The notes beneath the pieces are model-generated. The model searched no databases. It saw only the letters and a program-made list of their open reading frames with translations, and was not told the DNA's origin. Both the position numbers and the translations under genes were made by a program. This document shows, piece by piece, positions 1-64,000 of a stretch of 64,000 bases of DNA (the stretch's first letter is position 1; the number at the start of each line of letters is the position of its first letter). Origin of the DNA: a virus; the IMG/VR virus record IMGVR_UViG_3300030419_004788, positions 58,977 through 122,976 of that record. One strand, given 5' to 3'.

Positions 1-3000
1 AATGCAATCAGGATTCGTACAACATCGTTCTGTGTTTTTATCGTAACATGTCCCACCACAACATTGCTGGTCTGTTCCGGGAACATCAGGACAACAAACA
101 CAATCATAGGGAAAGTCCATATCATATTTACAACAACAAGACTCTGAGCCAGAGTCAGCATTAACCATGTCTGGACACATGGTGTTGTTTTGGCAACAGT
201 GTGAACCATAGTCTGGTCCTCCATCTCGATTGTCGTAACATATTCCGTTACAACATCCAGAGTCTGGATGCCCATACGGGTCGGGATTAACTTTTTTATT
301 CCAACCAGTACTTTCTGTACAGAAACATTCCTCTGTAGTACCCAACCATTTACAAGGAAGAACACATTGTCCAGTTATTTCACAACATTCCTTTCTAAGC
401 ATATGTACACCATTACAACATTCATCATAATCAGGGTCATTCTCATAGCACGCGCCCTTTCCTTCCCAACCACAGTGATTCACTCCTTCGCATGGCGACC
501 CACCTTCACTATTTCGATATAGACAAGGACAATCTTGTCCTGTAAATGCACCAATTGCATCAACATCCACACCATCACATCCTTGTACTGTTGAACAACA
601 AACCCAGTTTCCAGTCGCTGTGCAATTAAAGTCATTTTCTGGGTCGTAACTTATATTACCACCACAATCCCACTCCATTGCCCATCCTGTACAACATTCT
701 CCAAACCATTCTGGTTCGTGTTCGTGTCCAGGCTTGGGTTCACCGGCATCATTACACTCATTTGCAACACAGTTATAACCCATCTCAGTACCGCACACTC
801 TCGGAATAACATAGGAATCCCCATTGCAGTGGTATCTTTCTTCCCAACCACAACAATTTACATTACCATCCCAGCCAGGACAACACGATTCGGGGGTTTG
901 TATCGGGTCACCCAATTTGTCTACTGCATCTGGAATAGTGTTGCCGTTATCACAACAAAGTTTTTCTTTAGAATCAGCACCTTGAATACTCAGACAACAA
1001 GTTTCACCCGGATGAGTGATTATATTATTTTCAATATGTGGATTTAGACAACACGATGGGTCGGGGTCATGCAAAGAATGAGCGCAACATGATTCTCCAG
1101 GTTGAGTCCACTTTGTTTTACATGTTTGATTTGCCCTGAACTGGTAAGAACCATCATCAACAGGACAAGTATTATGGTCTGTAATATAACAACCAACATC
1201 ACCCTCTGTGCCTGTGGGGAAACATGCACCCCAATCGCAAAAACCTGCTGGACCAGGCAAATCATTCCATTGTCCACCAATACCGATACATCCATTTACA
1301 GTATTACATCTACTGCACCAACACTTTCCTGTGTTAGAATCCCACATACCACCCCAAGTATTACATCCACTTTCTTGATAACAATTTTGACATCCACATT
1401 CTATAATGTTCGCACTGCCAGTACATGGGTCGGGGTTATCATCATAGAATATACCACCCTCTTTACAACATGTAGCGGGTTCATAACCAATACCATCAAA
1501 CCATTCAGAGAAACAACAATACTCTGCATCACCATGCCCATCTACTTGCCGTGTACCACCACAACATTTTCCACTTGCAGAGCCGCAACATTCTTGTCCA
1601 GGCATACAACAATTTGCAGGGTCGCCACTCCCCATAGTTGAACCACAATAAAAACCACCAGGACAATCTGTTGGCCAGTATCCGCAACATCTTTCTTCTA
1701 CACAATCACCATCAATACATGTCCAACCGCATGTATCTTCACATTCAAAAGTAACTGGACCACCAACACCAAAACAATCTGTTCCAATTCCACAATCGTT
1801 TACCCCATCACCATCTAAATCTAAACACCCGTTACAGTTTGGAAAATCCCCTTCTTGTTGTGCTGGTCTACAACATCTATAGAATACACTTCTCATCCAC
1901 GGTGGATTGTTTGAATCGATATTTTCACAATCATCTAATGGACTAGGTTCAAATGGATGCCAACAAGTTCCACTACATTGACCACCAAACTGTGGCCAAT
2001 ATGGTAAACATGAATCACCACCTGCCCAACAACAACAACAATATTGTGATGGCTCCCAACACATAAATGCTGTCATAATGTCACATACACTATCACACCC
2101 ATGAAATCCACCACCTCCTGCTTGACATGAACCCTCTGTGGTGTGTATGCATCGTGCGAAAGGTGTATTTGGGTCTACACAACATGCACCATAACAACTA
2201 CCTACATTACAATCTATACATTGTCCTGGATTTGATAAATCATTTTTCTGGTCACCACATTCTCCATTACAACAGCAAGAACCATCTGGACAATCAGAAT
2301 CAGTTGCACAAAGTTCACCAGGGCACACTTCACATACTCCATCATCATTACAACAGAATTGATACCCACCAAAAAGACAATCAGGAACTGGTCCAGTGCC
2401 CACACAACCAGCGCAACAAGAGAAATCACTTGATAAATTTTCACATGTAGTATTGGAGAAAGAACCTCCCGATGCCGTACATGATTCTTGTGTACTATCA
2501 TTTAAAACTGACTCACCATCCACACAAGTACAGCAACAACCACCGCATGAAATTGTATCACAAGATGTACCACTTCCTTGAAATTCACCACCACATGCAC
2601 TTTCTTCTGTCATGGAACATACACCATCAGTGCAACATGCACCAAAACCAAAATTACAAATGCTTGATTTTCCACATTGACAACTTCCTATTGAAGCATC
2701 TGGACAAACGCCTGAGTGCCAACTACCACCAATATATTCACACTCTGAGAATGTTAAATTTTTACAACAGTTAGTTTGTTCTTCTATAGGAGCATCACAA
2801 CAATTACACTGTGAAGAATTTAAACAACAAATTCCTGTGTCACCAAAACAACAAATATCCGTTTCACAGTCAGTTCCTGGTCCCATGAATATACCACCAA
2901 CAGATAAACATTCTTGATTTGTTACATCATAACATTGTTCAAGTTGTTCAAGACAACATGCTCCAACTACAACACTATGGTCGCAACAATCAACACTTCC

Positions 3001-4443
3001 ACAAACACCACCTTCTACTGGAACACCACCTAAAACATATTTGCAAATATTTGATGACACTGAACCAAGTTCACTAGAACCTATACTATCTGCAACACAG
3101 ACACCATCTTTACAACAAGCAATTTCATCACAAGGGCTTGCACACAAATCTTCCATGATATAACAATCAATTGGTATTGGAGTTTCTAGTTCTTTTAAGT
3201 ACCATGCACCATCTTCTGTTTCTGCATCTTCATAATATAAATGAGTCCAGAAACTCCCACCAAAGTAATTACATTCTGCTAAACCCTTTCCTTCTACACA
3301 AATACCAGTTCCAATATAATTTCCCCAATTTCCACCATCACTACAGCAAATTCCTTCAGCAGTTCTTCCACAATTTTCTGAACAGTCAGAAAGCATATTC
3401 CATATTGCCATATTCTTTTCTTCACATATATTTTTTGTTGTATATTCTATACATTGATTTTCGCCTTGGTCATCAACAAAACAACAAGAACCAATGTTTA
3501 TTATACCATCACAATCTCCCTCTGATACTCCATATCCTCTAACTGTAAATGAAGCATTCCATGTAGAACCGCCATCGGTACTTATAAAGTTTATAATATC
3601 TTCTGCACAAGAAAAGTATGCATCATCTTCATCAAAATAGACATTTACTGGCCAGTCCCATATATTATTACTTTGCATAATAATTGTAAAACTAAATACT
3701 TCATCTGAATTAAAGTCACCAGTAAATCCTGCAATCCCTATTGGTGTACTAACTTTATATACAGAAGCGTGTCTGACTTCTAATTGTATTCCTGTTCCAT
3801 CGCCAGCAGTTGGACCAGAATTATCCCAGATTCCACCAGTAATTCCAACAATTTCAACAGATTCTATTTCTGGTAAAAATATAATATTTTCTTCTGGGTC
3901 TAGTGTCACATTATTATCTAAAGACATTATACCACCAGACTCGAAAGTCAACCCCGATGCACTAGCAGTTCCCCCATCAGAAAGATATAAGAATCTGTCT
4001 GTAGCAAGTGTTCCCGCAGATGATACTTGTTTACTATTATCACCACTGATTGCAATTGTTTTACTATCTTGTGAAAGATAAACAGAAACAGAACCATCTG
4101 AAGTGATTCCTCTGAACCACAATGTGGCACCAGTAACACCGTTACCCACTGTACTGAATACAGTTATACCATCACCGAGATTAACCCCATTAACAGTCCC
4201 TGTTGCTCCTGTAATCCCTGCAACACCCTTTATTTGGACTATAGAACCATCTGATAGGTTTAAATTTAAATATGGAAATTCTTTGCTAGTAGAAACAACA
4301 TGGATACCAGTTGCACCAGTATTTCCTGTAGCACCAGTTGCACCAGTATTTCCTGTAGGTCCAGCAACAGTAGCACCACTTGGACCTGATGGACCAATTG
4401 CGTTAAAGTCTGGTGTTATTGAACTACTTCCGATTACTGGCAT
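1..4443 (-). CDS. Giant Cys-rich (GACC-repeat) fibre protein with N-terminal collagen-like GxT repeats; >1481 aa, runs off the left edge; paralog of 4474-10242
   Basis: Not in the ORF track because no stop lies in the window. ATG at 4443 gives MPVIGSSSITPDFNAIGPSGPSG..., near-identical to the 1922 aa ORF. I spot-checked the frame as open at about 3700, 3200, 2600, 2430, 1050 and 1-60 (ends ...CGGTCYDKNTERCCTNPDCI). Confidence 0.85.
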   Translation of the reverse strand, partial: MPVIGSSSITPDFNAIGPSGPSGATVAGPTGNTGATGATGNTGATGIHVVSTSKEFPYLNLNLSDGSIVQIKGVAGITGATGTVNGVNLGDGITVFSTVGNGVTGATLWFRGITSDGSVSVYLSQDSKTIAISGDNSKQVSSAGTLATDRFLYLSDGGTASASGLTFESGGIMSLDNNVTLDPEENIIFLPEIESVEIVGITGGIWDNSGPTAGDGTGIQLEVRHASVYKVSTPIGIAGFTGDFNSDEVFSFTIIMQSNNIWDWPVNVYFDEDDAYFSCAEDIINFISTDGGSTWNASFTVRGYGVSEGDCDGIINIGSCCFVDDQGENQCIEYTTKNICEEKNMAIWNMLSDCSENCGRTAEGICCSDGGNWGNYIGTGICVEGKGLAECNYFGGSFWTHLYYEDAETEDGAWYLKELETPIPIDCYIMEDLCASPCDEIACCKDGVCVADSIGSSELGSVSSNICKYVLGGVPVEGGVCGSVDCCDHSVVVGACCLEQLEQCYDVTNQECLSVGGIFMGPGTDCETDICCFGDTGICCLNSSQCNCCDAPIEEQTNCCKNLTFSECEYIGGSWHSGVCPDASIGSCQCGKSSICNFGFGACCTDGVCSMTEESACGGEFQGSGTSCDTISCGGCCCTCVDGESVLNDSTQESCTASGGSFSNTTCENLSSDFSCCAGCVGTGPVPDCLFGGYQFCCNDDGVCEVCPGELCATDSDCPDGSCCCNGECGDQKNDLSNPGQCIDCNVGSCYGACCVDPNTPFARCIHTTEGSCQAGGGGFHGCDSVCDIMTAFMCWEPSQYCCCCWAGGDSCLPYWPQFGGQCSGTCWHPFEPSPLDDCENIDSNNPPWMRSVFYRCCRPAQQEGDFPNCNGCLDLDGDGVNDCGIGTDCFGVGGPVTFECEDTCGWTCIDGDCVEERCCGYWPTDCPGGFYCGSTMGSGDPANCCMPGQECCGSASGKCCGGTRQVDGHGDAEYCCFSEWFDGIGYEPATCCKEGGIFYDDNPDPCTGSANIIECGCQNCYQESGCNTWGGMWDSNTGKCWCSRCNTVNGCIGIGGQWNDLPGPAGFCDWGACFPTGTEGDVGCYITDHNTCPVDDGSYQFRANQTCKTKWTQPGESCCAHSLHDPDPSCCLNPHIENNIITHPGETCCLSIQGADSKEKLCCDNGNTIPDAVDKLGDPIQTPESCCPGWDGNVNCCGWEERYHCNGDSYVIPRVCGTEMGYNCVANECNDAGEPKPGHEHEPEWFGECCTGWAMEWDCGGNISYDPENDFNCTATGNWVCCSTVQGCDGVDVDAIGAFTGQDCPCLYRNSEGGSPCEGVNHCGWEGKGACYENDPDYDECCNGVHMLRKECCEITGQCVLPCKWLGTTEECFCTESTGWNKKVNPDPYGHPDSGCCNGICYDNRDGGPDYGSHCCQNNTMCPDMVNADSGSESCCCKYDMDFPYDCVCCPDVPGTDQQCCGGTCYDKNTERCCTNPDCI

Positions 4444-4473
4444 TTTTTATTCCTATAGAATCTCCATTTTTAT

Positions 4474-7400
4474 TTATGTTTCGTTTGTACATGCAGGATA
4501 TGGACAACCTTCCTCATCACATCCAATCCATTCACACCTTCCATCTGGAAGTTGAAGATATTGAATATTTCCACTTTCATACCATATAAAGGTACTGCAA
4601 CTGAGGGGGTCACATGTAATACAGTTATCCCAAAAACTACAATCCAAAGTTTCACAACCGCCTTCAGTTCCATCCGCAGGACACGCCCATGAGTTTGCAG
4701 TTGCTCTACAGCACGGTGACAACGACTCACAATACAAATGCGCCGAGTCTGGACTATCTGAATGATGAATAGGCACATCTGCACAACATGCATTACCCTC
4801 ACAATATTGGTCATATAAAGAACAACAACAACAACTATATGAAGGGAAACAGTCTTTCATATTGTCTTCACAAGTTGTGCCTAAACCTTTCCATACACAA
4901 TCAGAACCACTAATTTCACAACTGAACGCATCAGGTTTCAGTTCGCATTCGCAACTTGCATCATCATCCGAAGAACATCCACAACAACAAGCACCTTCTT
5001 GACTGCCCTGCTGACACACAACACTCCCGCAATCTACGAAGCCCTCCCACGAACCTTCATTTGTTTCACATTCATCTTCATTCAACTCATAACAAGTTTC
5101 ATTTATACAACAAGCACCAATTGTTGCACAAGGATTGTTGGTACAGTCTGAACCAGTACCTTCAAAGTCATTTGTACTACAATTATCAACAATTTCTACC
5201 GTACAATTTTCACCATCGCAACAAGCACCGCAACATTCATCATATTCAGCATCTCCTGGTGAGTAATCACCACAAGTTATAGTAGTACAATCAATACCAC
5301 ATAAATCATTTGTACAGACAGAACCCAGACCTTGAAATTCTCCACCTGCAGCGTCACACTGCCATTCTGGAACTCCCTCTAAACCGACTCCATCCGCACC
5401 TATACAAACCTTCCCAAATGTCGGTGATGTCAGACAACACGCACCGCAACATTCATCAAATTCATCATCTCCTGGCGACCAATCACCACAATCTATGGTG
5501 CTACAATCGAGAGTACACTCTGATTGATAATCATTACATGTACTTCCACACCCTTTCCAAACATAACCACTGGTAGTACAGTTTGATGGGATTTCTTCAG
5601 AACAATTAGCACCACAACAATCATCATCCCAACAACATGCACCAGTAGATACTAAACAGTTCGTTCTTGTTGCACATGACTTTTCTTCAAATTGACCTCC
5701 AAAATCATAACATTCAGAACTCAACAAATTATCTTCACAAACAACACAACCATTGTCAATTTGTATGTAACAACAAGAACCATAACAACTATCGATACAA
5801 TCATTACAATCATGAATTATACTATCACAATCGTATGCATTTCCTTGAATAATCTCATCACAACTATATGGACAATTATTATTACAACAATACTTTTGTG
5901 GACAGGTAATACCAGCACAAGTATTTGCATCATTCCAATCACCGCCTGCGTCAGTGCAAACAGTGTCTACAATCCCCACCTCACAAGCACCCCAAGGCCA
6001 ACAACATCGACCAATTGTTATGTTATTGCAGTCAGTTCCTGGTTCATTATTACCATTACAGTCTGCTACACAACAAGTATTACAACCAAGCCAAGTTCCA
6101 CCTGCACCTTTACACGCATCCTCACTACCTCGTTGCTCACATGTTTCATCTGGCATACAACATGCACCATCATAAGATTCCGCAAGGCAGACCGGTCCAT
6201 TTGGAGGGCATAAATGCGTGCCACTAAATGTACCACCATTAGGACAACATTGTGACAATGTATCTTTGCAATCCGTTGGGTTTTCACAATCACCCCAACA
6301 ACATGCACCACAATCGTTACAAGGACAATCATTTGCACATACTTCATTAGGACGCCATATTATGTTTGAGTCTGTTCCCCATCCCACACAGTCAACCTCT
6401 AATACATGGTCGAAGCAAGTTATAGGGCAATCTCCAGCACATGGGCGTTCGCATATTGTACCGAAACGATGGTCACAACACATTCCATAAACTGGTTCAT
6501 CACATATAGTACCATCACCACATGAAGTATTTTTTCCTTTGAATTCATCACCTCTACCGTCACAAATTTCAAAAGTTGTTATATAACACCCACTACCACC
6601 AGAAGAACAACATGCACCTGTTATATCTGAATTACACCAAGTACTTGTTTCAATCCCAGAACAATCTAAATTTGCATCCCATAACCCAAATAATTCTTCA
6701 CATGCACATTCACGCATACTCTCACATACCACAGAACCTGTTCCATCGATATAACAACAGTGGCCATTCACTCCAACATCTAGACAACAAATAGTATTAG
6801 AGCATAATGTTCCTAATCCATGCCAATGATAAGTCCATTGGTTACATTGTTCTTCGGTTTCGATTGTACATGTACCTGTACTATAATCACAGCAAGCACC
6901 AGTTAATTGTTCAAGTTCATCCCCACAACATTTCCTTCCACCCACATCTTTAATCTGCTCGCATGTCAGGTAAGGATTCCATCGGTTACATGCTTCCCCA
7001 CCTCCTGCAACATTTAAACAATAGTCTTCGTCCCAAATAACTCCATCAAAACAAGCATATTCACAGGAATTACATTCTGGATAGTCATTCGAGGATTGTT
7101 TAAAACAACATGCACCGTATCCATTCCCGCTTGGTGGACATACGAAATCAACACATGTCGTTTGGTTGCCATGAAAAACTCCACCGAGAGTAGTGCAATC
7201 ATCCTGTGTGTCCACCATTTGACATTCATCTAGTACACAACATGCACCTATTACTGCATCACCACATGAAGTTGTATTACAAGATGTATTTGCTCCTTGC
7301 CAGTCGTTTATTGGCATCCCCCAACAATCACACTCGGTCATTTCAATACATGTCTTTGCATCTACATCTCCATAGCAACACGCACCTTCATCGACATCAT

Positions 7401-10242
7401 TACAGTTTTGCCAACAATCCACATCACCATCATTGCAATCAGAAGCATCACCGTAATATATTCCATTCAGTTTATCACAATCCGATTCTTCTCGAACAGT
7501 GCATTGTTGGTGGATGCAACATGCACCTGTTGGAATTAATTCACAATCAATGCATGTGTCTGTATCGTCCCCTTGATATACACCACCAATAGCATCACAT
7601 TGAGATTCTTCGTTTATAATACAAGTATATTTCCAACAACACGCACCTGTTGGTGTTACGGGACAATCAACTCCCTTACATGTAATACCGTCACCTTGAT
7701 ATACCCCATCGGCATCATTACATTCTTGTTCAGTATATACATCGACAGCATAACATGTACCATCAATACAACATGCACCTGTCGGGTCTGGAATAATACA
7801 AACATCATCTGAATCACAGTTTGTATTATCACCCTGATAAGTACCTTCTCCGCTTTCACAATTTCTCTGATTTGTTATAGAACATTTACCATTAATACAA
7901 CATGCACCTGTCGGGTCTGGAGTACCACAAGTGTCAGACTTACATTCTAATTCTCCCTGCCACTGACCATCATCATTAATACAGTCGGCTTCTGTTTCCG
8001 TTGTACAGGTATATCCTCTACAACAAGCACCAAATGGGTCTGATTCACACTCTAAACCATCAATACATTTTTTAGAATTCCATTTCCCACCAATTTCACC
8101 ACATTGACAAATATTTAAATCATCACATTGGAATGACTTTAACCCTGTGTCAAACCAACAGCATCCACCAACCGTATCATCCTCACAACACTTTATACCA
8201 TCACAACTATCAGAACCGTTCCAAGTATATCCAAGACTTAGACATATTGTTTCATCTTCTATATAACAATCACCATATCCTCTGCAACATGCACCAATAT
8301 CATCAGTTACCCATCCACATAATTCATCATCACAAGTACTATTATCTCCCATGTATTCACCACCAAGTAATGTTTGGCAATTATTTTTAGTTTGATTGTT
8401 ATAACATTGGTTTGTATAATCCCCATTAATACAACACGCACCTGTTGGTTCGTCTGGTTCTATACAAGATGAAGAAGTCCCACACTGACAACTACTATTT
8501 TCTATACAAGTTCCTTTTTTCCAACTACCTCCAATTCTTTGGCATATCGAATTATTTAAATTTTTACAACAGTTAGAATTTTCTTCTCTTGAGCCACAAC
8601 AATCACACGCATTAGAATTTAAACAACATATTCCTACCTCATCAGAGAAACAGCAAATATCATCTAAACATTCAGTATTTGGACCCATGAATATACCACC
8701 ACTTGTCGTACATTCTAATGCAGATGTTACAACACATCCTTCCATTTCTGGATAACAACATGCACCTTCCATCTTACTATAATTGCAACAATCTACTTCA
8801 CCACACACTGCGTTTTCTATTACTTGTCCACCAAAAACTCTTTTACATATTAGTGGTGAAACAGAACCATGTGTTGTACTTCCTATAGAATCACCAATAC
8901 ACATACCATCTTTACAACAAGCACTTTCTATACAGGGTTCTGCACATAATTTATCATAACCCGCTGGTAATTCCATAGTGCATTTAATTTCTTGTGGTTC
9001 TTCTAATAAATCCCCTTCAATATCATAATAGAAATAATCCCAGAAACTCCCACCAAAGTAATTACATTCTGCAATTCCTGCACCTTGAATACAGAGTCCA
9101 GTTCCATCAAACAATCCCCAATCACCACCTTCACTGCAACAAACACCTTCAGCAGTTCTTCCACAATTATCCGCACAGGAAGTCTGCGCTCCCCAAATTC
9201 CATGATTGAAGTCTTCCTTGCATGAATTTTGAGTAATATATTCTATACATTGTCGCATTCCATTACCATCAATAAAACAACAAGAACCAAATGTTTGTAT
9301 CCCATCACATTCTCCATACTCTGCACCATATCCTCTGGCAGCAAATGAAGCATTCCATGTAGTACCACCATCTGTTGTTATAAAATTGACTATATCTTCT
9401 GCACAAGAAAGGTATGCATCATCTTCATCAAAATAGACATTTGATGGGAAAGTCCATATGTGATTTCCATTAATAATAGCAGAGAAACTAAAGACTTCAC
9501 TAGAATTAAACTCCCCAGTAAATCCACCAATTCCTATAGGTGTATTAATTTTATATACTGAGGCATATCTAACTTCTAATTGTATTCCTTTACCATCCCC
9601 AGCAGTTTCTCCGCCTACAACAACTTCCCCGCCAGTAATTCCTACAATCTCACCAAAACTTTCAACAGAACCAATAGAGATAATATTTTCTTCTGGGTCT
9701 AGTGTCACAGTATTATCTAAAGACATTATACCACCAGATTCAAATGTTAATCCTGAAGCACTCGCAGTTCCTCCATCAGAAAGATATAAGAATCTATCAT
9801 CAGTAAGTGTTCCCGCAGATGATACTTGTTTACCAGTATCACCACTAATAGCAATAGTATTACTATCTTCAGATAAGTAGATAGAAACAGAACCATCAGA
9901 AGTGATTCCTCTAAACCATAATGTAGCACCAGTAACACCGTTGCCTACTGTACTAAATATTGTGATACCATCACCGAGATTAACACCACGAACTGAACCA
10001 GTAGAACCAGTTATTCCCGCAACTCCGTCTATTTGGACTATAGAACCATCTGATAGATGTAAATTTAAATATGGAAATTCTTTGCTAGTAGAAACAACAT
10101 GAATGCCTGTAGAACCAGTATTTCCTGTAGCACCAGTTGCACCAGTATTTCCTGTAGGTCCAGAAACAGTAGCACCACTTGGACCAGAAGGTCCTATTGC
10201 GTTAAAATCTGGTGTTACTGAACTGCTTCCGATTACTGGCAT
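4474..10242 (-). CDS. Giant Cys-rich (GACC-repeat) fibre protein, 1922 aa
   Basis: N-terminal GPTGNTGATGATG collagen-like triplets; tail-fibre-type motif WTFPSNVYF...DIVNFITTDGGTTW; then dozens of GACC...C...C..GG.(F/W).G..C repeats; TATAAATA late promoter upstream at 10276-10283. Confidence 0.85.
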   Translation of the reverse strand: MPVIGSSSVTPDFNAIGPSGPSGATVSGPTGNTGATGATGNTGSTGIHVVSTSKEFPYLNLHLSDGSIVQIDGVAGITGSTGSVRGVNLGDGITIFSTVGNGVTGATLWFRGITSDGSVSIYLSEDSNTIAISGDTGKQVSSAGTLTDDRFLYLSDGGTASASGLTFESGGIMSLDNTVTLDPEENIISIGSVESFGEIVGITGGEVVVGGETAGDGKGIQLEVRYASVYKINTPIGIGGFTGEFNSSEVFSFSAIINGNHIWTFPSNVYFDEDDAYLSCAEDIVNFITTDGGTTWNASFAARGYGAEYGECDGIQTFGSCCFIDGNGMRQCIEYITQNSCKEDFNHGIWGAQTSCADNCGRTAEGVCCSEGGDWGLFDGTGLCIQGAGIAECNYFGGSFWDYFYYDIEGDLLEEPQEIKCTMELPAGYDKLCAEPCIESACCKDGMCIGDSIGSTTHGSVSPLICKRVFGGQVIENAVCGEVDCCNYSKMEGACCYPEMEGCVVTSALECTTSGGIFMGPNTECLDDICCFSDEVGICCLNSNACDCCGSREENSNCCKNLNNSICQRIGGSWKKGTCIENSSCQCGTSSSCIEPDEPTGACCINGDYTNQCYNNQTKNNCQTLLGGEYMGDNSTCDDELCGWVTDDIGACCRGYGDCYIEDETICLSLGYTWNGSDSCDGIKCCEDDTVGGCCWFDTGLKSFQCDDLNICQCGEIGGKWNSKKCIDGLECESDPFGACCRGYTCTTETEADCINDDGQWQGELECKSDTCGTPDPTGACCINGKCSITNQRNCESGEGTYQGDNTNCDSDDVCIIPDPTGACCIDGTCYAVDVYTEQECNDADGVYQGDGITCKGVDCPVTPTGACCWKYTCIINEESQCDAIGGVYQGDDTDTCIDCELIPTGACCIHQQCTVREESDCDKLNGIYYGDASDCNDGDVDCWQNCNDVDEGACCYGDVDAKTCIEMTECDCWGMPINDWQGANTSCNTTSCGDAVIGACCVLDECQMVDTQDDCTTLGGVFHGNQTTCVDFVCPPSGNGYGACCFKQSSNDYPECNSCEYACFDGVIWDEDYCLNVAGGGEACNRWNPYLTCEQIKDVGGRKCCGDELEQLTGACCDYSTGTCTIETEEQCNQWTYHWHGLGTLCSNTICCLDVGVNGHCCYIDGTGSVVCESMRECACEELFGLWDANLDCSGIETSTWCNSDITGACCSSGGSGCYITTFEICDGRGDEFKGKNTSCGDGTICDEPVYGMCCDHRFGTICERPCAGDCPITCFDHVLEVDCVGWGTDSNIIWRPNEVCANDCPCNDCGACCWGDCENPTDCKDTLSQCCPNGGTFSGTHLCPPNGPVCLAESYDGACCMPDETCEQRGSEDACKGAGGTWLGCNTCCVADCNGNNEPGTDCNNITIGRCCWPWGACEVGIVDTVCTDAGGDWNDANTCAGITCPQKYCCNNNCPYSCDEIIQGNAYDCDSIIHDCNDCIDSCYGSCCYIQIDNGCVVCEDNLLSSECYDFGGQFEEKSCATRTNCLVSTGACCWDDDCCGANCSEEIPSNCTTSGYVWKGCGSTCNDYQSECTLDCSTIDCGDWSPGDDEFDECCGACCLTSPTFGKVCIGADGVGLEGVPEWQCDAAGGEFQGLGSVCTNDLCGIDCTTITCGDYSPGDAEYDECCGACCDGENCTVEIVDNCSTNDFEGTGSDCTNNPCATIGACCINETCYELNEDECETNEGSWEGFVDCGSVVCQQGSQEGACCCGCSSDDDASCECELKPDAFSCEISGSDCVWKGLGTTCEDNMKDCFPSYSCCCCSLYDQYCEGNACCADVPIHHSDSPDSAHLYCESLSPCCRATANSWACPADGTEGGCETLDCSFWDNCITCDPLSCSTFIWYESGNIQYLQLPDGRCEWIGCDEEGCPYPACTNET

Positions 10243-10287
10243 TGTGTTTCATTCCTTGTAGAAGTTTCCATAATATATTTATATCAA

Positions 10288-13200
10288 CTACCCACAGGAA
10301 TTGCCATCTGGGCATTCACCGCCAGCAACACCACCATTACATGTTCCTCGATGTACCCAACAACCACCGAAAAATTGACAACGAGTTTCATTCATTTGGT
10401 GTGCATAGTATCCACTCCATCCTTGTTCAATACAATCTCCTGCTTGTGGAATTTGCCAATCGTTAAATTCATATAACCATGTTAGATGGGAAGGTAATGC
10501 CCAATTATCTGTGAAGCAACAACAACCATCCATATTGACATTATTACAATTATTATCTGGGAAAGAAGTACCATGTTTAAGTGCCATACAAACTTCATCA
10601 GCACTTAGCCATGGATGAGCGGGGCTTCCTTCACTACCAATCCATTCACACGAACGACCAACAGTTTCGTTGATAGCGTCCTCTCCTTCATTCAACCACC
10701 AACAACATGATGTCATTAGTTCTGAAGTATCAAATCCATCTGGGCAGGGTTCACCTCTTTCATCACAGCAAGACATATTGGTTTTGTCAGTAATTCCTTT
10801 ATCGAAATTACCACCAATATTTTTCCCCTGCAATGCAGTACCATCATAGTCACAACAACACTCATAAGGAGTGCCATCTGCTAATATAATACTACCTGTC
10901 TGCATTGATGTTGTGGAAATTGTAACATCTTCACCACCACATGAAATTGCATGACCAATTTGATTTAAAGTGTCTTTTATATCATTAATTCCAATCATTG
11001 AATAATATTCACTGCTTGTTGCAAGGGGACTTACCCATTCAGGGTGTGTATTTTCTGTTCCTACATCAACACATATAGCGTAAATGATAACACCATCATT
11101 CTTTAGATTTTCCGCTTCTGCTATCGCTGCCTCTGCTTCTGCTGAAGAACGGAAGTTTCCATTGGATATTATTATTAATATTTTTCCATGAGTATGATTC
11201 AGTTCAGTGTTTATTCTATTTGTAACAATTTCAAAATCACCCCTAACAAGTTGCAATGGTCTGGTGAGTACTCTATCACCTATTGCCATACTGTATATGC
11301 CTTCTTTTACTCTTGCATAATTATTGGTAAGAGAAATATCTACTGAAGTGTCTGTAAATACTGAATCATTAAATCCTATTTTTTCATATCTTGAATCTAA
11401 TTGGTCTACAAACGAAGTAAGTGCAGGTTTAATAATATTTGAGAATTGGAACATTTCTATATTTGTATCTGCGAGCAACATAACATCTGGACTGCTTGTT
11501 AAACTTCGACATTCATCTGCAAGTAAGTGTTCACCACCCAAAGAAGTTGGGGGTCCTATTGGGTCGGGTGTATTATAATTGTTGGTAGAACATCCACTCC
11601 AGAAAATATGAGAGTAAGAATTATCGATACCATCATTTAAATCTGAACATGCTCGACTTGTTTTCTGCTCACATCCCCATACACCTTCAAAAGTGAGATG
11701 ACAACACATACCTAAACATTCTTCTTCTATATTCACACTGCCTGGTTGACATATTGGAAGGTCTTCTATATAACACTGACCAGGTCCATCACCATAACCA
11801 ACTTCAGGACATTCACAAATATTCCCACCAAAGTCTTCACACACACCACCTATACTTTGTTGCCATCCACGACATAAAGGACATGGTGCATATATTGGTG
11901 GGTCGTAAGGAACTCCATTTTCATCTAAACAAAGTCCATCAACATTAACAAAACCAGCAGGACCACCATTCTCTGTTGGCCAGTTATCAATATCTGTTCC
12001 ACTTTCACGACACCATGTACAACTAAATGGTGCATATGCCGCACCTTCATAATCTCCACCACCACCAATCCTATTTGGTCCAGCACAACGAGAACCAACA
12101 CCCCAGAAAGTTCCTTTAGAACCATCCGATGCAGTAAGATTTACACAAACTGAAGGGGAAGTTTCATAACATCTAGCAGATGTATTGGTATCACCGACAC
12201 AACAAGCACCGATGCTTCCTTCTAGGCAACAGTTTACAGCATCTTCTCCTGTACACGAACCACCAATAAAGAATACACTATTAGGTTCAAACGAACATTG
12301 ATATTCACTCATTTCATAACAAGCATTTTCTACACAACAAGCACCTGTTTCTTGACACGGTTCTGGACAACCTCCTAAAATTTCAACATCAACACAAGTC
12401 TTTCCTTCAACATAGAAACCACCATAAATATTTCTACATCTATTCAAAGAAGTTTCTGCACATATTCCATTTACACAACAAGCACCTTCCGAATAACAAT
12501 TTGGTCCTTCTGGTCTTGAAAGACAAGTTGTTGTATCAAATACACCACCCAGATTTGTGCAGTAATCTTCTGTAACATAATCCACACATCCAGGATAATC
12601 ATCTTCACCTATTGTATTATCTGTACAATAACAACAAGAACCTAGATTGCTAGAATCTGCGGCATATAAAGTATCATTTATAGTCTTTGAATTATCAAAT
12701 ACATGTTTTACATCTGTGGAAGTTCCTAATACAGAATCATGTGTTTGTCCCATATGGAATCCAGAATATATTTCAGTTTTACCATCAGCATTTGTGCTGA
12801 TATATGTGAATGGAACAAATTCACCAGTTTGACCAGCAGTAGAACCAACAGTCGAAGTGTTTTCAATAGAATCTTCTTTCTCTAGATTGACTGATGATTT
12901 TGCTTCTCTAAATGTTGTTAATCTTGCTATAAGATTTTTCTTATCATCATCCCAAAAAGTATTTAATGAACCATGTGCGGATAATCCATCATATATGTGT
13001 ACCAATTCTCCAGTATTTCCCATAATACCATATTGATATGTTGCACCCCTTATTCGTATATCATAATCTGTGACTCCGAGTATAGAAATATCTCTACCAC
13101 TAGAAGTAAGGGTTCTAAAATATGCAGTACCGCCAGCAGTACCGTCTGATATTAATTCTTTAAAAATTTCACTATATGGAGAATTGGTAGTAGCATTATC

Positions 13201-13551
13201 AATATCAGAAGATGTATGCCATTGACCAGAATCAAAAGTAATACCATCACCTGTTGCACCTGTACAACCTTCGACTGCAATTGTTGTTCCTGTGTCGATG
13301 GTAAATGTAAGTGTTCCAAGACCATACGAATTACCACCAGAGGTTATACCATATGAAAATCCTGAAGTTCCATCATCAAAATCATACCATTCAAATGTAA
13401 TTCCAGAACCAGTAATACCAGTAGCACCTGTTGGACCAGTAACACCAGTAGCACCAGTTGGACCTGTTGGACCTGTATTACCTGTGGGTCCTTGAATCGA
13501 ACCCATAGCACTCGTGTCGTGTATTCTACTTGAGCCGTGAATTACTGCCAT
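10288..13551 (-). CDS. Cys-rich collagen-anchored fibre protein with an internal VWA-like domain, 1087 aa
   Basis: GPTGNTGPTGPTG N-terminus; GACC repeats; VWA-like segment DVMLLAD...KILIIISNG...AENLKNDGVIIYAICV. Confidence 0.75.
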   Translation of the reverse strand: MAVIHGSSRIHDTSAMGSIQGPTGNTGPTGPTGATGVTGPTGATGITGSGITFEWYDFDDGTSGFSYGITSGGNSYGLGTLTFTIDTGTTIAVEGCTGATGDGITFDSGQWHTSSDIDNATTNSPYSEIFKELISDGTAGGTAYFRTLTSSGRDISILGVTDYDIRIRGATYQYGIMGNTGELVHIYDGLSAHGSLNTFWDDDKKNLIARLTTFREAKSSVNLEKEDSIENTSTVGSTAGQTGEFVPFTYISTNADGKTEIYSGFHMGQTHDSVLGTSTDVKHVFDNSKTINDTLYAADSSNLGSCCYCTDNTIGEDDYPGCVDYVTEDYCTNLGGVFDTTTCLSRPEGPNCYSEGACCVNGICAETSLNRCRNIYGGFYVEGKTCVDVEILGGCPEPCQETGACCVENACYEMSEYQCSFEPNSVFFIGGSCTGEDAVNCCLEGSIGACCVGDTNTSARCYETSPSVCVNLTASDGSKGTFWGVGSRCAGPNRIGGGGDYEGAAYAPFSCTWCRESGTDIDNWPTENGGPAGFVNVDGLCLDENGVPYDPPIYAPCPLCRGWQQSIGGVCEDFGGNICECPEVGYGDGPGQCYIEDLPICQPGSVNIEEECLGMCCHLTFEGVWGCEQKTSRACSDLNDGIDNSYSHIFWSGCSTNNYNTPDPIGPPTSLGGEHLLADECRSLTSSPDVMLLADTNIEMFQFSNIIKPALTSFVDQLDSRYEKIGFNDSVFTDTSVDISLTNNYARVKEGIYSMAIGDRVLTRPLQLVRGDFEIVTNRINTELNHTHGKILIIISNGNFRSSAEAEAAIAEAENLKNDGVIIYAICVDVGTENTHPEWVSPLATSSEYYSMIGINDIKDTLNQIGHAISCGGEDVTISTTSMQTGSIILADGTPYECCCDYDGTALQGKNIGGNFDKGITDKTNMSCCDERGEPCPDGFDTSELMTSCCWWLNEGEDAINETVGRSCEWIGSEGSPAHPWLSADEVCMALKHGTSFPDNNCNNVNMDGCCCFTDNWALPSHLTWLYEFNDWQIPQAGDCIEQGWSGYYAHQMNETRCQFFGGCWVHRGTCNGGVAGGECPDGNSCG

Positions 13552-13552
13552 A

Positions 13553-16500
13553 TTATTGATTAATTCCTTGGTCTGAATCTCTTATTACTTTTGGTAAATC
13601 CCAAAGTTTTTGGTTTGCATGACCACCAGTAGCATATTTACCATCGCATCTGATTAAACGAATTGGTCTTACCTTATATGTATTTCGTGTTCTGTTTTTC
13701 TTTCCTACAAGGAAATTATTTTCTTTTTCATTTATATCGAACTTCATTGCCCATGCAAGACTGCCTGCATCTGCGGTAGAACCACCACTACCTATAACTC
13801 CTTCTCCCGATGCAGTTCTTCCTTTTGTTTCATCGAATGCACCAGTAGATGTCCAGTGCCAACCATCAAGTGGAACAGCACCTTTTATTAAGAGAGAAGC
13901 ATTTAAATCAAAATCGTGTGGATTACTGCTTACACAATTTGAAGCAATGAATGACATTTCATCATGACTTGGAATATACCACGATGAAACTACAGCATCA
14001 TTTGTTCCAGTTCCACCAGTAATAGTTGTTAAGTTATCATCCATTAATCTTGTTGCTCGGAATGCAGAAATATAGTCACTCGTCAATCCTGGACCAAAGT
14101 CTGTTGATGAATAGTGACCATCTTTATCATCATATCCTTCATATAATACATTGTCAGCATTAATGATTCTAATGGTATTATAAATTCCCCAGTTCCTGTG
14201 CCAAAGTCCATGTGCAGACTGCAAAGGTTTTGTGGTAAGTTTTTGTGCATATCCCGAACCAAGTCTTCGTGCATTCCTACAAGATGTAAATGTGTGACTT
14301 CCTAAAACATTTAATGATTTCTCACCAATATTTTCATTAAACCAATATCCTTCGGAAAGTTTAAATACTGTTTGAATATAATTTTCGTGTATTTCATCAA
14401 CCTGTCCTGTATCTGGATTGTGCAATGGTCCCCATGAACTTCCTCTATTACCCCAATAGAATTCTTGAGTTGCACCATCAAAGTCTGAATTATAATAGTT
14501 TATAACTTGTCTGTCGCCAGTTATTGCAACTGGTGATGGTGAGATTATCATATAATATGCATCTGGTCTAGATAACTCATCGTCCTCTAATGGTAATCTA
14601 TCATAATCTGGACATCCTTTTTCTGAAGTAAAACCATATCCATGCCAGTCATATTTAGAACGATATAAATCACAGGTTAATCCTAAATTGTCCGATAAAG
14701 AACCAGTTGCACCAAGCATTAAGTTTTGCCAATCAGCATCTTTACTTTCACCAAAACTTTTAGAACCAAATACCTGTGAACCAAATGGTCTATAGAGTCC
14801 AACTACAACACCACCTGCATATTCATCTCCAGGCATAAGGTCTAATCCTGCAACAACTGGAACACAACTACTGTGTTCGTCTGTTCTGTGTCTGGTATCT
14901 TCACACTTTGTACCCTTGCCTGCATATAAGTTACCACCACTTATACAGTCACTTCCTGTAATCCCATTACCACATGTTCCACCAGAATAATAGCAAGCAC
15001 CTGTTCCTCCATAACAAATTTCAGTTCCATCATCTAATGAACATACACTTCCTTCTCCATGAAAATAATAACCAAGTGCAAGACATTCTTTTCTTGTTCT
15101 TTGTGAACATCCTCCTCTACCATCACAACATGCACCCAAACCTCTACTAGCATTATCACAGTCCATGTTTCTACAGTCTGCTGATAGTCCACCAAATGAA
15201 GTTTCTACATCTAAAAGTTCACCGAGATTTATACAATCATCTACACTTAAATCATTAAAACATTCTATCTTTCCACTGTTTGTGTAGTGAACACAACACG
15301 CACCTGTATCAAAACAAATACTTCCTGTCCATCCACTAGTTAGTCCACCACATACTGTATTAGAACCGTGCCAATATCCTGTGCATAAATCTTCTATTGT
15401 GTGTATACATTCACCTTCTCCTCTACAACACGCACCTGTAGAACCAGTTGCACCAAATAGTTTTCTTTCACTACCCTTATATGAAACTTGTTCTTCTGGA
15501 TAATATAAAAACTCACCGCATTGTTTTTCTCTATCATGACAGAAAAATGGGTCATCAGAAGTTCCTTCTGATATAACAGTACCAGCAGAATTCCATTGAA
15601 CTATGTTTCCATGCCACGCTACACCATCTGGACAAATTCTACCGCCTGGGCAATCAGAATTTCTTGTTTCACATGGCAACCAGAAGAAGTTAAATATATC
15701 TGTTCCACCACTAAAACAAGGTTGTCTGTCGAATGGCCATATAACATTAGAAAATTGAAAATTGTTTTGAGGTCCATATGTTGCACCCTTAACTATAAGT
15801 GTAAAGGATTTACCTATATCATTTAATGTACCTATATTATTTCCAGTGTATCCAAAACTTGCATCTGCAATATCAATCGTTTGTATTGGTCCAGTACTAC
15901 CTACACTATAATCAAAATCATTAAGAGCAGTTAAGTCCAATTCAACTACACCAAATTTGTTTGGTTCTAACACACCACCAATTCCACCAGACTGCAACAC
16001 ATATGGTGGCCAAGCACCATCATATGTTGTAATTTCATATGTTGTTCCTGCTCCATCGTTATTGTGTCGGAAACTTAAATACTTTGAGTTTTCTCTATAA
16101 CTTTTTAGTCTAACACTAATACCACCAGAAGTTCCACTTATATTATAAGTTGCTCCAGTAAGTCCTGTTAATTGTCCACCAACTAACTGTCCAGTAACCC
16201 CCGAACCACCTGTAACATCTAAGTAACCAAAGTTTCCTCGGTCATAATTTAAGTCGATTGTATTTAAATGTTCTAATGTTGTGTTTGTTAAAACACCACC
16301 AGTACCTTCGATGCTTCTTATAGTAATTTTATTTGAAGAATCTTGAACCTTAAATACTGTAGCACCACCAGAACCACCAAATCCTAATAGATTTTCACCA
16401 TAGGTATTTCCACCATCTATGATAGTTTCTGTATTACCAGTAGGTCCTATAATAGAAGTGGGAGTTGTCCAAGTGGTAATAACAGAAGTTCCACCATCTT

Positions 16501-16699
16501 CAAACCTTTCAAATTGTGTGTAGAGTCCATCCGTTGCATTTATAGACATTGCAGTGATACCACCACCACTCCAACCAATAGGTCCTTCAACTGTTGGTCC
16601 ATCAGGTCCAGTAGGTCCCGTTTCACCAGTGTTACCAGTCGGTCCAGTTACTTCGGTTGCCCCAACGACTTTAAAATAACTGCTACCATATACTACCAT
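13553..16699 (-). CDS. Cys-rich collagen-anchored fibre protein with a C-terminal DUF1566/Lcl-type (C-type lectin fold) domain, 1048 aa
   Basis: GPTGNTGETGPTG N-terminus; GACC repeats; C-terminal motifs GDEYAGGVVVG, WYIPSHDEM, WHWTST, AWAMKF, YKVRPIR. Confidence 0.75.
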   Translation of the reverse strand: MVVYGSSYFKVVGATEVTGPTGNTGETGPTGPDGPTVEGPIGWSGGGITAMSINATDGLYTQFERFEDGGTSVITTWTTPTSIIGPTGNTETIIDGGNTYGENLLGFGGSGGATVFKVQDSSNKITIRSIEGTGGVLTNTTLEHLNTIDLNYDRGNFGYLDVTGGSGVTGQLVGGQLTGLTGATYNISGTSGGISVRLKSYRENSKYLSFRHNNDGAGTTYEITTYDGAWPPYVLQSGGIGGVLEPNKFGVVELDLTALNDFDYSVGSTGPIQTIDIADASFGYTGNNIGTLNDIGKSFTLIVKGATYGPQNNFQFSNVIWPFDRQPCFSGGTDIFNFFWLPCETRNSDCPGGRICPDGVAWHGNIVQWNSAGTVISEGTSDDPFFCHDREKQCGEFLYYPEEQVSYKGSERKLFGATGSTGACCRGEGECIHTIEDLCTGYWHGSNTVCGGLTSGWTGSICFDTGACCVHYTNSGKIECFNDLSVDDCINLGELLDVETSFGGLSADCRNMDCDNASRGLGACCDGRGGCSQRTRKECLALGYYFHGEGSVCSLDDGTEICYGGTGACYYSGGTCGNGITGSDCISGGNLYAGKGTKCEDTRHRTDEHSSCVPVVAGLDLMPGDEYAGGVVVGLYRPFGSQVFGSKSFGESKDADWQNLMLGATGSLSDNLGLTCDLYRSKYDWHGYGFTSEKGCPDYDRLPLEDDELSRPDAYYMIISPSPVAITGDRQVINYYNSDFDGATQEFYWGNRGSSWGPLHNPDTGQVDEIHENYIQTVFKLSEGYWFNENIGEKSLNVLGSHTFTSCRNARRLGSGYAQKLTTKPLQSAHGLWHRNWGIYNTIRIINADNVLYEGYDDKDGHYSSTDFGPGLTSDYISAFRATRLMDDNLTTITGGTGTNDAVVSSWYIPSHDEMSFIASNCVSSNPHDFDLNASLLIKGAVPLDGWHWTSTGAFDETKGRTASGEGVIGSGGSTADAGSLAWAMKFDINEKENNFLVGKKNRTRNTYKVRPIRLIRCDGKYATGGHANQKLWDLPKVIRDSDQGINQ

Positions 16700-16715
16700 A
16701 GAATTATTACCTCAT

Positions 16716-18038
16716 TCAAGGGGTGACCGCAGAAACTGTAGAAGTTAAATTGAGTTTATCATTAGCAGTTCTTACATCAGTGGTAAGACTTTGTACATGG
16801 TTTGCCAAATCTGCAATTGTTGCACCGTCAGTAGTCTTAGCAGAAATTGTACCAGTTGCTGTAATACTACTGATATTGATATTATCTGCAATGGTAACTG
16901 CCGCTTCTCTCATATCCCCTCCAGTATAAATTACTAGTTTTTTGCTTTTTGTTGTTGAATTTCCATACATGTCGGTGAAGGACATTGAAGTAGTATCACT
17001 TATAAGTGGCAACCTAAATGCCATTTTGGTGACACTACTTGGTGTATATTGAGTATTGTTGTGATATACCGTTTTATTAACATCTGGTCCAACCGAATAA
17101 TTATTACTGTCTATTACCGCAGATTGAACAGTGATTGTACTTGTTACTCTATTTACTGCTGTAACCACACCCCTCCACACAACTTTACCTTTGTCATTCT
17201 TCTGCATAATCGTTTTATTTGTCATAGTGGTTGATGGGGTAGAAGAAACAACCACATCATCTTCTCTACCATAAATCCCACCTGCAAGGTATCCATCACA
17301 GAAACCCACATATGTTCTATCTTTATATGAATCGTGTGATGAATCATAAGGCAACCATGTTACTTCACTTAAATCATGCCAATTATCATCAGTAGCACTA
17401 ATATCAAGGCTGCCATCGAAATCGATAACCTCTGCAATAGCACCCTCTACATTTGTGGGTTCTGTTTGTCCTGCAACATTACCCCCAATTTGATATCCGA
17501 TATAATTTACAACATGTGCATTAAACACACCATCATTTGCAACCTGAAGAATTGGTTTAGCAATCTGTCCAGAAACATTTGGTGCAAGGTTGCTAACACC
17601 ACCGGCAGTTACTCCACTTAAAAAGTAAACATCATTACCACCAGATGCACCACCTATTCTATTTGAAGGTTGATAATCTGCTGTGGCAAATCTAGCAGTT
17701 GGAAAATTAATCTGTCCAGATAGAACAACATTAACGACTTCAAACCCACTATCACCCTGCATACTTTCAATAACACCAACAACCTCTGCATGTTCGGATA
17801 CATCACCCTTTGCTTTAGTAAACTTTTGATAACTTGAAGAATCTGGGTCTGTGTCATATCGAATAACATCACCAGCCGTAACACCATCACCATTATATGT
17901 TCCACCAAGAGGAATAGACATAACACCACCAGAAAATCCACTAATAGGATGCGACATTAAAAGTCTTGCACCACTATTAGAAATATCGATGTTATTCGTA
18001 TTTCCCCAAAGATTTGAACTACTTCTAGTACTTGACAT
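16716..18038 (-). CDS. Virion structural/tail-associated protein, 440 aa
   Basis: Lies in the baseplate-fibre operon; shares the AEV.GV...SG.I...VYFL...G......P..SGQ..KP.L...NY.G domain with the 785 aa neighbour. Confidence 0.6.
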   Translation of the reverse strand: MSSTRSSSNLWGNTNNIDISNSGARLLMSHPISGFSGGVMSIPLGGTYNGDGVTAGDVIRYDTDPDSSSYQKFTKAKGDVSEHAEVVGVIESMQGDSGFEVVNVVLSGQINFPTARFATADYQPSNRIGGASGGNDVYFLSGVTAGGVSNLAPNVSGQIAKPILQVANDGVFNAHVVNYIGYQIGGNVAGQTEPTNVEGAIAEVIDFDGSLDISATDDNWHDLSEVTWLPYDSSHDSYKDRTYVGFCDGYLAGGIYGREDDVVVSSTPSTTMTNKTIMQKNDKGKVVWRGVVTAVNRVTSTITVQSAVIDSNNYSVGPDVNKTVYHNNTQYTPSSVTKMAFRLPLISDTTSMSFTDMYGNSTTKSKKLVIYTGGDMREAAVTIADNINISSITATGTISAKTTDGATIADLANHVQSLTTDVRTANDKLNLTSTVSAVTP

Positions 18039-18056
18039 TATCGTATAACTCCTCTA

Positions 18057-20414
18057 TTAACTAGGCCTTCTCCAGACCATATTGTCATCCAACTCTGCAT
18101 CTGCAAGGTAATGTAATGAAATATTATCAAACAAAACTGCTCCGGCAGGAATGCTTATATACATTCCATACTTATCATAATAATCTGCACTAATTGTTGT
18201 TGCACCTGCTCCTGCTATTCTTTCAGTACCATTCCACCCAGAAGTTCCTGATGTATTTCTTAGGTCTTTTTGTGCAGTTCTATTATATGCATCTCCTGTA
18301 TATCCACTACCAGGCGAATAGAATGTAATAGATGGAGTATCTCTCAGTGGTACTGGGAATTTATAGAAGAAATCTTTTTCTGGTGTGATTGTAAAGTCTA
18401 CAACACTAAGAACAGGAGTATTTGAATCCAACATAGTTGTCCAGTGTGTAAGTTCATCCATATTATAACTTCTTTGATAGAATCTCTTACACTTATTGTG
18501 TTCTTCGTCTTCATCTGTCCACGGATTGTTTGTAGCAACCAATCCTCTTTCCAATTTAACCTTTGCCAAATCTAAAGTTGTACCAGATAATTTTTCTGTT
18601 CTAAACCCTACACCAAGATAATGTTTTCCTGTTGGGGTTGTAGTTATATTTGGAACTTGGAATGCCACTTCATATTTGTTCCACACTGTTCCTAAAGAAA
18701 CTGTGGAAGGGTATGTTGTTGATGCAGTATTACCATCCCATTGAGTAACAGCAATATCCATAGTTGAACCAGTGACACCGCACTTAGACCAGAACGATAA
18801 TGTTACTGTTTCGTTTCTAGCAGTACGAACATCTTCTATTCTATTTTCAATATGAACATAATCTAATGTTGTTCCAGATGAAATATCGTTCTTAATAGAA
18901 CAGTAATATTTTGGTCTACCATATACTTCTGTTTGGTTTGTATCGAAAGTTCGTCTTTCAAGATTCCATGTTGAACCATATGATGAACCAGTTCCATAAG
19001 AAATACCATCATTTCTTACCCACCTATCTGCAAAGTATGTGCTTCCTGTTGTTCCGTATGGTTCTCGTCTACCGATATCTCTCTGCCATACATCAAACCC
19101 ACCATTAATTAACATGTTTGGATTTATTGCACTTCCGAATGTAACACCACCGGCAGTAGAGGAACGGGCAGCCCAACTACCAACTTCACCACCCGATGGT
19201 GCAGATGATTTGTATAGACCACTATTTTGAGCCAATCGGTTCATTATAACACCACGAGTTGTTCCACCTTCATCCCATGCAATTGCAAATACTTTATCCA
19301 ACGAACCTACTACATTGCTTGTTAATTTTCCGTCTGCACCAATATATAACAAACCGTAATTGCTATTTGATGGGAAGTTGTCTACCCATCCAGTATTTGC
19401 TATTTCAATATATTTATTTCCACCTATATCAAAGTTTGCTTTTGTGCATATACCTACTGCTTTGTCTATAGAATCAATATTATTTTCGTTGCAGATGAAC
19501 CAACCATATGCTCCACCCACATCAGCAGTTAAATCTTGACCAACAACATGACCAGTTTCAAATGTAACTGTGTTGTCCACCAACACTATAAATCTATTAT
19601 TATCAATACCACCTGTGCCACCTGTACCAGTACCTTGTAAATATTGTCCTCTATAATTAAGAACCATTGCTTTATCAGCAGTGATTCCCAACAGAACTGG
19701 TTTGCTGACTTGTCCTGAAATTACGGGTTCGGTTGTAGTTAATCCACCTGTTACGCCAGGGTCTAAGAAATATACTTCACCCGCACTAAGACCAAAACCT
19801 GTAACATTTGCTGTTGTAAAGTCACCTTGAATTATTCCACTTGTAGCAACTTCAACATATGTGTTTGTTGTTGTATAAGGTCCTTCTGGTGTACCTGAAC
19901 TACTCGGCCAAGTGATACCAGTAACAACACCAAAAACTTCTGCACCTGTTACACCACTCGCTTGTGCAAGTGTAATACCATAACCGTGAGTACCGCCCGG
20001 AAGTGCTTCTAACCTAACAGGTTGTCCGAATATATAACCACCACCAGTTCCTAGTCCACCAGCACCACCAGAAATACCTGTTAATCCTGCGGAATGACCA
20101 AATCTGGTTTTCAATGCATCAAGATTAAATCCACCATCTACATTTAAAGTACCCTTAATGGTAATATCATCACTAAATGTAATACCTTTGGTAATAGTAT
20201 CGTTTAAATCACATCTAAATACACCACCCCAAGTTGTACCATCCATGGTCGTGCCAAGTGTTATTCCTATACCATCACCAGAAACACCATTAAAAATTCG
20301 TATATTATTTAATTTTTCAACGGTATAATTATTGTAATGGTTTACCCAATCCAAAAAGGTATCGTTACCTGTTAGATATGGTATATCAAAGTTATTGTCG
20401 TCTACTGTTGCCAT
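18057..20414 (-). CDS. Tail fibre/baseplate-attached protein, 785 aa
   Basis: N-terminal DTFLDWVNHYN motif of the type seen at baseplate-proximal fibre ends; C-terminal NMLINGGFDVWQR...FADRW...VTLSFW...VKLERG...CKRFYQ domain typical of phage tail proteins; TATAAATA at 20433-20440. Confidence 0.65.
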   Translation of the reverse strand: MATVDDNNFDIPYLTGNDTFLDWVNHYNNYTVEKLNNIRIFNGVSGDGIGITLGTTMDGTTWGGVFRCDLNDTITKGITFSDDITIKGTLNVDGGFNLDALKTRFGHSAGLTGISGGAGGLGTGGGYIFGQPVRLEALPGGTHGYGITLAQASGVTGAEVFGVVTGITWPSSSGTPEGPYTTTNTYVEVATSGIIQGDFTTANVTGFGLSAGEVYFLDPGVTGGLTTTEPVISGQVSKPVLLGITADKAMVLNYRGQYLQGTGTGGTGGIDNNRFIVLVDNTVTFETGHVVGQDLTADVGGAYGWFICNENNIDSIDKAVGICTKANFDIGGNKYIEIANTGWVDNFPSNSNYGLLYIGADGKLTSNVVGSLDKVFAIAWDEGGTTRGVIMNRLAQNSGLYKSSAPSGGEVGSWAARSSTAGGVTFGSAINPNMLINGGFDVWQRDIGRREPYGTTGSTYFADRWVRNDGISYGTGSSYGSTWNLERRTFDTNQTEVYGRPKYYCSIKNDISSGTTLDYVHIENRIEDVRTARNETVTLSFWSKCGVTGSTMDIAVTQWDGNTASTTYPSTVSLGTVWNKYEVAFQVPNITTTPTGKHYLGVGFRTEKLSGTTLDLAKVKLERGLVATNNPWTDEDEEHNKCKRFYQRSYNMDELTHWTTMLDSNTPVLSVVDFTITPEKDFFYKFPVPLRDTPSITFYSPGSGYTGDAYNRTAQKDLRNTSGTSGWNGTERIAGAGATTISADYYDKYGMYISIPAGAVLFDNISLHYLADAELDDNMVWRRPS

Positions 20415-20450
20415 GTGTATTTCTCTTTACTTTATTTATACCTTTTATAC

Positions 20451-21482
20451 TTAAACTTTATGAATTAATAAATTATTCATATATCTTATTTGCGATAACA
20501 TTGAACTAGATGCTGAACCAGTATCCACCACACATACAGGATTCATATTTTCTCTTATTGCGAAATCAGGATTATTTAAACTCCATGCTTCACCCGAACT
20601 AGGAGATGCAGGGATTTCAACATAATGAGCCGAATCTTCATTGTCTGAACCAAATATATCTCCATGAAAGTTGATAGTATATCTACTTGCACCACAAGAA
20701 GCAGAGTTAGGTATACCTGTTGCGTTATCTGCAAGGTCTTCATCTTGATTTGTTCCTGTTCCACATTCTGTGATGTCGGTAACAAGATTAAGACCTACGG
20801 CAATATATCTAGTATTTCCATCAGTAGGCACATCTTTTACGATTTGATTTTTTAGATAAATCCAGTGTTTTAATCCACTAATATTTGTTGGCATAGGAGT
20901 ATTATCATCATCTCCATTCCAGTGTCCTTTATTTTCTACTAACCACCATCCTGGATTAAATGCAAGTCTAACACTGCTAGAAGTATGTGAGATGTATTGT
21001 ACAGATTTACTATTACCCCCACCTTGATATGGTGAGTAATAAGGATGTAGTGGTGTTGCACCCCTCCATCCAGGACCAGATACAACAAGTTCTTGATTGT
21101 GTCCTCCATCTGGAATACCACCAATACCTATTCCTGTTTCAGTAGTTGAATTTGGCAACTCACCGTCCCAAGCACCACCTTCACCACCAAGAGAATTAGA
21201 TTTCCAAGGCATCCATAAATGTCCTGCACCAGAAGTAATCCAGTTGTGCATCATTGAAATAGTTAAAGACATCTGCAATTGAAAATTTTCTTGCATTTCA
21301 TTTAGTTCAGATGCTTGTAGGGAAAATCCAGGTCTAAATGCAACAAATTGATTATTACCATATTCATGAATAGCAGTAGCATCAAAGTCTACATTTTTAT
21401 CTTCGATTCTACTATAGTAGGGTTTTGGTGATAGGGGAAATGACGGGTCCCCTCCTTTGTATAATGGTTGTATATTTGTCAT
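20451..21482 (-). CDS. Short VrlC/DUF4815-like structural protein, 343 aa
   Basis: N-terminal PYYSR...FVAFRPGFSLQASELNEMQENFQLQ matches the PYFDDF...LFRPG..VQARELTQLQ motif; syntenic position after gp8. Confidence 0.6.
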   Translation of the reverse strand: MTNIQPLYKGGDPSFPLSPKPYYSRIEDKNVDFDATAIHEYGNNQFVAFRPGFSLQASELNEMQENFQLQMSLTISMMHNWITSGAGHLWMPWKSNSLGGEGGAWDGELPNSTTETGIGIGGIPDGGHNQELVVSGPGWRGATPLHPYYSPYQGGGNSKSVQYISHTSSSVRLAFNPGWWLVENKGHWNGDDDNTPMPTNISGLKHWIYLKNQIVKDVPTDGNTRYIAVGLNLVTDITECGTGTNQDEDLADNATGIPNSASCGASRYTINFHGDIFGSDNEDSAHYVEIPASPSSGEAWSLNNPDFAIRENMNPVCVVDTGSASSSMLSQIRYMNNLLIHKV

Positions 21483-21496
21483 TTTAAATTAATCTC

Positions 21497-23494
21497 CTAA
21501 GATGTTGTTACCTTACTAGGGTCTTGGCTACCCCACAAAATTTCAAAACTTATTACACTTTGTGTTGATGCTTGATTGTCACTTAAATCAATTGTTACTG
21601 GATTTCTAAATAGTGTTTTTGTTTTGGTAAAATCTATATCAGCATTTCCATTACTTTTTGGATGATAATAAACAGACTCCACATCCATTGACAATTTTGC
21701 GGCAATGTCATCAATGTTTGTAACTACACAAAGAGTTTTGCCTACTAAATCCTTTGCATAAGAAGTTTGAAGTGGAACTCTAACTGCTTTGTCGCTTATG
21801 TATTCTGCATCGTATGCAACAAGATTATTCAAAGTGGTGTTACTATATATTTTTTTATTCCCTGTTGTTACTAGTCGTTCACTGTTGTGCATTACATCTT
21901 TTGATTTTGGCAATGCTTCAAATCCACTCCCATCTGATTCAAAATTCCCCGATACTGGACCTACTGTAACCACAGGTACTAGAGATTTATAATTTGTAGC
22001 ATTTTTACCCAAACCACTATAAATTGACTGTCCTTCTTCATCTTTAAATTCTTGAATAGAATAAAAGTCAAATTCTTTAGGTCCAGGGCTATTTGTTGAA
22101 ATCCCCTCAAAAGTATCTGAAATATTTTTTGTATTTACCACTACATGTATTACTGTAGAAAGTTCCAAAATTTCATCAAGATGCATCGCTATGCCACCAA
22201 TAGGTGTTAAGTTAATTTTAACTCTATCATTAACATCTCCAGACCAATTTGGAAATATCTGACCCCATACATTTGTATCAACTACTGCTGATGTATATCC
22301 AGAACCTCTTTCGTGTTCTTTTGGTTTTCCAAAACCATCGATTATATGTCTTCCCCTTGCAGAATCATATACTGTAGAGATTGGAATAAATGCTTCTTTT
22401 TTAGTACTACCTGCTCTTATAGGAAGATATAATGTTCCATTTTTTATATTAGTATCATAAGTTTCGGTAGTAATCATCTTTTCTTCAATTGTCAAATTAC
22501 TCAAATCAATATTTGCAGACAATACAGAACCAGAAAGATTTTCTTTATGGTGATTAATTATTGTTGCATTTCTTCCTAATGCAGTATTTGATGTTATATT
22601 ATTGTCATTAATAACATTTATGTAGGAACTATTCTCATTCCAATCGATTGTACACCCGCAAGGACCACAGTCATCTGCTTTATTATCCTCAGAGTCACAT
22701 CCTTTACATGCAGGTCCAGTTGCACCTGTTCCACCAGTTGTTCCAGTTCCACCAAGAAACTTATGAAACACATATTTCATATTCAATGCTTCTGCCATCT
22801 CTACACATCTATAGCATTTAGAACATAGACATTTGTAGAACTCACCAGCGGCATATGTAATACCGGCGATGGAGTCATATCCAGACTCACTATAATATAA
22901 ACAGCAATTTCCTGTTTTTAGTTCATTGCCTGCACCACATATATTCATTGCTCTAGTTGACTCCGAAGTCGTTGAATTAACTTTTTCAAGCAAATCATCA
23001 AACAGTGCAACTTCCTGATATCTACTACTCATTTGGTCAAAAGAATCTGGCACAGCATTAATTGCCATGTATGATATTCCGTCTACAGTTTCTATCCCAC
23101 CATCAATTCTTGAAGGTTTATTTCTTGTAAGGATAGAACCCATCTTGTCTATTCTGTTTTGAATACCAGACATACCAACAACCATAAACAAAATTCCATC
23201 ACTAACAAATAGATGTTGTCCCTTAGAAGTTCCGTCAGAGTAATAGCAATGTGGCGCTAAACCAGTTGTCCAATACTTTGTTTCTGTCGCTCCAAATTGA
23301 ACAACTGTTTTTATATCGTTACTAGTAATTCTTTGTGCAAACATACTATTATCGTTAGTATCATTATTGCCCTCTGGGGAGTTGTTTATAATACTAGAAT
23401 CAGACCTACCAAGACAAAACGATAAATTTCGTTCTTTGAGTCCAGCACTCATGAGTATTGCTTGGTCGTTTCTTTTTCCTACTGATTGCGCCAT
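21497..23494 (-). CDS. gp8: Baseplate wedge subunit, T4 gp8-like (extended, with a Cys-rich insert)
   Basis: SFCLGRS...MFAQRITSNDI...WTTG motif; order gp25-gp6-gp7-gp8. Confidence 0.6.
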   Translation of the reverse strand: MAQSVGKRNDQAILMSAGLKERNLSFCLGRSDSSIINNSPEGNNDTNDNSMFAQRITSNDIKTVVQFGATETKYWTTGLAPHCYYSDGTSKGQHLFVSDGILFMVVGMSGIQNRIDKMGSILTRNKPSRIDGGIETVDGISYMAINAVPDSFDQMSSRYQEVALFDDLLEKVNSTTSESTRAMNICGAGNELKTGNCCLYYSESGYDSIAGITYAAGEFYKCLCSKCYRCVEMAEALNMKYVFHKFLGGTGTTGGTGATGPACKGCDSEDNKADDCGPCGCTIDWNENSSYINVINDNNITSNTALGRNATIINHHKENLSGSVLSANIDLSNLTIEEKMITTETYDTNIKNGTLYLPIRAGSTKKEAFIPISTVYDSARGRHIIDGFGKPKEHERGSGYTSAVVDTNVWGQIFPNWSGDVNDRVKINLTPIGGIAMHLDEILELSTVIHVVVNTKNISDTFEGISTNSPGPKEFDFYSIQEFKDEEGQSIYSGLGKNATNYKSLVPVVTVGPVSGNFESDGSGFEALPKSKDVMHNSERLVTTGNKKIYSNTTLNNLVAYDAEYISDKAVRVPLQTSYAKDLVGKTLCVVTNIDDIAAKLSMDVESVYYHPKSNGNADIDFTKTKTLFRNPVTIDLSDNQASTQSVISFEILWGSQDPSKVTTS

Positions 23495-23507
23495 ATAATT
23501 ATCCTAT

Positions 23508-24749
23508 TTATGTCCAACATTGTCCAGTACCTAAAGTACATCCCGTTATCCCTATATTTGGACTGCTTGTAGAGGGATAAAGATATATAAAGTCACGAAT
23601 ATATATGCCTCCAAAAGTTAGTCCGGCATCAATATCAGAATCCCAAGTAGGCCATTGGTGTGATGGTAAATTATATTCAGCAGATATGCCTCCGCCACCT
23701 ACTGCACCCCAACCTTGCCCCATTGTCCAACCACCAGATGGACCACCGAATGCACCTAAAGTTGCACCAATATATGCGGTAGGACCGTCATAACCAAACG
23801 CACTGCCACAACAGCCAATACATGCAGAATATCCTGTAGTTCCTAACGCAGAACCAATTCCTCCTGTATTACTTAAACGATATGCAAAATAATTTCCTAA
23901 TACTGTCTGTTCACCCTGAAATATATTACCTTCATAATCATCTGGGGGAACATAATCATTAATGGTTTGTTCAAAAAATCCTTTAGTACCAGCAGGATGT
24001 AACATTTTATTTAAATCATTATAATAAATTGGCAATCCAGTTGTTTCATCAACAACATCAACTCCTGCTTTCACAACATAAGAGAAATCTTGATAGAAAT
24101 CACTGTCTTGTATTTTATAATTCCCATTTAGGAAACTACCACCAAGATGATTAAGACTTTCATAATAACCAGTAGAACCATCCGCACCCCATCCTTGGTC
24201 ATCAAATTTACCACCGTTTAAACGAAATACGGTTTGCTTAGGATACTGTATGGATACATCAGTTCCTTTAGAACCAAAAAGACTTTGAAAGAAATATCGA
24301 TATGCTTGTTCATTACTTTTCTGTTGATATAGATTTTGGCGAATTCCCTTTATGAACTCTCTTATATTTTCATCTGAAACTCCAGAAGTTGCACCAATAG
24401 ATTCTGTTGAAAGACCAGTTGCATAAGAATAAGCAAATTGTTTTAAAAATTTTGTGGGGGTTTCGTCCACATCTGATAATTTTCCAAACCCATTGTAATG
24501 ATATGATGTTTTATTTAATTCATATCCACTCTTGATGTATAACCAATTATAATATTCTTGTACAAAATTAACCAAAAAATTAGTAGGATTGCTTGATGAC
24601 GACCTTTCCACTATCCAATATGGGAATAGGTCTGTAATATCCACCATTCTCTCATATTCTACATCTATTGACTGAAGTTCAGGTCCAAACGAAAGAGTTT
24701 GGTATCTAGTATTAGCATCAGAATTTTTTAGAATAGAGCCATAAAACAT
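23508..24749 (-). CDS. gp7: Baseplate wedge initiator, T4 gp7-like (short form)
   Basis: FVQEYYNWL, DVDET, LYQQKSNEQAYRYFFQSLFG, YPKQTVFRLNGGK, IQDSDFYQDFSYVVK, LHPAG motifs. Confidence 0.7.
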   Translation of the reverse strand: MFYGSILKNSDANTRYQTLSFGPELQSIDVEYERMVDITDLFPYWIVERSSSSNPTNFLVNFVQEYYNWLYIKSGYELNKTSYHYNGFGKLSDVDETPTKFLKQFAYSYATGLSTESIGATSGVSDENIREFIKGIRQNLYQQKSNEQAYRYFFQSLFGSKGTDVSIQYPKQTVFRLNGGKFDDQGWGADGSTGYYESLNHLGGSFLNGNYKIQDSDFYQDFSYVVKAGVDVVDETTGLPIYYNDLNKMLHPAGTKGFFEQTINDYVPPDDYEGNIFQGEQTVLGNYFAYRLSNTGGIGSALGTTGYSACIGCCGSAFGYDGPTAYIGATLGAFGGPSGGWTMGQGWGAVGGGGISAEYNLPSHQWPTWDSDIDAGLTFGGIYIRDFIYLYPSTSSPNIGITGCTLGTGQCWT

Positions 24750-24753
24750 AGTA

Positions 24754-26589
24754 TTAATTTCTTGCTACTAACGCAAAGTCCTCAAAAATTAAATTAGAAA
24801 AATACATATTTTCTTTTATTTCAAATTTATCAGAACCAATACCACCAGGCTTAACTTCCAAATCAATACTGTTGTCAGAGAAAATGTTTACCGTCACATT
24901 AACTTCTCCTGTTAGTGGTTTCCAATTTCCAACTGAATAAATGGTATCTCCAACGGAATTAACAACATATAACTTTTGAAATCCTTTTGAATCAAGATTA
25001 CCTTCTGAATATAGTTTTATTAACTCTCCGTCATCCAATCCCATTTCACCTTTGATATAAGAACTTGGTGTGAAAAATTCAGTTACCAGAGAACTTTCTT
25101 CGCATATATTTCTAAAGTGTTGTGTATCTATACCACCGTTAGTAACTGGACATGGTTTTCTTAATTTTAAAGAAAGTTCGTCAGAAGAAACACCAAAAGA
25201 AGAATCTATAGAATTTATAGTGGTTGATATCCAAGAAGTGTCAAATTTTTCTAATTCAAATCTGGATGAATATGTTTCTAAAAGTTTTTGTCTTACATAT
25301 CCCATTAATGTTTCTTGAGAATATTCTGTTTCTCCAGGATTGTATGTGCATTCACCAGAAACAACACCATTGACTGTTTCCAGATTCATAAATTCTGGAA
25401 TAATAGTGACACAAGTTTTCTCTTTTAAAATATTCATTGCAGTTGTAGATGCATATGGGTCTGTTGTAGTATCTAAAGAAACAAAAAGTCTTCCGTATCT
25501 TGGAGGTGTCATTGTTTCCCCACCCCACACATTAAATACAGAATAAGGGTCTTCAGAACCTGTTACAAATCCTGCTTCTGCAAGAATACCTCTACAGTCG
25601 TCCAAAGTAACTGCTCTATTTTGTGAAGCAAACCACTTTGGAGCAAAAAATCTAATTGCTTCTAAATCTGGTTTGTCCATACCACCGTTAGAAAGACCAT
25701 TACTAGGAGTAGAACTAGTGAGGGATACACTAGATGTACTTGCACCGTCAGGGGGATATGTTATATCTCTAATAGTAAAATTACCACAAGCATTTCCAAC
25801 AGAACCACTACTCTTTAAATATGAAACTCTTACTTGTTGATTTGGGGTAAGTTCTTTTCCTATTTTTTCGTAGGAAGAATCAAACCCACCACCAAACACT
25901 ACAAAGAATCCAAGTTCACTTCTTTCTAACCAATATACTTTACTTGTCTGATTTAATCCTGATTGTGTGTTAGTTGCTTGTGACCATTGTTCCCATCCCA
26001 CATCACTTCCATCAGTATTTTGTTCTGTGCTATACACTTCGATTCTAACTGTCGATATGTCTATATCTAAACCAAAAAGAAATGATTTATTTGTTACACT
26101 ATCTACAACTATTGGAGATTCTTTTACCAGAGCCTTTCCTTCTACAACAGTAAATGTATTTTCACCTTGACTGTCTAAAACCCCATCTTCAAGTGTATAG
26201 AAATTATATGCTATACCATTCGGAGAATTTCCAGTAAATCTTGTATATCTAGGAATAAGATATCCAGAACCATTGGCGCCATCACTAGACGAAACGGTTG
26301 CTAATCCTTTGGCAGAGGTTTTTCCTGGAACAACATAACCCAAAGGTTTTACAAGTGAAACTATAGATTGTTCTTTTTGTGCGGTGTCTAAAAACATTTC
26401 ATTAGCAGTCATGTTTGCATAATATCCATAATATAAAGTATTATATGCAAGCATATCTAAAAGAACTTGTGCAGCCGAACCATTATAATCATAATCTTTA
26501 ATATCGTTTTGTGTTTTAAGGTGTTCTATGATACTGGATTTAATAGATTCAAAATCAAGATTACCAAGTTGAATGTTTACATTACTCAT
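24754..26589 (-). CDS. gp6: Baseplate wedge subunit gp6
   Basis: LDFESIKSSI...DYDYNGSAAQVLLDMLAYNT...ANEMFLDTA; IRFFAPKWFASQNRAVTLDD. Confidence 0.9.
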   Translation of the reverse strand: MSNVNIQLGNLDFESIKSSIIEHLKTQNDIKDYDYNGSAAQVLLDMLAYNTLYYGYYANMTANEMFLDTAQKEQSIVSLVKPLGYVVPGKTSAKGLATVSSSDGANGSGYLIPRYTRFTGNSPNGIAYNFYTLEDGVLDSQGENTFTVVEGKALVKESPIVVDSVTNKSFLFGLDIDISTVRIEVYSTEQNTDGSDVGWEQWSQATNTQSGLNQTSKVYWLERSELGFFVVFGGGFDSSYEKIGKELTPNQQVRVSYLKSSGSVGNACGNFTIRDITYPPDGASTSSVSLTSSTPSNGLSNGGMDKPDLEAIRFFAPKWFASQNRAVTLDDCRGILAEAGFVTGSEDPYSVFNVWGGETMTPPRYGRLFVSLDTTTDPYASTTAMNILKEKTCVTIIPEFMNLETVNGVVSGECTYNPGETEYSQETLMGYVRQKLLETYSSRFELEKFDTSWISTTINSIDSSFGVSSDELSLKLRKPCPVTNGGIDTQHFRNICEESSLVTEFFTPSSYIKGEMGLDDGELIKLYSEGNLDSKGFQKLYVVNSVGDTIYSVGNWKPLTGEVNVTVNIFSDNSIDLEVKPGGIGSDKFEIKENMYFSNLIFEDFALVARN

Positions 26590-26590
26590 T

Positions 26591-27013
26591 TTATCTTACC
26601 TTCTGTACTGTTACTTCTAAAGTGTCTGTTAATTGTGTCCTTCTTCCTTTAAGAATACTATAATTGATTTTTATATTAAACTGATTTGCAGTTCCAGAAC
26701 TTCCTTCCTTTGCAACACTAGAATCTTCTTCTATAACAACAGAATCGATTCTTGCTCTGGGTTCTAATCTAGAAATTGCTCCAACTATATCTCTTTGTAA
26801 TTTTTTCTCTGTCAATGGAGTCCACAATTCAAACAAACGACTACGAAGACCTACACCAAAATCATCATTAAATCTTTTTTCTCCAGGAACGGTCAAAACT
26901 ATATTCATAATAGATTGACGAATAGCATCCCTATCTCTAACTATAGAGATATCATCGTTAAATGGATTTTTGTTTAAATCTATATCAAAATCTGTAAATT
27001 GAAAAGTTGACAT
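26591..27013 (-). CDS. gp25: Baseplate wedge subunit gp25
   Basis: DFDIDL...DAIRQSIMNIVLTVPGEKRFN..FG...LFE...EPR. Start re-set to MSTFQF at 27013 (AAGGA RBS; TATACATA at 27033-27040). Confidence 0.9.
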   Translation of the reverse strand: MSTFQFTDFDIDLNKNPFNDDISIVRDRDAIRQSIMNIVLTVPGEKRFNDDFGVGLRSRLFELWTPLTEKKLQRDIVGAISRLEPRARIDSVVIEEDSSVAKEGSSGTANQFNIKINYSILKGRRTQLTDTLEVTVQKVR

Positions 27014-27045
27014 TAAATGTTCCTTTTTGATATATGTATAATATC

Positions 27046-27861
27046 TTAACCAGATATCCAATTCCAAATTTCACCAAAGAGTCCCAAATATTCACTTGTT
27101 TCTGGGTCGATTGGACTGCTATCCCTCACTAAAGTTATTAACATCTTATGTTGTCCTCCCCTTATAATATTATGATGAATTTCAGCAACTAACCATCTAC
27201 CACCCATTCTTCTTTCTTTATCCGAACCAACATTTTTATTTGTTATATTGATTAATTCGCCAGGTCTTAAAGTCAAATCGCCATTTAACATAATTACTGC
27301 TTGTTGTGACTTGATTAACATCATTTGTGCATCTCTCCAAAGAGGAGTGTATGTTGGAGTATCCCAATATGTTGCACTTGTTCTTGAATATTCAATATAT
27401 TTTTTAAAGTCTTCACCTACACATGGACAATTACAACTGCTAGGGTGGTTTTGGTCTTTCCATAAACATCCCATCCAAGATTCTCCAAGTAAAGGATTGT
27501 TTTCAATCAAATCACATTCTTTTATAGATTTTATAGATTCTATTATTTGTTCTTTTGTTGGTTCTTCATATGCACCACCCCCCAATAAAGAATTCAATAT
27601 ACCTTCTACAATACCAGTAGCAACACCAAAAGACCACCAAGGCAGGTCTATCAAATCATTTTCTTTGTATGGATTTAATTCTTGACATGGACAATTGCAA
27701 AGAGGATTATCATCAGAACAATCTGAATTATCCACAGGACCTTCTGGATTAGCACAGGGATAAGTATCATCAAATGCACCAACAGAATGTCCCAACTTGA
27801 CACTAGGCCATTCGGTATTAGCAAAGTGAGTGAGTTTTACTAGAAAGTCATGTTTTGCCAT
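27046..27861 (-). CDS. Protein carrying the C-terminal part of a gp27-like baseplate hub, 271 aa
   Basis: C-terminus I.LNGDLTLRPGELINI...GGRWLVAEIHH...MLITLVRDS is the typical hub C-terminal motif; own AGGAG RBS and TATAAATA at 27877-27884. Confidence 0.65.
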   Translation of the reverse strand: MAKHDFLVKLTHFANTEWPSVKLGHSVGAFDDTYPCANPEGPVDNSDCSDDNPLCNCPCQELNPYKENDLIDLPWWSFGVATGIVEGILNSLLGGGAYEEPTKEQIIESIKSIKECDLIENNPLLGESWMGCLWKDQNHPSSCNCPCVGEDFKKYIEYSRTSATYWDTPTYTPLWRDAQMMLIKSQQAVIMLNGDLTLRPGELINITNKNVGSDKERRMGGRWLVAEIHHNIIRGGQHKMLITLVRDSSPIDPETSEYLGLFGEIWNWISG

Positions 27862-27888
27862 ATATTTCTCCTAATCTATTTATACGAT

Positions 27889-30800
27889 TTATAGACATAC
27901 TATACCATTTCTTGTGTTTAAACAATTACATTCACACCCTGCATCGATGCATTCTTGTCGGCAATCTCTTTCTCCGTTAGAAGGCTCATCATAGTCATCG
28001 TCATCCGTTAGCCCGACTAGCGGGCTCCATCCACAACCGTTCTTCTGCTCCCAGTAGAAGTCACCACATTGACCCCAAGTGGAGTCATCGGGATTATACC
28101 AAGACCAATCACCATCAGAACCAGCACATTCGTTCAAACATACCTCCCCACTGAATTCCTGAACAAAGCAATCCCCGCAATAAACCCCACAACAATTTAT
28201 CATACAAGGAACTTGCGCGCATGAAACACAAGGACCTCTCCACGCAGGCCACCACATCCAACCATCATCAATGTCTGATTGATTCTGACATTCTGCCTGC
28301 GTGAGATAGTCTGTACAGCGTATATAGTCGTCATTCGATTGCTGCCAACAACAAGCACCCCTCCAAGTGCAAAAATCACTACAACTTGTACCCGAACCTT
28401 GGAAATCACCACCTAAAAGTTGACATTGAAGTAGACCAATTTCCATACAATGCCCACAGTTATCGAGGCAACATGCACCAATATCTACATCACAGTCAAA
28501 ATTACAATATTCACAACACGATTGGTTGTCAGGTATATAAGGCAACCAGTATCCATCATCAACTGCATCGCAATAAGGTTCTACACACCAGAAGTCACCA
28601 ATACATTCACACCCTCTGCATGGGTTTGGAATTCCCTGAATTTCACACGCCGTCATACTTGTTGCATCCTGATTGCAACATGTTCCTTTTGGATAAACAC
28701 ATTGATATTGTGCAAATCCTCCAGTATCACAAACAGAACCTACACCCAGAAAAACACCCGAATAATTTTTTATACAATCATCTTCAGTATATCCATCACC
28801 ACAATTACCAAAACAAGGACCAGGACTACAAAATTCATCAACATCAATACAACAAGCACCAGTTTGGTCTGGGTCACATATACTATTATTTGTATCGTAG
28901 CAAGTAGGGTCTGGGTAATCATCTGCTAAACAATCATACTCATTCCAAGAAATTCCAAGCAAGTCATCAAGACATTCATTTTCAAATGAGCAGTCTTTAC
29001 AGCAATAGTCATCCTTGCAATCATCATGACAACAATATCCAGGATTACAATTTGTATCTTCACACAATCGTCCTTGATTATAATATACTGTCTTTGTTCC
29101 ATTTTCGTCTTTGTCTTCACAGTCATCTTGACTTACAACATCTTCACACTGTCCTACACAAGTAATTGGTTTGCCAACTTTATCAAAACATTCAGAAATA
29201 CAACATGAGCCAAAGTCTAGACAATTTATTGATTCATCGACATTACAGTCTTCCCCACAAGCACAATCTTCACAAGAATGCCATACTACAGTTCCCTCGC
29301 ATTGTCCTTGCCCTGCGATATAAACTTCACATAACCAATTACTCATCATATCACAACTACTTAGACATTGACTTTGATTACCATCTATACAACAACAAGA
29401 ACCACAACAATCAACTTCATCACAAGATATTCCTTCATGGAAAGTATTGGTTGCTATTCCATCCTGTGGTCCTACACCCTTTAACATACATTCTTCATAT
29501 GAATTTGCATAGACACAACAACACCCAAACTCTCCAGTATTATCACATTCAGGACTTGCCCCAGCGTCCAAACCAATACAACATGCACCACCTTCACATT
29601 CACTTGTGTCGCATGGATTATTTTCACATTTATATCCTTCTTGCCAATCACCCTCATACTTATCACACCCTTGTTGTGTTATTGTGTCTATGCATTGTTG
29701 GCAAGTTTCTCCATAAGGAAAACAACATGCCCAACCTTCACTCGGTTCTTCGCATTCAGCATCTTGACAAGAAACTCCATCTCCCTGATAATAACCACCA
29801 CTACCCTCACATGCAAGTAGTGTAAGTTCTAGACAATTCCCCTCATCGTAACAACATGCACCTACTTCAAATTCACAAATACTACCATCACCGCATACTG
29901 TATCTGGACCTCGCCAAGACCCAGTTGAACTAACACAATCTGATTCAGTTAGTTCGTCAAAACATTCATCACTTTCTTCAAAACAACATGCACCAACTGG
30001 GTCACATATATTTTCATTATCCTCGCAAATAACATCTTCGTGAAAGTTTGCTTCTCCAGAATTTTTTACACATAAATGCTTTCTCACATTATTATTACAC
30101 CCATCATTAGGCCAATTACAACACACACCTGTAATATAACAAGCATCACAATTGCCTCCATCGGATTCATCCGCAGAGAGTGTCCACATATTTTCAACAT
30201 CCGATGGTTCATATCCATTCTCTTGTGCAATTCTACAACATTCATATTTGTATACTAAATTACCACCATCGAATCCTTTCCCTTCACTCAAACAACAATT
30301 AGGGTCTGTAAGACTATTTGCAGAACATCCCTCTGCTAAAGAACAACATAATTTTTTATCTTGTTCATCACAAGTAATATCTGCACATGTTAAATCACAA
30401 GAACCAATACCACTTGGATGAACTTCTTCTGGACCCCACCAAATTCCAGGCAATCTATTTCCGTTGTCATCTTCATACCCAAAACATTCCCAGACAGTAA
30501 CATCGTCTAGACACTCACCGTTTGGTAAACAACATGGTGCAGTTGGAAGACATGGATTTTCAGAAGTATAATTATCTGGGGCTTTGTTATCCCAATAACT
30601 ATCACTCTCTGTGCATGAATAATTTGGCATCTCACCATCAAGAAAATCATCACACATAAATCTCCAGAAATCACTATTGCAGGCTCTTAGTTTTAATGTT
30701 TCTGCATCGAGTTGAATTTCTGGATGTAAAGTTTCTTGCTCCCACCACCACATTGGAATCTGTGAATTGGTAGCACCCCAAACATTGGAATCATATACAA

Positions 30801-31980
30801 CAACAACTGCACCGTCACCATTAGGTTTCCATACAACCGTACACCCTTCACCGTTACAATGTCCAACTAGTCCTTCACCTTTTCCTTTTGGAAGGAGTCC
30901 ACTGCTAGAAGAACAATGAAACGAAAATGATTTTACTACTTCTTCATCTTGTTTTAGGAATGGTCTTTTTGACCTTTGACAACAAGAAATTGTTGGTGAT
31001 GTTCCATCTTCCCTTGCAAATGCTTCAAAATTATTGATATAGTTTTCATCTCTTTCTGAATCATAATATTCATCATTTCTGAATTCAAAGAATTCTTCTA
31101 TTTCTTCTTCATCATCTTGTCTTGCACAATGCAATGCAAAGTTTCTTAATAGTTCTGCCACTTCTTCACCAGATAAAGGCTCTGCATCGTCAACATCTAG
31201 ACACTTAGTAGTATAATAATTTGAATCATTAAAGAATCCTATCTTCTCTTTACATTCTATTGCTCCCGGACTTCCACTGGATTCTCCCATCACAATTAAT
31301 TTACCACCAGACTTAACCCACTCGCGAACTTCATCCCAATCACTTTCTGGTGGTGGGACAGTAACAATGTCAGAACCACATAACGGAAATTGGTCTGTGT
31401 TTGGATTTTGAGAACCAAAGTTCTTTCCGATAGCACCAACGAATGCCAATTTATGACAACCAAGATTACCTTCCGCACCAAGAGTACAGTGCATTGTACA
31501 ATCACCTTTTGGTAATAGTGGTCCTTCCCAATTGTCTATCCAATCTGTAAATGCTTGTGGTGACCATGGCAAAAGTCCCATAGGAGAATCGTATTGATAG
31601 AATGTAGATTTTGGAATAATCTTATCATGAAAAGAATACGATTCGTCATTGATGTATTCTGTCCAACAACTATTCCACTCCTCACCACACCCCAACGAAT
31701 AAAAGTCCCAACCTTCTTCTCCATTGTGCCAACACAAATTTCCATAATGTAAATTGTCTGGATGCCCATCACTTTCTTGCAGTCTACCATCCCATTCCTC
31801 ATCACCTTGATTTCGTGTAGGTTGATATGGAGCAAATTCTTCAAAGTCTGTTGCACTAATTGTAGTTGTACCCAATGCACATATGGGACAGTTTGCTCCT
31901 CCACCGTTATAACGATATTCGTTATCCCACTCTTTACAAGGTTTATCTCCGCAACAGCAACATGTTTTATATGTTCTCAT
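27889..31980 (-). CDS. Giant Cys-rich GACC-repeat protein with a GATase-like/DUF4350 (GIFT)-like domain, 1363 aa
   Basis: Begins MRTYKTCCCCGDKPC; EVREWVKSGGKLIVMGE...GAVVVVYDSNVW domain; more than 800 aa of GACC/GSCC repeats. Confidence 0.75.
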   Translation of the reverse strand: MRTYKTCCCCGDKPCKEWDNEYRYNGGGANCPICALGTTTISATDFEEFAPYQPTRNQGDEEWDGRLQESDGHPDNLHYGNLCWHNGEEGWDFYSLGCGEEWNSCWTEYINDESYSFHDKIIPKSTFYQYDSPMGLLPWSPQAFTDWIDNWEGPLLPKGDCTMHCTLGAEGNLGCHKLAFVGAIGKNFGSQNPNTDQFPLCGSDIVTVPPPESDWDEVREWVKSGGKLIVMGESSGSPGAIECKEKIGFFNDSNYYTTKCLDVDDAEPLSGEEVAELLRNFALHCARQDDEEEIEEFFEFRNDEYYDSERDENYINNFEAFAREDGTSPTISCCQRSKRPFLKQDEEVVKSFSFHCSSSSGLLPKGKGEGLVGHCNGEGCTVVWKPNGDGAVVVVYDSNVWGATNSQIPMWWWEQETLHPEIQLDAETLKLRACNSDFWRFMCDDFLDGEMPNYSCTESDSYWDNKAPDNYTSENPCLPTAPCCLPNGECLDDVTVWECFGYEDDNGNRLPGIWWGPEEVHPSGIGSCDLTCADITCDEQDKKLCCSLAEGCSANSLTDPNCCLSEGKGFDGGNLVYKYECCRIAQENGYEPSDVENMWTLSADESDGGNCDACYITGVCCNWPNDGCNNNVRKHLCVKNSGEANFHEDVICEDNENICDPVGACCFEESDECFDELTESDCVSSTGSWRGPDTVCGDGSICEFEVGACCYDEGNCLELTLLACEGSGGYYQGDGVSCQDAECEEPSEGWACCFPYGETCQQCIDTITQQGCDKYEGDWQEGYKCENNPCDTSECEGGACCIGLDAGASPECDNTGEFGCCCVYANSYEECMLKGVGPQDGIATNTFHEGISCDEVDCCGSCCCIDGNQSQCLSSCDMMSNWLCEVYIAGQGQCEGTVVWHSCEDCACGEDCNVDESINCLDFGSCCISECFDKVGKPITCVGQCEDVVSQDDCEDKDENGTKTVYYNQGRLCEDTNCNPGYCCHDDCKDDYCCKDCSFENECLDDLLGISWNEYDCLADDYPDPTCYDTNNSICDPDQTGACCIDVDEFCSPGPCFGNCGDGYTEDDCIKNYSGVFLGVGSVCDTGGFAQYQCVYPKGTCCNQDATSMTACEIQGIPNPCRGCECIGDFWCVEPYCDAVDDGYWLPYIPDNQSCCEYCNFDCDVDIGACCLDNCGHCMEIGLLQCQLLGGDFQGSGTSCSDFCTWRGACCWQQSNDDYIRCTDYLTQAECQNQSDIDDGWMWWPAWRGPCVSCAQVPCMINCCGVYCGDCFVQEFSGEVCLNECAGSDGDWSWYNPDDSTWGQCGDFYWEQKNGCGWSPLVGLTDDDDYDEPSNGERDCRQECIDAGCECNCLNTRNGIVCL

Positions 31981-31996
31981 AATATAAGTATACTAA

Positions 31997-34168
31997 TTAA
32001 GAAAGACACCCGCACAATCCATCGTGTGCATTTGGAACATCGAAGAAATATATGTCTTTCGGAATAGTTGGGTCTGGGTCACCCAATGGGTCTTCTTCGT
32101 TTGGAGCAATTGTTCCCTTTACAACTTCTCCGTCTTCATTTAATTCTCCTAGCATATAATTAGGAATTCTATACATTTGTACAATATGGCGTTGCATGGT
32201 CCAAGGTCCATCCATTATATCGTTCTCGTTACTTTGTAAATCGCATGGGTCGTCCAATATATCAGCATCATCTGCAACTTGAAAATATCCACCTACTGGC
32301 ATCATTTGATATGATTCGGGATAATCATTATATTCTAAATCAGCAACATTAATACCAGGACCAACATTAACATTAGTACCGTCTGTTGTGTTCATTAATT
32401 CGTTTAAGTTATAAGCAGGGTTTGTCCATTCCTCACCTTCTGGGTTTGCTCCTCTAAATGTTCCTGCTAGACCTTGACCTTCAGGCGGTATAACAATTTT
32501 TACTGGTGAACCTTCTGGACTAATGTCTGTACCTATATAGTTTTCCTCGTCCACATGGTCACTAGGCCATATCTCAACTTCTCTCCAAGAATATTCGTAG
32601 ATTCCGCCCCTGTCATCTGGTGTAACCTTTTTTGCATCTTCAATAACTGCAAGAAACACAAAAGGTTTAATAGTTTGTTTATCACAACAAATCGAGTGTC
32701 TGTACACATTAAACTTTTCTTTAAGGTTTATTAATTGTAAATGTTCTTTAAAGTTTTCAGATGTTGGGACTTTAACATCTTCTTGAATAGTTTTTATTAT
32801 TTTACCCTCAAGGTTTGTTTGGTCGAACATTGTTTGCCAAAGAATATCATTTCTTTTTCCTTGTTTTCCTTCTAGTGCGGCAGAACCGAGAAAATCATAA
32901 GACTTATCCCCGTAGTAATTATATGGAGAATCAAAATATCCATACAGCCCAGTATGGTCATGTTTCCTCACTGACTTTCTTTCTATGTTTACTGGATTGT
33001 CAATGTTTATAGAAGTGTCCACACTTTCAGGTATAATTTTAAATCTTTCAACTCGTCCACCGTCCTCATTGTCCCCCCAATTTTCTTCTACATCTCGATG
33101 GTAATCATATGTAATAATTTCTCTACCACCCCAATCAGTTGATAGCGGATGCGTATGCATTGTAGTGAAATCTAAATAATCAAAATATGGGTCATTATAA
33201 TTTGGTTTAATTCTTTCATAATATGCTGTATATGCACCACTCTTAAAAAGATTCAAATGGTCATATTCACTGATAGTTATCATTGCACCAATTCTTCTGT
33301 CGGGTTCTCCTTCTTGCATTTTTTCCCAATCTTCTTCATCAGTAATTGCATATTCATTTTTTCCGCCATGGTCCCCACCAAGTAATACACCCTTTTCGTT
33401 AGCATCTAAAATCATTTTCCTAATAGACTTAAAATGCCATCCATCTAAATCCGCATAGAATAAATAATTTGCACCTTTCATGTCTTCATCAATGGAATTT
33501 TCTGAAAGGTTATTGAGAAGTTGCATAAGATTTGGTGGATGAACATCCTTACCCCAAGGATACATACTTTGATTCTTTTTCAACCATATCCAGTTGTGTG
33601 TAGGGTCGATTTCCATTTCCTTTTGGGCAAAACTAAAATCACTTACTCCAGGATTTAAATATTTCCCTGCTAACTCATTTACTAAACCATCATCGCCAGC
33701 AATTTTACCAATAAAATCTTTATCCATATAATCTAGATTATCCCAATCTAAGATATAACTTTCACAAGATACAAATTCCACTTCCCATCCTGCTCCAGGT
33801 CTAGCACTTGGTCCAGATGTTGCTTCTAATGCATCATCACCAAGTGGTCTTACATCATTCACACAAAAAGTTAATTCATGTCTTGAATCTTCTATCAGTG
33901 GAGATTCTATCACAATGTCAATAAATTCGTTACCTGTCATGTTGAAATAGTCACCAACAGAAGAAGGTTCTTTGAATTTTAAAGTTCCACTTATACCACT
34001 CGAAAATATACTTTCATTTATCTGTAGACTGACAAAGATTTCTTCCATCACACCATCTTGTACTTCAGCGGGTAAAACTTTAAGTTCTGTTTCACTTCTT
34101 ACATTTCGTAAAACTATCTTTTCGACATTAATATCTGATGATGTTTGTTTTTCGTTGTCTGGGGGCAT
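31997..34168 (-). CDS. gp27-like baseplate hub, N-terminal part plus an appended domain, 723 aa
   Basis: LQINESIFSSGISGTLKFKE...MTGNEFIDIVIESP and YLFYADLDGWHFKSI hub motifs; follows gp53; ends YFFDVPNAHDGLCGCLS without the hub C-terminal motif. Confidence 0.7.
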   Translation of the reverse strand: MPPDNEKQTSSDINVEKIVLRNVRSETELKVLPAEVQDGVMEEIFVSLQINESIFSSGISGTLKFKEPSSVGDYFNMTGNEFIDIVIESPLIEDSRHELTFCVNDVRPLGDDALEATSGPSARPGAGWEVEFVSCESYILDWDNLDYMDKDFIGKIAGDDGLVNELAGKYLNPGVSDFSFAQKEMEIDPTHNWIWLKKNQSMYPWGKDVHPPNLMQLLNNLSENSIDEDMKGANYLFYADLDGWHFKSIRKMILDANEKGVLLGGDHGGKNEYAITDEEDWEKMQEGEPDRRIGAMITISEYDHLNLFKSGAYTAYYERIKPNYNDPYFDYLDFTTMHTHPLSTDWGGREIITYDYHRDVEENWGDNEDGGRVERFKIIPESVDTSINIDNPVNIERKSVRKHDHTGLYGYFDSPYNYYGDKSYDFLGSAALEGKQGKRNDILWQTMFDQTNLEGKIIKTIQEDVKVPTSENFKEHLQLINLKEKFNVYRHSICCDKQTIKPFVFLAVIEDAKKVTPDDRGGIYEYSWREVEIWPSDHVDEENYIGTDISPEGSPVKIVIPPEGQGLAGTFRGANPEGEEWTNPAYNLNELMNTTDGTNVNVGPGINVADLEYNDYPESYQMMPVGGYFQVADDADILDDPCDLQSNENDIMDGPWTMQRHIVQMYRIPNYMLGELNEDGEVVKGTIAPNEEDPLGDPDPTIPKDIYFFDVPNAHDGLCGCLS

Positions 34169-34190
34169 TGCTATTCACCTTTAATAATCA

Positions 34191-35195
34191 TTACGAGTAA
34201 GTTATAATTTTGGTAGTACCTCTAGGAACATTTCCTTTTAATAGTGTGGTTATTTCTGAGGATACTTGTCCTGCTAAGTTTGGAGATAATAGTTTAATTG
34301 TTCTACTTCTATCATTATCATATACAATTTCTTCTTCAACGGTAACTATAGAAACTGCTTCTGGTAATGATGCTCCTGTCATATATTTATAGAGTAAAGT
34401 TCCAGTCAAGCCACACATATTACGGAATTGAAAATAATCAGCAGTTAGTCCATCATTGGTATAGGGATTTAAATCATTTACTAATTCTCCAGTTCTGTAT
34501 GAAAATCTAGAAACTGCTTCTTTGATAGAAGTTTTCTTTTGTACCTTTGCAAATGTTGCACCTGCGGTTGCACACAATGGAGCGGCATCTGAATCAGGAG
34601 CAGTAAATACAGTACAACCTGTAGCAGTCACATTTTGTCTAAAGCATCCTGTTTCACCAAATCCTTCTGTTAATGGGTTTGTCCACTGTCCTTGTCCGTC
34701 TAATCCAAATGCACATATTTCATCTCCTGTAGAAATAGTTCCTTTCTTTTGTTTCACATCTATCCTATGAAAAATTTTATCATATGAGTCTACTACTCCA
34801 AAATGGTCTATATCAATCCCTCCAGTTTTAGTTGTATCTCTTTTGACTACTATATCTCCAGGACCGATGACTAAATCTTCTAATACAAAATAACTATCTC
34901 CATTTAAAAAGTTATTAAATAATGATTTTATTTGAGATTGAGATTTAGGCCATTCTGTTTGTACATCAACTATATTATTTGACAATAAAACTAACCACCA
35001 ATAATTTGAACTCCCATAAAAAATTCTTGCAACATCATCTGGTCTTGCTCCTTCTGGAACTAAAAACTCCTCAAAGTTTTTAGCATCTGCAAGGGTTTTA
35101 TCTGTAAATTTTACCCTACTAAATATGTCCTGCATTTCCAATTCTGGAATACCAGGAAAATTGTAATTTAACTGTTGCATCTTTTCAAAATACAT
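34191..35195 (-). CDS. gp53: Baseplate wedge protein gp53 (LysM-like)
   Basis: MYFEKMQQLNY...GARPDDVARIFYGSSNYWWLVLLSNNIVD; start re-set to 35195. Confidence 0.85.
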   Translation of the reverse strand: MYFEKMQQLNYNFPGIPELEMQDIFSRVKFTDKTLADAKNFEEFLVPEGARPDDVARIFYGSSNYWWLVLLSNNIVDVQTEWPKSQSQIKSLFNNFLNGDSYFVLEDLVIGPGDIVVKRDTTKTGGIDIDHFGVVDSYDKIFHRIDVKQKKGTISTGDEICAFGLDGQGQWTNPLTEGFGETGCFRQNVTATGCTVFTAPDSDAAPLCATAGATFAKVQKKTSIKEAVSRFSYRTGELVNDLNPYTNDGLTADYFQFRNMCGLTGTLLYKYMTGASLPEAVSIVTVEEEIVYDNDRSRTIKLLSPNLAGQVSSEITTLLKGNVPRGTTKIITYS

Positions 35196-35197
35196 TA

Positions 35198-36016
35198 TTA
35201 ATCTCCACCTCTGGCAGCACCACTTCGCAACTGACTTCTTGATTGTATAAATGCTCCAGTATTGATTGCTGGTTCTAGTTCTTGGAATTGCAAGGTAAGT
35301 CCTGTAGCGGCAGGCCATCCACCAGAAACTCTATGTAATGAACCTTGTGCTGTAGTAACTTTTACATTTGCTAATACACTTGGTAATGGCTCCATGTCCC
35401 ATCTGACTCCTTGACCTTCTGAAAAGTCAAAAGCAGAAATGTGCCACACAGGAGGATGAATAACTCTTGAGTATTGTTCATATCCAGATGCCATAGGAAA
35501 TGCTAATGCTTGAAATGCCATGACAATATCATGAATCTTTTGTCCTTGTTCAGAATTTTTTGGTATCAGTGTCCAAGAATAACTATGATTTCTAAAGTTC
35601 GCACCTTGAAATATACTATCTCTTTCATCCATTGGTCTTTGTCCATAAAGAGCAGAAAACCCTAACATATCCTTTGCCCAAGAAACAGCACCAAATCCAG
35701 TTTTAAGTGATTCCCACCAACCACCAGGCGTCATGTCCCACAAACCACCAGTAGTTTCCGATTGTCCAGTACCATAATTTATTGCATTGTCCACTCCAAC
35801 ATTTAAAGGCAAAGGTAAAGTTATATCAGCAAATTTACCAACACCAGCATTTTCTCTAATTGCTTGTTTGTTTGTATATGGGTCTGCCAAAAAATTAATA
35901 CTTACTGGAATTTTTAATCCATTATTTGAGGGGTCTGCGCCAAAATCTTCTTCACTTGGAAATGTTAATTCTCCGTGACTAAAATCCGTTCCCATACCAT
36001 GAAATTCTTCTGCCAT
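35198..36016 (-). CDS. gp48: Baseplate tail-tube cap gp48-like
   Basis: ITLPLP...YG; FQGANFRNHSYSWTLIPKNSEQGQKIHDIVMAF; LQFQELEP. Confidence 0.8.
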   Translation of the reverse strand: MAEEFHGMGTDFSHGELTFPSEEDFGADPSNNGLKIPVSINFLADPYTNKQAIRENAGVGKFADITLPLPLNVGVDNAINYGTGQSETTGGLWDMTPGGWWESLKTGFGAVSWAKDMLGFSALYGQRPMDERDSIFQGANFRNHSYSWTLIPKNSEQGQKIHDIVMAFQALAFPMASGYEQYSRVIHPPVWHISAFDFSEGQGVRWDMEPLPSVLANVKVTTAQGSLHRVSGGWPAATGLTLQFQELEPAINTGAFIQSRSQLRSGAARGGD

Positions 36017-36063
36017 GCTAATGCTCTCCTGTATAATATATATCTAAAGAAAAGATATAATAT

Positions 36064-36498
36064 ATGGCATATAAAACAAAATATAAAACAATAAATCCAT
36101 CAAAATATATAGGAAACCCAACAAACATAATATGCCGCTCTCTGTGGGAAAGGAGAGTGTGTAAATACCTAGACTATAACAAAAATGTTATTAGGTGGGG
36201 CAGTGAAGAAGTAATAATCCCATATTATTCTCCAGTGGACAAGAAGAATCATAGATACTTTCCAGATTTCATCGCAGAAATAAAAACCAATGATGGTGAT
36301 ATAAAAACCTATATCATAGAGGTTAAACCCAAAAAGCAAACTATCCCACCACCAAAGAAAAAGAAATCAACTAGGTCATATATTAAAGAATGTTTAACCT
36401 ATAGTGTAAACGAAGCAAAATGGAAATCTGCTAAAAAATATTGTAAACAAAAAGGCTGGAATTTTATTATTTTGACAGAAGATACCATATTACCTTAA
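36064..36498 (+). CDS. gp4: Head completion protein gp4 (TnsA-like nuclease fold)
   Basis: MAYKTKY...NPSKYIGNPTNIICRSLWERRVCKYLD...WGSEE..IPY.SPVD...HRYFPDF...IEVKP. Confidence 0.9.
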   Translation: MAYKTKYKTINPSKYIGNPTNIICRSLWERRVCKYLDYNKNVIRWGSEEVIIPYYSPVDKKNHRYFPDFIAEIKTNDGDIKTYIIEVKPKKQTIPPPKKKKSTRSYIKECLTYSVNEAKWKSAKKYCKQKGWNFIILTEDTILP

Positions 36499-36530
36499 AT
36501 TTGTTATAAATATTATAGAGAAAAATAAAC

Positions 36531-37088
36531 ATGGCAAACGAAGCATCAATAGATTATTTCAAAGAAAACTTTCTTAAATACGGATTAGCAAAACCCTCTA
36601 GATATAGGGTTGAATTTGCTAATGTGCAAGATGGTGGTCGTTCTCAATCAAGGCAGGATATTATGCCGGCAGAAACAGTCACCCTACCCACAAGAAGTTT
36701 TATTGTACTTGATGAACAATGGTTTGGTCCAAAAAGAGATATTCCTGTTGGTAACAATTATGCTGGAGATGTAGTTATTTCGTTTCCTGTATCTGCTGAC
36801 CAAACAGAAAGAACATTCTTTGAGGGTTGGATGGACGAAATAGTTCCACCGCATATGGGGGTAGCAGGTGGTGATGGTGAACAACATAATTGGTTGAGTA
36901 CCATTGCAAGCAGTACAACTATGAAGATAAAAACACTCAATGAATTAAATGAAGTAACTTCAACCTACACCCTACACGAAGCCTACCCCAACAATATATT
37001 TCCTATATCGTTGGGAGCAAGTATGTTTAATGATTATACAAGATTACAAGTTTCGTTTAGATATAGGTCTTATACCTATGAGATATAA
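36531..37088 (+). CDS. Tail tube gp19/gp54-like protein
   Basis: GLAKPSRYRVEF...AETVTLP...FFEGWMDEI...YTLHEAYP...LQVSFRYR; TATAAATA at 36505-36512. Confidence 0.8.
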   Translation: MANEASIDYFKENFLKYGLAKPSRYRVEFANVQDGGRSQSRQDIMPAETVTLPTRSFIVLDEQWFGPKRDIPVGNNYAGDVVISFPVSADQTERTFFEGWMDEIVPPHMGVAGGDGEQHNWLSTIASSTTMKIKTLNELNEVTSTYTLHEAYPNNIFPISLGASMFNDYTRLQVSFRYRSYTYEI

Positions 37089-37111
37089 ATATAATAAAAG
37101 TGAGGTAAATA

Positions 37112-37831
37112 ATGAACAAATTGTCAAATTTATTATTGTCAGACATTCCAAAATATGAAGTAATTCTTCCATCATCTGGTGATAGAAAATCTTTTAGACC
37201 ATTTTTAGTAAAAGAAGAAAAAATACTCCTTCTTGCTCAACAATCTGGCGAAGATTCTTCTATGATTAGAGCAATAAAAAATATTATTGAATCGTGTGTA
37301 GATGGTGTAGAAGATGCAGGGTCATTGCCACTATTTGATGTAGAGTACATATTCCTACAAATAAGAGCAAAATCTGTTGGTGAAGGAATCGAACCAACAA
37401 TTGTATGTCCTGTTACAGAAGAAAACATACAAGTAAAGATACTAATACCAGATATAGAAATAATAAAAGATAAAAACCACACAAACGAAATAAAAATAAG
37501 CAAAGAAATTATACTTAAAATGAGATATCCGTCATTAAATGATTTAGATAACAGGGATGGAGTTATTAATTATGAAGACCCTTCTTCTTTCTATGATTTA
37601 ATTTCTGATTGTATAGTTTCTATACAAACAACTAGTGGAATAGTCGATGCTTCGACTTTACCAAGAGAGGAAATATTAGAATTTGTTGACAATATGACAA
37701 AAACTCAATTTGAAAAGTTATTGGATTTCTTTTTAACCGCTCCTAAAATAGAACATAAAGTTTTATATACTGCTTCTGATGATGTTGAAAGAGAGGTGTT
37801 GCTCTCTGGGTTATCGGATTTTTTCGGCTAG
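37112..37831 (+). CDS. gp26: Baseplate hub assembly protein gp26
   Basis: PKYEVILPSSG...FRPFLVKEEKILLLA...LPLFDVEYIFLQIRAKSVGE...LKMRYPS...GLSDFF; TATAAATA at 37084-37091. Confidence 0.9.
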   Translation: MNKLSNLLLSDIPKYEVILPSSGDRKSFRPFLVKEEKILLLAQQSGEDSSMIRAIKNIIESCVDGVEDAGSLPLFDVEYIFLQIRAKSVGEGIEPTIVCPVTEENIQVKILIPDIEIIKDKNHTNEIKISKEIILKMRYPSLNDLDNRDGVINYEDPSSFYDLISDCIVSIQTTSGIVDASTLPREEILEFVDNMTKTQFEKLLDFFLTAPKIEHKVLYTASDDVEREVLLSGLSDFFG

Positions 37832-37849
37832 GGCTCAGTCATTTGAGTC
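37819..37849 (+). promoter_or_regulatory. Putative -1 programmed ribosomal frameshift signal (U UUU UUC plus downstream hairpin)
   Basis: T TTT TTC in the gp26 reading phase at 37819-37825; 6 nt spacer; GGCTCA-GTCATT-TGAGTC hairpin at 37832-37849; the -1 frame is open into gp51. Confidence 0.65.
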
Positions 37850-38055
37850 TTAAAGATTATTATCAAACTACATTTCAGATGGTACAACACCACAAATATA
37901 GTTTATCTGAATTAGAAAATCTTTTACCTTGGGAAAGAGATGTGTATCTGGCTCAGTTAATTGAATATATAGAGGTAGAGAATGAAAAAATAAAATTAGC
38001 GTATATTGAAGAACAAAGAGCAGAATCAATTAGACAAAACAATCCATTTGGGTAG
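37843..38055 (+). CDS. gp51: Baseplate hub assembly catalyst gp51 (possibly expressed as a gp26-gp51 frameshift fusion)
   Basis: SLKDYYQTTFQMVQHHKYSLSELENLLPWERDVYLAQL; only a TTG start with no RBS. Confidence 0.85.
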   Translation: MSLKDYYQTTFQMVQHHKYSLSELENLLPWERDVYLAQLIEYIEVENEKIKLAYIEEQRAESIRQNNPFG

Positions 38056-38059
38056 ATAA

Positions 38060-39241
38060 ATGAAGAATAAAAAGAAAATTAAAGAATCTATTTTTTCCCA
38101 TTTCAACAAAAGAAAAGGTAAAAAGGCTGTGGACATACTTCCAAAGGATGTAACTCCAGTACCTCAAATTATAGAACCTATTAGAAAAGAAAAAGAAAAG
38201 AAATCAGAAAAGAAAAAGAAGAATTATATTCCTCAAGAATTGAACGAAACAATATTAAAATTAAGCAAAAAAATAGATTTCATTTCCAAACAACCAAAGG
38301 ATTATCTTAATATAAAAACAATAGAAAAGCATTATAATAAAGATACAAACAATAAAACAATAGAAAAGCATTATAATAAAGATACAAACAATAAAACAAC
38401 AGAAAAGCATTATAATAACACACAAGAAAAACAAAGAATAATCAATATTCCAAAGGAAATTAAAATTCCTACTATTATAAATCCACCATCAACAAAAGAA
38501 AAGGGTTTAAATAATAAAAATGTAGAATTAAAAGAAACCAAAATAGAAAATATACACAAAAATATCAATAAAATACTATTTCAAAATTCTAAAAATGAAA
38601 ATAAACACTTAAAGACCGATATAAGAAACAATAAACATATAAAAATACCAACAATAACTAACAAAACAGAAAATCCCTTCTCGTTTGTTGTAAATAAAAC
38701 TAATATGCCAAATAAGGTAATATCAAAGGTATTAAATTCACACACAGATACCAATAATAAAAATATAACCAAAAAATCTTATTCTATAGACAAATCTACA
38801 GTAAATAAGATATTATCTGGTAAGGTACAAGTCCCAAAAACCATACCTGCATACCAATATGGTGGACCAGTACAATCTTCTTTTGGTGGTAAGTTGGTTC
38901 TTGCAGGGGAAGCAGGGGAAAATGAAGTTATTGTGCCAAACTCGAAAATCAAAACTGTGTCAAGAGAAGCACTACCAAACGCAATAAACAAAACAGACAA
39001 AACAATGTCATCGATTGCTTCAGAAACAATGATGCAAAATGCGGCACTAAAAACAGATAAAATTTCAGAAAGACCAAAAACAGAATCTGCACAACAATCA
39101 CCGTCTGTAGTGGTTCAAAATAATACATCAAGTGGTGGTAATGGGGGTGCTTCTATAGGCGGTGGTGGCGGTTCTACAAAAGCAACCACTGCAATTGGAA
39201 TTCAAACCCAATACCCAATTTGGCGTAGAGGACTTGGTTAA
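38060..39241 (+). CDS. Lys/Asn-rich low-complexity protein at the tape-measure position, 393 aa
   Basis: Follows gp26/gp51; C-terminal YQYGGPV...LAGEAGENEVIVP motif resembles tape-measure-associated tail proteins. Confidence 0.5.
   Translation: MKNKKKIKESIFSHFNKRKGKKAVDILPKDVTPVPQIIEPIRKEKEKKSEKKKKNYIPQELNETILKLSKKIDFISKQPKDYLNIKTIEKHYNKDTNNKTIEKHYNKDTNNKTTEKHYNNTQEKQRIINIPKEIKIPTIINPPSTKEKGLNNKNVELKETKIENIHKNINKILFQNSKNENKHLKTDIRNNKHIKIPTITNKTENPFSFVVNKTNMPNKVISKVLNSHTDTNNKNITKKSYSIDKSTVNKILSGKVQVPKTIPAYQYGGPVQSSFGGKLVLAGEAGENEVIVPNSKIKTVSREALPNAINKTDKTMSSIASETMMQNAALKTDKISERPKTESAQQSPSVVVQNNTSSGGNGGASIGGGGGSTKATTAIGIQTQYPIWRRGLG
38315..38418 (+). repeat. 39-bp tandem repeat, about 2.7 copies (KTIEKHYNKDTNN)
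   Basis: AAAACAATAGAAAAGCATTATAATAAAGATACAAACAAT repeated in frame. Confidence 0.95.
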
Positions 39242-39242
39242 T

Positions 39243-39276
39243 AAAAAAAGGGAGTCACAAGGACTCCCTCTTTTTT
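39243..39276. terminator. Bidirectional intrinsic terminator
   Basis: A-run, GGGAGTC-ACAAG-GACTCCC, T-run, between convergent genes. Confidence 0.9.
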
Positions 39277-39291
39277 GAAGATTTAGATTAC

Positions 39292-40179
39292 TTATTCATT
39301 TGCTAACTTTTCAAAGTAAGAAAGAGCATCTGTTTCTTCTGTATCTTCCCCACCAAATGCTTTTTCTGCTCTGGCAGCACCGTCATCTTCAGATTCACTA
39401 ATGGTTTCAGCAGTAGTAGATGTGGCTTGAGTTGTCTGACGAATATCAGCACCAAGAACAGCATCTCGTTTTGTCTTTAATTCGTCATACGACTTAAAGT
39501 TTTTAGGGTCTGTAAATTCAGAAAGTGCATATTGAGTCTTCCAAAGTTCTTCTAACTTCGCATCATCACCATCAAGCAATGCGGAAGTAGATTCAAATTC
39601 ACTCTTATCATAGTTAATAAAACCTGCAACCTTACGAACCTTTAGTTTGAAGTTTGCACCACTCCAGAAATCGAATGGGTTGATTGCATCTTCATCAGCA
39701 AATTCTGGGTTCATCACATCGTTGATTTTATCAAAAATCTTCTTACCATATTTGTAAAGGAAAACCTTACCTTCGTTTTGAGGATTGGCAGGGTCACTTA
39801 CAATCATAATGTTTGAAGTGTAGTGCAAACGGCGTTTACGACTCCTTGCAATATCCTTATCCTTTTCAATTCCACTATTCCAGAGTTCACTGTTTGCTTC
39901 GCATATAGGGCACTTTTGACCAATAGTTGTAGGACAATTTTCAATAAACCATCCACCCTTGCCTTGGAAACCGTGTGAATAATACTTTGCCCATGGCAAG
40001 TCTTCACCGTCTGGTGCGGGAAGGAATCTAATTACAGCATAACCGTTACTAGCCTTGTCCAACTCTGGACGCCAGAAACGGTCATCGGTATATGATTCTT
40101 TCTTGTTTGTTTCTTCAATCTTCTTAGTCAACTCATTAATACTTGACTGAGAACGCTTCTTAAAATCTGCAAATGACAT
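39292..40179 (-). CDS. gp32: Single-stranded DNA-binding protein gp32
   Basis: DDRFWRPELDKASNGYAVIRFLPAP...YSHGFQGKGGWFIENCPTTIGQKCPICE...GKVFLYKYGKKIFDKI...FDFWSGANFKLK; acidic tail. Confidence 0.97.
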   Translation of the reverse strand: MSFADFKKRSQSSINELTKKIEETNKKESYTDDRFWRPELDKASNGYAVIRFLPAPDGEDLPWAKYYSHGFQGKGGWFIENCPTTIGQKCPICEANSELWNSGIEKDKDIARSRKRRLHYTSNIMIVSDPANPQNEGKVFLYKYGKKIFDKINDVMNPEFADEDAINPFDFWSGANFKLKVRKVAGFINYDKSEFESTSALLDGDDAKLEELWKTQYALSEFTDPKNFKSYDELKTKRDAVLGADIRQTTQATSTTAETISESEDDGAARAEKAFGGEDTEETDALSYFEKLANE

Positions 40180-40297
40180 ATAAAATGCTCCTTATTTTGC
40201 TACTCATGGGACTACCATGTTCTAATACTCGATTGGGAACTACCCAACCACAATTACTATATGTATATAATACTACAAACCTACTAATAGTCAAACA

Positions 40298-40525
40298 TTA
40301 AACTGGTAATTTAGAAGTATTTTTAGAGAACATATTATATTCTCTGCCTTCTTCTTCTATTTTTTCAATAATTGGCTTTGTTAGAAATTTTGATGCGGCT
40401 TGTGGCTCTATCTCATATTCTTCACATGCCATAATGACTGCTTCTATATAGCCACTTCCATCACCTAAAACTATTTTTTCTATTCTTTTCAGAAATTCTG
40501 CTTGTGTTTTTTCGCTAAATAACAT
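40298..40525 (-). CDS. gp33: Late transcription coactivator gp33
   Basis: FLKRIEKIV...YIEAVIMACEEYEIEP...KPIIEKIEEE; adjacent to gp32. Confidence 0.8.
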   Translation of the reverse strand: MLFSEKTQAEFLKRIEKIVLGDGSGYIEAVIMACEEYEIEPQAASKFLTKPIIEKIEEEGREYNMFSKNTSKLPV

Positions 40526-40639
40526 GTAAGATTCCTTTTCATAATATACAAATTCCGTGTAAGATATTTATTATATATAGTATAATACGATTATTATATA
40601 AATCAAGAAGAAACTTGATACTTTGGAGATTTTTCAAAC

Positions 40640-42064
40640 ATGGCAGATATAACAGACAATATTATAATTAACACTACAGGTGATACCGCATCAATGGCAA
40701 CCGACTATGGAAATGCGGGGACTGGTTTTACAAACTCCCACATTCCCATCTCGAAAATTGCATGGGGAGATATAGACAACGGATATAGGACTTCTCTTAC
40801 AAATCCACTTCCAGCCCAAATAGCAGGTCAAACTGGACCAATAGATGTAAATCTTGTCGGTTCAACTGGTGCAACCGCTAATATAAAAATACAGAACTAT
40901 GGTTCTCTTGGTGTTGCTAGTAGTTTAGAGTATGTTGCAGTTTCAGGAAACACTGCCGGTACTCAAGCAGTCGGTATATCTGGTTGGATTCAAGGTGTAA
41001 CAAATGGAATTCCTGTAATTATTGCAACAACTGGACCAGCAAATGGAGATTATTCAACAGGTATTCATTTAAGAGGTGCAATGGCAAGTGATGGTGCAGG
41101 AACAACACTTGGTGGTACATTTGGTACTGCGTTAGGTATTCTTGTACAAGGAACTTCAGCAGGTGCAACAGCAACAGTTGCAGGAGAAGTATTTCCCGGA
41201 TATGGATTCGGTGTTCCAATCGCAACCACAGCAGGGCGAAGACTCAGCAAAGATACAGACACTATAACTGTAACTGGTGATGTTGGAACTAGTCGTAGTT
41301 GGACAACTTCTTCTGCAACAGATTCCATTTCTGTATTTGGTGCAGACCAAACACAATACATTCGTGCTAATCTTTATAATGGAACAGGTGGTGCAAGTTG
41401 TGGATTCTCTGGAGATGCACTTAAAGTCGCAGTAGTTAATGGTGGAATCACATTTAGTGTAACTATCGGTTCTACTTATGATTTGGGTGTAACAAATGGT
41501 TCAGCAGGAGCATTACGGATTCAAGGACCTACTGGTTCATATGGTGATGCAATTACAGTTCGTGGTGAACAAGCAGGTGCTGTAGATGTTGTTTCTACCG
41601 CAGGACTCTCAACCACAGTATCTGGAACAGTCACTATTGACGATGATGACATCCTACAAGAACTCAAAGGAACAACTGGTGAACTTATTGGTGGGTTGAT
41701 AAACATCAAAAAGGGAACAGACCAAATATCTGCCATCCGTACAGATTTAAAGAGTGGTAGTGTAAGGACTACGGTTTCTTCTATAACAAAACCAGAAAAT
41801 CTTAGAGCAGGAAACAAAAAGGTACTCAATGATGCAACAAGCATTCATAAAGGAACAGAACTATTAACTGGAGTAACGATTAAAAACTTGGTAACAAGTG
41901 ATACAGATGTTTATATCGGTTCATCTTCACTGGTATCAAATCCAACAATGGGATATTTATTAGAGCCAGGAGAAAGCATCTACCTAGAAATTAATAATTT
42001 AAACAAGATATATTGCAGGAAAGATGGCGAACAATCGGCAACACTACACTATATTGGAACTTGA
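40640..42064 (+). CDS. Gly/Thr-rich putative virion protein, 474 aa
   Basis: GxT-rich like the tail proteins; C-terminal VTIKN...VYIG...GYLLEPGESIYLEINNLNKIY domain. Confidence 0.55.
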   Translation: MADITDNIIINTTGDTASMATDYGNAGTGFTNSHIPISKIAWGDIDNGYRTSLTNPLPAQIAGQTGPIDVNLVGSTGATANIKIQNYGSLGVASSLEYVAVSGNTAGTQAVGISGWIQGVTNGIPVIIATTGPANGDYSTGIHLRGAMASDGAGTTLGGTFGTALGILVQGTSAGATATVAGEVFPGYGFGVPIATTAGRRLSKDTDTITVTGDVGTSRSWTTSSATDSISVFGADQTQYIRANLYNGTGGASCGFSGDALKVAVVNGGITFSVTIGSTYDLGVTNGSAGALRIQGPTGSYGDAITVRGEQAGAVDVVSTAGLSTTVSGTVTIDDDDILQELKGTTGELIGGLINIKKGTDQISAIRTDLKSGSVRTTVSSITKPENLRAGNKKVLNDATSIHKGTELLTGVTIKNLVTSDTDVYIGSSSLVSNPTMGYLLEPGESIYLEINNLNKIYCRKDGEQSATLHYIGT

Positions 42065-42071
42065 TTGAAAC

Positions 42072-43985
42072 ATGGCATTTCGTACTCGTAGAAATTCTAG
42101 ACGAAGAACTAAAAAACCAATAGAACAAAAGAAATTGGTTGGTGAGGGATTCTTTATAGGTTTAGATTTTGTCACTAGAATATCTGAAATCGTTGATAGC
42201 GTAGAATCTTTTGCAGTTAATCCTAATATTCTTTTTAAGGGTGATAGTGTTTTAGTGGACTATGGTGATGCACTAAAAGGAAAAAAGAGGATTAGGGATG
42301 AAATTCAAACCTTCTTTGAAGCAACCGCAGTTAAGGGAGATACACTTACATGTACCAATGGTGAGTTTCTTGACGAAAGAACTGGTGACCCAACAACATA
42401 TAATTTGTCTGGTACTTACACATTAGTAAGTTTTAATCCTAACACACTTATAGCATTACTTACTAAAGTTTCTGTAAATAATGAAAGTTCGACATACTCT
42501 AGATATGACAAAGACTTTTTCATCAATGGTTCTTTACAATGGACCACATCGTCAAGCACACAAGAAAACAAAACAGAACAAATCAACTCGTTGGTTAATC
42601 GTATTGGTAAACATTCTGTAAACTCTTTTTATTCTATATTTAAAAGAATTCTACCAAACGACACATTAGATATTAAAATAGGAAGCAACATATCTTCTTA
42701 TACAGTTTCTTCATACTATGTCGATGCAGAAAATATGGAACATATAGAATTGGTTGAAGATGTCCCCACAGATACCACTTTATTTGGCAGTGAAGTATTT
42801 GTCATATTAAGAAGAAAAGAAATAGAGGAAAGTAGAAATCCTTCACTTCCACCACAAGTTGGTGTAGGCATGGGTGGTGGTAGTGAATCTATGCTACCAG
42901 ATTCACCATCACGAACAACTTCTGTTTGGGTTTGTTGTAATCCTACTGGCTCTCCTGCCGGACATTGTGTTACTGACAAAACATTTAATGAAGACGACTG
43001 TATTGGAGAGGGGGGAACTTGGACAGAAAGTAATTGGTTGGGTTGCAACCAGGCAGGTATATGTGAAGGGGAAGTTGAAACAGCAGTCCCGAACCAAAAC
43101 GAAGTATTAGATTTGGTAAAATCTGCACAGGAAACACTCACTCATTTACAGAATAGAAACTCCACACTTCCAAGAACATCTACTGCTAATAGTTCTATGT
43201 TATCAAATCTTCAGACTGCAAAAGAGAAATGGCAACAGTCTGGAAAGAAAACACTTAATGTTTCTATAGAAACAGATAGTAAAGGTACTTGGTCATATGT
43301 AATTAACGGAAAAACAAAACCCACACTAGAATTAGATGCAGGTAAAACCTACAGGTTTAACATTTCTCATATATCAAATGGTATAAAAGGATTTACAAAC
43401 ATGTCCCATGAGTTTACTATTGTAGGGGAAAATGGCGAAAATCTTGCAGGGAATCACACATACTCTACATCAAAGATGGGAAGCAGAGGAGCATATGTTT
43501 ATTTCACAATACCAACAAATAGAATTACTTTAAAATATATGTGCAAAGAAAGAACTGTAGAAGGTAGTACAATAAAAGTTATTATGACCAGAGAACAGAA
43601 AAGACAAATTTCATATAAACCGACAGCGGCGCCATCACATCCAGGCTGGGTTTGTTGTCATGACGATGGTCAAGGTGGCTCTTATTGTGATACTGACTTA
43701 TCAGTAAATAAATCGGACTGTAGTGGAATGGGAGGGCGTTGGGTTCAAGGGCATTGCAACATTGGATGTCCTTGTTGTGCAGAACCAGAACAAAAAACAG
43801 CAGAACAAATTTGCAATGAGAATCCAAATACACACTGGATGGCTGGTACAAACGGAAACTCAGGTTATTGTATGCAAGGTGCTTCCCACTCAACTACCAC
43901 ACAAACAAATACAAGTAGTACAAGTAATGGAACAAGTACAAGTGGTGGAACAAGTACAAGTGGTGGAATGAGTTCTGGATATTAA
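42072..43985 (+). CDS. Protein with Cys-rich WVCC modules and a cupredoxin-like beta domain, 637 aa
   Basis: YVINGKTKPTLELDAGKTYRFN...HEFTI...GAYVYFTIP...LKYMC; two WVCC..C..GG.W modules; Ser/Thr/Gly tail. Confidence 0.55.
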   Translation: MAFRTRRNSRRRTKKPIEQKKLVGEGFFIGLDFVTRISEIVDSVESFAVNPNILFKGDSVLVDYGDALKGKKRIRDEIQTFFEATAVKGDTLTCTNGEFLDERTGDPTTYNLSGTYTLVSFNPNTLIALLTKVSVNNESSTYSRYDKDFFINGSLQWTTSSSTQENKTEQINSLVNRIGKHSVNSFYSIFKRILPNDTLDIKIGSNISSYTVSSYYVDAENMEHIELVEDVPTDTTLFGSEVFVILRRKEIEESRNPSLPPQVGVGMGGGSESMLPDSPSRTTSVWVCCNPTGSPAGHCVTDKTFNEDDCIGEGGTWTESNWLGCNQAGICEGEVETAVPNQNEVLDLVKSAQETLTHLQNRNSTLPRTSTANSSMLSNLQTAKEKWQQSGKKTLNVSIETDSKGTWSYVINGKTKPTLELDAGKTYRFNISHISNGIKGFTNMSHEFTIVGENGENLAGNHTYSTSKMGSRGAYVYFTIPTNRITLKYMCKERTVEGSTIKVIMTREQKRQISYKPTAAPSHPGWVCCHDDGQGGSYCDTDLSVNKSDCSGMGGRWVQGHCNIGCPCCAEPEQKTAEQICNENPNTHWMAGTNGNSGYCMQGASHSTTTQTNTSSTSNGTSTSGGTSTSGGMSSGY

Positions 43986-44197
43986 TCGAATAAAGTTTTA
44001 CTAGATGTTGGGTCAGTTTCGTATAGCATTTTAGAAACTTCACTCACAGAATGCCAATCTATTGAACCATCTTCATATTTAATTTTTACAGATTCGGTAG
44101 TTCCGTCTTCTGTGCTTTCTGCGGCGTCAACTACTTCGCCCATCTTTCCACTGCCTCGATGTACTACCGATTCTCCTAAATCATATGTTTCATTCAT
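43982..44197 (-). CDS. Small hypothetical protein (SH3/KOW-like beta fold possible)
   Basis: MNETYDLGESVVHRGSGKMGEVV...VKIKYEDG; start taken at the ATG after AAGGAAAG. Confidence 0.5.
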   Translation of the reverse strand: MNETYDLGESVVHRGSGKMGEVVDAAESTEDGTTESVKIKYEDGSIDWHSVSEVSKMLYETDPTSSKTLFD

Positions 44198-44555
44198 TGT
44201 TTTCTTTCCTTTCGTTTGATATACTATGTAGTGTTTCGGATGCAATTTCTTCCATTGCTTTATTAATTTCACTATCCATCATGATAGCACGGCCGTTCTT
44301 TGTTTTATAAACTGACTCTGTTCTTTTTATTTCGTGATTTTCTGAGGTAGCATAATCAATCCAAGTATTCCAAAACTCCCTTGCAAGGTCAATATTTACG
44401 ATACCTCTGATATCTTGATATTTAACTTCTTTGCCAGTTTCTAAATCATATACATTAATACCCACGACATTCTTTCCATCATGACCAGTTCTTTTCTTTG
44501 ATACTACTCCGAATATCGTCAAGGTATCGTCTATTTCAAGAAGATGTATTTTCAT
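44190..44555 (-). CDS. Hypothetical protein, ARxxW family
   Basis: ORF track; motif IDLAREFW. Confidence 0.6.
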   Translation of the reverse strand: MKIHLLEIDDTLTIFGVVSKKRTGHDGKNVVGINVYDLETGKEVKYQDIRGIVNIDLAREFWNTWIDYATSENHEIKRTESVYKTKNGRAIMMDSEINKAMEEIASETLHSISNERKENNE

Positions 44556-45090
44556 TTACAAGAACACCATTAGGAACAACAACATTACCAGATTCAATAC
44601 AATCAAGTAATTTCTTGCGAACTTCTTCCTGTCCTTCTTCTGTAGACATATCTGGTTTTTTATCCCACTCCCTTTCAACATAAGGAACTTCAAATTCACT
44701 CATAACATATGCAAGTGAAAGTGCTTCTGCACTTGCCCAAGATACATCATATTCCTCATAGAGTTTATGAAACAACACAGTCATATACTGTGCCTTTGCT
44801 TCTGTCATCTTTGGTTCTTCCCATGAAAAAGTATGGAAGCCGTTTGGACTTGAGAATCCCCACAACTTCTCTATACGAACACAGTCATCGCCAAACTTGA
44901 CGAAGTAACCTTTGTCATCACGGATTTCTTCTGCCCAATCGCCATCTTTGTCATATCCGTTTTCCATCATAACGGATACGGTGATGTTATTTTCTTTCAA
45001 GTAGGAATCTACTTCCTCTTGAGTCATACCGCATAGTCTTGATTTTTCTGTCATATTACCTTCTTCGTCTTGTTGCACTAATACCTGCAA
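44536..45090 (-). CDS. Hypothetical protein (start probably MTEKSR)
   Basis: ORF track; codon usage and packing like its neighbours. Confidence 0.6.
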   Translation of the reverse strand: MQVLVQQDEEGNMTEKSRLCGMTQEEVDSYLKENNITVSVMMENGYDKDGDWAEEIRDDKGYFVKFGDDCVRIEKLWGFSSPNGFHTFSWEEPKMTEAKAQYMTVLFHKLYEEYDVSWASAEALSLAYVMSEFEVPYVEREWDKKPDMSTEEGQEEVRKKLLDCIESGNVVVPNGVLVNENTSS

Positions 45091-45466
45091 TACCCATCAA
45101 TGCAATTGCGCCAGGCGCTGGAACATTAACAGGAGTAATGATTTTAAAATATTCTCCGTAATTATCAGAAGAAATAAATCCTGTTCCGTATTCATATCCG
45201 CCATCTACGGTGAATTCAAATGTTGTTAATGTGGCAGGTTCTAAATCAATATCATCCACCACAAAGAAGTCATTCAACTCAAAGTAGTCAATATTTGTAC
45301 TTGACCAAAAAGCATTTAGAATATCATACTCAAAGAAATTGGCTTCTTCGTAATAGTTTACTTTGATTCTTGCAGACCAATCTTCTGTATGAATCCATTG
45401 CGTGTCTGTATAAGTCGGAAAGTCTGTAAGACTTGCAACTACGGTAAGTGTTAGTGCTTCAATCAT
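45056..45466 (-). CDS. PEP-CTERM-type sorting-domain protein, 136 aa
   Basis: C-terminus VPAPGAIALMGIAGISATRRRR; hydrophobic N-terminus; beta-rich acidic core. Confidence 0.8.
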   Translation of the reverse strand: MIEALTLTVVASLTDFPTYTDTQWIHTEDWSARIKVNYYEEANFFEYDILNAFWSSTNIDYFELNDFFVVDDIDLEPATLTTFEFTVDGGYEYGTGFISSDNYGEYFKIITPVNVPAPGAIALMGIAGISATRRRR

Positions 45467-45472
45467 GAGTAT

Positions 45473-45500
45473 ATTGTACCAAAATTAAAAAGGATGTCAA
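45473..45500 (-). promoter_or_regulatory. Sigma70-type promoter TTGACA-N16-TACAAT (extended -10), probably giving a leaderless mRNA
   Basis: Read directly; ATG lies 6 nt after the -10 hexamer. Confidence 0.75.
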
Positions 45501-45673
45501 ACGCCATATACTGCGAAATATGAAATAACTGCAATGAAAAACATACACTCAAGAGTAATCATGGCAACAGAAATCAACTTCACTCTGTGTTGTCTTTCTT
45601 TTTCCTGCCTCCATTCGGCAGTATTTTGTTTAGGCTTCTTAAACTCAGTGTATTGATAATTATCATTACTCAT
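45497..45673 (-). CDS. Small membrane protein, 58 aa
   Basis: Hand-translated MSNDNYQY...KLISVAMITLECMFFIAVISYFAVYGV; ATGA coupling to the upstream ORF. Confidence 0.5.
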   Translation of the reverse strand: MSNDNYQYTEFKKPKQNTAEWRQEKERQHRVKLISVAMITLECMFFIAVISYFAVYGV

Positions 45674-45813
45674 CTGATTTTACTGCCATTTCCTTTTTTA
45701 GATGTGCGGGAAGGAGCATTACCTTTCTTTCTAAAAATTTTAGAAGTTCTTGGTTTTCCAATCTTTACTCTATTTGCAACCGATGGGTCATATCCTGATT
45801 TTCTTTTTGCCAT
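45670..45813 (-). CDS. Small basic protein, 47 aa
   Basis: Hand-translated MAKRKSGYDPSVANRVKIGKPRTSK...; tightly coupled to its neighbours. Confidence 0.5.
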   Translation of the reverse strand: MAKRKSGYDPSVANRVKIGKPRTSKIFRKKGNAPSRTSKKGNGSKIR

Positions 45814-46151
45814 TAGTTATAGTCACCAATCTTTAAAGACTCTGCTCCAGGCATTGGCGCTCCACTGATTACACCAGACTTTTTAGGAACAACTAAACCA
45901 GAACCAAATGCTTCTTCATATTGTGATGCCATTTCATCTATAGGCGATACATTAAATACAACATATTTTTTTGAAATTTCAATTCCTTCTTTAAGGTTTG
46001 CATAAGGCAACCATTGACCAAAAGCAAGTTGGTCTTTACCCGCAGGAATAAGAATTGCAGGTTTATTTAATTTTACATGTGTGTCTGTTTCTTCTACCTT
46101 TGCAATTAATTCTTCACCAGATGTTAATCTTATAATTTTTACTTCACTCAT
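45813..46151 (-). CDS. Conserved T4-like phage protein (Sm-like fold possible)
   Basis: VKIIRLTSGEELIAKVEE...LNKPAILIP...FGQWLPY...YEEAFGSGLVVP. Confidence 0.7.
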   Translation of the reverse strand: MSEVKIIRLTSGEELIAKVEETDTHVKLNKPAILIPAGKDQLAFGQWLPYANLKEGIEISKKYVVFNVSPIDEMASQYEEAFGSGLVVPKKSGVISGAPMPGAESLKIGDYN

Positions 46152-46285
46152 TTCGACTTTCCTTTTTTCTTTTTAGGTTTCTTTTTTGTTTTGTTTTTAC
46201 CGAAAGCCCTTTCCCAGTTCTCGGCATATTTTTCTTGATTTACTGGACGGTATTTACTACCTTTACCTGCTTGTCCATCAACCAT
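46148..46285 (-). CDS. Small basic hypothetical protein, 45 aa
   Basis: MVDGQAGKGSKYRPVNQEKYAENWERAFG plus Lys-rich tail (3' part of the 93 aa track ORF). Confidence 0.55.
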   Translation of the reverse strand: MVDGQAGKGSKYRPVNQEKYAENWERAFGKNKTKKKPKKKKGKSK

Positions 46286-46454
46286 CCTCGCAACAATCCT
46301 GTGCTTCACCATCAAGGGAGTCAATCCATTGATTTGCAACACGAATATCTTCCATAACAGCATCGCACTCGCACCTATCCGCAGGTGTACATGTACAAGA
46401 TTCGTATAATAGTTTTGCTTTAAGACCACGAATCACTTGTTCATTTAGTTCCAT
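46278..46454 (-). CDS. Small acidic Cys-containing protein, 58 aa
   Basis: Hand-translated MELNEQVIRGLKAKLLYESCTCTPADRCEC...CCEDG; AAGGAG RBS; CATAAATA at 46486-46493. Confidence 0.55.
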   Translation of the reverse strand: MELNEQVIRGLKAKLLYESCTCTPADRCECDAVMEDIRVANQWIDSLDGEAQDCCEDG

Positions 46455-46484
46455 AACATTCTCCTTATAATATAAATGTCTATA

Positions 46485-46937
46485 TTATTTATGCTCATTT
46501 TTAAACCTATTCTCTAAAAGTGATGTTAATTTAGTTTCAAAATCAGAATTGTCGTATGCTCCTCTGCCCTTGTTGACAAGTCTGGTAGTTAGTGCAATGT
46601 TTTCTAAATGATAACCTTTACTACTATCCAATCTATCTACAGAAGGTGCGAAAGGAGAATGTGCCACAAACAAATCTTCTACCGACATATCAACACCTAA
46701 CCAATAACATTTTCCCTTTTGCTTTAACCATAATTTTTTTAAATCATCTTTTTCTATTGTAATTTCGTGTCTTCTGGTACTTTGATTTCCTTTACGAAGT
46801 CTACCAGAAAGTTTTGGATTGTTTTCAATTCTTGGTCCTGCGGCGCCATGTTTGGAAGACATGTTGGTATTGGTCCAAAGTCTTGTCCAATACTTTTTAT
46901 ATTTTTTATCTGTCACATATTTTGTATAATCATCCAT
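46485..46937 (-). CDS. HNH-like phage endonuclease-domain protein
   Basis: LKKLWLKQKGKCYWLG...PSVDRLDSSKGYHLENIAL...VN; start MDDYTK after AAGGA RBS. Confidence 0.65.
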   Translation of the reverse strand: MDDYTKYVTDKKYKKYWTRLWTNTNMSSKHGAAGPRIENNPKLSGRLRKGNQSTRRHEITIEKDDLKKLWLKQKGKCYWLGVDMSVEDLFVAHSPFAPSVDRLDSSKGYHLENIALTTRLVNKGRGAYDNSDFETKLTSLLENRFKNEHK

Positions 46938-46959
46938 GTTATATTTCCTTTTTCTATTA

Positions 46960-46987
46960 ATTATACCACAACATAAAAAGATGTCAA
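46960..46987 (-). promoter_or_regulatory. Sigma70-type promoter TTGACA-N16-TATAAT
   Basis: Perfect hexamers with TG extension. Confidence 0.8.
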
Positions 46988-46988
46988 A

Positions 46989-47500
46989 TAAAAAAGTCGG
47001 GTTTCGTGCCACGAACCTCTATACAGAGAACACTACTAACCGACTTTCTTATTCGTCCCCACTGCGAGGCCTCACAGTGTAAAATGGTAATGAATCTTAC
47101 ATCATCTTCACACCCGAAGGTGTCAACAAATGCCTCTACTTTTCCACAAGGACGGATGTTTACTTGGTGGTTCGGATACGGTTTGCAATTTTCACCATCG
47201 TCCGATTAATCCCTCAGGCGCGCGCTTGGGAAACTATCCATGCTTCTGCATCACCAAATTAATTGTCGAATCGGGGAAGGAGGAGTCCTTCATCTACTGT
47301 GGTGGCAGTGGAAGTGTCTTCCTTCCACTTCCCCAATTCAATTTATCACACTCCGACAGGATTCAGCATACCTGTAACTTTCGGGAACACTACTGGTTAT
47401 TCCTACTCGCACTACGGCTGTTCTAGTTATAAACTGCTACATCCATTTGGACATTCACACTCCACTACAGAGAACCGCATACTTTATTTCGCATAACAAA
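46989..47500 (-). ncRNA. Candidate large structured non-coding RNA (boundaries approximate)
   Basis: No credible CDS; GC richer than flanks; many hairpins, including ACACC-TTCG-GGTGT, GTGGAAG/CTTCCAC and CACTGTGAG/CTCGCAGTG; closing AAAGTCGG/CCGACTTT stem plus U-tract. Confidence 0.6.
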
Positions 47501-47656
47501 AATTATTCAGTCACGGAGTTAGTGCAGGTCATGACCCCTGCACAAAAATTATTCACTTTTCAAACCTAACTAAATTCTTGAATGGGCTTAATCACCGTAA
47601 GGTCTTCCCCCATCCAAGAGGAAATGAATGGAATCGTTAGATTCCAAAAGAATCGT

Positions 47657-47911
47657 TTACACGATTCCAGCACGGATGGCGAATGGGTTATCTGTGTAAC
47701 CGTGGAAATCCATCCCATAACAAGTTGTACCATTGTCAAGTGTGCGAGTAGTAACTTCCCAGTTGCCATACTTTTCTACTTGCTCTTTAATGTTGCTCAT
47801 TGTGGCACGAAGATTTTTAATACCAAATCTGCTATATGCTTGCTTTGGTGTAATGTCCCAACCTCGTGAAAGGTGATTCATCAATCGTGCTTTTTTTGTG
47901 TATACTGCCAT
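47657..47911 (-). CDS. Small helix-turn-helix protein
   Basis: MAVYTKKARLMNHLSRGWDITPKQAYSRFGIKNLRATMSNIK; start after CAGGAG. Confidence 0.65.
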   Translation of the reverse strand: MAVYTKKARLMNHLSRGWDITPKQAYSRFGIKNLRATMSNIKEQVEKYGNWEVTTRTLDNGTTCYGMDFHGYTDNPFAIRAGIV

Positions 47912-48024
47912 AGTCCTAAAACTCCTGTCTTTGCGGTTCTCACTGTTGAAGGATTTTGATGCACACCGCAATACATCTGTTCCTTAATTGTCATACAAGT
48001 ATTATACTTTATATTAGTCGCCAT

Positions 48025-48267
48025 TCAAGACTTTTTTTGTACGAAATCGTAAATTTTTTCTGCTTCAACTAAAATTTCTTCGTGTGTTGGAAATTCTGGT
48101 CGTAATGGAACTGGCGCCTCCGCAGTTACATTCTTGCATTCTAATTCTTGTTCTCGTTTCCATTCCTCAAACTGAAACCACATTTCGTGGTCGTTGTGGA
48201 ACTTGTCCATTAGTCTGTGTTGTGCTTCTTGATAAATGCTGTATCGTAGTTCGTAAGGGTTTGCCAT
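48025..48267 (-). CDS. Hypothetical protein, 80 aa
   Basis: AAGGAG RBS; promoter TTGACT-N16-TATAAT at 48335-48362. Confidence 0.7.
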   Translation of the reverse strand: MANPYELRYSIYQEAQHRLMDKFHNDHEMWFQFEEWKREQELECKNVTAEAPVPLRPEFPTHEEILVEAEKIYDFVQKKS

Positions 48268-48369
48268 AATAATTCTCCTTGTGTGTATGTGTGGCTTTTC
48301 TTTGATGACACTGTATCATCTACTTACATATGTAATTATATACCATAATGAATGAAAGTCAAGTAAAAA

Positions 48370-48750
48370 TTAATATTTTATTTTAGGTAATGGTACTTCA
48401 TAGTAAATATCAATACCGATTGCTTTTGCCAGATGATATTCTGCTAATGCACCACGACTATTTTCAAACCCAGACATACAGTAAATGGCTGTACAGTCTT
48501 CTGCGATTGCTTTCAAGTCACGATTGAGTGCATCTCGCATAAACTCTCTGTCTTCGTAATCTGTTGTGGGGTCATATTCCATTGGACCAGATTCTGGACT
48601 TCCATTCTGCCTGTCCAATTCCGCAGGATTGATAACTCTCCATCCTTGTTTACGAAGTAAATCTGCTTGTCTGTCAAATGCAGGGAAGTTGAAATCTTCT
48701 ATTCCCCTCATTGGACCTGCAACATAAATTGTTGGTTTTCTTGTTTCCAT
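48370..48750 (-). CDS. DUF4406 / nucleoside deoxyribosyltransferase-like protein
   Basis: IYVAGPMRGIEDFNFPAF...GWRVINPAE...IYCMSGFENSRGALAEYHLAKAIG. Confidence 0.8.
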   Translation of the reverse strand: METRKPTIYVAGPMRGIEDFNFPAFDRQADLLRKQGWRVINPAELDRQNGSPESGPMEYDPTTDYEDREFMRDALNRDLKAIAEDCTAIYCMSGFENSRGALAEYHLAKAIGIDIYYEVPLPKIKY

Positions 48751-48752
48751 AC

Positions 48753-49019
48753 CTAACTCTCTTTCGCTCTGCACATTTTGTGGAATTCTTCCATGTTCCA
48801 CATCTTACATTTATGGCTTAATTTTTCATCAAGAACATATCCAATTCTAATATACTCATTCCAAAAAGTACGACCTGCTCTTATTAAATAAGTTTTACCG
48901 TCAACATTTACTGTACCATTTTCTATGCATTCTTTGTCTATGCTAAATGTATGTACTGTATTATCACTGGTACGAACAAGAACCCATCGTTCCGTTGTGT
49001 ATGTCTTGTTTGAATCCAT
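48753..49019 (-). CDS. Hypothetical protein
   Basis: ORF track; operon packing. Confidence 0.55.
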   Translation of the reverse strand: MDSNKTYTTERWVLVRTSDNTVHTFSIDKECIENGTVNVDGKTYLIRAGRTFWNEYIRIGYVLDEKLSHKCKMWNMEEFHKMCRAKES

Positions 49020-49027
49020 AACTAATA

Positions 49028-49258
49028 TTAGGCGCCTGTAGTTCCTTTTGGTAGATGACTTCTTAGATTGGTCATTATCCTCGCTAAATCTTTATAATTT
49101 AATTCATCTAATAAATATTTTTCATAGCCCACAACTGCGGAAAGAGAAATTTTTGCAAGTTCATCTAATTCTTTCTGGACTTCCTTTAGTGTTTTCTTTT
49201 CCGTTTTCTTTTTCATATAGACAACCTGTTCTTTATATTTATTCATACTAAAACTCAC
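49028..49258 (-). CDS. Hypothetical protein
   Basis: ORF track; operon packing. Confidence 0.55.
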   Translation of the reverse strand: MSFSMNKYKEQVVYMKKKTEKKTLKEVQKELDELAKISLSAVVGYEKYLLDELNYKDLARIMTNLRSHLPKGTTGA

Positions 49259-49269
49259 ATATTACATGT

Positions 49270-49512
49270 TTATTCTTTTTCGCTAAAATTTAAAACAGAA
49301 TCTACTCGGAAACTTCTCCATCCCATCTTTTCTATATCCCACACAGGAATCACCTCAAGGTTATCTTTTGATGTTTTTGTTTCTAATATCTCTGGAGCAA
49401 GCATAGGATTAAGTGTACATTTCATGTGTCTTATATTTCCATCTTTTTTTGTAAATATAATTTCTCTCATACCTTCTTGAAGTTGTCCTATCATTTCATC
49501 TCTAGTAATCAT
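49270..49512 (-). CDS. WYL_2/DUF2693-like SH3-fold phage protein
   Basis: IIFTKKDGNIRHMKCTL...VWDIEKMGWRSFRVDSV. Confidence 0.75.
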   Translation of the reverse strand: MITRDEMIGQLQEGMREIIFTKKDGNIRHMKCTLNPMLAPEILETKTSKDNLEVIPVWDIEKMGWRSFRVDSVLNFSEKE

Positions 49513-49660
49513 ATTTCAACTCCTTTTTTGAAATTCTTCTATCTCTCTTTGTGCAATTAAAAGTGCCACCCCAAGTTTTTGCTCTGTTCTTTGGAGTACC
49601 AAACATATCTCGTTCTTCATCACGAGAAGTGTATATTTTGTTTGTTCTTTTGCTTTTCAT
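49502..49660 (-). CDS. Small basic protein, 52 aa, probably leaderless
   Basis: Hand-translated MKSKRTNKIYTSRDEERDMFG...; TTGAAA-N16-TACAAT at 49668-49695, 7 nt before the ATG. Confidence 0.5.
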   Translation of the reverse strand: MKSKRTNKIYTSRDEERDMFGTPKNRAKTWGGTFNCTKRDRRISKKELKYDY

Positions 49661-49691
49661 TTCTTTTATTGTATCAAATTAGATTTGAATT

Positions 49692-50564
49692 TCAAGAAGT
49701 TTCTTCTTCTTTGTCGAATAATTTGTTTGTAAGTGTTTTGGGTGCATTTTGCGATATCCAATTATATGCTTGCTTTTTCAAATTACTATCTCTTGTCATT
49801 CTACTTCCAGGCACTTTCATTGTAAGATATGAAAAGTCTTTTACCACAACTGTGTCTTTATTTTTGCCAGTCTTTATTGGTTTACCTTGACTGTCTGTAT
49901 ATAATACAGTATTCTTTCTTCCACCCAGAACAATATAAACCCCACCGTCTATAGTACGAGGTGTGCCATGTTTAATAAAGTTATACATTGTCGTTGAGGC
50001 GCCTTCATGGGTTATTAACATAATATCGTCTGGAACAATTCTTTCCCTTTCACGATTTTGTTCGATGGCAACAGCATAGTCTGTAAGTACCCATATAATA
50101 TGAATATTCTTTGGGTCATAACCGGCTTGCAATAATGAAGGAAGTGCATCTTTAATCTTATTTTTGTTTTGAAGTGTTGTGTCTATCAATATATTTGGCA
50201 GAATGCCTCGTCTTGCATCTTTAAGTAATAGGTTCAGAGTCTTTTCCTTGATGCGTTTATTTTCAATCCACTTGTGTAGTTTGAATGCATCTTTAGGATT
50301 TCTCAAATCAAGACCACGAATCTCTTTGTATTTCTTTTGAAATTCTGCCAATCTAAGAAATGCTTTTTTATATTCGTCTGGGTCACGGACTTTAAACTTT
50401 TCACCTTCCATAAAATTTTTAATGGCAAAACCCTTACCAGAACCTGCACCACCTGCCATAAAAACAACCTGACCATATCGTTTACCCTTACCGACAATAA
50501 TTTGTTTCTCGATAAGGTCAACTATGTTTCTTTTCTCTGTAATATATTGTCTAAAGGTTTGCAT
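49692..50564 (-). CDS. P-loop NTPase/kinase (zeta-toxin/AAA_33-like) with a capsid-targeting-like N-terminus
   Basis: Walker A MAGGAGSGKG; ILIDTT; N-terminus MQTFRQYITE. Confidence 0.7.
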   Translation of the reverse strand: MQTFRQYITEKRNIVDLIEKQIIVGKGKRYGQVVFMAGGAGSGKGFAIKNFMEGEKFKVRDPDEYKKAFLRLAEFQKKYKEIRGLDLRNPKDAFKLHKWIENKRIKEKTLNLLLKDARRGILPNILIDTTLQNKNKIKDALPSLLQAGYDPKNIHIIWVLTDYAVAIEQNRERERIVPDDIMLITHEGASTTMYNFIKHGTPRTIDGGVYIVLGGRKNTVLYTDSQGKPIKTGKNKDTVVVKDFSYLTMKVPGSRMTRDSNLKKQAYNWISQNAPKTLTNKLFDKEEETS

Positions 50565-50578
50565 ATACTATGTATTCT

Positions 50579-50989
50579 CTACCAATCCTCAAGAATCCAT
50601 GTGCCAAACACATAAGGGTGTTCTATTTCAAACTGTTCACCTTCTTCGTCTTCAACCATAACAAATATCTCGTTATAGTCTTTTACTGTTCCGCGAAATC
50701 CTGTTTGTCCACTGTCATGAGTGATATAAACTTCTTTGTTCATATAATCATCCCATGATTCTCCTTCTAATAATCCCATGATTCTCCTTTATTCGTCCCA
50801 AGGTTTCTTTTTTGGATGTCTTGGATGGGAGTGTAAATCGTTTGTGAATTCTCCTACGAGCCAATTCGCAAATGCTTCTTTATATTCTTCCCAACTCTCA
50901 GAATGTTCATAAGTTCCGTACACACGAAATTCCTTACAAAATGCCTCATCCAGTTTATTCTCTATATATTCGGAAAGTGGTGCGAACAT
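50579..50989 (-). CDS. Two small hypothetical proteins (50579-50779 and 50789-50989)
   Basis: ORF track; AAGGAG/GGAG RBS. Confidence 0.55.
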
Positions 50990-51325
50990 CTATGCTCCAT
51001 AATATTTTTTTATCTCTTTTATGTAAGCAGGACCATATAGTCCAATAAAAAGAAATGGGTCTTCATCAAATATGTTTCCACGATTGTGTTTTGCGGGTGT
51101 TTTCCATGTTGCGGGTTTTAATATGTCACCATTTGACCTTTCTACAAATCCCCACACTGTGCGTGAATTTCTATCCGTACCAACATCCTCTGAAATTATC
51201 TTAATATACTTACTACCTTTTCTGGCAGTCAGTTTCCGTTCCCAAGAATAGTTACTCATACCTTCATCTACTATCTTCTGGCAACCTTCTAAAAACTCAT
51301 CAAACTTTTTATCAAAGTCATTCAT
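50990..51325 (-). CDS. Conserved phage hypothetical protein
   Basis: KYIKII...VWGFVE...GDILKPATWKTPAKHNRGNIF. Confidence 0.7.
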   Translation of the reverse strand: MNDFDKKFDEFLEGCQKIVDEGMSNYSWERKLTARKGSKYIKIISEDVGTDRNSRTVWGFVERSNGDILKPATWKTPAKHNRGNIFDEDPFLFIGLYGPAYIKEIKKYYGA

Positions 51326-51584
51326 TCATTTTTTCCAATACATCATAAAGTTCTTCAAGTTCATCCGTACCAAACATGGCACGAATCTTTTCGCCACCAC
51401 CACACGGGCAGCCATTGTGTCTAAGACAAGAGAGAATGTTAGGATTTCTAATCTCTCCTGTTCTCATATTCATACTCCCACAATCCGTTTTTCGCCATTC
51501 TTCTTCCCAATCCATAAAAACGATTTCCAGAAGTTTCTTCATTAATTCTTTTTGAATATCTGTCATAGTATTCCTTCTTGCCAT
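51318..51584 (-). CDS. Hypothetical protein
   Basis: ORF track. Confidence 0.5.
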   Translation of the reverse strand: MARRNTMTDIQKELMKKLLEIVFMDWEEEWRKTDCGSMNMRTGEIRNPNILSCLRHNGCPCGGGEKIRAMFGTDELEELYDVLEKMNE

Positions 51585-51904
51585 AATTTGTCTGTTAGTT
51601 TATATTGTAGTCTGTTTGCTTGTCTTTCGCCTTCACCACTCCATTCGCCAGTTTCCCATTGCATCACATGAACCATCTCATGTACAATGGTTGCAACAAA
51701 ATCTCTTAATGTCTGGTCTGTTGCAATCTTTATATTATACAAATGTTCTTTGTTGCCTTCAACACAATATCCCCAACAATCTTTATGTTTTTCTAACCGA
51801 AAGTTGATAGCGACATCAACCAAATCGAAATGAAGTATACACCATTCAGCAGTTAGAATGGCAATTTCTTTGTGGTGCTTCTTACCACCTTTAACTTTAA
51901 TCAT
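51563..51904 (-). CDS. SprT-like HExxH metallopeptidase-domain protein
   Basis: GYC...IKI...ATIVHEMVHVMQ...E..A. Confidence 0.75.
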   Translation of the reverse strand: MIKVKGGKKHHKEIAILTAEWCILHFDLVDVAINFRLEKHKDCWGYCVEGNKEHLYNIKIATDQTLRDFVATIVHEMVHVMQWETGEWSGEGERQANRLQYKLTDKLWQEGIL

Positions 51905-52065
51905 TTACCATCTCCTGCCGCAAGAACAAGTCCAACATTTGCCAATGCATATGATGTCCATACAAGACACCAAGCATATTCTTTTTTAAATAAGTATCCA
52001 ATAGCAACCATAGCATAAAGTATTGCGGCAAGTATTGGACATATTTTTACTAACCACTCCAACAT
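51901..52065 (-). CDS. Small two-helix membrane protein, 54 aa
   Basis: Hand-translated MLEWLVKICPILAAILYAMVAIGYLFKKEYAWCLVWTSYALANVGLVLAAGDGK; overlaps both neighbours via ATGA. Confidence 0.55.
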   Translation of the reverse strand: MLEWLVKICPILAAILYAMVAIGYLFKKEYAWCLVWTSYALANVGLVLAAGDGK

Positions 52066-53204
52066 CACATATCCTCTGTAAGTCTAATACCCAATCCAAC
52101 AGGGAATCGTGGAATACCATCGTCAGTCAGTTCAAAGTATTTCACTTTGAGATAATCTCCAATACCTTCTCCGTCTTTTCGTGCATTGTAATATGTCTTT
52201 TGCCGTTCTTCCATTGTTCCTTGTGGAACAACTTTGAATTCTAATCGGTCTTCACCATTCCAAGTTTCGCATATCCATACAATACATCCGTCAAATCTGC
52301 CAACGCCAGTTGTGAATCCTGTAATGAGATATTCCTCGTCCATGAAGTTCTTGACTTTGAGAAGTTTGTTAGAACGATATCCGAATTTATATTCGCCATC
52401 GGACTCTCGTACAATAGCACCTTCATATCCATCTTCAAGAAATGCAGATTGAATTCGATATACTTCTTCTTCATTCATGGCAATATGTGTGGGTACTACA
52501 ACGACAGATTCCTCATGGTTTTCATAGGGATAAGGAGCATTGAATTCATTCTCTAATATGTTTGCTCTGTGTTTCCATTCACCCACATCTTTTCCATCCA
52601 CTCTTGGAATATCATATACATGGTATTTCACATTAACAGATTCTGGTCGAAGTTTCTTTACCAGTTTGGTAATCTCCTGAAAGGTAGAACCATGAATATA
52701 AAGTTCACCATCGACAACAGTTCCTTTTGGTAAAATGCTTTTTAGTTCTTCTATGATATGGTCGCAACATTCCCATTGCTTACCACCACGACTCATCAAT
52801 TTTATATCATCACCATCCCAATATGCCAGACACCGAACACCATCTAGTTTCGGTTGAACACTTACTGGGTAAGTTACTTTGTCTTTTCGTTTATCAAAAG
52901 ATGCGGCAAGCATAGGAAGAAATACTTCCTTCTTTGCATCTTCAATGGTCAAACTGTATTTGCCATCTAGTCGTTTCTTGTGCATTGCAGTTGCTTCAAG
53001 GATTGCTTGTTCTTCCGCAGTAGTGGCATTTGCACGACCAACATTCTTTGGTGTTGCAGTCTTTCTTGCAGTCTGCATCTTCCCACCAATCTGTCCATAC
53101 TCCGTACAGATGTCTGCACCTTCTGTCCATATATCCCATTGCACGATTGCGCCAGTTTTACCTTGATGGTATAGTGTTTCTAATTTTGTTGTCATGCTAT
53201 TCAT
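52065..53204 (-). CDS. ATP-dependent DNA ligase
   Basis: QPKLDGVRC (motif I), VDGELY, EGAIVR, LLKVK, RFPV. Confidence 0.95.
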   Translation of the reverse strand: MNSMTTKLETLYHQGKTGAIVQWDIWTEGADICTEYGQIGGKMQTARKTATPKNVGRANATTAEEQAILEATAMHKKRLDGKYSLTIEDAKKEVFLPMLAASFDKRKDKVTYPVSVQPKLDGVRCLAYWDGDDIKLMSRGGKQWECCDHIIEELKSILPKGTVVDGELYIHGSTFQEITKLVKKLRPESVNVKYHVYDIPRVDGKDVGEWKHRANILENEFNAPYPYENHEESVVVVPTHIAMNEEEVYRIQSAFLEDGYEGAIVRESDGEYKFGYRSNKLLKVKNFMDEEYLITGFTTGVGRFDGCIVWICETWNGEDRLEFKVVPQGTMEERQKTYYNARKDGEGIGDYLKVKYFELTDDGIPRFPVGLGIRLTEDM

Positions 53205-54209
53205 TCCTTATTCATCCTTTTTAATTTGTCATGTCCTGTCATTGCTGATTTTACTCTTTGTTTTCTTCTTCGTGTTCGTTCAGGCTTTTTGTGTAAGTCC
53301 ATCATATACTTTCCTGTCATCTTATTCTTCTTCGATTTTCTGTAGTTCATACTTTCGCCCTCCCAACTACTTCTGCCACCTTTGAGATAATCTTCTACTT
53401 CTGATATTTCGTATCCACCATAATTTACCCAATTATACCAACACTCTCTTGCATCATCAATATCCCATACTTCTTGGTTGTCCCCATTATTTTTTCTTTG
53501 CCATCTTGGATTACAAAAAGGGTCGCCATTCAGATAGGTTGTTACTTCTACCTTATTTTCTGTTAATGGTCGAAAGTAGATTTCAAAACAGGTTTGCTTG
53601 TTCCAGATTTTAAACAACTTACTCAAATCTTTACATCTCCTAATGGCAAACCTTCGATATAAGAATCATCTCTGTGCATACCTTCATTAATATGAACTTG
53701 CCATATCTTTCTTGCATTTTCATAGGAATGGTGATGTTGATTGATAATGATTCCATTTTCAAATTCAACAATCATTGCAGTATTTCCATTGTATATCATA
53801 AACACATTCACCCATACTCCTGCATCATCGTGTTCTTCACTAGACCGCAATGCATAGACTTCTTTCGGTCTTGTACGGCCAGTACTAGCATTGAATGTTT
53901 TGGTAACATCTTTTCCGTTAGTCATAACAACAGAAATCCCATCCCAATCCGTATTATAAGGACCATCTAATTTATCTGGATTCATGGAGTTGTAATCCTT
54001 TCAAATCCATGATGCACTAAATTGCCCCACCATGCTCTGGCATTTTCTATACTCAAACCCTTCATACTTTCTTCTTGATTCCAATCTTCGTCAATATAAC
54101 AATCAACATCCATAATCTCCCTATCAGAATCCCGAACAATAAACACATAGTCCATTATCTGACCATCTTTTATCTTTCGTAGTTGGGGATTTACACTTGG
54201 TATGTTCAT
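53201..54209 (-). CDS. Three tandem hypothetical proteins of the ARxxW family (53201-53626, 53623-53985, 53982-54209)
   Basis: ORF track; each contains the AR-x2-W-x2-(L/W/H)-x3-G motif. Confidence 0.65.
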
Positions 54210-54559
54210 TCTAATATATCCTTCTGTAAGTTTTCTAATGTATATGTGCCACTTGCAAGGTTCGCAAGTATCTCTACTGCATCACCATCGGAATCTTCTC
54301 CCAAGAAATCAAGTACTTGTTCTTCAGTAACCAAAACATCTTTCAGTTTAGTTTCTTCAAAGTAGTTTCGCCAGAACGGATAGTTCTTCGCAGGATATCC
54401 CTCATCTCTCTGTTTCGCAATTTTTTTGCGAAGTTCCGTCAGTTCACGAATAGTATTTCCATCCGTTCTCATATGACAAATCTCACCCAAAACGCCCTGA
54501 ATGATATTCAGTTCGTTCCAAGAGAGTATTAAGTTGTGCATTGATGCTGCCATTTTCAT
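54206..54559 (-). CDS. Hypothetical protein
   Basis: ORF track; AAAGGA RBS just after the tRNA. Confidence 0.55.
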   Translation of the reverse strand: MKMAASMHNLILSWNELNIIQGVLGEICHMRTDGNTIRELTELRKKIAKQRDEGYPAKNYPFWRNYFEETKLKDVLVTEEQVLDFLGEDSDGDAVEILANLASGTYTLENLQKDILE

Positions 54560-54572
54560 TTCCTTTTTGCAA

Positions 54573-54646
54573 AGAGCGAGGTGGGATTTGAACCCACGAA
54601 TAACGGATTTGCAATCCGTCCCCTTAGTCCACTTGGGTACTCGCCC
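54573..54646 (-). tRNA. trnC: tRNA-Cys (GCA), CCA not encoded
   Basis: GGGCGAG/CTCGCTC acceptor stem with U discriminator; anticodon arm ACGGA-TTGCAAA-TCCGT; T-loop GGTTCAAATCC. Confidence 0.95.
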
Positions 54647-54647
54647 A

Positions 54648-55010
54648 TTATTGTGTCATTCCGTCTGATTTGTAGAAACCTTCGTCTGTGATATCATCCA
54701 ATCCTTCAAAAAGACCAGAAAGATATTCGTCAGATGCTTGGAGTTTATTCTTATTATTCTCTGCACCTTCGCCAGTGAGTTGTTCAATATCAATCACATA
54801 GTGTGCAGTTAATATCTGCCACTTCTCTTTTGGTACATTGAATACTGCGAACATATTTGGGTCGTCTGGAACATCCATTGTATCACAATCATGTGGAAGA
54901 TGTGTCTGTGACAAAGTGCCCATCATTGAGAATTCCACAGAGTATTCGTCTGTGTAAGTAATTTCGCAAATGCCACTTTGTAGTGTTTTAATTATATCTC
55001 GTTTGTTCAT
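54648..55010 (-). CDS. Second WYL_2-like protein
   Basis: LQSGICEITYT...GTL...AVFNV.KEKWQ resembles 49270-49512. Confidence 0.55.
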   Translation of the reverse strand: MNKRDIIKTLQSGICEITYTDEYSVEFSMMGTLSQTHLPHDCDTMDVPDDPNMFAVFNVPKEKWQILTAHYVIDIEQLTGEGAENNKNKLQASDEYLSGLFEGLDDITDEGFYKSDGMTQ

Positions 55011-55076
55011 ATGTGTGTATTATACCTTATGTGTCTTTGTGTGCATAGAGCAAAACAGCCATGTTGGAATTATTTT

Positions 55077-55472
55077 TTACCAAATTCCATCACCACCATC
55101 AAAACCGCCATTGTCTTGTGTAAAGTCATCCAAGTTGTTCATCAAGTCATCAATGGCATCTTTGAGTGCATCTTCGATGTCCTCAATGCTTTCAGGCGAA
55201 TTTCCTTGATTCTGCATAGAGGTTGTCTGACCTTTGGCGTATTCTGCCATGGTCTTATTCCATTCTATTCCGATTGCTCTTAACCAGTTATATTCTTCAT
55301 CTGAAAGATATTCAGGAGTTATTAGAGATTTCAGTTTATTATAGACATGACTGGCATCGTAAATCATACCACACCTTTCACCTATTAGGACGGTGTTGTT
55401 GATTTCTTCGTTCATGATGTTTATGTCATGTAGTAGTTGACTGATTGTTGTTTCTGAATGTTTCATTTCCAA
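55077..55472 (-). CDS. Acidic hypothetical protein
   Basis: ORF track; AAGGA RBS. Confidence 0.6.
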   Translation of the reverse strand: MEMKHSETTISQLLHDINIMNEEINNTVLIGERCGMIYDASHVYNKLKSLITPEYLSDEEYNWLRAIGIEWNKTMAEYAKGQTTSMQNQGNSPESIEDIEDALKDAIDDLMNNLDDFTQDNGGFDGGDGIW

Positions 55473-55592
55473 TTCCTTTTTAAAACGAATCCTGTAGAGG
55501 CAATTTTGCCTCCGAGTTATTTTGCTAACGCTGGGACTCCCCCCAAACTTTTTTTGCCATACACTGTTTTTTAAAAAATAATGTTGATTTTA

Positions 55593-55958
55593 TTAATTTT
55601 GGGTTGACATCTCCAACATGTCGTCAGACACAGTATGGTCACCCATATCGTCAGAAACGACTTCATACACATGTGTCGAATCTGATAGTTCGTCACCATC
55701 TGTACCATGACCTGGCGATACTGCTTGGAGTGCGTTCCACTGTTCCATAATCTCAGGAATGGTGAATACACCTCTGTCTGCTCTGCGTGATAAGTCATGT
55801 GTAATCCAATTGGGAATCCACTTCTTACCCTTAAATGCCATTGACACTTGACGCAATTCAGCACGACTAAATGTATTCTTGTTTAAATCAATACCTAAAG
55901 CGGGTGCGTGTTCTAAGACTGCACTTACATATTTTTGTTGTTGTTTTGAAAGTTCCAT
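55593..55958 (-). CDS. Stand-alone homolog of the N-terminal domain of the AAA+ ATPase at 57027-58223
   Basis: FSRAEL...PNWITHD..RRADRGVF..PE aligns with VSRQEI...PSWLTQD..RKVGRGLY..PE. Confidence 0.65.
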   Translation of the reverse strand: MELSKQQQKYVSAVLEHAPALGIDLNKNTFSRAELRQVSMAFKGKKWIPNWITHDLSRRADRGVFTIPEIMEQWNALQAVSPGHGTDGDELSDSTHVYEVVSDDMGDHTVSDDMLEMSTQN

Positions 55959-56281
55959 TATACTAATTCTCCTTGTGAATCTAGTGTGTATAAAAAGTTA
56001 TAGGCTTCACCTGTAAGACCACCTTCAGGGTTAAACCAGTACGCATCAGGTGTCCATGCACAATCGTCCATATCACCATCATCTATTATTAGTTCTTCTT
56101 CATCCTCTATGATGCAATCGTCATCATCAACTTCTACATGATGCCAAGCATTGTCAGATTGGTATTCTGCCACTATTGAGGGTGCGTATATATTCGTTCC
56201 CTCTGGGACGATTAATTCGTCTATTTCGTTGCTCCATGTGGCGATTCCTCTATCGTCCAACCACATCATAAAGTCTTTCAT
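55958..56281 (-). CDS. Acidic hypothetical protein, probably leaderless (MKDFMMW...)
   Basis: TTGAAA-N16-TACAAT at 56289-56316 overlaps the track ATG, so the start was moved to 56281. Confidence 0.55.
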   Translation of the reverse strand: MKDFMMWLDDRGIATWSNEIDELIVPEGTNIYAPSIVAEYQSDNAWHHVEVDDDDCIIEDEEELIIDDGDMDDCAWTPDAYWFNPEGGLTGEAYNFLYTLDSQGELV

Positions 56282-56312
56282 ATTGCTCATTGTATCATAA
56301 TTCCTTTGCGTT

Positions 56313-56816
56313 TCAAGAGTTTTCTACTCGATTATATCCACCATTTACGAGTTCATCCCAATGGGTTCTGGCGTTTTCTACCGTAAACCATTTACCTATC
56401 CCATACGATGAGGATGTTGGGGTTGAACTCACGAATTCGACAGCATCGACTTCCTCAAACCAATTTACTTTAAGTGAATCCTTATTGCCATTACGGAGTG
56501 TATATTGCACATAATGACCCATTCGATTCGTATCAACCTTCTGGATTTCGCCATATTGTCCCATCACCATCTGCATATCGTTCAGATAATCTTCAACAAG
56601 ACTACCATTCGGAGGACCACCATATTGTTCAGCATCCTTTTTGAGATTCTTTACTGGCATCCACCAAGTCATTTCTTCAGCGTCCCATCGTCCACCCATG
56701 CGTTTGACGATATCTTTCTCATCAAACAGAACGGCGAGTTTGTACCCCTCAAATACGCACTTTTTCTTATAGTCCGTATAGGTCTTTCTGAATTTGCGTA
56801 TTTCTCTAGATTTCAT
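56313..56816 (-). CDS. DUF5710-like N-terminal domain plus ARxxW C-terminal domain
   Basis: LAVLFDEKDIVKRMGGRWDAEEMTWWMP; TVENARTHWDELVNGGY. Confidence 0.65.
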   Translation of the reverse strand: MKSREIRKFRKTYTDYKKKCVFEGYKLAVLFDEKDIVKRMGGRWDAEEMTWWMPVKNLKKDAEQYGGPPNGSLVEDYLNDMQMVMGQYGEIQKVDTNRMGHYVQYTLRNGNKDSLKVNWFEEVDAVEFVSSTPTSSSYGIGKWFTVENARTHWDELVNGGYNRVENS

Positions 56817-57039
56817 AGTTCGTTGTAAATCCTTGTTTTATAAGGGAGTTCCAAAATGTTCTTGCAAGTGGCGTTTCATAGTTTCCACCAATCCGTGCAT
56901 CGTCATATGTCCGCCATCCGTGTCCATCATCGATATGCACGATTACTAGATTAGCACCTTGAGGTTTGAACATATACTGGCAACCTGTTTCGTGATTGAT
57001 TAGATGGAATGTTGTCATTATTGCACTCAAAATGGACAC
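56806..57039 (-). CDS. Hypothetical protein, ARxxW family
   Basis: TPLARTFWNSLIKQGF. Confidence 0.6.
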   Translation of the reverse strand: MSILSAIMTTFHLINHETGCQYMFKPQGANLVIVHIDDGHGWRTYDDARIGGNYETPLARTFWNSLIKQGFTTNYEI

Positions 57040-58223
57040 TCATTTCCTGTTGCGGATTCGACTGCTTCTGCATCTTCTGCTGGCATATCCGCATCGACTT
57101 TTTCGTACAAATCCAAGAGGGACTTTTTGGTGAGGTCATCAAACCGACTCATGCACATCTCAAGAGCAGTTCGTTTGCTACCGAAGATGTTCCATGCTTC
57201 AACGATGTTCACCAAACGGCGAGTTGAAACGACTTCATCAATTCCACCTTCTGCGAAGGTTTTACGGATGATTTCTGCCCATTTGGTCAGATTTTCTGCG
57301 AAGTCCGAATCATCGCAACCGGCCTTGACGAGAATCTTCTTCTCTGTCGCCTTGGTCGCATATGGTTGTTCCATAGTGATTGGGAATCGGTCAAGGAATG
57401 CTTCATTCATGACGCCAGTACCCACGAATCGTCCGTCATCCGAACCTTTACCTTTAGTATTCGCAGTTGCAAACACTTGGAAACCGGCGGCAGGAGTTAC
57501 CCATTGTCCGATTTTCTTCAGGAATACACCCTTACCTTCAAGGACAGGTTGCAAGCACATGATATTTCGTGATGCAAGGTCGACTTCATCAAGAAGAAGA
57601 ACACCACCAGATTTCATTGCGGAAACGACAGGACCATCTTGCCAGACTGTATTACCATTGATAAGACGGAAACCACCTAGAAGGTCATCTTCATCAGTTT
57701 GAGCAGTGATATTGATACGATAACATTCTCGTTTCAATTTCGCACAAACTTGTTCTACCATCAAAGTCTTACCATTACCAGAAAGACCAGTAATGAAGAT
57801 AGGGTAGAATTTGCGAGATTTTACAATCTTGGCGACATTACTAAAGTGACCCCAAGTTACATAACCATCAAATTTTTGTGGGACGAGAGAATCTCTATCG
57901 CCACCGGTCATACCCATCACTAATGATGCGGTATTCATTTCGGGAACGGATTGCTCAACCGCACCCTGTACAGGTGCAACAGGTGCAGGTGCAACAGGTG
58001 CGGGAGCAGAATCCGCAGAATCGACAAATTGTGCGAGTTCGGGGCACTCATACAAACCACGACCTACTTTGCGGGTCGAATCTTGAGTCAACCACGAAGG
58101 TGGACACGCATATGCGCCAGTTGCTTCACACGCATCAAAGATTTCTTGTCTAGACACGGGGGAAGTACATCCGGCAGAAGCCATATGTTTCAAGATTGCG
58201 ATTTGTTTTGGTTTTAGATTCAT
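57027..58223 (-). CDS. cobS: MoxR/CbbQ-type AAA+ ATPase (phage CobS-like) with an N-terminal accessory domain
   Basis: Walker A GLSGNGKT, Walker B LLLDEVD, DDLLGG, ATANTKG, AFLDRF, STRRL; start MNLKPKQ after AAAGGA. Confidence 0.85.
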   Translation of the reverse strand: MNLKPKQIAILKHMASAGCTSPVSRQEIFDACEATGAYACPPSWLTQDSTRKVGRGLYECPELAQFVDSADSAPAPVAPAPVAPVQGAVEQSVPEMNTASLVMGMTGGDRDSLVPQKFDGYVTWGHFSNVAKIVKSRKFYPIFITGLSGNGKTLMVEQVCAKLKRECYRINITAQTDEDDLLGGFRLINGNTVWQDGPVVSAMKSGGVLLLDEVDLASRNIMCLQPVLEGKGVFLKKIGQWVTPAAGFQVFATANTKGKGSDDGRFVGTGVMNEAFLDRFPITMEQPYATKATEKKILVKAGCDDSDFAENLTKWAEIIRKTFAEGGIDEVVSTRRLVNIVEAWNIFGSKRTALEMCMSRFDDLTKKSLLDLYEKVDADMPAEDAEAVESATGNECPF

Positions 58224-58251
58224 AAATTCGATTCCTTTGTTTTTCACTCGT

Positions 58252-58617
58252 ATGCGTATATTGTACCATAATTCTCGGTCTTATGTACCCCTATAGTCCC
58301 TTTTTTATTATCGGACTGACACTATGTTGTCAGTAGGCGGTTAAACCATTGCAAAACAAGCACTTATGAGGCGAGTTTCCCCATATCGGCACCTTCATTA
58401 TTGACCCAAAAACGCACATTGTGGATAACTTGTGGATAAAGTCGTAAGTCCTTTAATACCAAGGGTTTACGATTTTCGTTCGACGCTTAATTAATTTTCG
58501 CCTAAATGCAGTAATATCAATGGTTTAGACACCACATGACAACATAGTGTCAGTCCGATAATAAAAAGTGAACTATAGTGCTACATATTTTGCCCAGTTA
58601 TGGTACAATATACGCAT
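58252..58617. promoter_or_regulatory. Mirror-symmetric divergent control region: two 81-bp inverted arms, three 25-bp palindromes and two DnaA boxes
   Basis: Arms 58252-58332 and 58537-58617 align without gaps (31-bp and 20-bp perfect blocks); TGTGGATAA at 58420-58428 and 58431-58439. Confidence 0.85.
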
Positions 58618-60871
58618 GTTGATGGAAAAAACCCAAGTTAATCGTGCTACCAAGGATATCCTTGCTAAGTGTATGGCAACAGAGGACTTACGAGTCATTC
58701 ATGATGCAAATGCTGAAACTGCGTATTTCGATACTGAAAATCGGGTTTTATGTCTTCCTGTCTGGGAAGATATGTCAAATGCTACCTATGACATGCTTGT
58801 GGGACATGAAGTATCTCACGCATTGCACACTCCAAAAGAGGGTTGGCAAAAGTTTGTCGGTGAAGGTAAAGGTTCACGCATTCGCCACATGTTCTGCAAC
58901 ATTGTTGAAGATGCACGAATCGAACGACTTATTAAAGATAAATTTCCTGGCATTCGCCGTGACTTTGCTACCGCATATGCGGAACTACACGAACGAGATT
59001 TGTTTGAACTAGCAAATCGTACAATCGATATTAATATGCCACTCATTGACCGATTGAACCTTCACTTCAAGTTGGGTTTGTTCGGTTTGGAAACAATTCC
59101 ATTTGCTGATGATGAACAACAATATGTTACTCGCATGGCCGACACAGTAACATTTGAAGATGTTGTTGCACTTGCAAAAGAATTGTACGAAAAACATCAA
59201 GACGAATTAGAAGATGAAGATGAAAATCAACCACAATCTGGTTCGCAATCTGAATCTGGTGATGGTGAATCACAAGATGGTGAATCACAAGATGGTTCAC
59301 AGTCTGGTTCAGAATCTGAAGATGGTGATGAAGAAGAAGGTCAAAATTCTGGTGATGGTGACGAATCTGGTGAAGATTCTGGTCAATCACAAACCGATGA
59401 TACTGATGATGGTGAAGGTGCTGAATCTGGTGAAGGTGAACAACAGCAATCTGGTGATGGTCAATCTGGTTTAGATTATGACGATTACCAATCAGGTGTT
59501 GGACAACCAAGTGCAGGTTCAACTCAAAACGCATTTGAAAATGGTGTCAATGACCTTCGTGCTGAAAATGGTACTCATCATGAGTATCATTCACTACCAA
59601 CAATGAAACTTGAAAACTGTGTAGTCGATTACAACGAAGTAGCCAGCATTTGGGAATCATTTGAGAATAAGTTTTCTGAAAAAGATGAAACTTACTTCCA
59701 ACGATATACTGAAAAAACCGAAAAATCAAAAGCCGATTGTCGTGAATTTCTTCAACGAACTAAATCAACTGTTGCACAAATGGTTCAACACTTCCAAATG
59801 AAGCAAGCAGCCGATGCCGCAAAACGAACAGATATTGCAAAAACTGGCGTTCTTGATACAGTCAACATGATTAACTACCGATGGAGTGAAGACATCTTCC
59901 TAAAGAATGAAGTTCACGCAGATGGTAAAAATCATGGAATCGTCATGTATCTTGACTGGTCTGGTTCAATGTGCAATATCATCAAGGATACAGTTGAACA
60001 ACTTTTAATCCTTACAGAATTCTGTCAAAAGGTTAATATTCCTTTTGATGTCTACGCATTCTCAAGCAAGAATCATCCATCATTGAATGAAACCGATGAT
60101 GAAGGAAAACAATTCAATCACCAATACAACGAACATGGTGTCGATGGCGTATTGCAACCACATGGTTTCTCACTGATTCAATTCTTGTCTTCAGATATGA
60201 AAACAAACGAATACAAGCAAGCAGTTCAAAAATTGTACTACTTGGGTGAAGCAAGTTCATACTACAGTGGTGGATACACTTATCCTTCCGAATTGGGAAT
60301 GGGTTGCACGCCTTTGAACGAAGCAATCATGTGTGCTTTCCATCAAATCCCTGAATTCCAAGCAAAGCATGGTATTCAAATCGTCAATACAGTATTCCTT
60401 ACTGATGGTGACGGACACTCAATGGGTGCGAGTCGTGGGTGGTCTGGAAACAAAGTACTAGTACACGACCCAAAAACTCGTAAAGATTACAATGTCGGTA
60501 ACAAAGGATATAGTGATGAAACTAACACTTATCTTCAGATTCTTCAAGAAAGAACTGGCACAAACCTTATCGGTATTCGTCTTCACGATTCAAAGCATGT
60601 GAAAGGCCTTCAGCATCGATACTTTGGAGGTGAAGATATGACTTCTGCTGCCAAGTCGTGGAAAACAAATAACTTTATCGCAGTCGAAGGACACGGATAC
60701 GACAAACTGTTCATCGTTCGTGGTAATCTTCAAGTTGAAACAGAAGCACTTGATAATCTATCAGAAGACGCATCCTATGCGAAAATCAAGAATGCATTCA
60801 TGAAGGGTGCAAATAACCAAAAGAGCAGTCGAGTCATCGCAACTCAAATGGTAGATATCATCGCCGCATAA
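58616..60871 (+). CDS. CobT-like VWA protein with an N-terminal HExxH metallopeptidase-like domain and an acidic linker
   Basis: AYFDTENRVL.LP.W...DMLVGHEVSHAL; VMYLDWSGSM (MIDAS); GCTP; VFLTDGD; start moved to the ATG 6 nt after TACAAT. Confidence 0.85.
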   Translation: MLMEKTQVNRATKDILAKCMATEDLRVIHDANAETAYFDTENRVLCLPVWEDMSNATYDMLVGHEVSHALHTPKEGWQKFVGEGKGSRIRHMFCNIVEDARIERLIKDKFPGIRRDFATAYAELHERDLFELANRTIDINMPLIDRLNLHFKLGLFGLETIPFADDEQQYVTRMADTVTFEDVVALAKELYEKHQDELEDEDENQPQSGSQSESGDGESQDGESQDGSQSGSESEDGDEEEGQNSGDGDESGEDSGQSQTDDTDDGEGAESGEGEQQQSGDGQSGLDYDDYQSGVGQPSAGSTQNAFENGVNDLRAENGTHHEYHSLPTMKLENCVVDYNEVASIWESFENKFSEKDETYFQRYTEKTEKSKADCREFLQRTKSTVAQMVQHFQMKQAADAAKRTDIAKTGVLDTVNMINYRWSEDIFLKNEVHADGKNHGIVMYLDWSGSMCNIIKDTVEQLLILTEFCQKVNIPFDVYAFSSKNHPSLNETDDEGKQFNHQYNEHGVDGVLQPHGFSLIQFLSSDMKTNEYKQAVQKLYYLGEASSYYSGGYTYPSELGMGCTPLNEAIMCAFHQIPEFQAKHGIQIVNTVFLTDGDGHSMGASRGWSGNKVLVHDPKTRKDYNVGNKGYSDETNTYLQILQERTGTNLIGIRLHDSKHVKGLQHRYFGGEDMTSAAKSWKTNNFIAVEGHGYDKLFIVRGNLQVETEALDNLSEDASYAKIKNAFMKGANNQKSSRVIATQMVDIIAA

Positions 60872-60886
60872 TCCAGTCCTCAACAT

Positions 60887-60922
60887 CGCCCTGTCAGTCC
60901 TACGGATTGGCGGGGCGTTTTT
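60887..60922 (+). terminator. Intrinsic terminator
   Basis: CGCCCTGTCAGTCC-TAC-GGATTGGCGGGGCG-TTTTT. Confidence 0.85.
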
Positions 60923-61018
60923 ACGCGTCGAAGTATATACTACCCGGTACACCCGGTGTCCCAGCAAAATTTTTCTCAGATATATGTGCCATTGGCATAT
61001 ATACTATAGGAGTACAAT

Positions 61019-61315
61019 ATGGTTGCAAAGAAGACTGGGAAAGATTACGATATGGTTGAAGTGCTGTGGATAGATGCAGAAGAACATGGCGAAATTGGAT
61101 GGAACAACCTCAAAGCACAACTGAAGTATGCGAAGAAACCTTGCCCACTGATGCGTTCGATTGGGTTTGAAGTGTGGCGAGATGCCAAACACATCGCACT
61201 AATCAGTTCAATAGGTGACAAGGAATGCAGTAGTGTTGAGAAGATTCCGATTGGTTTCATTGAATCTATAACCAAACTGAGTAGGGGCAAATCTGTCAAA
61301 TTGACATCCGAATAA
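61019..61315 (+). CDS. Conserved phage hypothetical protein, 98 aa
   Basis: VEVLWIDA...W...SIGF...IP...I motif; AGGAG RBS. Confidence 0.7.
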   Translation: MVAKKTGKDYDMVEVLWIDAEEHGEIGWNNLKAQLKYAKKPCPLMRSIGFEVWRDAKHIALISSIGDKECSSVEKIPIGFIESITKLSRGKSVKLTSE

Positions 61316-61388
61316 CCTCGAATCCCCTCTATTTAATCTGGCATTTCAATGTTTGCCATTTACCCCACAATCTCCCACAATACACCAC

Positions 61389-61425
61389 AAAAAACCCCAC
61401 TGGCATTTACTCCAATGGGGTTTTT
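61389..61425. terminator. Bidirectional intrinsic terminator
   Basis: A6-CCCCA...TGGGG-T5 between convergent genes. Confidence 0.75.
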
Positions 61426-61447
61426 AAGACTACGAAAACAACACAAA

Positions 61448-61918
61448 TTACTCTGTTTTCTCTACCTCTGTCTTTCCATTGATTACTTTATTATCACTCA
61501 TAATCTCTATTTTTCGTGGTTTTAATTCTTCGGGTACTACTCTCTCTAGATAGACTCTTAATATACCACAATCAACACTCGCACCATTGACTTCTATATG
61601 GTCTGCAAGTGCAAATGTTCTTGTAAAGTTTCTATACGCAATACCCTTATGGCGATATTTGTCGTCATCTAACTTTACATCTTTATTACCAGTGATTGTA
61701 AGTTTGTTATCCGATACCTCAATATCTAAATCATGTTCACTAAAACCGGCAACAGCCAATTCAACAACACTCTGTGTTTCACTTTCATTTATGATATTGT
61801 AGGGTGGATATTTACTTCCTGTTTGTGTATTGGCGATGTTCGTAAATCTATCAAACATGTCATCAAAGCCAATTCCAAAGTTCATCGGAAACGATAATTC
61901 ATAAAAATTCTCTCTCAT
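61448..61918 (-). CDS. hsp20: Small heat-shock protein Hsp20
   Basis: GFDDMFDR...YPPYNI...VELAVAGF...HKGIAYRNFTRTFALAD...GILRVYLERVVPEELKPRKIEI; promoter TTGACA-N16-TATAAT at 61992-62019. Confidence 0.95.
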   Translation of the reverse strand: MRENFYELSFPMNFGIGFDDMFDRFTNIANTQTGSKYPPYNIINESETQSVVELAVAGFSEHDLDIEVSDNKLTITGNKDVKLDDDKYRHKGIAYRNFTRTFALADHIEVNGASVDCGILRVYLERVVPEELKPRKIEIMSDNKVINGKTEVEKTE

Positions 61919-62033
61919 CTGTATTCTCCTTATGTAAGCAAGAAATTTTATATGGTCGAGTCCCTACTATAGGCAACTCATGTATACCACTATTATATAG
62001 TAAACTGATGTGGTGTCAATGTTTATTTTGTTT

Positions 62034-62375
62034 TTATATGTATACTTCTGCGTATCCTTCGTCTAGTAACATTTGGTTCAAAGATATTTTACGGTCTGGC
62101 AACATAATCGTTCCAAGTATTCTGCCGTACTTACCCTTCTTGTCTATCTCTGTAATGATTGTAAAATCTTTTGAGTATTTGAATGCTTCCTCTACTCGGT
62201 CTTTGGCCGCAAATCCTTGTTTCTTTTCTTCTAAATCTCTTGTGCGAATTTCGGGTGTGTCAATCCCTTTGAGTCGTACTCTCTCTTTGATTCGTACATT
62301 GAAACCCAAATCAATAATACAATCTATGGTATCACCGTCAATCACTCTTAATAGTTTTGCTTTGTATTCATACAT
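62034..62375 (-). CDS. Thermonuclease (SNase-like), copy 1
   Basis: MYEY.AK..RVIDGDT...IDLGF...RVRLKGIDTPE.R...KYGRILG; start re-set to MYEYK. Confidence 0.9.
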   Translation of the reverse strand: MYEYKAKLLRVIDGDTIDCIIDLGFNVRIKERVRLKGIDTPEIRTRDLEEKKQGFAAKDRVEEAFKYSKDFTIITEIDKKGKYGRILGTIMLPDRKISLNQMLLDEGYAEVYI

Positions 62376-62388
62376 GATATAGTATATA

Positions 62389-63117
62389 TCATCTTCTTCG
62401 TCTTGTAAACACCATTGGCAAAAACGCAAAGGTAAACGCAGTATGGCTTTCTGGTACTTGCGTTGCAACAAATGTATACGGTATAACAGGTTCTAATACT
62501 AAAGGAGTTAGTTCTAATGGTGGAACTATGCTATCGGATAATATCACATCATTGTCAAACTCAATTGGCGTTTGTAACATATCATCTAGAATCATATCTG
62601 TTATTGTAGGTATGGTATCCATTGATGTATCAATTAAACTACTCAACGATATCATGTAGTCTATGTTTGGTTTGTTCTGATATGCTTTGATGTCTGATGT
62701 AGACATCAAAACTGGCCATGCACTGGTGTCTACTTTTCGTGGTGCAAGTGTGAGTGTTCTTGTATACTCTAATTCTTCTACTTCTTCATCGTTCTTGTTT
62801 TCTTCTGGTGGTGGTTCGTTCGGAAGTGCAGAAATGAGTTTGTTTGCAGTATCTTTGATGCTGTTGAAACTTTGAATATACTCTGCAATCTTATCCAACA
62901 CATCCTTACCAACAATAGTACCACCAACAACTGCGGCAATGGTCATAGTGAGAATCTTTTTCTCAAGTCCTTTTATCTTTTTATCTCTGGCTTTATTTCT
63001 TTCTTCACATTTGTGTAGTGCATCCTTCGCACTCCGTTCACGAGAATCTTTCTCCTTCTTGAGTTCTTCTACCACTTCATCATAGTCATCACATCTTGGA
63101 CATCTATTATCAACCAT
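62389..63117 (-). CDS. Membrane protein with coiled coil, internal TM segment and PEP-CTERM-like C-terminus, 242 aa
   Basis: ILTMTIAAVVGGTIVG TM segment; ends VPESHTAFTFAFLPMVFTRRRR. Confidence 0.65.
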   Translation of the reverse strand: MVDNRCPRCDDYDEVVEELKKEKDSRERSAKDALHKCEERNKARDKKIKGLEKKILTMTIAAVVGGTIVGKDVLDKIAEYIQSFNSIKDTANKLISALPNEPPPEENKNDEEVEELEYTRTLTLAPRKVDTSAWPVLMSTSDIKAYQNKPNIDYMISLSSLIDTSMDTIPTITDMILDDMLQTPIEFDNDVILSDSIVPPLELTPLVLEPVIPYTFVATQVPESHTAFTFAFLPMVFTRRRR

Positions 63118-63400
63118 TGCTGTTCCCCTTGTGCAATTCCTTCAATGCATCTTGAATCTCTTTACTATCTTCTCTATATGAACTTCTGGTGAGAAACTCA
63201 GACCTTTGCTTGTTCATAGAAAATAACCTATCCATTGCCTTATCGTGGTCACCTTCTATCTGTTTTATTCTTCTACCATTCTCCCCTACCTTCTGTTCCA
63301 TCTTTGTGACTTTGTGTGACCATTTCCATACAAAACCAATCAACGCAAACAGTCCTGCTGTAAGAATAGTTATAGCAATATCTATCCAATCTATTGTCAT
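63110..63400 (-). CDS. Single-TM coiled-coil protein (holin/XhlA-like candidate)
   Basis: MTIDWIDIAITILTAGLFALIGFVWKW then coiled coil; TATAAATA at 63423-63430. Confidence 0.6.
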   Translation of the reverse strand: MTIDWIDIAITILTAGLFALIGFVWKWSHKVTKMEQKVGENGRRIKQIEGDHDKAMDRLFSMNKQRSEFLTRSSYREDSKEIQDALKELHKGNSNG

Positions 63401-63439
63401 TTTAGAAATCTCCGTGCTACAATATTTATACATATTCTA

Positions 63440-63781
63440 ATGTACGAGTATAAAGCAAAACTATTAAGAGTGATTGACGGCGATACGGTAGACTGTATTA
63501 TTGATTTGGGTTTCAATGTACGAATCAAAGAGAGAGTACGACTCAAAGGAATTGACACACCCGAAACTCGTACAAGAGATTTGGAAGAAAAGAAACGAGG
63601 ATTTGCTGCCAAAGAACGAGTGGTGGAAGAATTTAAATGGTCAAAAGATTTCACAATCATTACAGAGATAGACAAGAAGGGTAAGTATGGTAGAATACTT
63701 GGAACGATTATGTTGCCAGACCGTAAAATATCTTTGAACCAAATGTTACTAGACGAAGGATATGCAGAGGTATACGCATGA
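63440..63781 (+). CDS. Thermonuclease (SNase-like), copy 2
   Basis: Same motifs as copy 1; about 92% nucleotide identity by hand count. Confidence 0.9.
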   Translation: MYEYKAKLLRVIDGDTVDCIIDLGFNVRIKERVRLKGIDTPETRTRDLEEKKRGFAAKERVVEEFKWSKDFTIITEIDKKGKYGRILGTIMLPDRKISLNQMLLDEGYAEVYA

Positions 63782-64000
63782 AATCATTCATACAACACAT
63801 CAATGAAAAGTCTGCTGCCTGGCAACGCAAGGAAGGCAAGAACAAAGAGGGCGGATTGAATGCCGCAGGTCGAAAGTCATACGAACGAGAGAATCCTGGC
63901 AGTGACTTGAAAGCACCAGTATCTGCCGCACAAGCAAAGAAGAGCAAAGGTGGCAAAGCAGCCAAAAGACGAAAATCATTCTGTGCAAGAATGGGTGGAA
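63778..64000 (+). CDS. Basic conserved phage protein (DUF6321-like), partial
   Basis: Hand-translated MKSFIQHINEKSAAWQRKEGKNKEGGLNAAGRKSY...RRKSFCARMGG; runs off the right edge. Confidence 0.75.
   Translation, partial: MKSFIQHINEKSAAWQRKEGKNKEGGLNAAGRKSYERENPGSDLKAPVSAAQAKKSKGGKAAKRRKSFCARMGG

Follow-up and report, generated by a model that had tools for sequence, protein, structure and literature searches.

A candidate shared control region with mirrored arms, phased palindromes and a double DnaA box between the divergent cobS-like and cobT-like genes of marine T4-type phages

The region studied here is a gap of 392 bases in the genome of an uncultured marine T4-type phage, between two genes that stand back to back. 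It lies within a window of 64,000 nucleotides, the whole stretch of DNA that was analysed, which belongs to a contig of 123 kb (68% of the genome). The contig carries Gp23 (E 7e-142), which places the phage among the T4-type phages. The two genes, and a smaller gene related to one of them, are listed below in window coordinates.

55593..55958, minus strand: free-standing paralogue (121 aa) of the winged-helix-like domain at the N-terminus of the CobS-like protein (28% identity across 60 aa by blastp, E 7.5e-8 against a small database)
57027..58223, minus strand: cobS-like gene of the MoxR-type AAA+ class, 398 aa, with a winged-helix-like N-terminal domain of ~70 aa (Pfam AAA_5 1.8e-20 and CbbQ_C; PHROG 249 1.8e-116)
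58616..60871, plus strand: cobT-like VWA "peptidase" gene, 751 aa, with a predicted leaderless start (PHROG 459 8.6e-190; sequence motifs)

The sequence motifs of the peptidase are HEVSH, an acidic linker and the VWA-type DWSGS...TDGDG. Pfam gave no match for the peptidase, for the N-terminal domain of the CobS-like protein or for its free paralogue, at E values up to 5. The predicted structure of this N-terminal domain (residues 1-70) has a pLDDT of ~90, and its top matches are winged-helix domains, with Z scores of at most 4.9. A Foldseek search with the same domain returned EF-hand noise only and was set aside. Genes of the cobS and cobT type are usually classed with nucleotide metabolism (PMC7029224).

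The gap and the DNA related to it contain the following elements, identified from the sequence and, for the palindromes, also from relatives.

58224..58253, minus strand: putative 5' leader of cobS, with an AAGGAA ribosome-binding site; start placed 7 nt past the -10
58260..58287, minus strand: predicted left promoter, with an extended -10 TGGTACAAT (58260-58268), a 16-nt spacer and a weak -35-like TACATA (58282-58287)
58308..58316, minus strand: GTCCGATAA, start of the A-rich cassette 'module A' that adjoins box18 in the left arm
58316..58333, unstranded: left box18, CTGACACTATGTTGTCAG, found in the contig only in this intergenic region
58342..58366, unstranded: PAL1, a 25-bp palindrome of the TAAGTCC-N11-GGACTTA family, 8 nt inside box18
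58420..58439, plus strand: double DnaA box, TGTGGATAA, CT, TGTGGATAA
58445..58469, unstranded: PAL2, the best-conserved palindrome, 5 nt past the DnaA boxes
58503..58527, unstranded: PAL3, 8 nt inside the right box18
58536..58553, unstranded: right box18, ATGACAACATAGTGTCAG
58553..58561, plus strand: GTCCGATAA of module A in the right arm
58582..58609, plus strand: predicted right promoter, with TACATA, a 16-nt spacer and an extended -10 TGGTACAAT (58601-58609)
58666..58690, unstranded: PAL-like site within the peptidase coding region, with 12/14 half-site bases
45465..45484, minus strand: further (third) occurrence of the 20-nt core-promoter block (TTTTGGTACAATATACTCAT), here with TTGACA as a perfect -35, predicted to drive a leaderless 136-aa gene

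Two mirrored arms of 81 bp had been described in an earlier note on this DNA. They were confirmed by the sequence itself, by a repeat finder and by a separate alignment, and the 81 bp proved to be the outer part of 100-bp arms (58252-58351 and 58518-58617), which are identical at 80 of 100 positions, ungapped and in inverted orientation. Their local inverted alignment scored 106, compared to a maximum of 30 and a mean of 20 in 30 shuffles. The arms have two perfect blocks in common, one of 20 nt, TTATGGTACAATATACGCAT, and one of 31 nt that contains TGACA-N6-TGTCA, as well as the shorter blocks ATGTA, CTATAGT and an inner 10-nt TAAACCATTG. They flank an interior with three 25-bp palindromes and two perfect DnaA boxes; small ORFs inside this core encode 20-32 aa.

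An exact search of IMG/VR for the 31-nt block found no close strains. The layout itself was found at 8 IMG/VR and 56 metagenome loci, 53 of which are distinct, and in these 53 relatives it likewise separates divergent cobS-like (AAA+) and cobT-like (VWA) genes. The blocks of the arms are motifs kept in the 53 distinct relatives, whereas the spacers diverge in sequence while their length is constrained. This agrees with the earlier proposal that the block-and-spacer pattern reflects selection on protein-binding geometry rather than a fresh duplication. The right arm of the window is nearer to its counterparts in other phages (L229, L230) than to the left arm beside it. One of the motifs, box18, is an 18-bp near-palindrome, CTGAC-N8-GTCAG, that occurs at the locus of the relatives as an inverted pair. 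Both box18 and the palindromes are kept across CobS identities of 47-87%, and in contigs of 118-157 kb both are confined to this intergenic region.

The -10 is conserved in all relatives, in support of the twin outward promoters noted earlier. Likewise, the promoters of the relatives are two in number and point outward, with an extended -10 TGGTAYAAT, a weak -35 and a peptidase mRNA that is predicted to be leaderless. The arms have the weak -35 TACATA, where the other leaderless early promoters of this phage have TTGACA or TTGAAA. A simple sigma-70 scanner made no call at either arm promoter, because the -35 is weak. Hence, judged by their own sequence these are poor promoters, as are class I activator-dependent promoters. 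The last bases of the right arm form the ATG of the peptidase, only 7 nt past the -10, as in the relatives examined, and its mRNA is therefore predicted to be leaderless. With transcription starts that we infer from the -10 elements, the cobS-like mRNA would have a 30-nt leader.

The distance from box18 to the -10 was determined for 78 arms and falls into three classes only, 50-52 nt in 16 arms, 61-63 nt in 55 and 71-72 nt in 7, even though the intervening sequence is highly diverged. Module A always accompanies the class of 50-52 nt. Relative to the inferred starts, box18 is centred near -71.5 in the window and near -82.5 or -92.5 in relatives, so that this dimer-type site is limited to upstream positions one helical turn apart. 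Therefore, the palindromic box is not an operator that overlaps the promoter. As far as sequence can tell, its spacing follows the turns of the helix in the manner typical of activator sites upstream of promoters. In part, the length classes might stem from descent of a small number of cassette types. Independence of the cassettes was judged by eye from the aligned arms; single-linkage clustering merged all of them, because the cassettes are mosaic.

At class I activator-dependent promoters, CRP-type sites are centred at -61.5, -71.5, -82.5 or -92.5. The arms resemble such promoters in that a dimer-type palindrome (5-N6-5 within 18 bp) lies above a weak -35 promoter at one-turn positions, with an A-rich, UP-like stretch in between. 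They differ in their half-site, TGACA instead of TGTGA, and in having one pair of sites for two divergent promoters.

The three 25-bp TAA...TTA palindromes are present where the earlier note placed them, and relatives have one to three TAAGTCC-N11-GGACTTA palindromes per locus. The PAL-like site in the peptidase coding region occurs with both half-sites together in 12/55 relatives, as an allele. Searches of candidate host genomes for the palindrome gave only matches at chance level or within coding regions.

The tandem DnaA boxes are also as described earlier: two perfect copies of TGTGGATAA, at 58420-58428 and 58431-58439, separated by 2 bp. The double box is kept in 34/53 relatives and absent in 19/53, and it lies exactly 5 bp ahead of PAL2 in 9 of the 17 relatives measured. 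A scan of the 392-bp region at up to one mismatch found no further DnaA box. Two boxes in the same orientation, 2-3 bp apart, are the DnaA-binding unit in vivo and are found mostly at regulatory sites (PMC11317965), and this is the arrangement seen here. Double boxes occur at the DnaA-regulated promoters of nrdA, purH, polA, mioC and dnaA (PMC11317965). In line with nrdA-type promoters, our locus has two perfect boxes that point the same way, separated by 2 bp, upstream of genes classed with nucleotide metabolism. Unlike these promoters, it belongs to a lytic T4-type phage, its double box abuts a palindrome of the phage family, and the box is optional within that family. Moreover, the box is ~180 bp from each inferred start, which is too distant for direct contact between DnaA and RNA polymerase.

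We regard it as somewhat more probable than not, at roughly 55%, that this is a control region of a T4-type phage, shared by two divergent sigma-70 promoters of the activator type and combined with sites for host factors. Read towards its gene, each arm would be a cassette of box18, an A-rich stretch, a weak -35 and the extended -10. A dimeric, DNA-damage-type regulator of the host, bound to box18, would aid RNA polymerase at both promoters together. The one to three palindromes would bind a second, locus-specific factor; candidates are the CobS-like protein, through its winged-helix-like N-terminus, and the free paralogue of that domain. In two thirds of the family, the double DnaA box would bring host DnaA into the complex. 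Both genes would then be co-expressed, in a manner that depends on replication or DNA damage in the infected cell. We infer these binding proteins and the positive sign of regulation; box18 may alternatively act through repression or looping.

An alternative explanation is that the core, with its palindromes and double DnaA box, is the replication origin of the phage and perhaps a control region as well, where a phage initiator, perhaps the CobS-like AAA+ protein, would bind the palindromes and DnaA would help to open the DNA. A set of palindromes confined to one locus, with DnaA boxes and an AAA+ gene close by, could indeed have the appearance of an origin. The perfect double box is only 5 bp from the best-conserved palindrome, the palindromes were found at no other locus, and the adjoining AAA+ gene has a winged-helix-like N-terminal domain. 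Furthermore, relatives of the L129 type have a repeated AT-rich stretch of ~100 bp in their core, a non-coding region of 780 bp in Pseudoalteromonas phage H101, which is unrelated, has at least four DnaA boxes, and no fewer than 119 viral contigs contain tandem boxes at the same spacing. The iteron or palindrome origins P1 oriR, pSC101 and lambda ori (with its palindromic O sites) likewise combine repeated, locus-unique palindromes with DnaA boxes and an adjoining gene for a candidate binder.

Yet, our locus differs from these origins in having no AT-rich unwinding element and no recognised initiator. Across 58340-58530, the GC content of 40-nt windows varies within 32-50%, while the genome as a whole has ~38%. 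The boxes themselves are missing from 19 of the 53 relatives, whose family includes minimal cores of 54-60 bp, and there are only two of them, without an array of weaker ones. The entire 123-kb contig has five perfect DnaA boxes, of which the other three are single and scattered. A cluster of near-DnaA boxes at 38213-38319 of the contig lies within a 348-aa ORF and was taken as chance. The cumulative GC skew, which the earlier note had proposed as a check, merely tracks gene direction. A measurable geometric constraint links the sites to the promoters. T4-type phages initiate replication from R-loops and recombination intermediates and have their own helicase loader, and to our knowledge the MoxR/CobS clade is not an initiator clade. 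The host-DnaA-dependent origin of the earlier note had the DnaA boxes as its sole basis, and these are dispensable and lack an adjacent unwinding element. Hence, an origin of either kind seems possible but improbable.

Doubtful to a greater degree is that the mirror symmetry arose mainly as a side effect of recombination among early-promoter cassettes. Gene conversion would then keep the two copies alike, cassettes would pass between phages, and the inner motifs would lack a joint regulatory logic. The arms of one genome resemble each other more than orthologous arms across genomes do, and arm cassettes are mosaic among relatives, with modules A, B and others found on either side. A precedent is offered by the promoter-early stem-loop (PeSL) cassettes of T4-type phages (Arbiol et al. 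2010; PMC2839356). Like PeSLs, the arms are early promoter cassettes of a sigma-70-like type whose upstream part is AT-rich; copies resemble one another inside a genome and are exchanged from one genome to another. As in PeSLs (PMC2839356), many relatives have a C/G-tract hairpin, CCCCTAT..GGGG, around -45 to -25, that is, at the -35 region, whereas in the window the hairpin is degenerate and only CTATAG is retained.

In contrast to PeSLs, which occur in dozens of copies across plastic regions, the 20-nt core-promoter block has three copies in 123 kb. Also unlike PeSLs, box18 lies far upstream at phased positions and the cassettes enclose locus-specific palindromes. Conversion alone leaves unexplained the three classes of length, the conservation of box18 and the palindromes over the range of CobS identities given above, and the look-alike sites at bacterial DNA-repair genes.

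The earlier note also considered that the segment between the arms might be flipped by a recombinase. It would then be an invertible switch with box18 as crossover site, in which conserved arms of the box surround an asymmetric centre that matches in both copies. The repeats are indeed inverted, and the central 8 nt of box18 vary among genomes (ATGGGGTC, ATAGGGTC, ATGAGGTC, ACTAGGCT, ACTATGTT) yet are identical in the two copies of each. The DnaA module is reversed in L225 (metagenome) and in L131 (IMG/VR). However, of the 34 distinct metagenome relatives that have a double box, 33 show it in the orientation of the window, L131 being the only other exception, and the inversion in L225 is local, bounded by GTTAGG repeats rather than by the arms. 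In addition, no tyrosine or serine recombinase (PF00589, PF00239) was found in the 123-kb contig, 68% of the genome, and box18 also stands singly at bacterial promoters. These results contradict a switch, which we regard as very improbable.

By analogy, the DnaA boxes might act physically, by tethering phage DNA, as it enters or replicates, to DnaA at the membrane or by titrating DnaA off the host origin, but this is equally hard to credit with two boxes only, outside the arms and absent in a third of the relatives, and we know of no two-step injection in T4-type phages. The precedent is the injection-stop region of T5, for which such roles were proposed; T5 and its relatives keep paired DnaA boxes within inverted repeats of a non-coding, non-origin region, although T5 is a different type of phage and has eight boxes, 3 bp apart, inside the repeats and in its terminal repeat (bioRxiv 10.1101/866236).

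Returning to the shared control region, look-alikes of box18 in bacteria offer a lead to the host factor. The exact 19-mer of box18 has 13 matches in bacterial genomes, every one in or beside an intergenic region; three lie upstream of recA, two upstream of DinB-family genes and two upstream of glyoxalase genes. By our own estimate ~9 matches would be expected by chance, and because this excess is modest, the argument rests on where the matches lie. One Phycisphaerales genome has several copies of box18 with the same centre, one of which precedes, by 49 nt, the -10 of a promoter (TTGACA-N17-TAACAT) that serves an orfX-lexA operon; this spacing is 1-3 nt off that in the phages. A box-like site is also present at the radA of one member of the Isosphaeraceae, and a Planctomycetota contig has the order box, 61 nt, TATAAT, 8 nt, ATG.

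Judged from these sites, the protein that binds box18 is most likely a dimeric DNA-damage-type regulator of the host. WYL-domain DNA-damage activators bind comparable operators, ATACGAC-N7-GTCGTAT for DriD and CGACAATATGTGTCG for DdaA of Acinetobacter (PMC10853764, PMC13010146). Box18 shares with them the form xGAC-spacer-GTCx and an AT-rich centre (TGACAACATAGTGTCA here, CGACAATATGTGTCG in Acinetobacter), and its bacterial copies likewise lie at recA (three), the lexA operon, radA and DinB-family genes (two). In contrast, the WYL-type operator CGAC-N7-GTCG does not fit box18, TGAC-N8-GTCA, which differs by one base in the half-site and has a spacer one base longer. Furthermore, DriD sites overlap the -35, but the position of box18 is more distant, by one to three turns on the upstream side. 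No WYL genes were found in the phage contigs, and no box was found near the three WYL genes of two Planctomycetota candidate host genomes within the stretches fetched.

The box18 at recA of Balneolaceae differs from the LexA motif of Balneolaeota, TTACACATATTTTWTACATA (PMC7739468). A limited full-text literature search found no published LexA motif for Planctomycetota. Small ORFs beside bacterial copies of box18 have no similarity to each other or to phage proteins, and therefore no adjacent regulator emerges. The CobS winged helix was also considered as binder of box18 on the basis of co-variation. Its variant GMSFPAWIMRDD pairs with the box18 centres ATGGGGTC or ACTAGGCT, without DnaA boxes, in one clade only. 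Genomes that lack box18 keep the common winged-helix type, and hence co-variation with CobS does not identify the binder. From the sites in Planctomycetota, these uncultured deep-ocean phages may infect members of that phylum.

Lytic T4-type phages are thought to drive their early genes from strong constitutive host-type promoters. Here, a widespread marine family keeps an elaborate, helically phased candidate control region ahead of cobS and cobT. If host DnaA and a host DNA-damage regulator bind there, the phage would time these genes by the replication and damage state of its host. Box18 is, in addition, a lead to a bacterial regulon in several phyla that may include recA, the lexA operon, radA and DinB-family genes, with a motif unlike that published for LexA of Balneolaeota. 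The winged-helix domain makes the function of the CobS-like ATPase testable through binding of the palindromes.

A far-reaching and rather speculative version, which we consider doubtful, would have the MoxR/VWA pair wired both to DnaA and to an undescribed DNA-damage regulator (CTGAC-N8-GTCAG; recA, lexA and radA in Planctomycetota and other phyla), with the winged helix of the AAA+ protein on the palindromes. Such a hub might be an autoregulated, enhancer-like complex or a T4-type origin, with a MoxR-clade ATPase as DNA-bound motor, and either would be of a new kind.

Rfam gave no family for the region at E <= 1, and the only Rfam-type RNA in the whole window is a tRNA-Cys. The genes cobS and cobT are usually listed under "auxiliary metabolic genes".

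The 392-bp intergenic gap that holds the mirrored region is flanked by two divergent genes. As a sequence feature the region is genuine; it is conserved and under selection, and its most fitting interpretation is a control region with promoters in both directions, to which host factors would be recruited at the cobS- and cobT-like genes. The window forms the final 64 kb of an IMG/VR viral contig of 122,976 bp, judged 68% complete, which we assign to a T4-type phage because it carries a match to the Gp23 capsid family (E 7e-142). The flanking genes are:

57027-58223, minus strand: cobS-like gene for a MoxR-type AAA+ protein of 398 aa; Pfam AAA_5 and CbbQ_C; PHROG 249 "porphyrin biosynthesis"/CobS, 1.8e-116
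58616-60871, plus strand: gene for a cobT-like protein of 751 aa; PHROG 459 "peptidase", 8.6e-190

The latter protein, called the peptidase below, combines a HEVSH motif, an acidic linker and a VWA-type DWSGS...TDGDG motif. Phage cobS and cobT have been regarded merely as auxiliary metabolic genes (PMC7029224).

The two arms of the region (58252-58351 and 58518-58617) are identical at 80 of 100 positions in an ungapped, inverted alignment, and share one 20-nt and one 31-nt perfect block. Aligned locally in inverted orientation they score 106, whereas shuffles reach no more than 30. An earlier note had described the outer 81 bp of these arms, together with three palindromes of 25 bp and a pair of perfect DnaA boxes, 2 bp apart, in the core between them, and all were found in place. 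The 20-nt block comprises an extended -10 element (TGGTACAAT) and the initial transcribed bases. In the right arm its last bases are the peptidase start codon (ATG), 7 nt past the -10, so that, given the inferred start, this mRNA would be leaderless. In the left arm, a 30-nt leader that contains AAGGAA separates it from the cobS ATG. A further copy of the block lies elsewhere in the window:

45465-45484, minus strand: third copy of the 20-nt block, with a perfect TTGACA -35 and a leaderless gene start

This copy and further leaderless promoters at 56297 and 49676, both with TTGAAA at -35, indicate that the early promoters of the phage are of sigma-70 type, with the form TTGAMA-N16/17-TGRTACAAT-N7/8-ATG. 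Unlike these other leaderless promoters, both mirrored promoters have only TACATA at the -35 position, which explains why a simple scanner did not call them. Both extended -10 elements and the leaderless peptidase start are kept in the alignment of the closest relatives, in line with the outward twin promoters proposed in the earlier note. An ATG 7-8 nt past the -10 is seen at four early promoters (56297(-), 49676(-), 45481(-) and 58601(+)). Several mRNAs of the phage appear to be leaderless, which is unusual among T4-type phages.

Protein-guided searches recovered 8 IMG/VR and 56 metagenome loci with an equivalent divergent gene pair, yielding 53 distinct intergenic sequences; CobS identity to the window is 47-87%. 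In the alignment of the closest relatives, the inverted pair of box18, an 18-bp near-palindrome (CTGAC-N8-GTCAG), invariably points outward. The palindromes of the PAL family (TAAGTCC-N11-GGACTTA) number one to three per region, and their outer copies begin 6-8 nt inside box18. Of the 53 distinct sequences, 34 carry the double DnaA box; the spacing to the next PAL was measurable in 17, and in 9 of these the double box ends exactly 5 bp before the central PAL. Minimal relatives have a core of 54-60 bp with one PAL and without DnaA boxes. The stretch from box18 to the promoter is occupied by interchangeable cassettes: the A-rich module A, which begins GTCCGATAA and is found on both sides in the window, module B (CTAACAAAACCCTAAAA, a GTTAGG-N5-GTTAG direct repeat), and several other types. 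Direct GTTAGG-N5-GTTAGG repeats (L248:255-320, L230:230-300 and the L129 core) have an 11-bp period like that of response-regulator sites. In some relatives they lie on either side of the DnaA boxes, in others they replace module A beside box18, and in L188 they occur in both 5' leaders. The cores of relatives L129, L132 and L141 have a T4-late-promoter-like TATAAATA/TATAAAGA element, followed by AGGAAC and a GC-rich hairpin, adjoining the DnaA-box position. This element, which does not occur in the present window, could indicate an internal late transcript.

The right arm of the window is nearer to the right arms of two metagenome relatives (L229 and L230) than to its own left arm, so the mirror is no fresh duplication. 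Together with the conserved layout, this agrees with the selection invoked in the earlier note, and we regard the blocks common to both arms as functional elements of one cassette type. Within a genome, the arms are more alike than orthologous arms are across genomes, presumably because of gene conversion between them; the two box18 copies of each genome have matching centres, which fits this explanation.

The distance from box18 to the -10 hexamer was 50-52 (16 arms), 61-63 (55 arms) or 71-72 bases (7 arms), and no other distance occurred among the 78 arms. The sequences in between are of many types and barely alignable, and the steps between distance classes are 10-11 bp, or one helical turn. 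Assuming a start 7 nt after the -10, box18 is centred near -71.5, -82.5 or -92.5, the positions from which Class I activators such as CRP act. This phasing and the weak -35 argue for box18 as a regulatory site that acts on RNA polymerase from upstream. Outside this locus, neither box18 nor PAL occurs in the contig, nor in three related ones (118-157 kb), so both would serve it alone.

Box18 most likely binds a host DNA-damage-type regulator, which would act on RNA polymerase at the promoters. It is similar to the operators of DriD and DdaA, two WYL activators that sense ssDNA (CGACAATATGTGTCG vs TGACAACATAGTGTCA), except that its spacer is one base longer. DriD and DdaA regulate recA and other repair genes (PMC10853764, PMC13010146). 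No WYL gene could be tied to box18: the phage contigs contain none, and no box was seen beside the three WYL genes of two Planctomycetota genomes within the stretches covered. Box18 is also distinct from the LexA motif published for Balneolaeota (PMC7739468).

The exact 19-mer CTGACRACATAGTGTCAGT has 13 matches in a collection of genomes from 185,579 species, where by our own estimate ~9 are expected by chance. All 13 lie in or beside intergenic DNA, often with a longer palindrome, and four come from Planctomycetota. Their neighbours are:

recA: Fodinibius, a Balneolaceae MAG and an Isosphaeraceae MAG
DinB-family genes: two Paenibacillus species
glyoxalase/bleomycin-resistance genes: two gammaproteobacteria
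RhuM and a few unknowns

Sites sharing the box centre number at least four in a Phycisphaerales MAG. At one of them, upstream of an orfX-lexA operon, the box precedes TTGACA by 26 nt, and a further 17 nt separate TTGACA from TAACAT; the distance from box to -10 is 49 nt, 1-3 nt off the phage class of 50-52. One Isosphaeraceae radA gene carries CTGACGACCCCATGTCAT 26 nt upstream of its ATG. On a 5-kb contig from a Planctomycetota MAG bin (L297:3453-3560), box18, 61 nt, TATAAT, 8 nt and ATG follow one another beside a RhuM-family gene. This is the phage promoter grammar in an unrelated gene context, and it hints at a planctomycete as phage host. The 20-bp ACTGACA-N6-TGTCAGT was found at bacterial loci (L289, L301, L298, L320, L331, L293 and L296) of Planctomycetota, Balneolaceae and Paenibacillus, upstream of recA (three genomes), the orfX-lexA operon, radA and DinB-family genes. 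It may mark an undescribed DNA-repair regulon, and this candidate is one of the two most interesting by-products of our analysis.

Only five perfect DnaA boxes occur in the contig. The double box is centred at 58429.5, 5 bp from the symmetry axis (58434.5) and ~180 bp from each inferred start. ChIP-seq in E. coli showed that the unit bound by DnaA in vivo is a pair of like-oriented consensus boxes with a 2-bp gap; this unit occurs mostly at regulatory sites (nrdA, purH, polA, rpoH, dnaA), in addition to oriC and DARS (PMC11317965). DnaA binding is likely because the pair matches this unit, but does not by itself prove an origin, since the unit is mostly regulatory. The exact tandem TGTGGATAACYTGTGGATAA was present in at least 119 viral contigs (IMG/VR, L010-L128), far above the ~1-2 expected by chance in our own rough estimate; double DnaA boxes are a common phage element.

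An origin at this locus, alone or combined with control, as the earlier note had suggested, is unlikely. An origin would suit the fixed 5-bp junction of the double box with PAL2, the palindromes unique to the locus, the adjoining AAA+ gene, the AT-rich repeated stretch in the core of some relatives, and the clustering of DnaA boxes in non-coding regions of marine phages unrelated to this one. However, the boxes number just two, they are lost in 19 of the 53 relatives, and the window core has no AT-rich unwinding element. Moreover, T4-type phages start replication from R-loops and recombination intermediates. We judge the region to be a control element, neither a demonstrated origin nor a master switch. 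As a separate observation, a 780-bp non-coding region of the unrelated cultured Pseudoalteromonas phage H101 (L001:4616-5397) has at least four DnaA boxes, including an identical tandem pair, and many GTTAAC-type repeats; it is likely the origin of that phage, without annotation in the record. Four one-mismatch DnaA boxes within 107 bp on one strand of our contig (contig positions 38213-38319, outside the window) lie inside a 348-aa ORF and were taken as chance.

A recombinase-flippable segment is very unlikely, as 33 of the 34 distinct metagenome relatives with a DnaA module have it facing the same way with respect to the genes, the inversion in the exception (L225) is local, covering the DnaA box and one GTTAGG repeat and bounded by GTTAGG repeats rather than by the arms, and the 123-kb contig encodes no tyrosine or serine recombinase. 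The IMG/VR relative L131 is a further orientation exception.

The control region is a fresh variation on known kinds of element. Like the promoter-early stem-loop (PeSL) cassettes of T4-type phages, its arms are sigma-70-like promoters with an AT-rich upstream part, the arms of relatives carry C/G-tract hairpins at -35, and cassettes are homogenised within genomes and exchanged between them (PMC2839356). Unlike PeSLs, there are three copies only, and box18 provides a phased far-upstream operator that PeSLs lack. Paired DnaA boxes with inverted repeats outside an origin have a precedent in the injection-stop region of T5, although its anatomy differs (bioRxiv 10.1101/866236). The inner part of our region unites a Class-I-like operator pair, a double DnaA box of the nrdA/purH type and locus-specific palindromes; a description of such a hub upstream of phage cobS/cobT was not found in the literature.

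Cyanophage CobS lacks the N-terminal ~70 residues of the CobS-like protein; matches to it start at residues 42-112 of the protein encoded in the window. The model of this N-terminal domain (pLDDT ~90) consists of a helix, a helix, a short helix and a beta-hairpin. Its best structural matches are winged-helix domains (Rv2827c, MukF, MCM8 WH, ORC2, Fur and BlaI), which is suggestive of this fold rather than firm, because Z is only 3.4-4.9; a Foldseek search with the domain found nothing. Such a domain on a MoxR-type ATPase is the second of the two most interesting by-products. A related gene lies in the window:

55593-55958, minus strand: free-standing paralogue of the winged-helix-like domain, 121 aa, 28% identity over 60 aa

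We infer that the CobS-like protein or its paralogue is a reasonable candidate for the PAL binder. One clade combines an altered putative recognition helix with other box18 centres and a lack of DnaA boxes; this is a single event, and the N-terminal domain in genomes without box18 is of the common type. A PAL-like site also lies within the peptidase coding region (58666-58690). Its alleles encode AKCMA.EDLRV, with both half-sites (12 of 55 relatives), or ARCMATEDIRV, with neither; the half-sites always co-occur in the 55 relatives.
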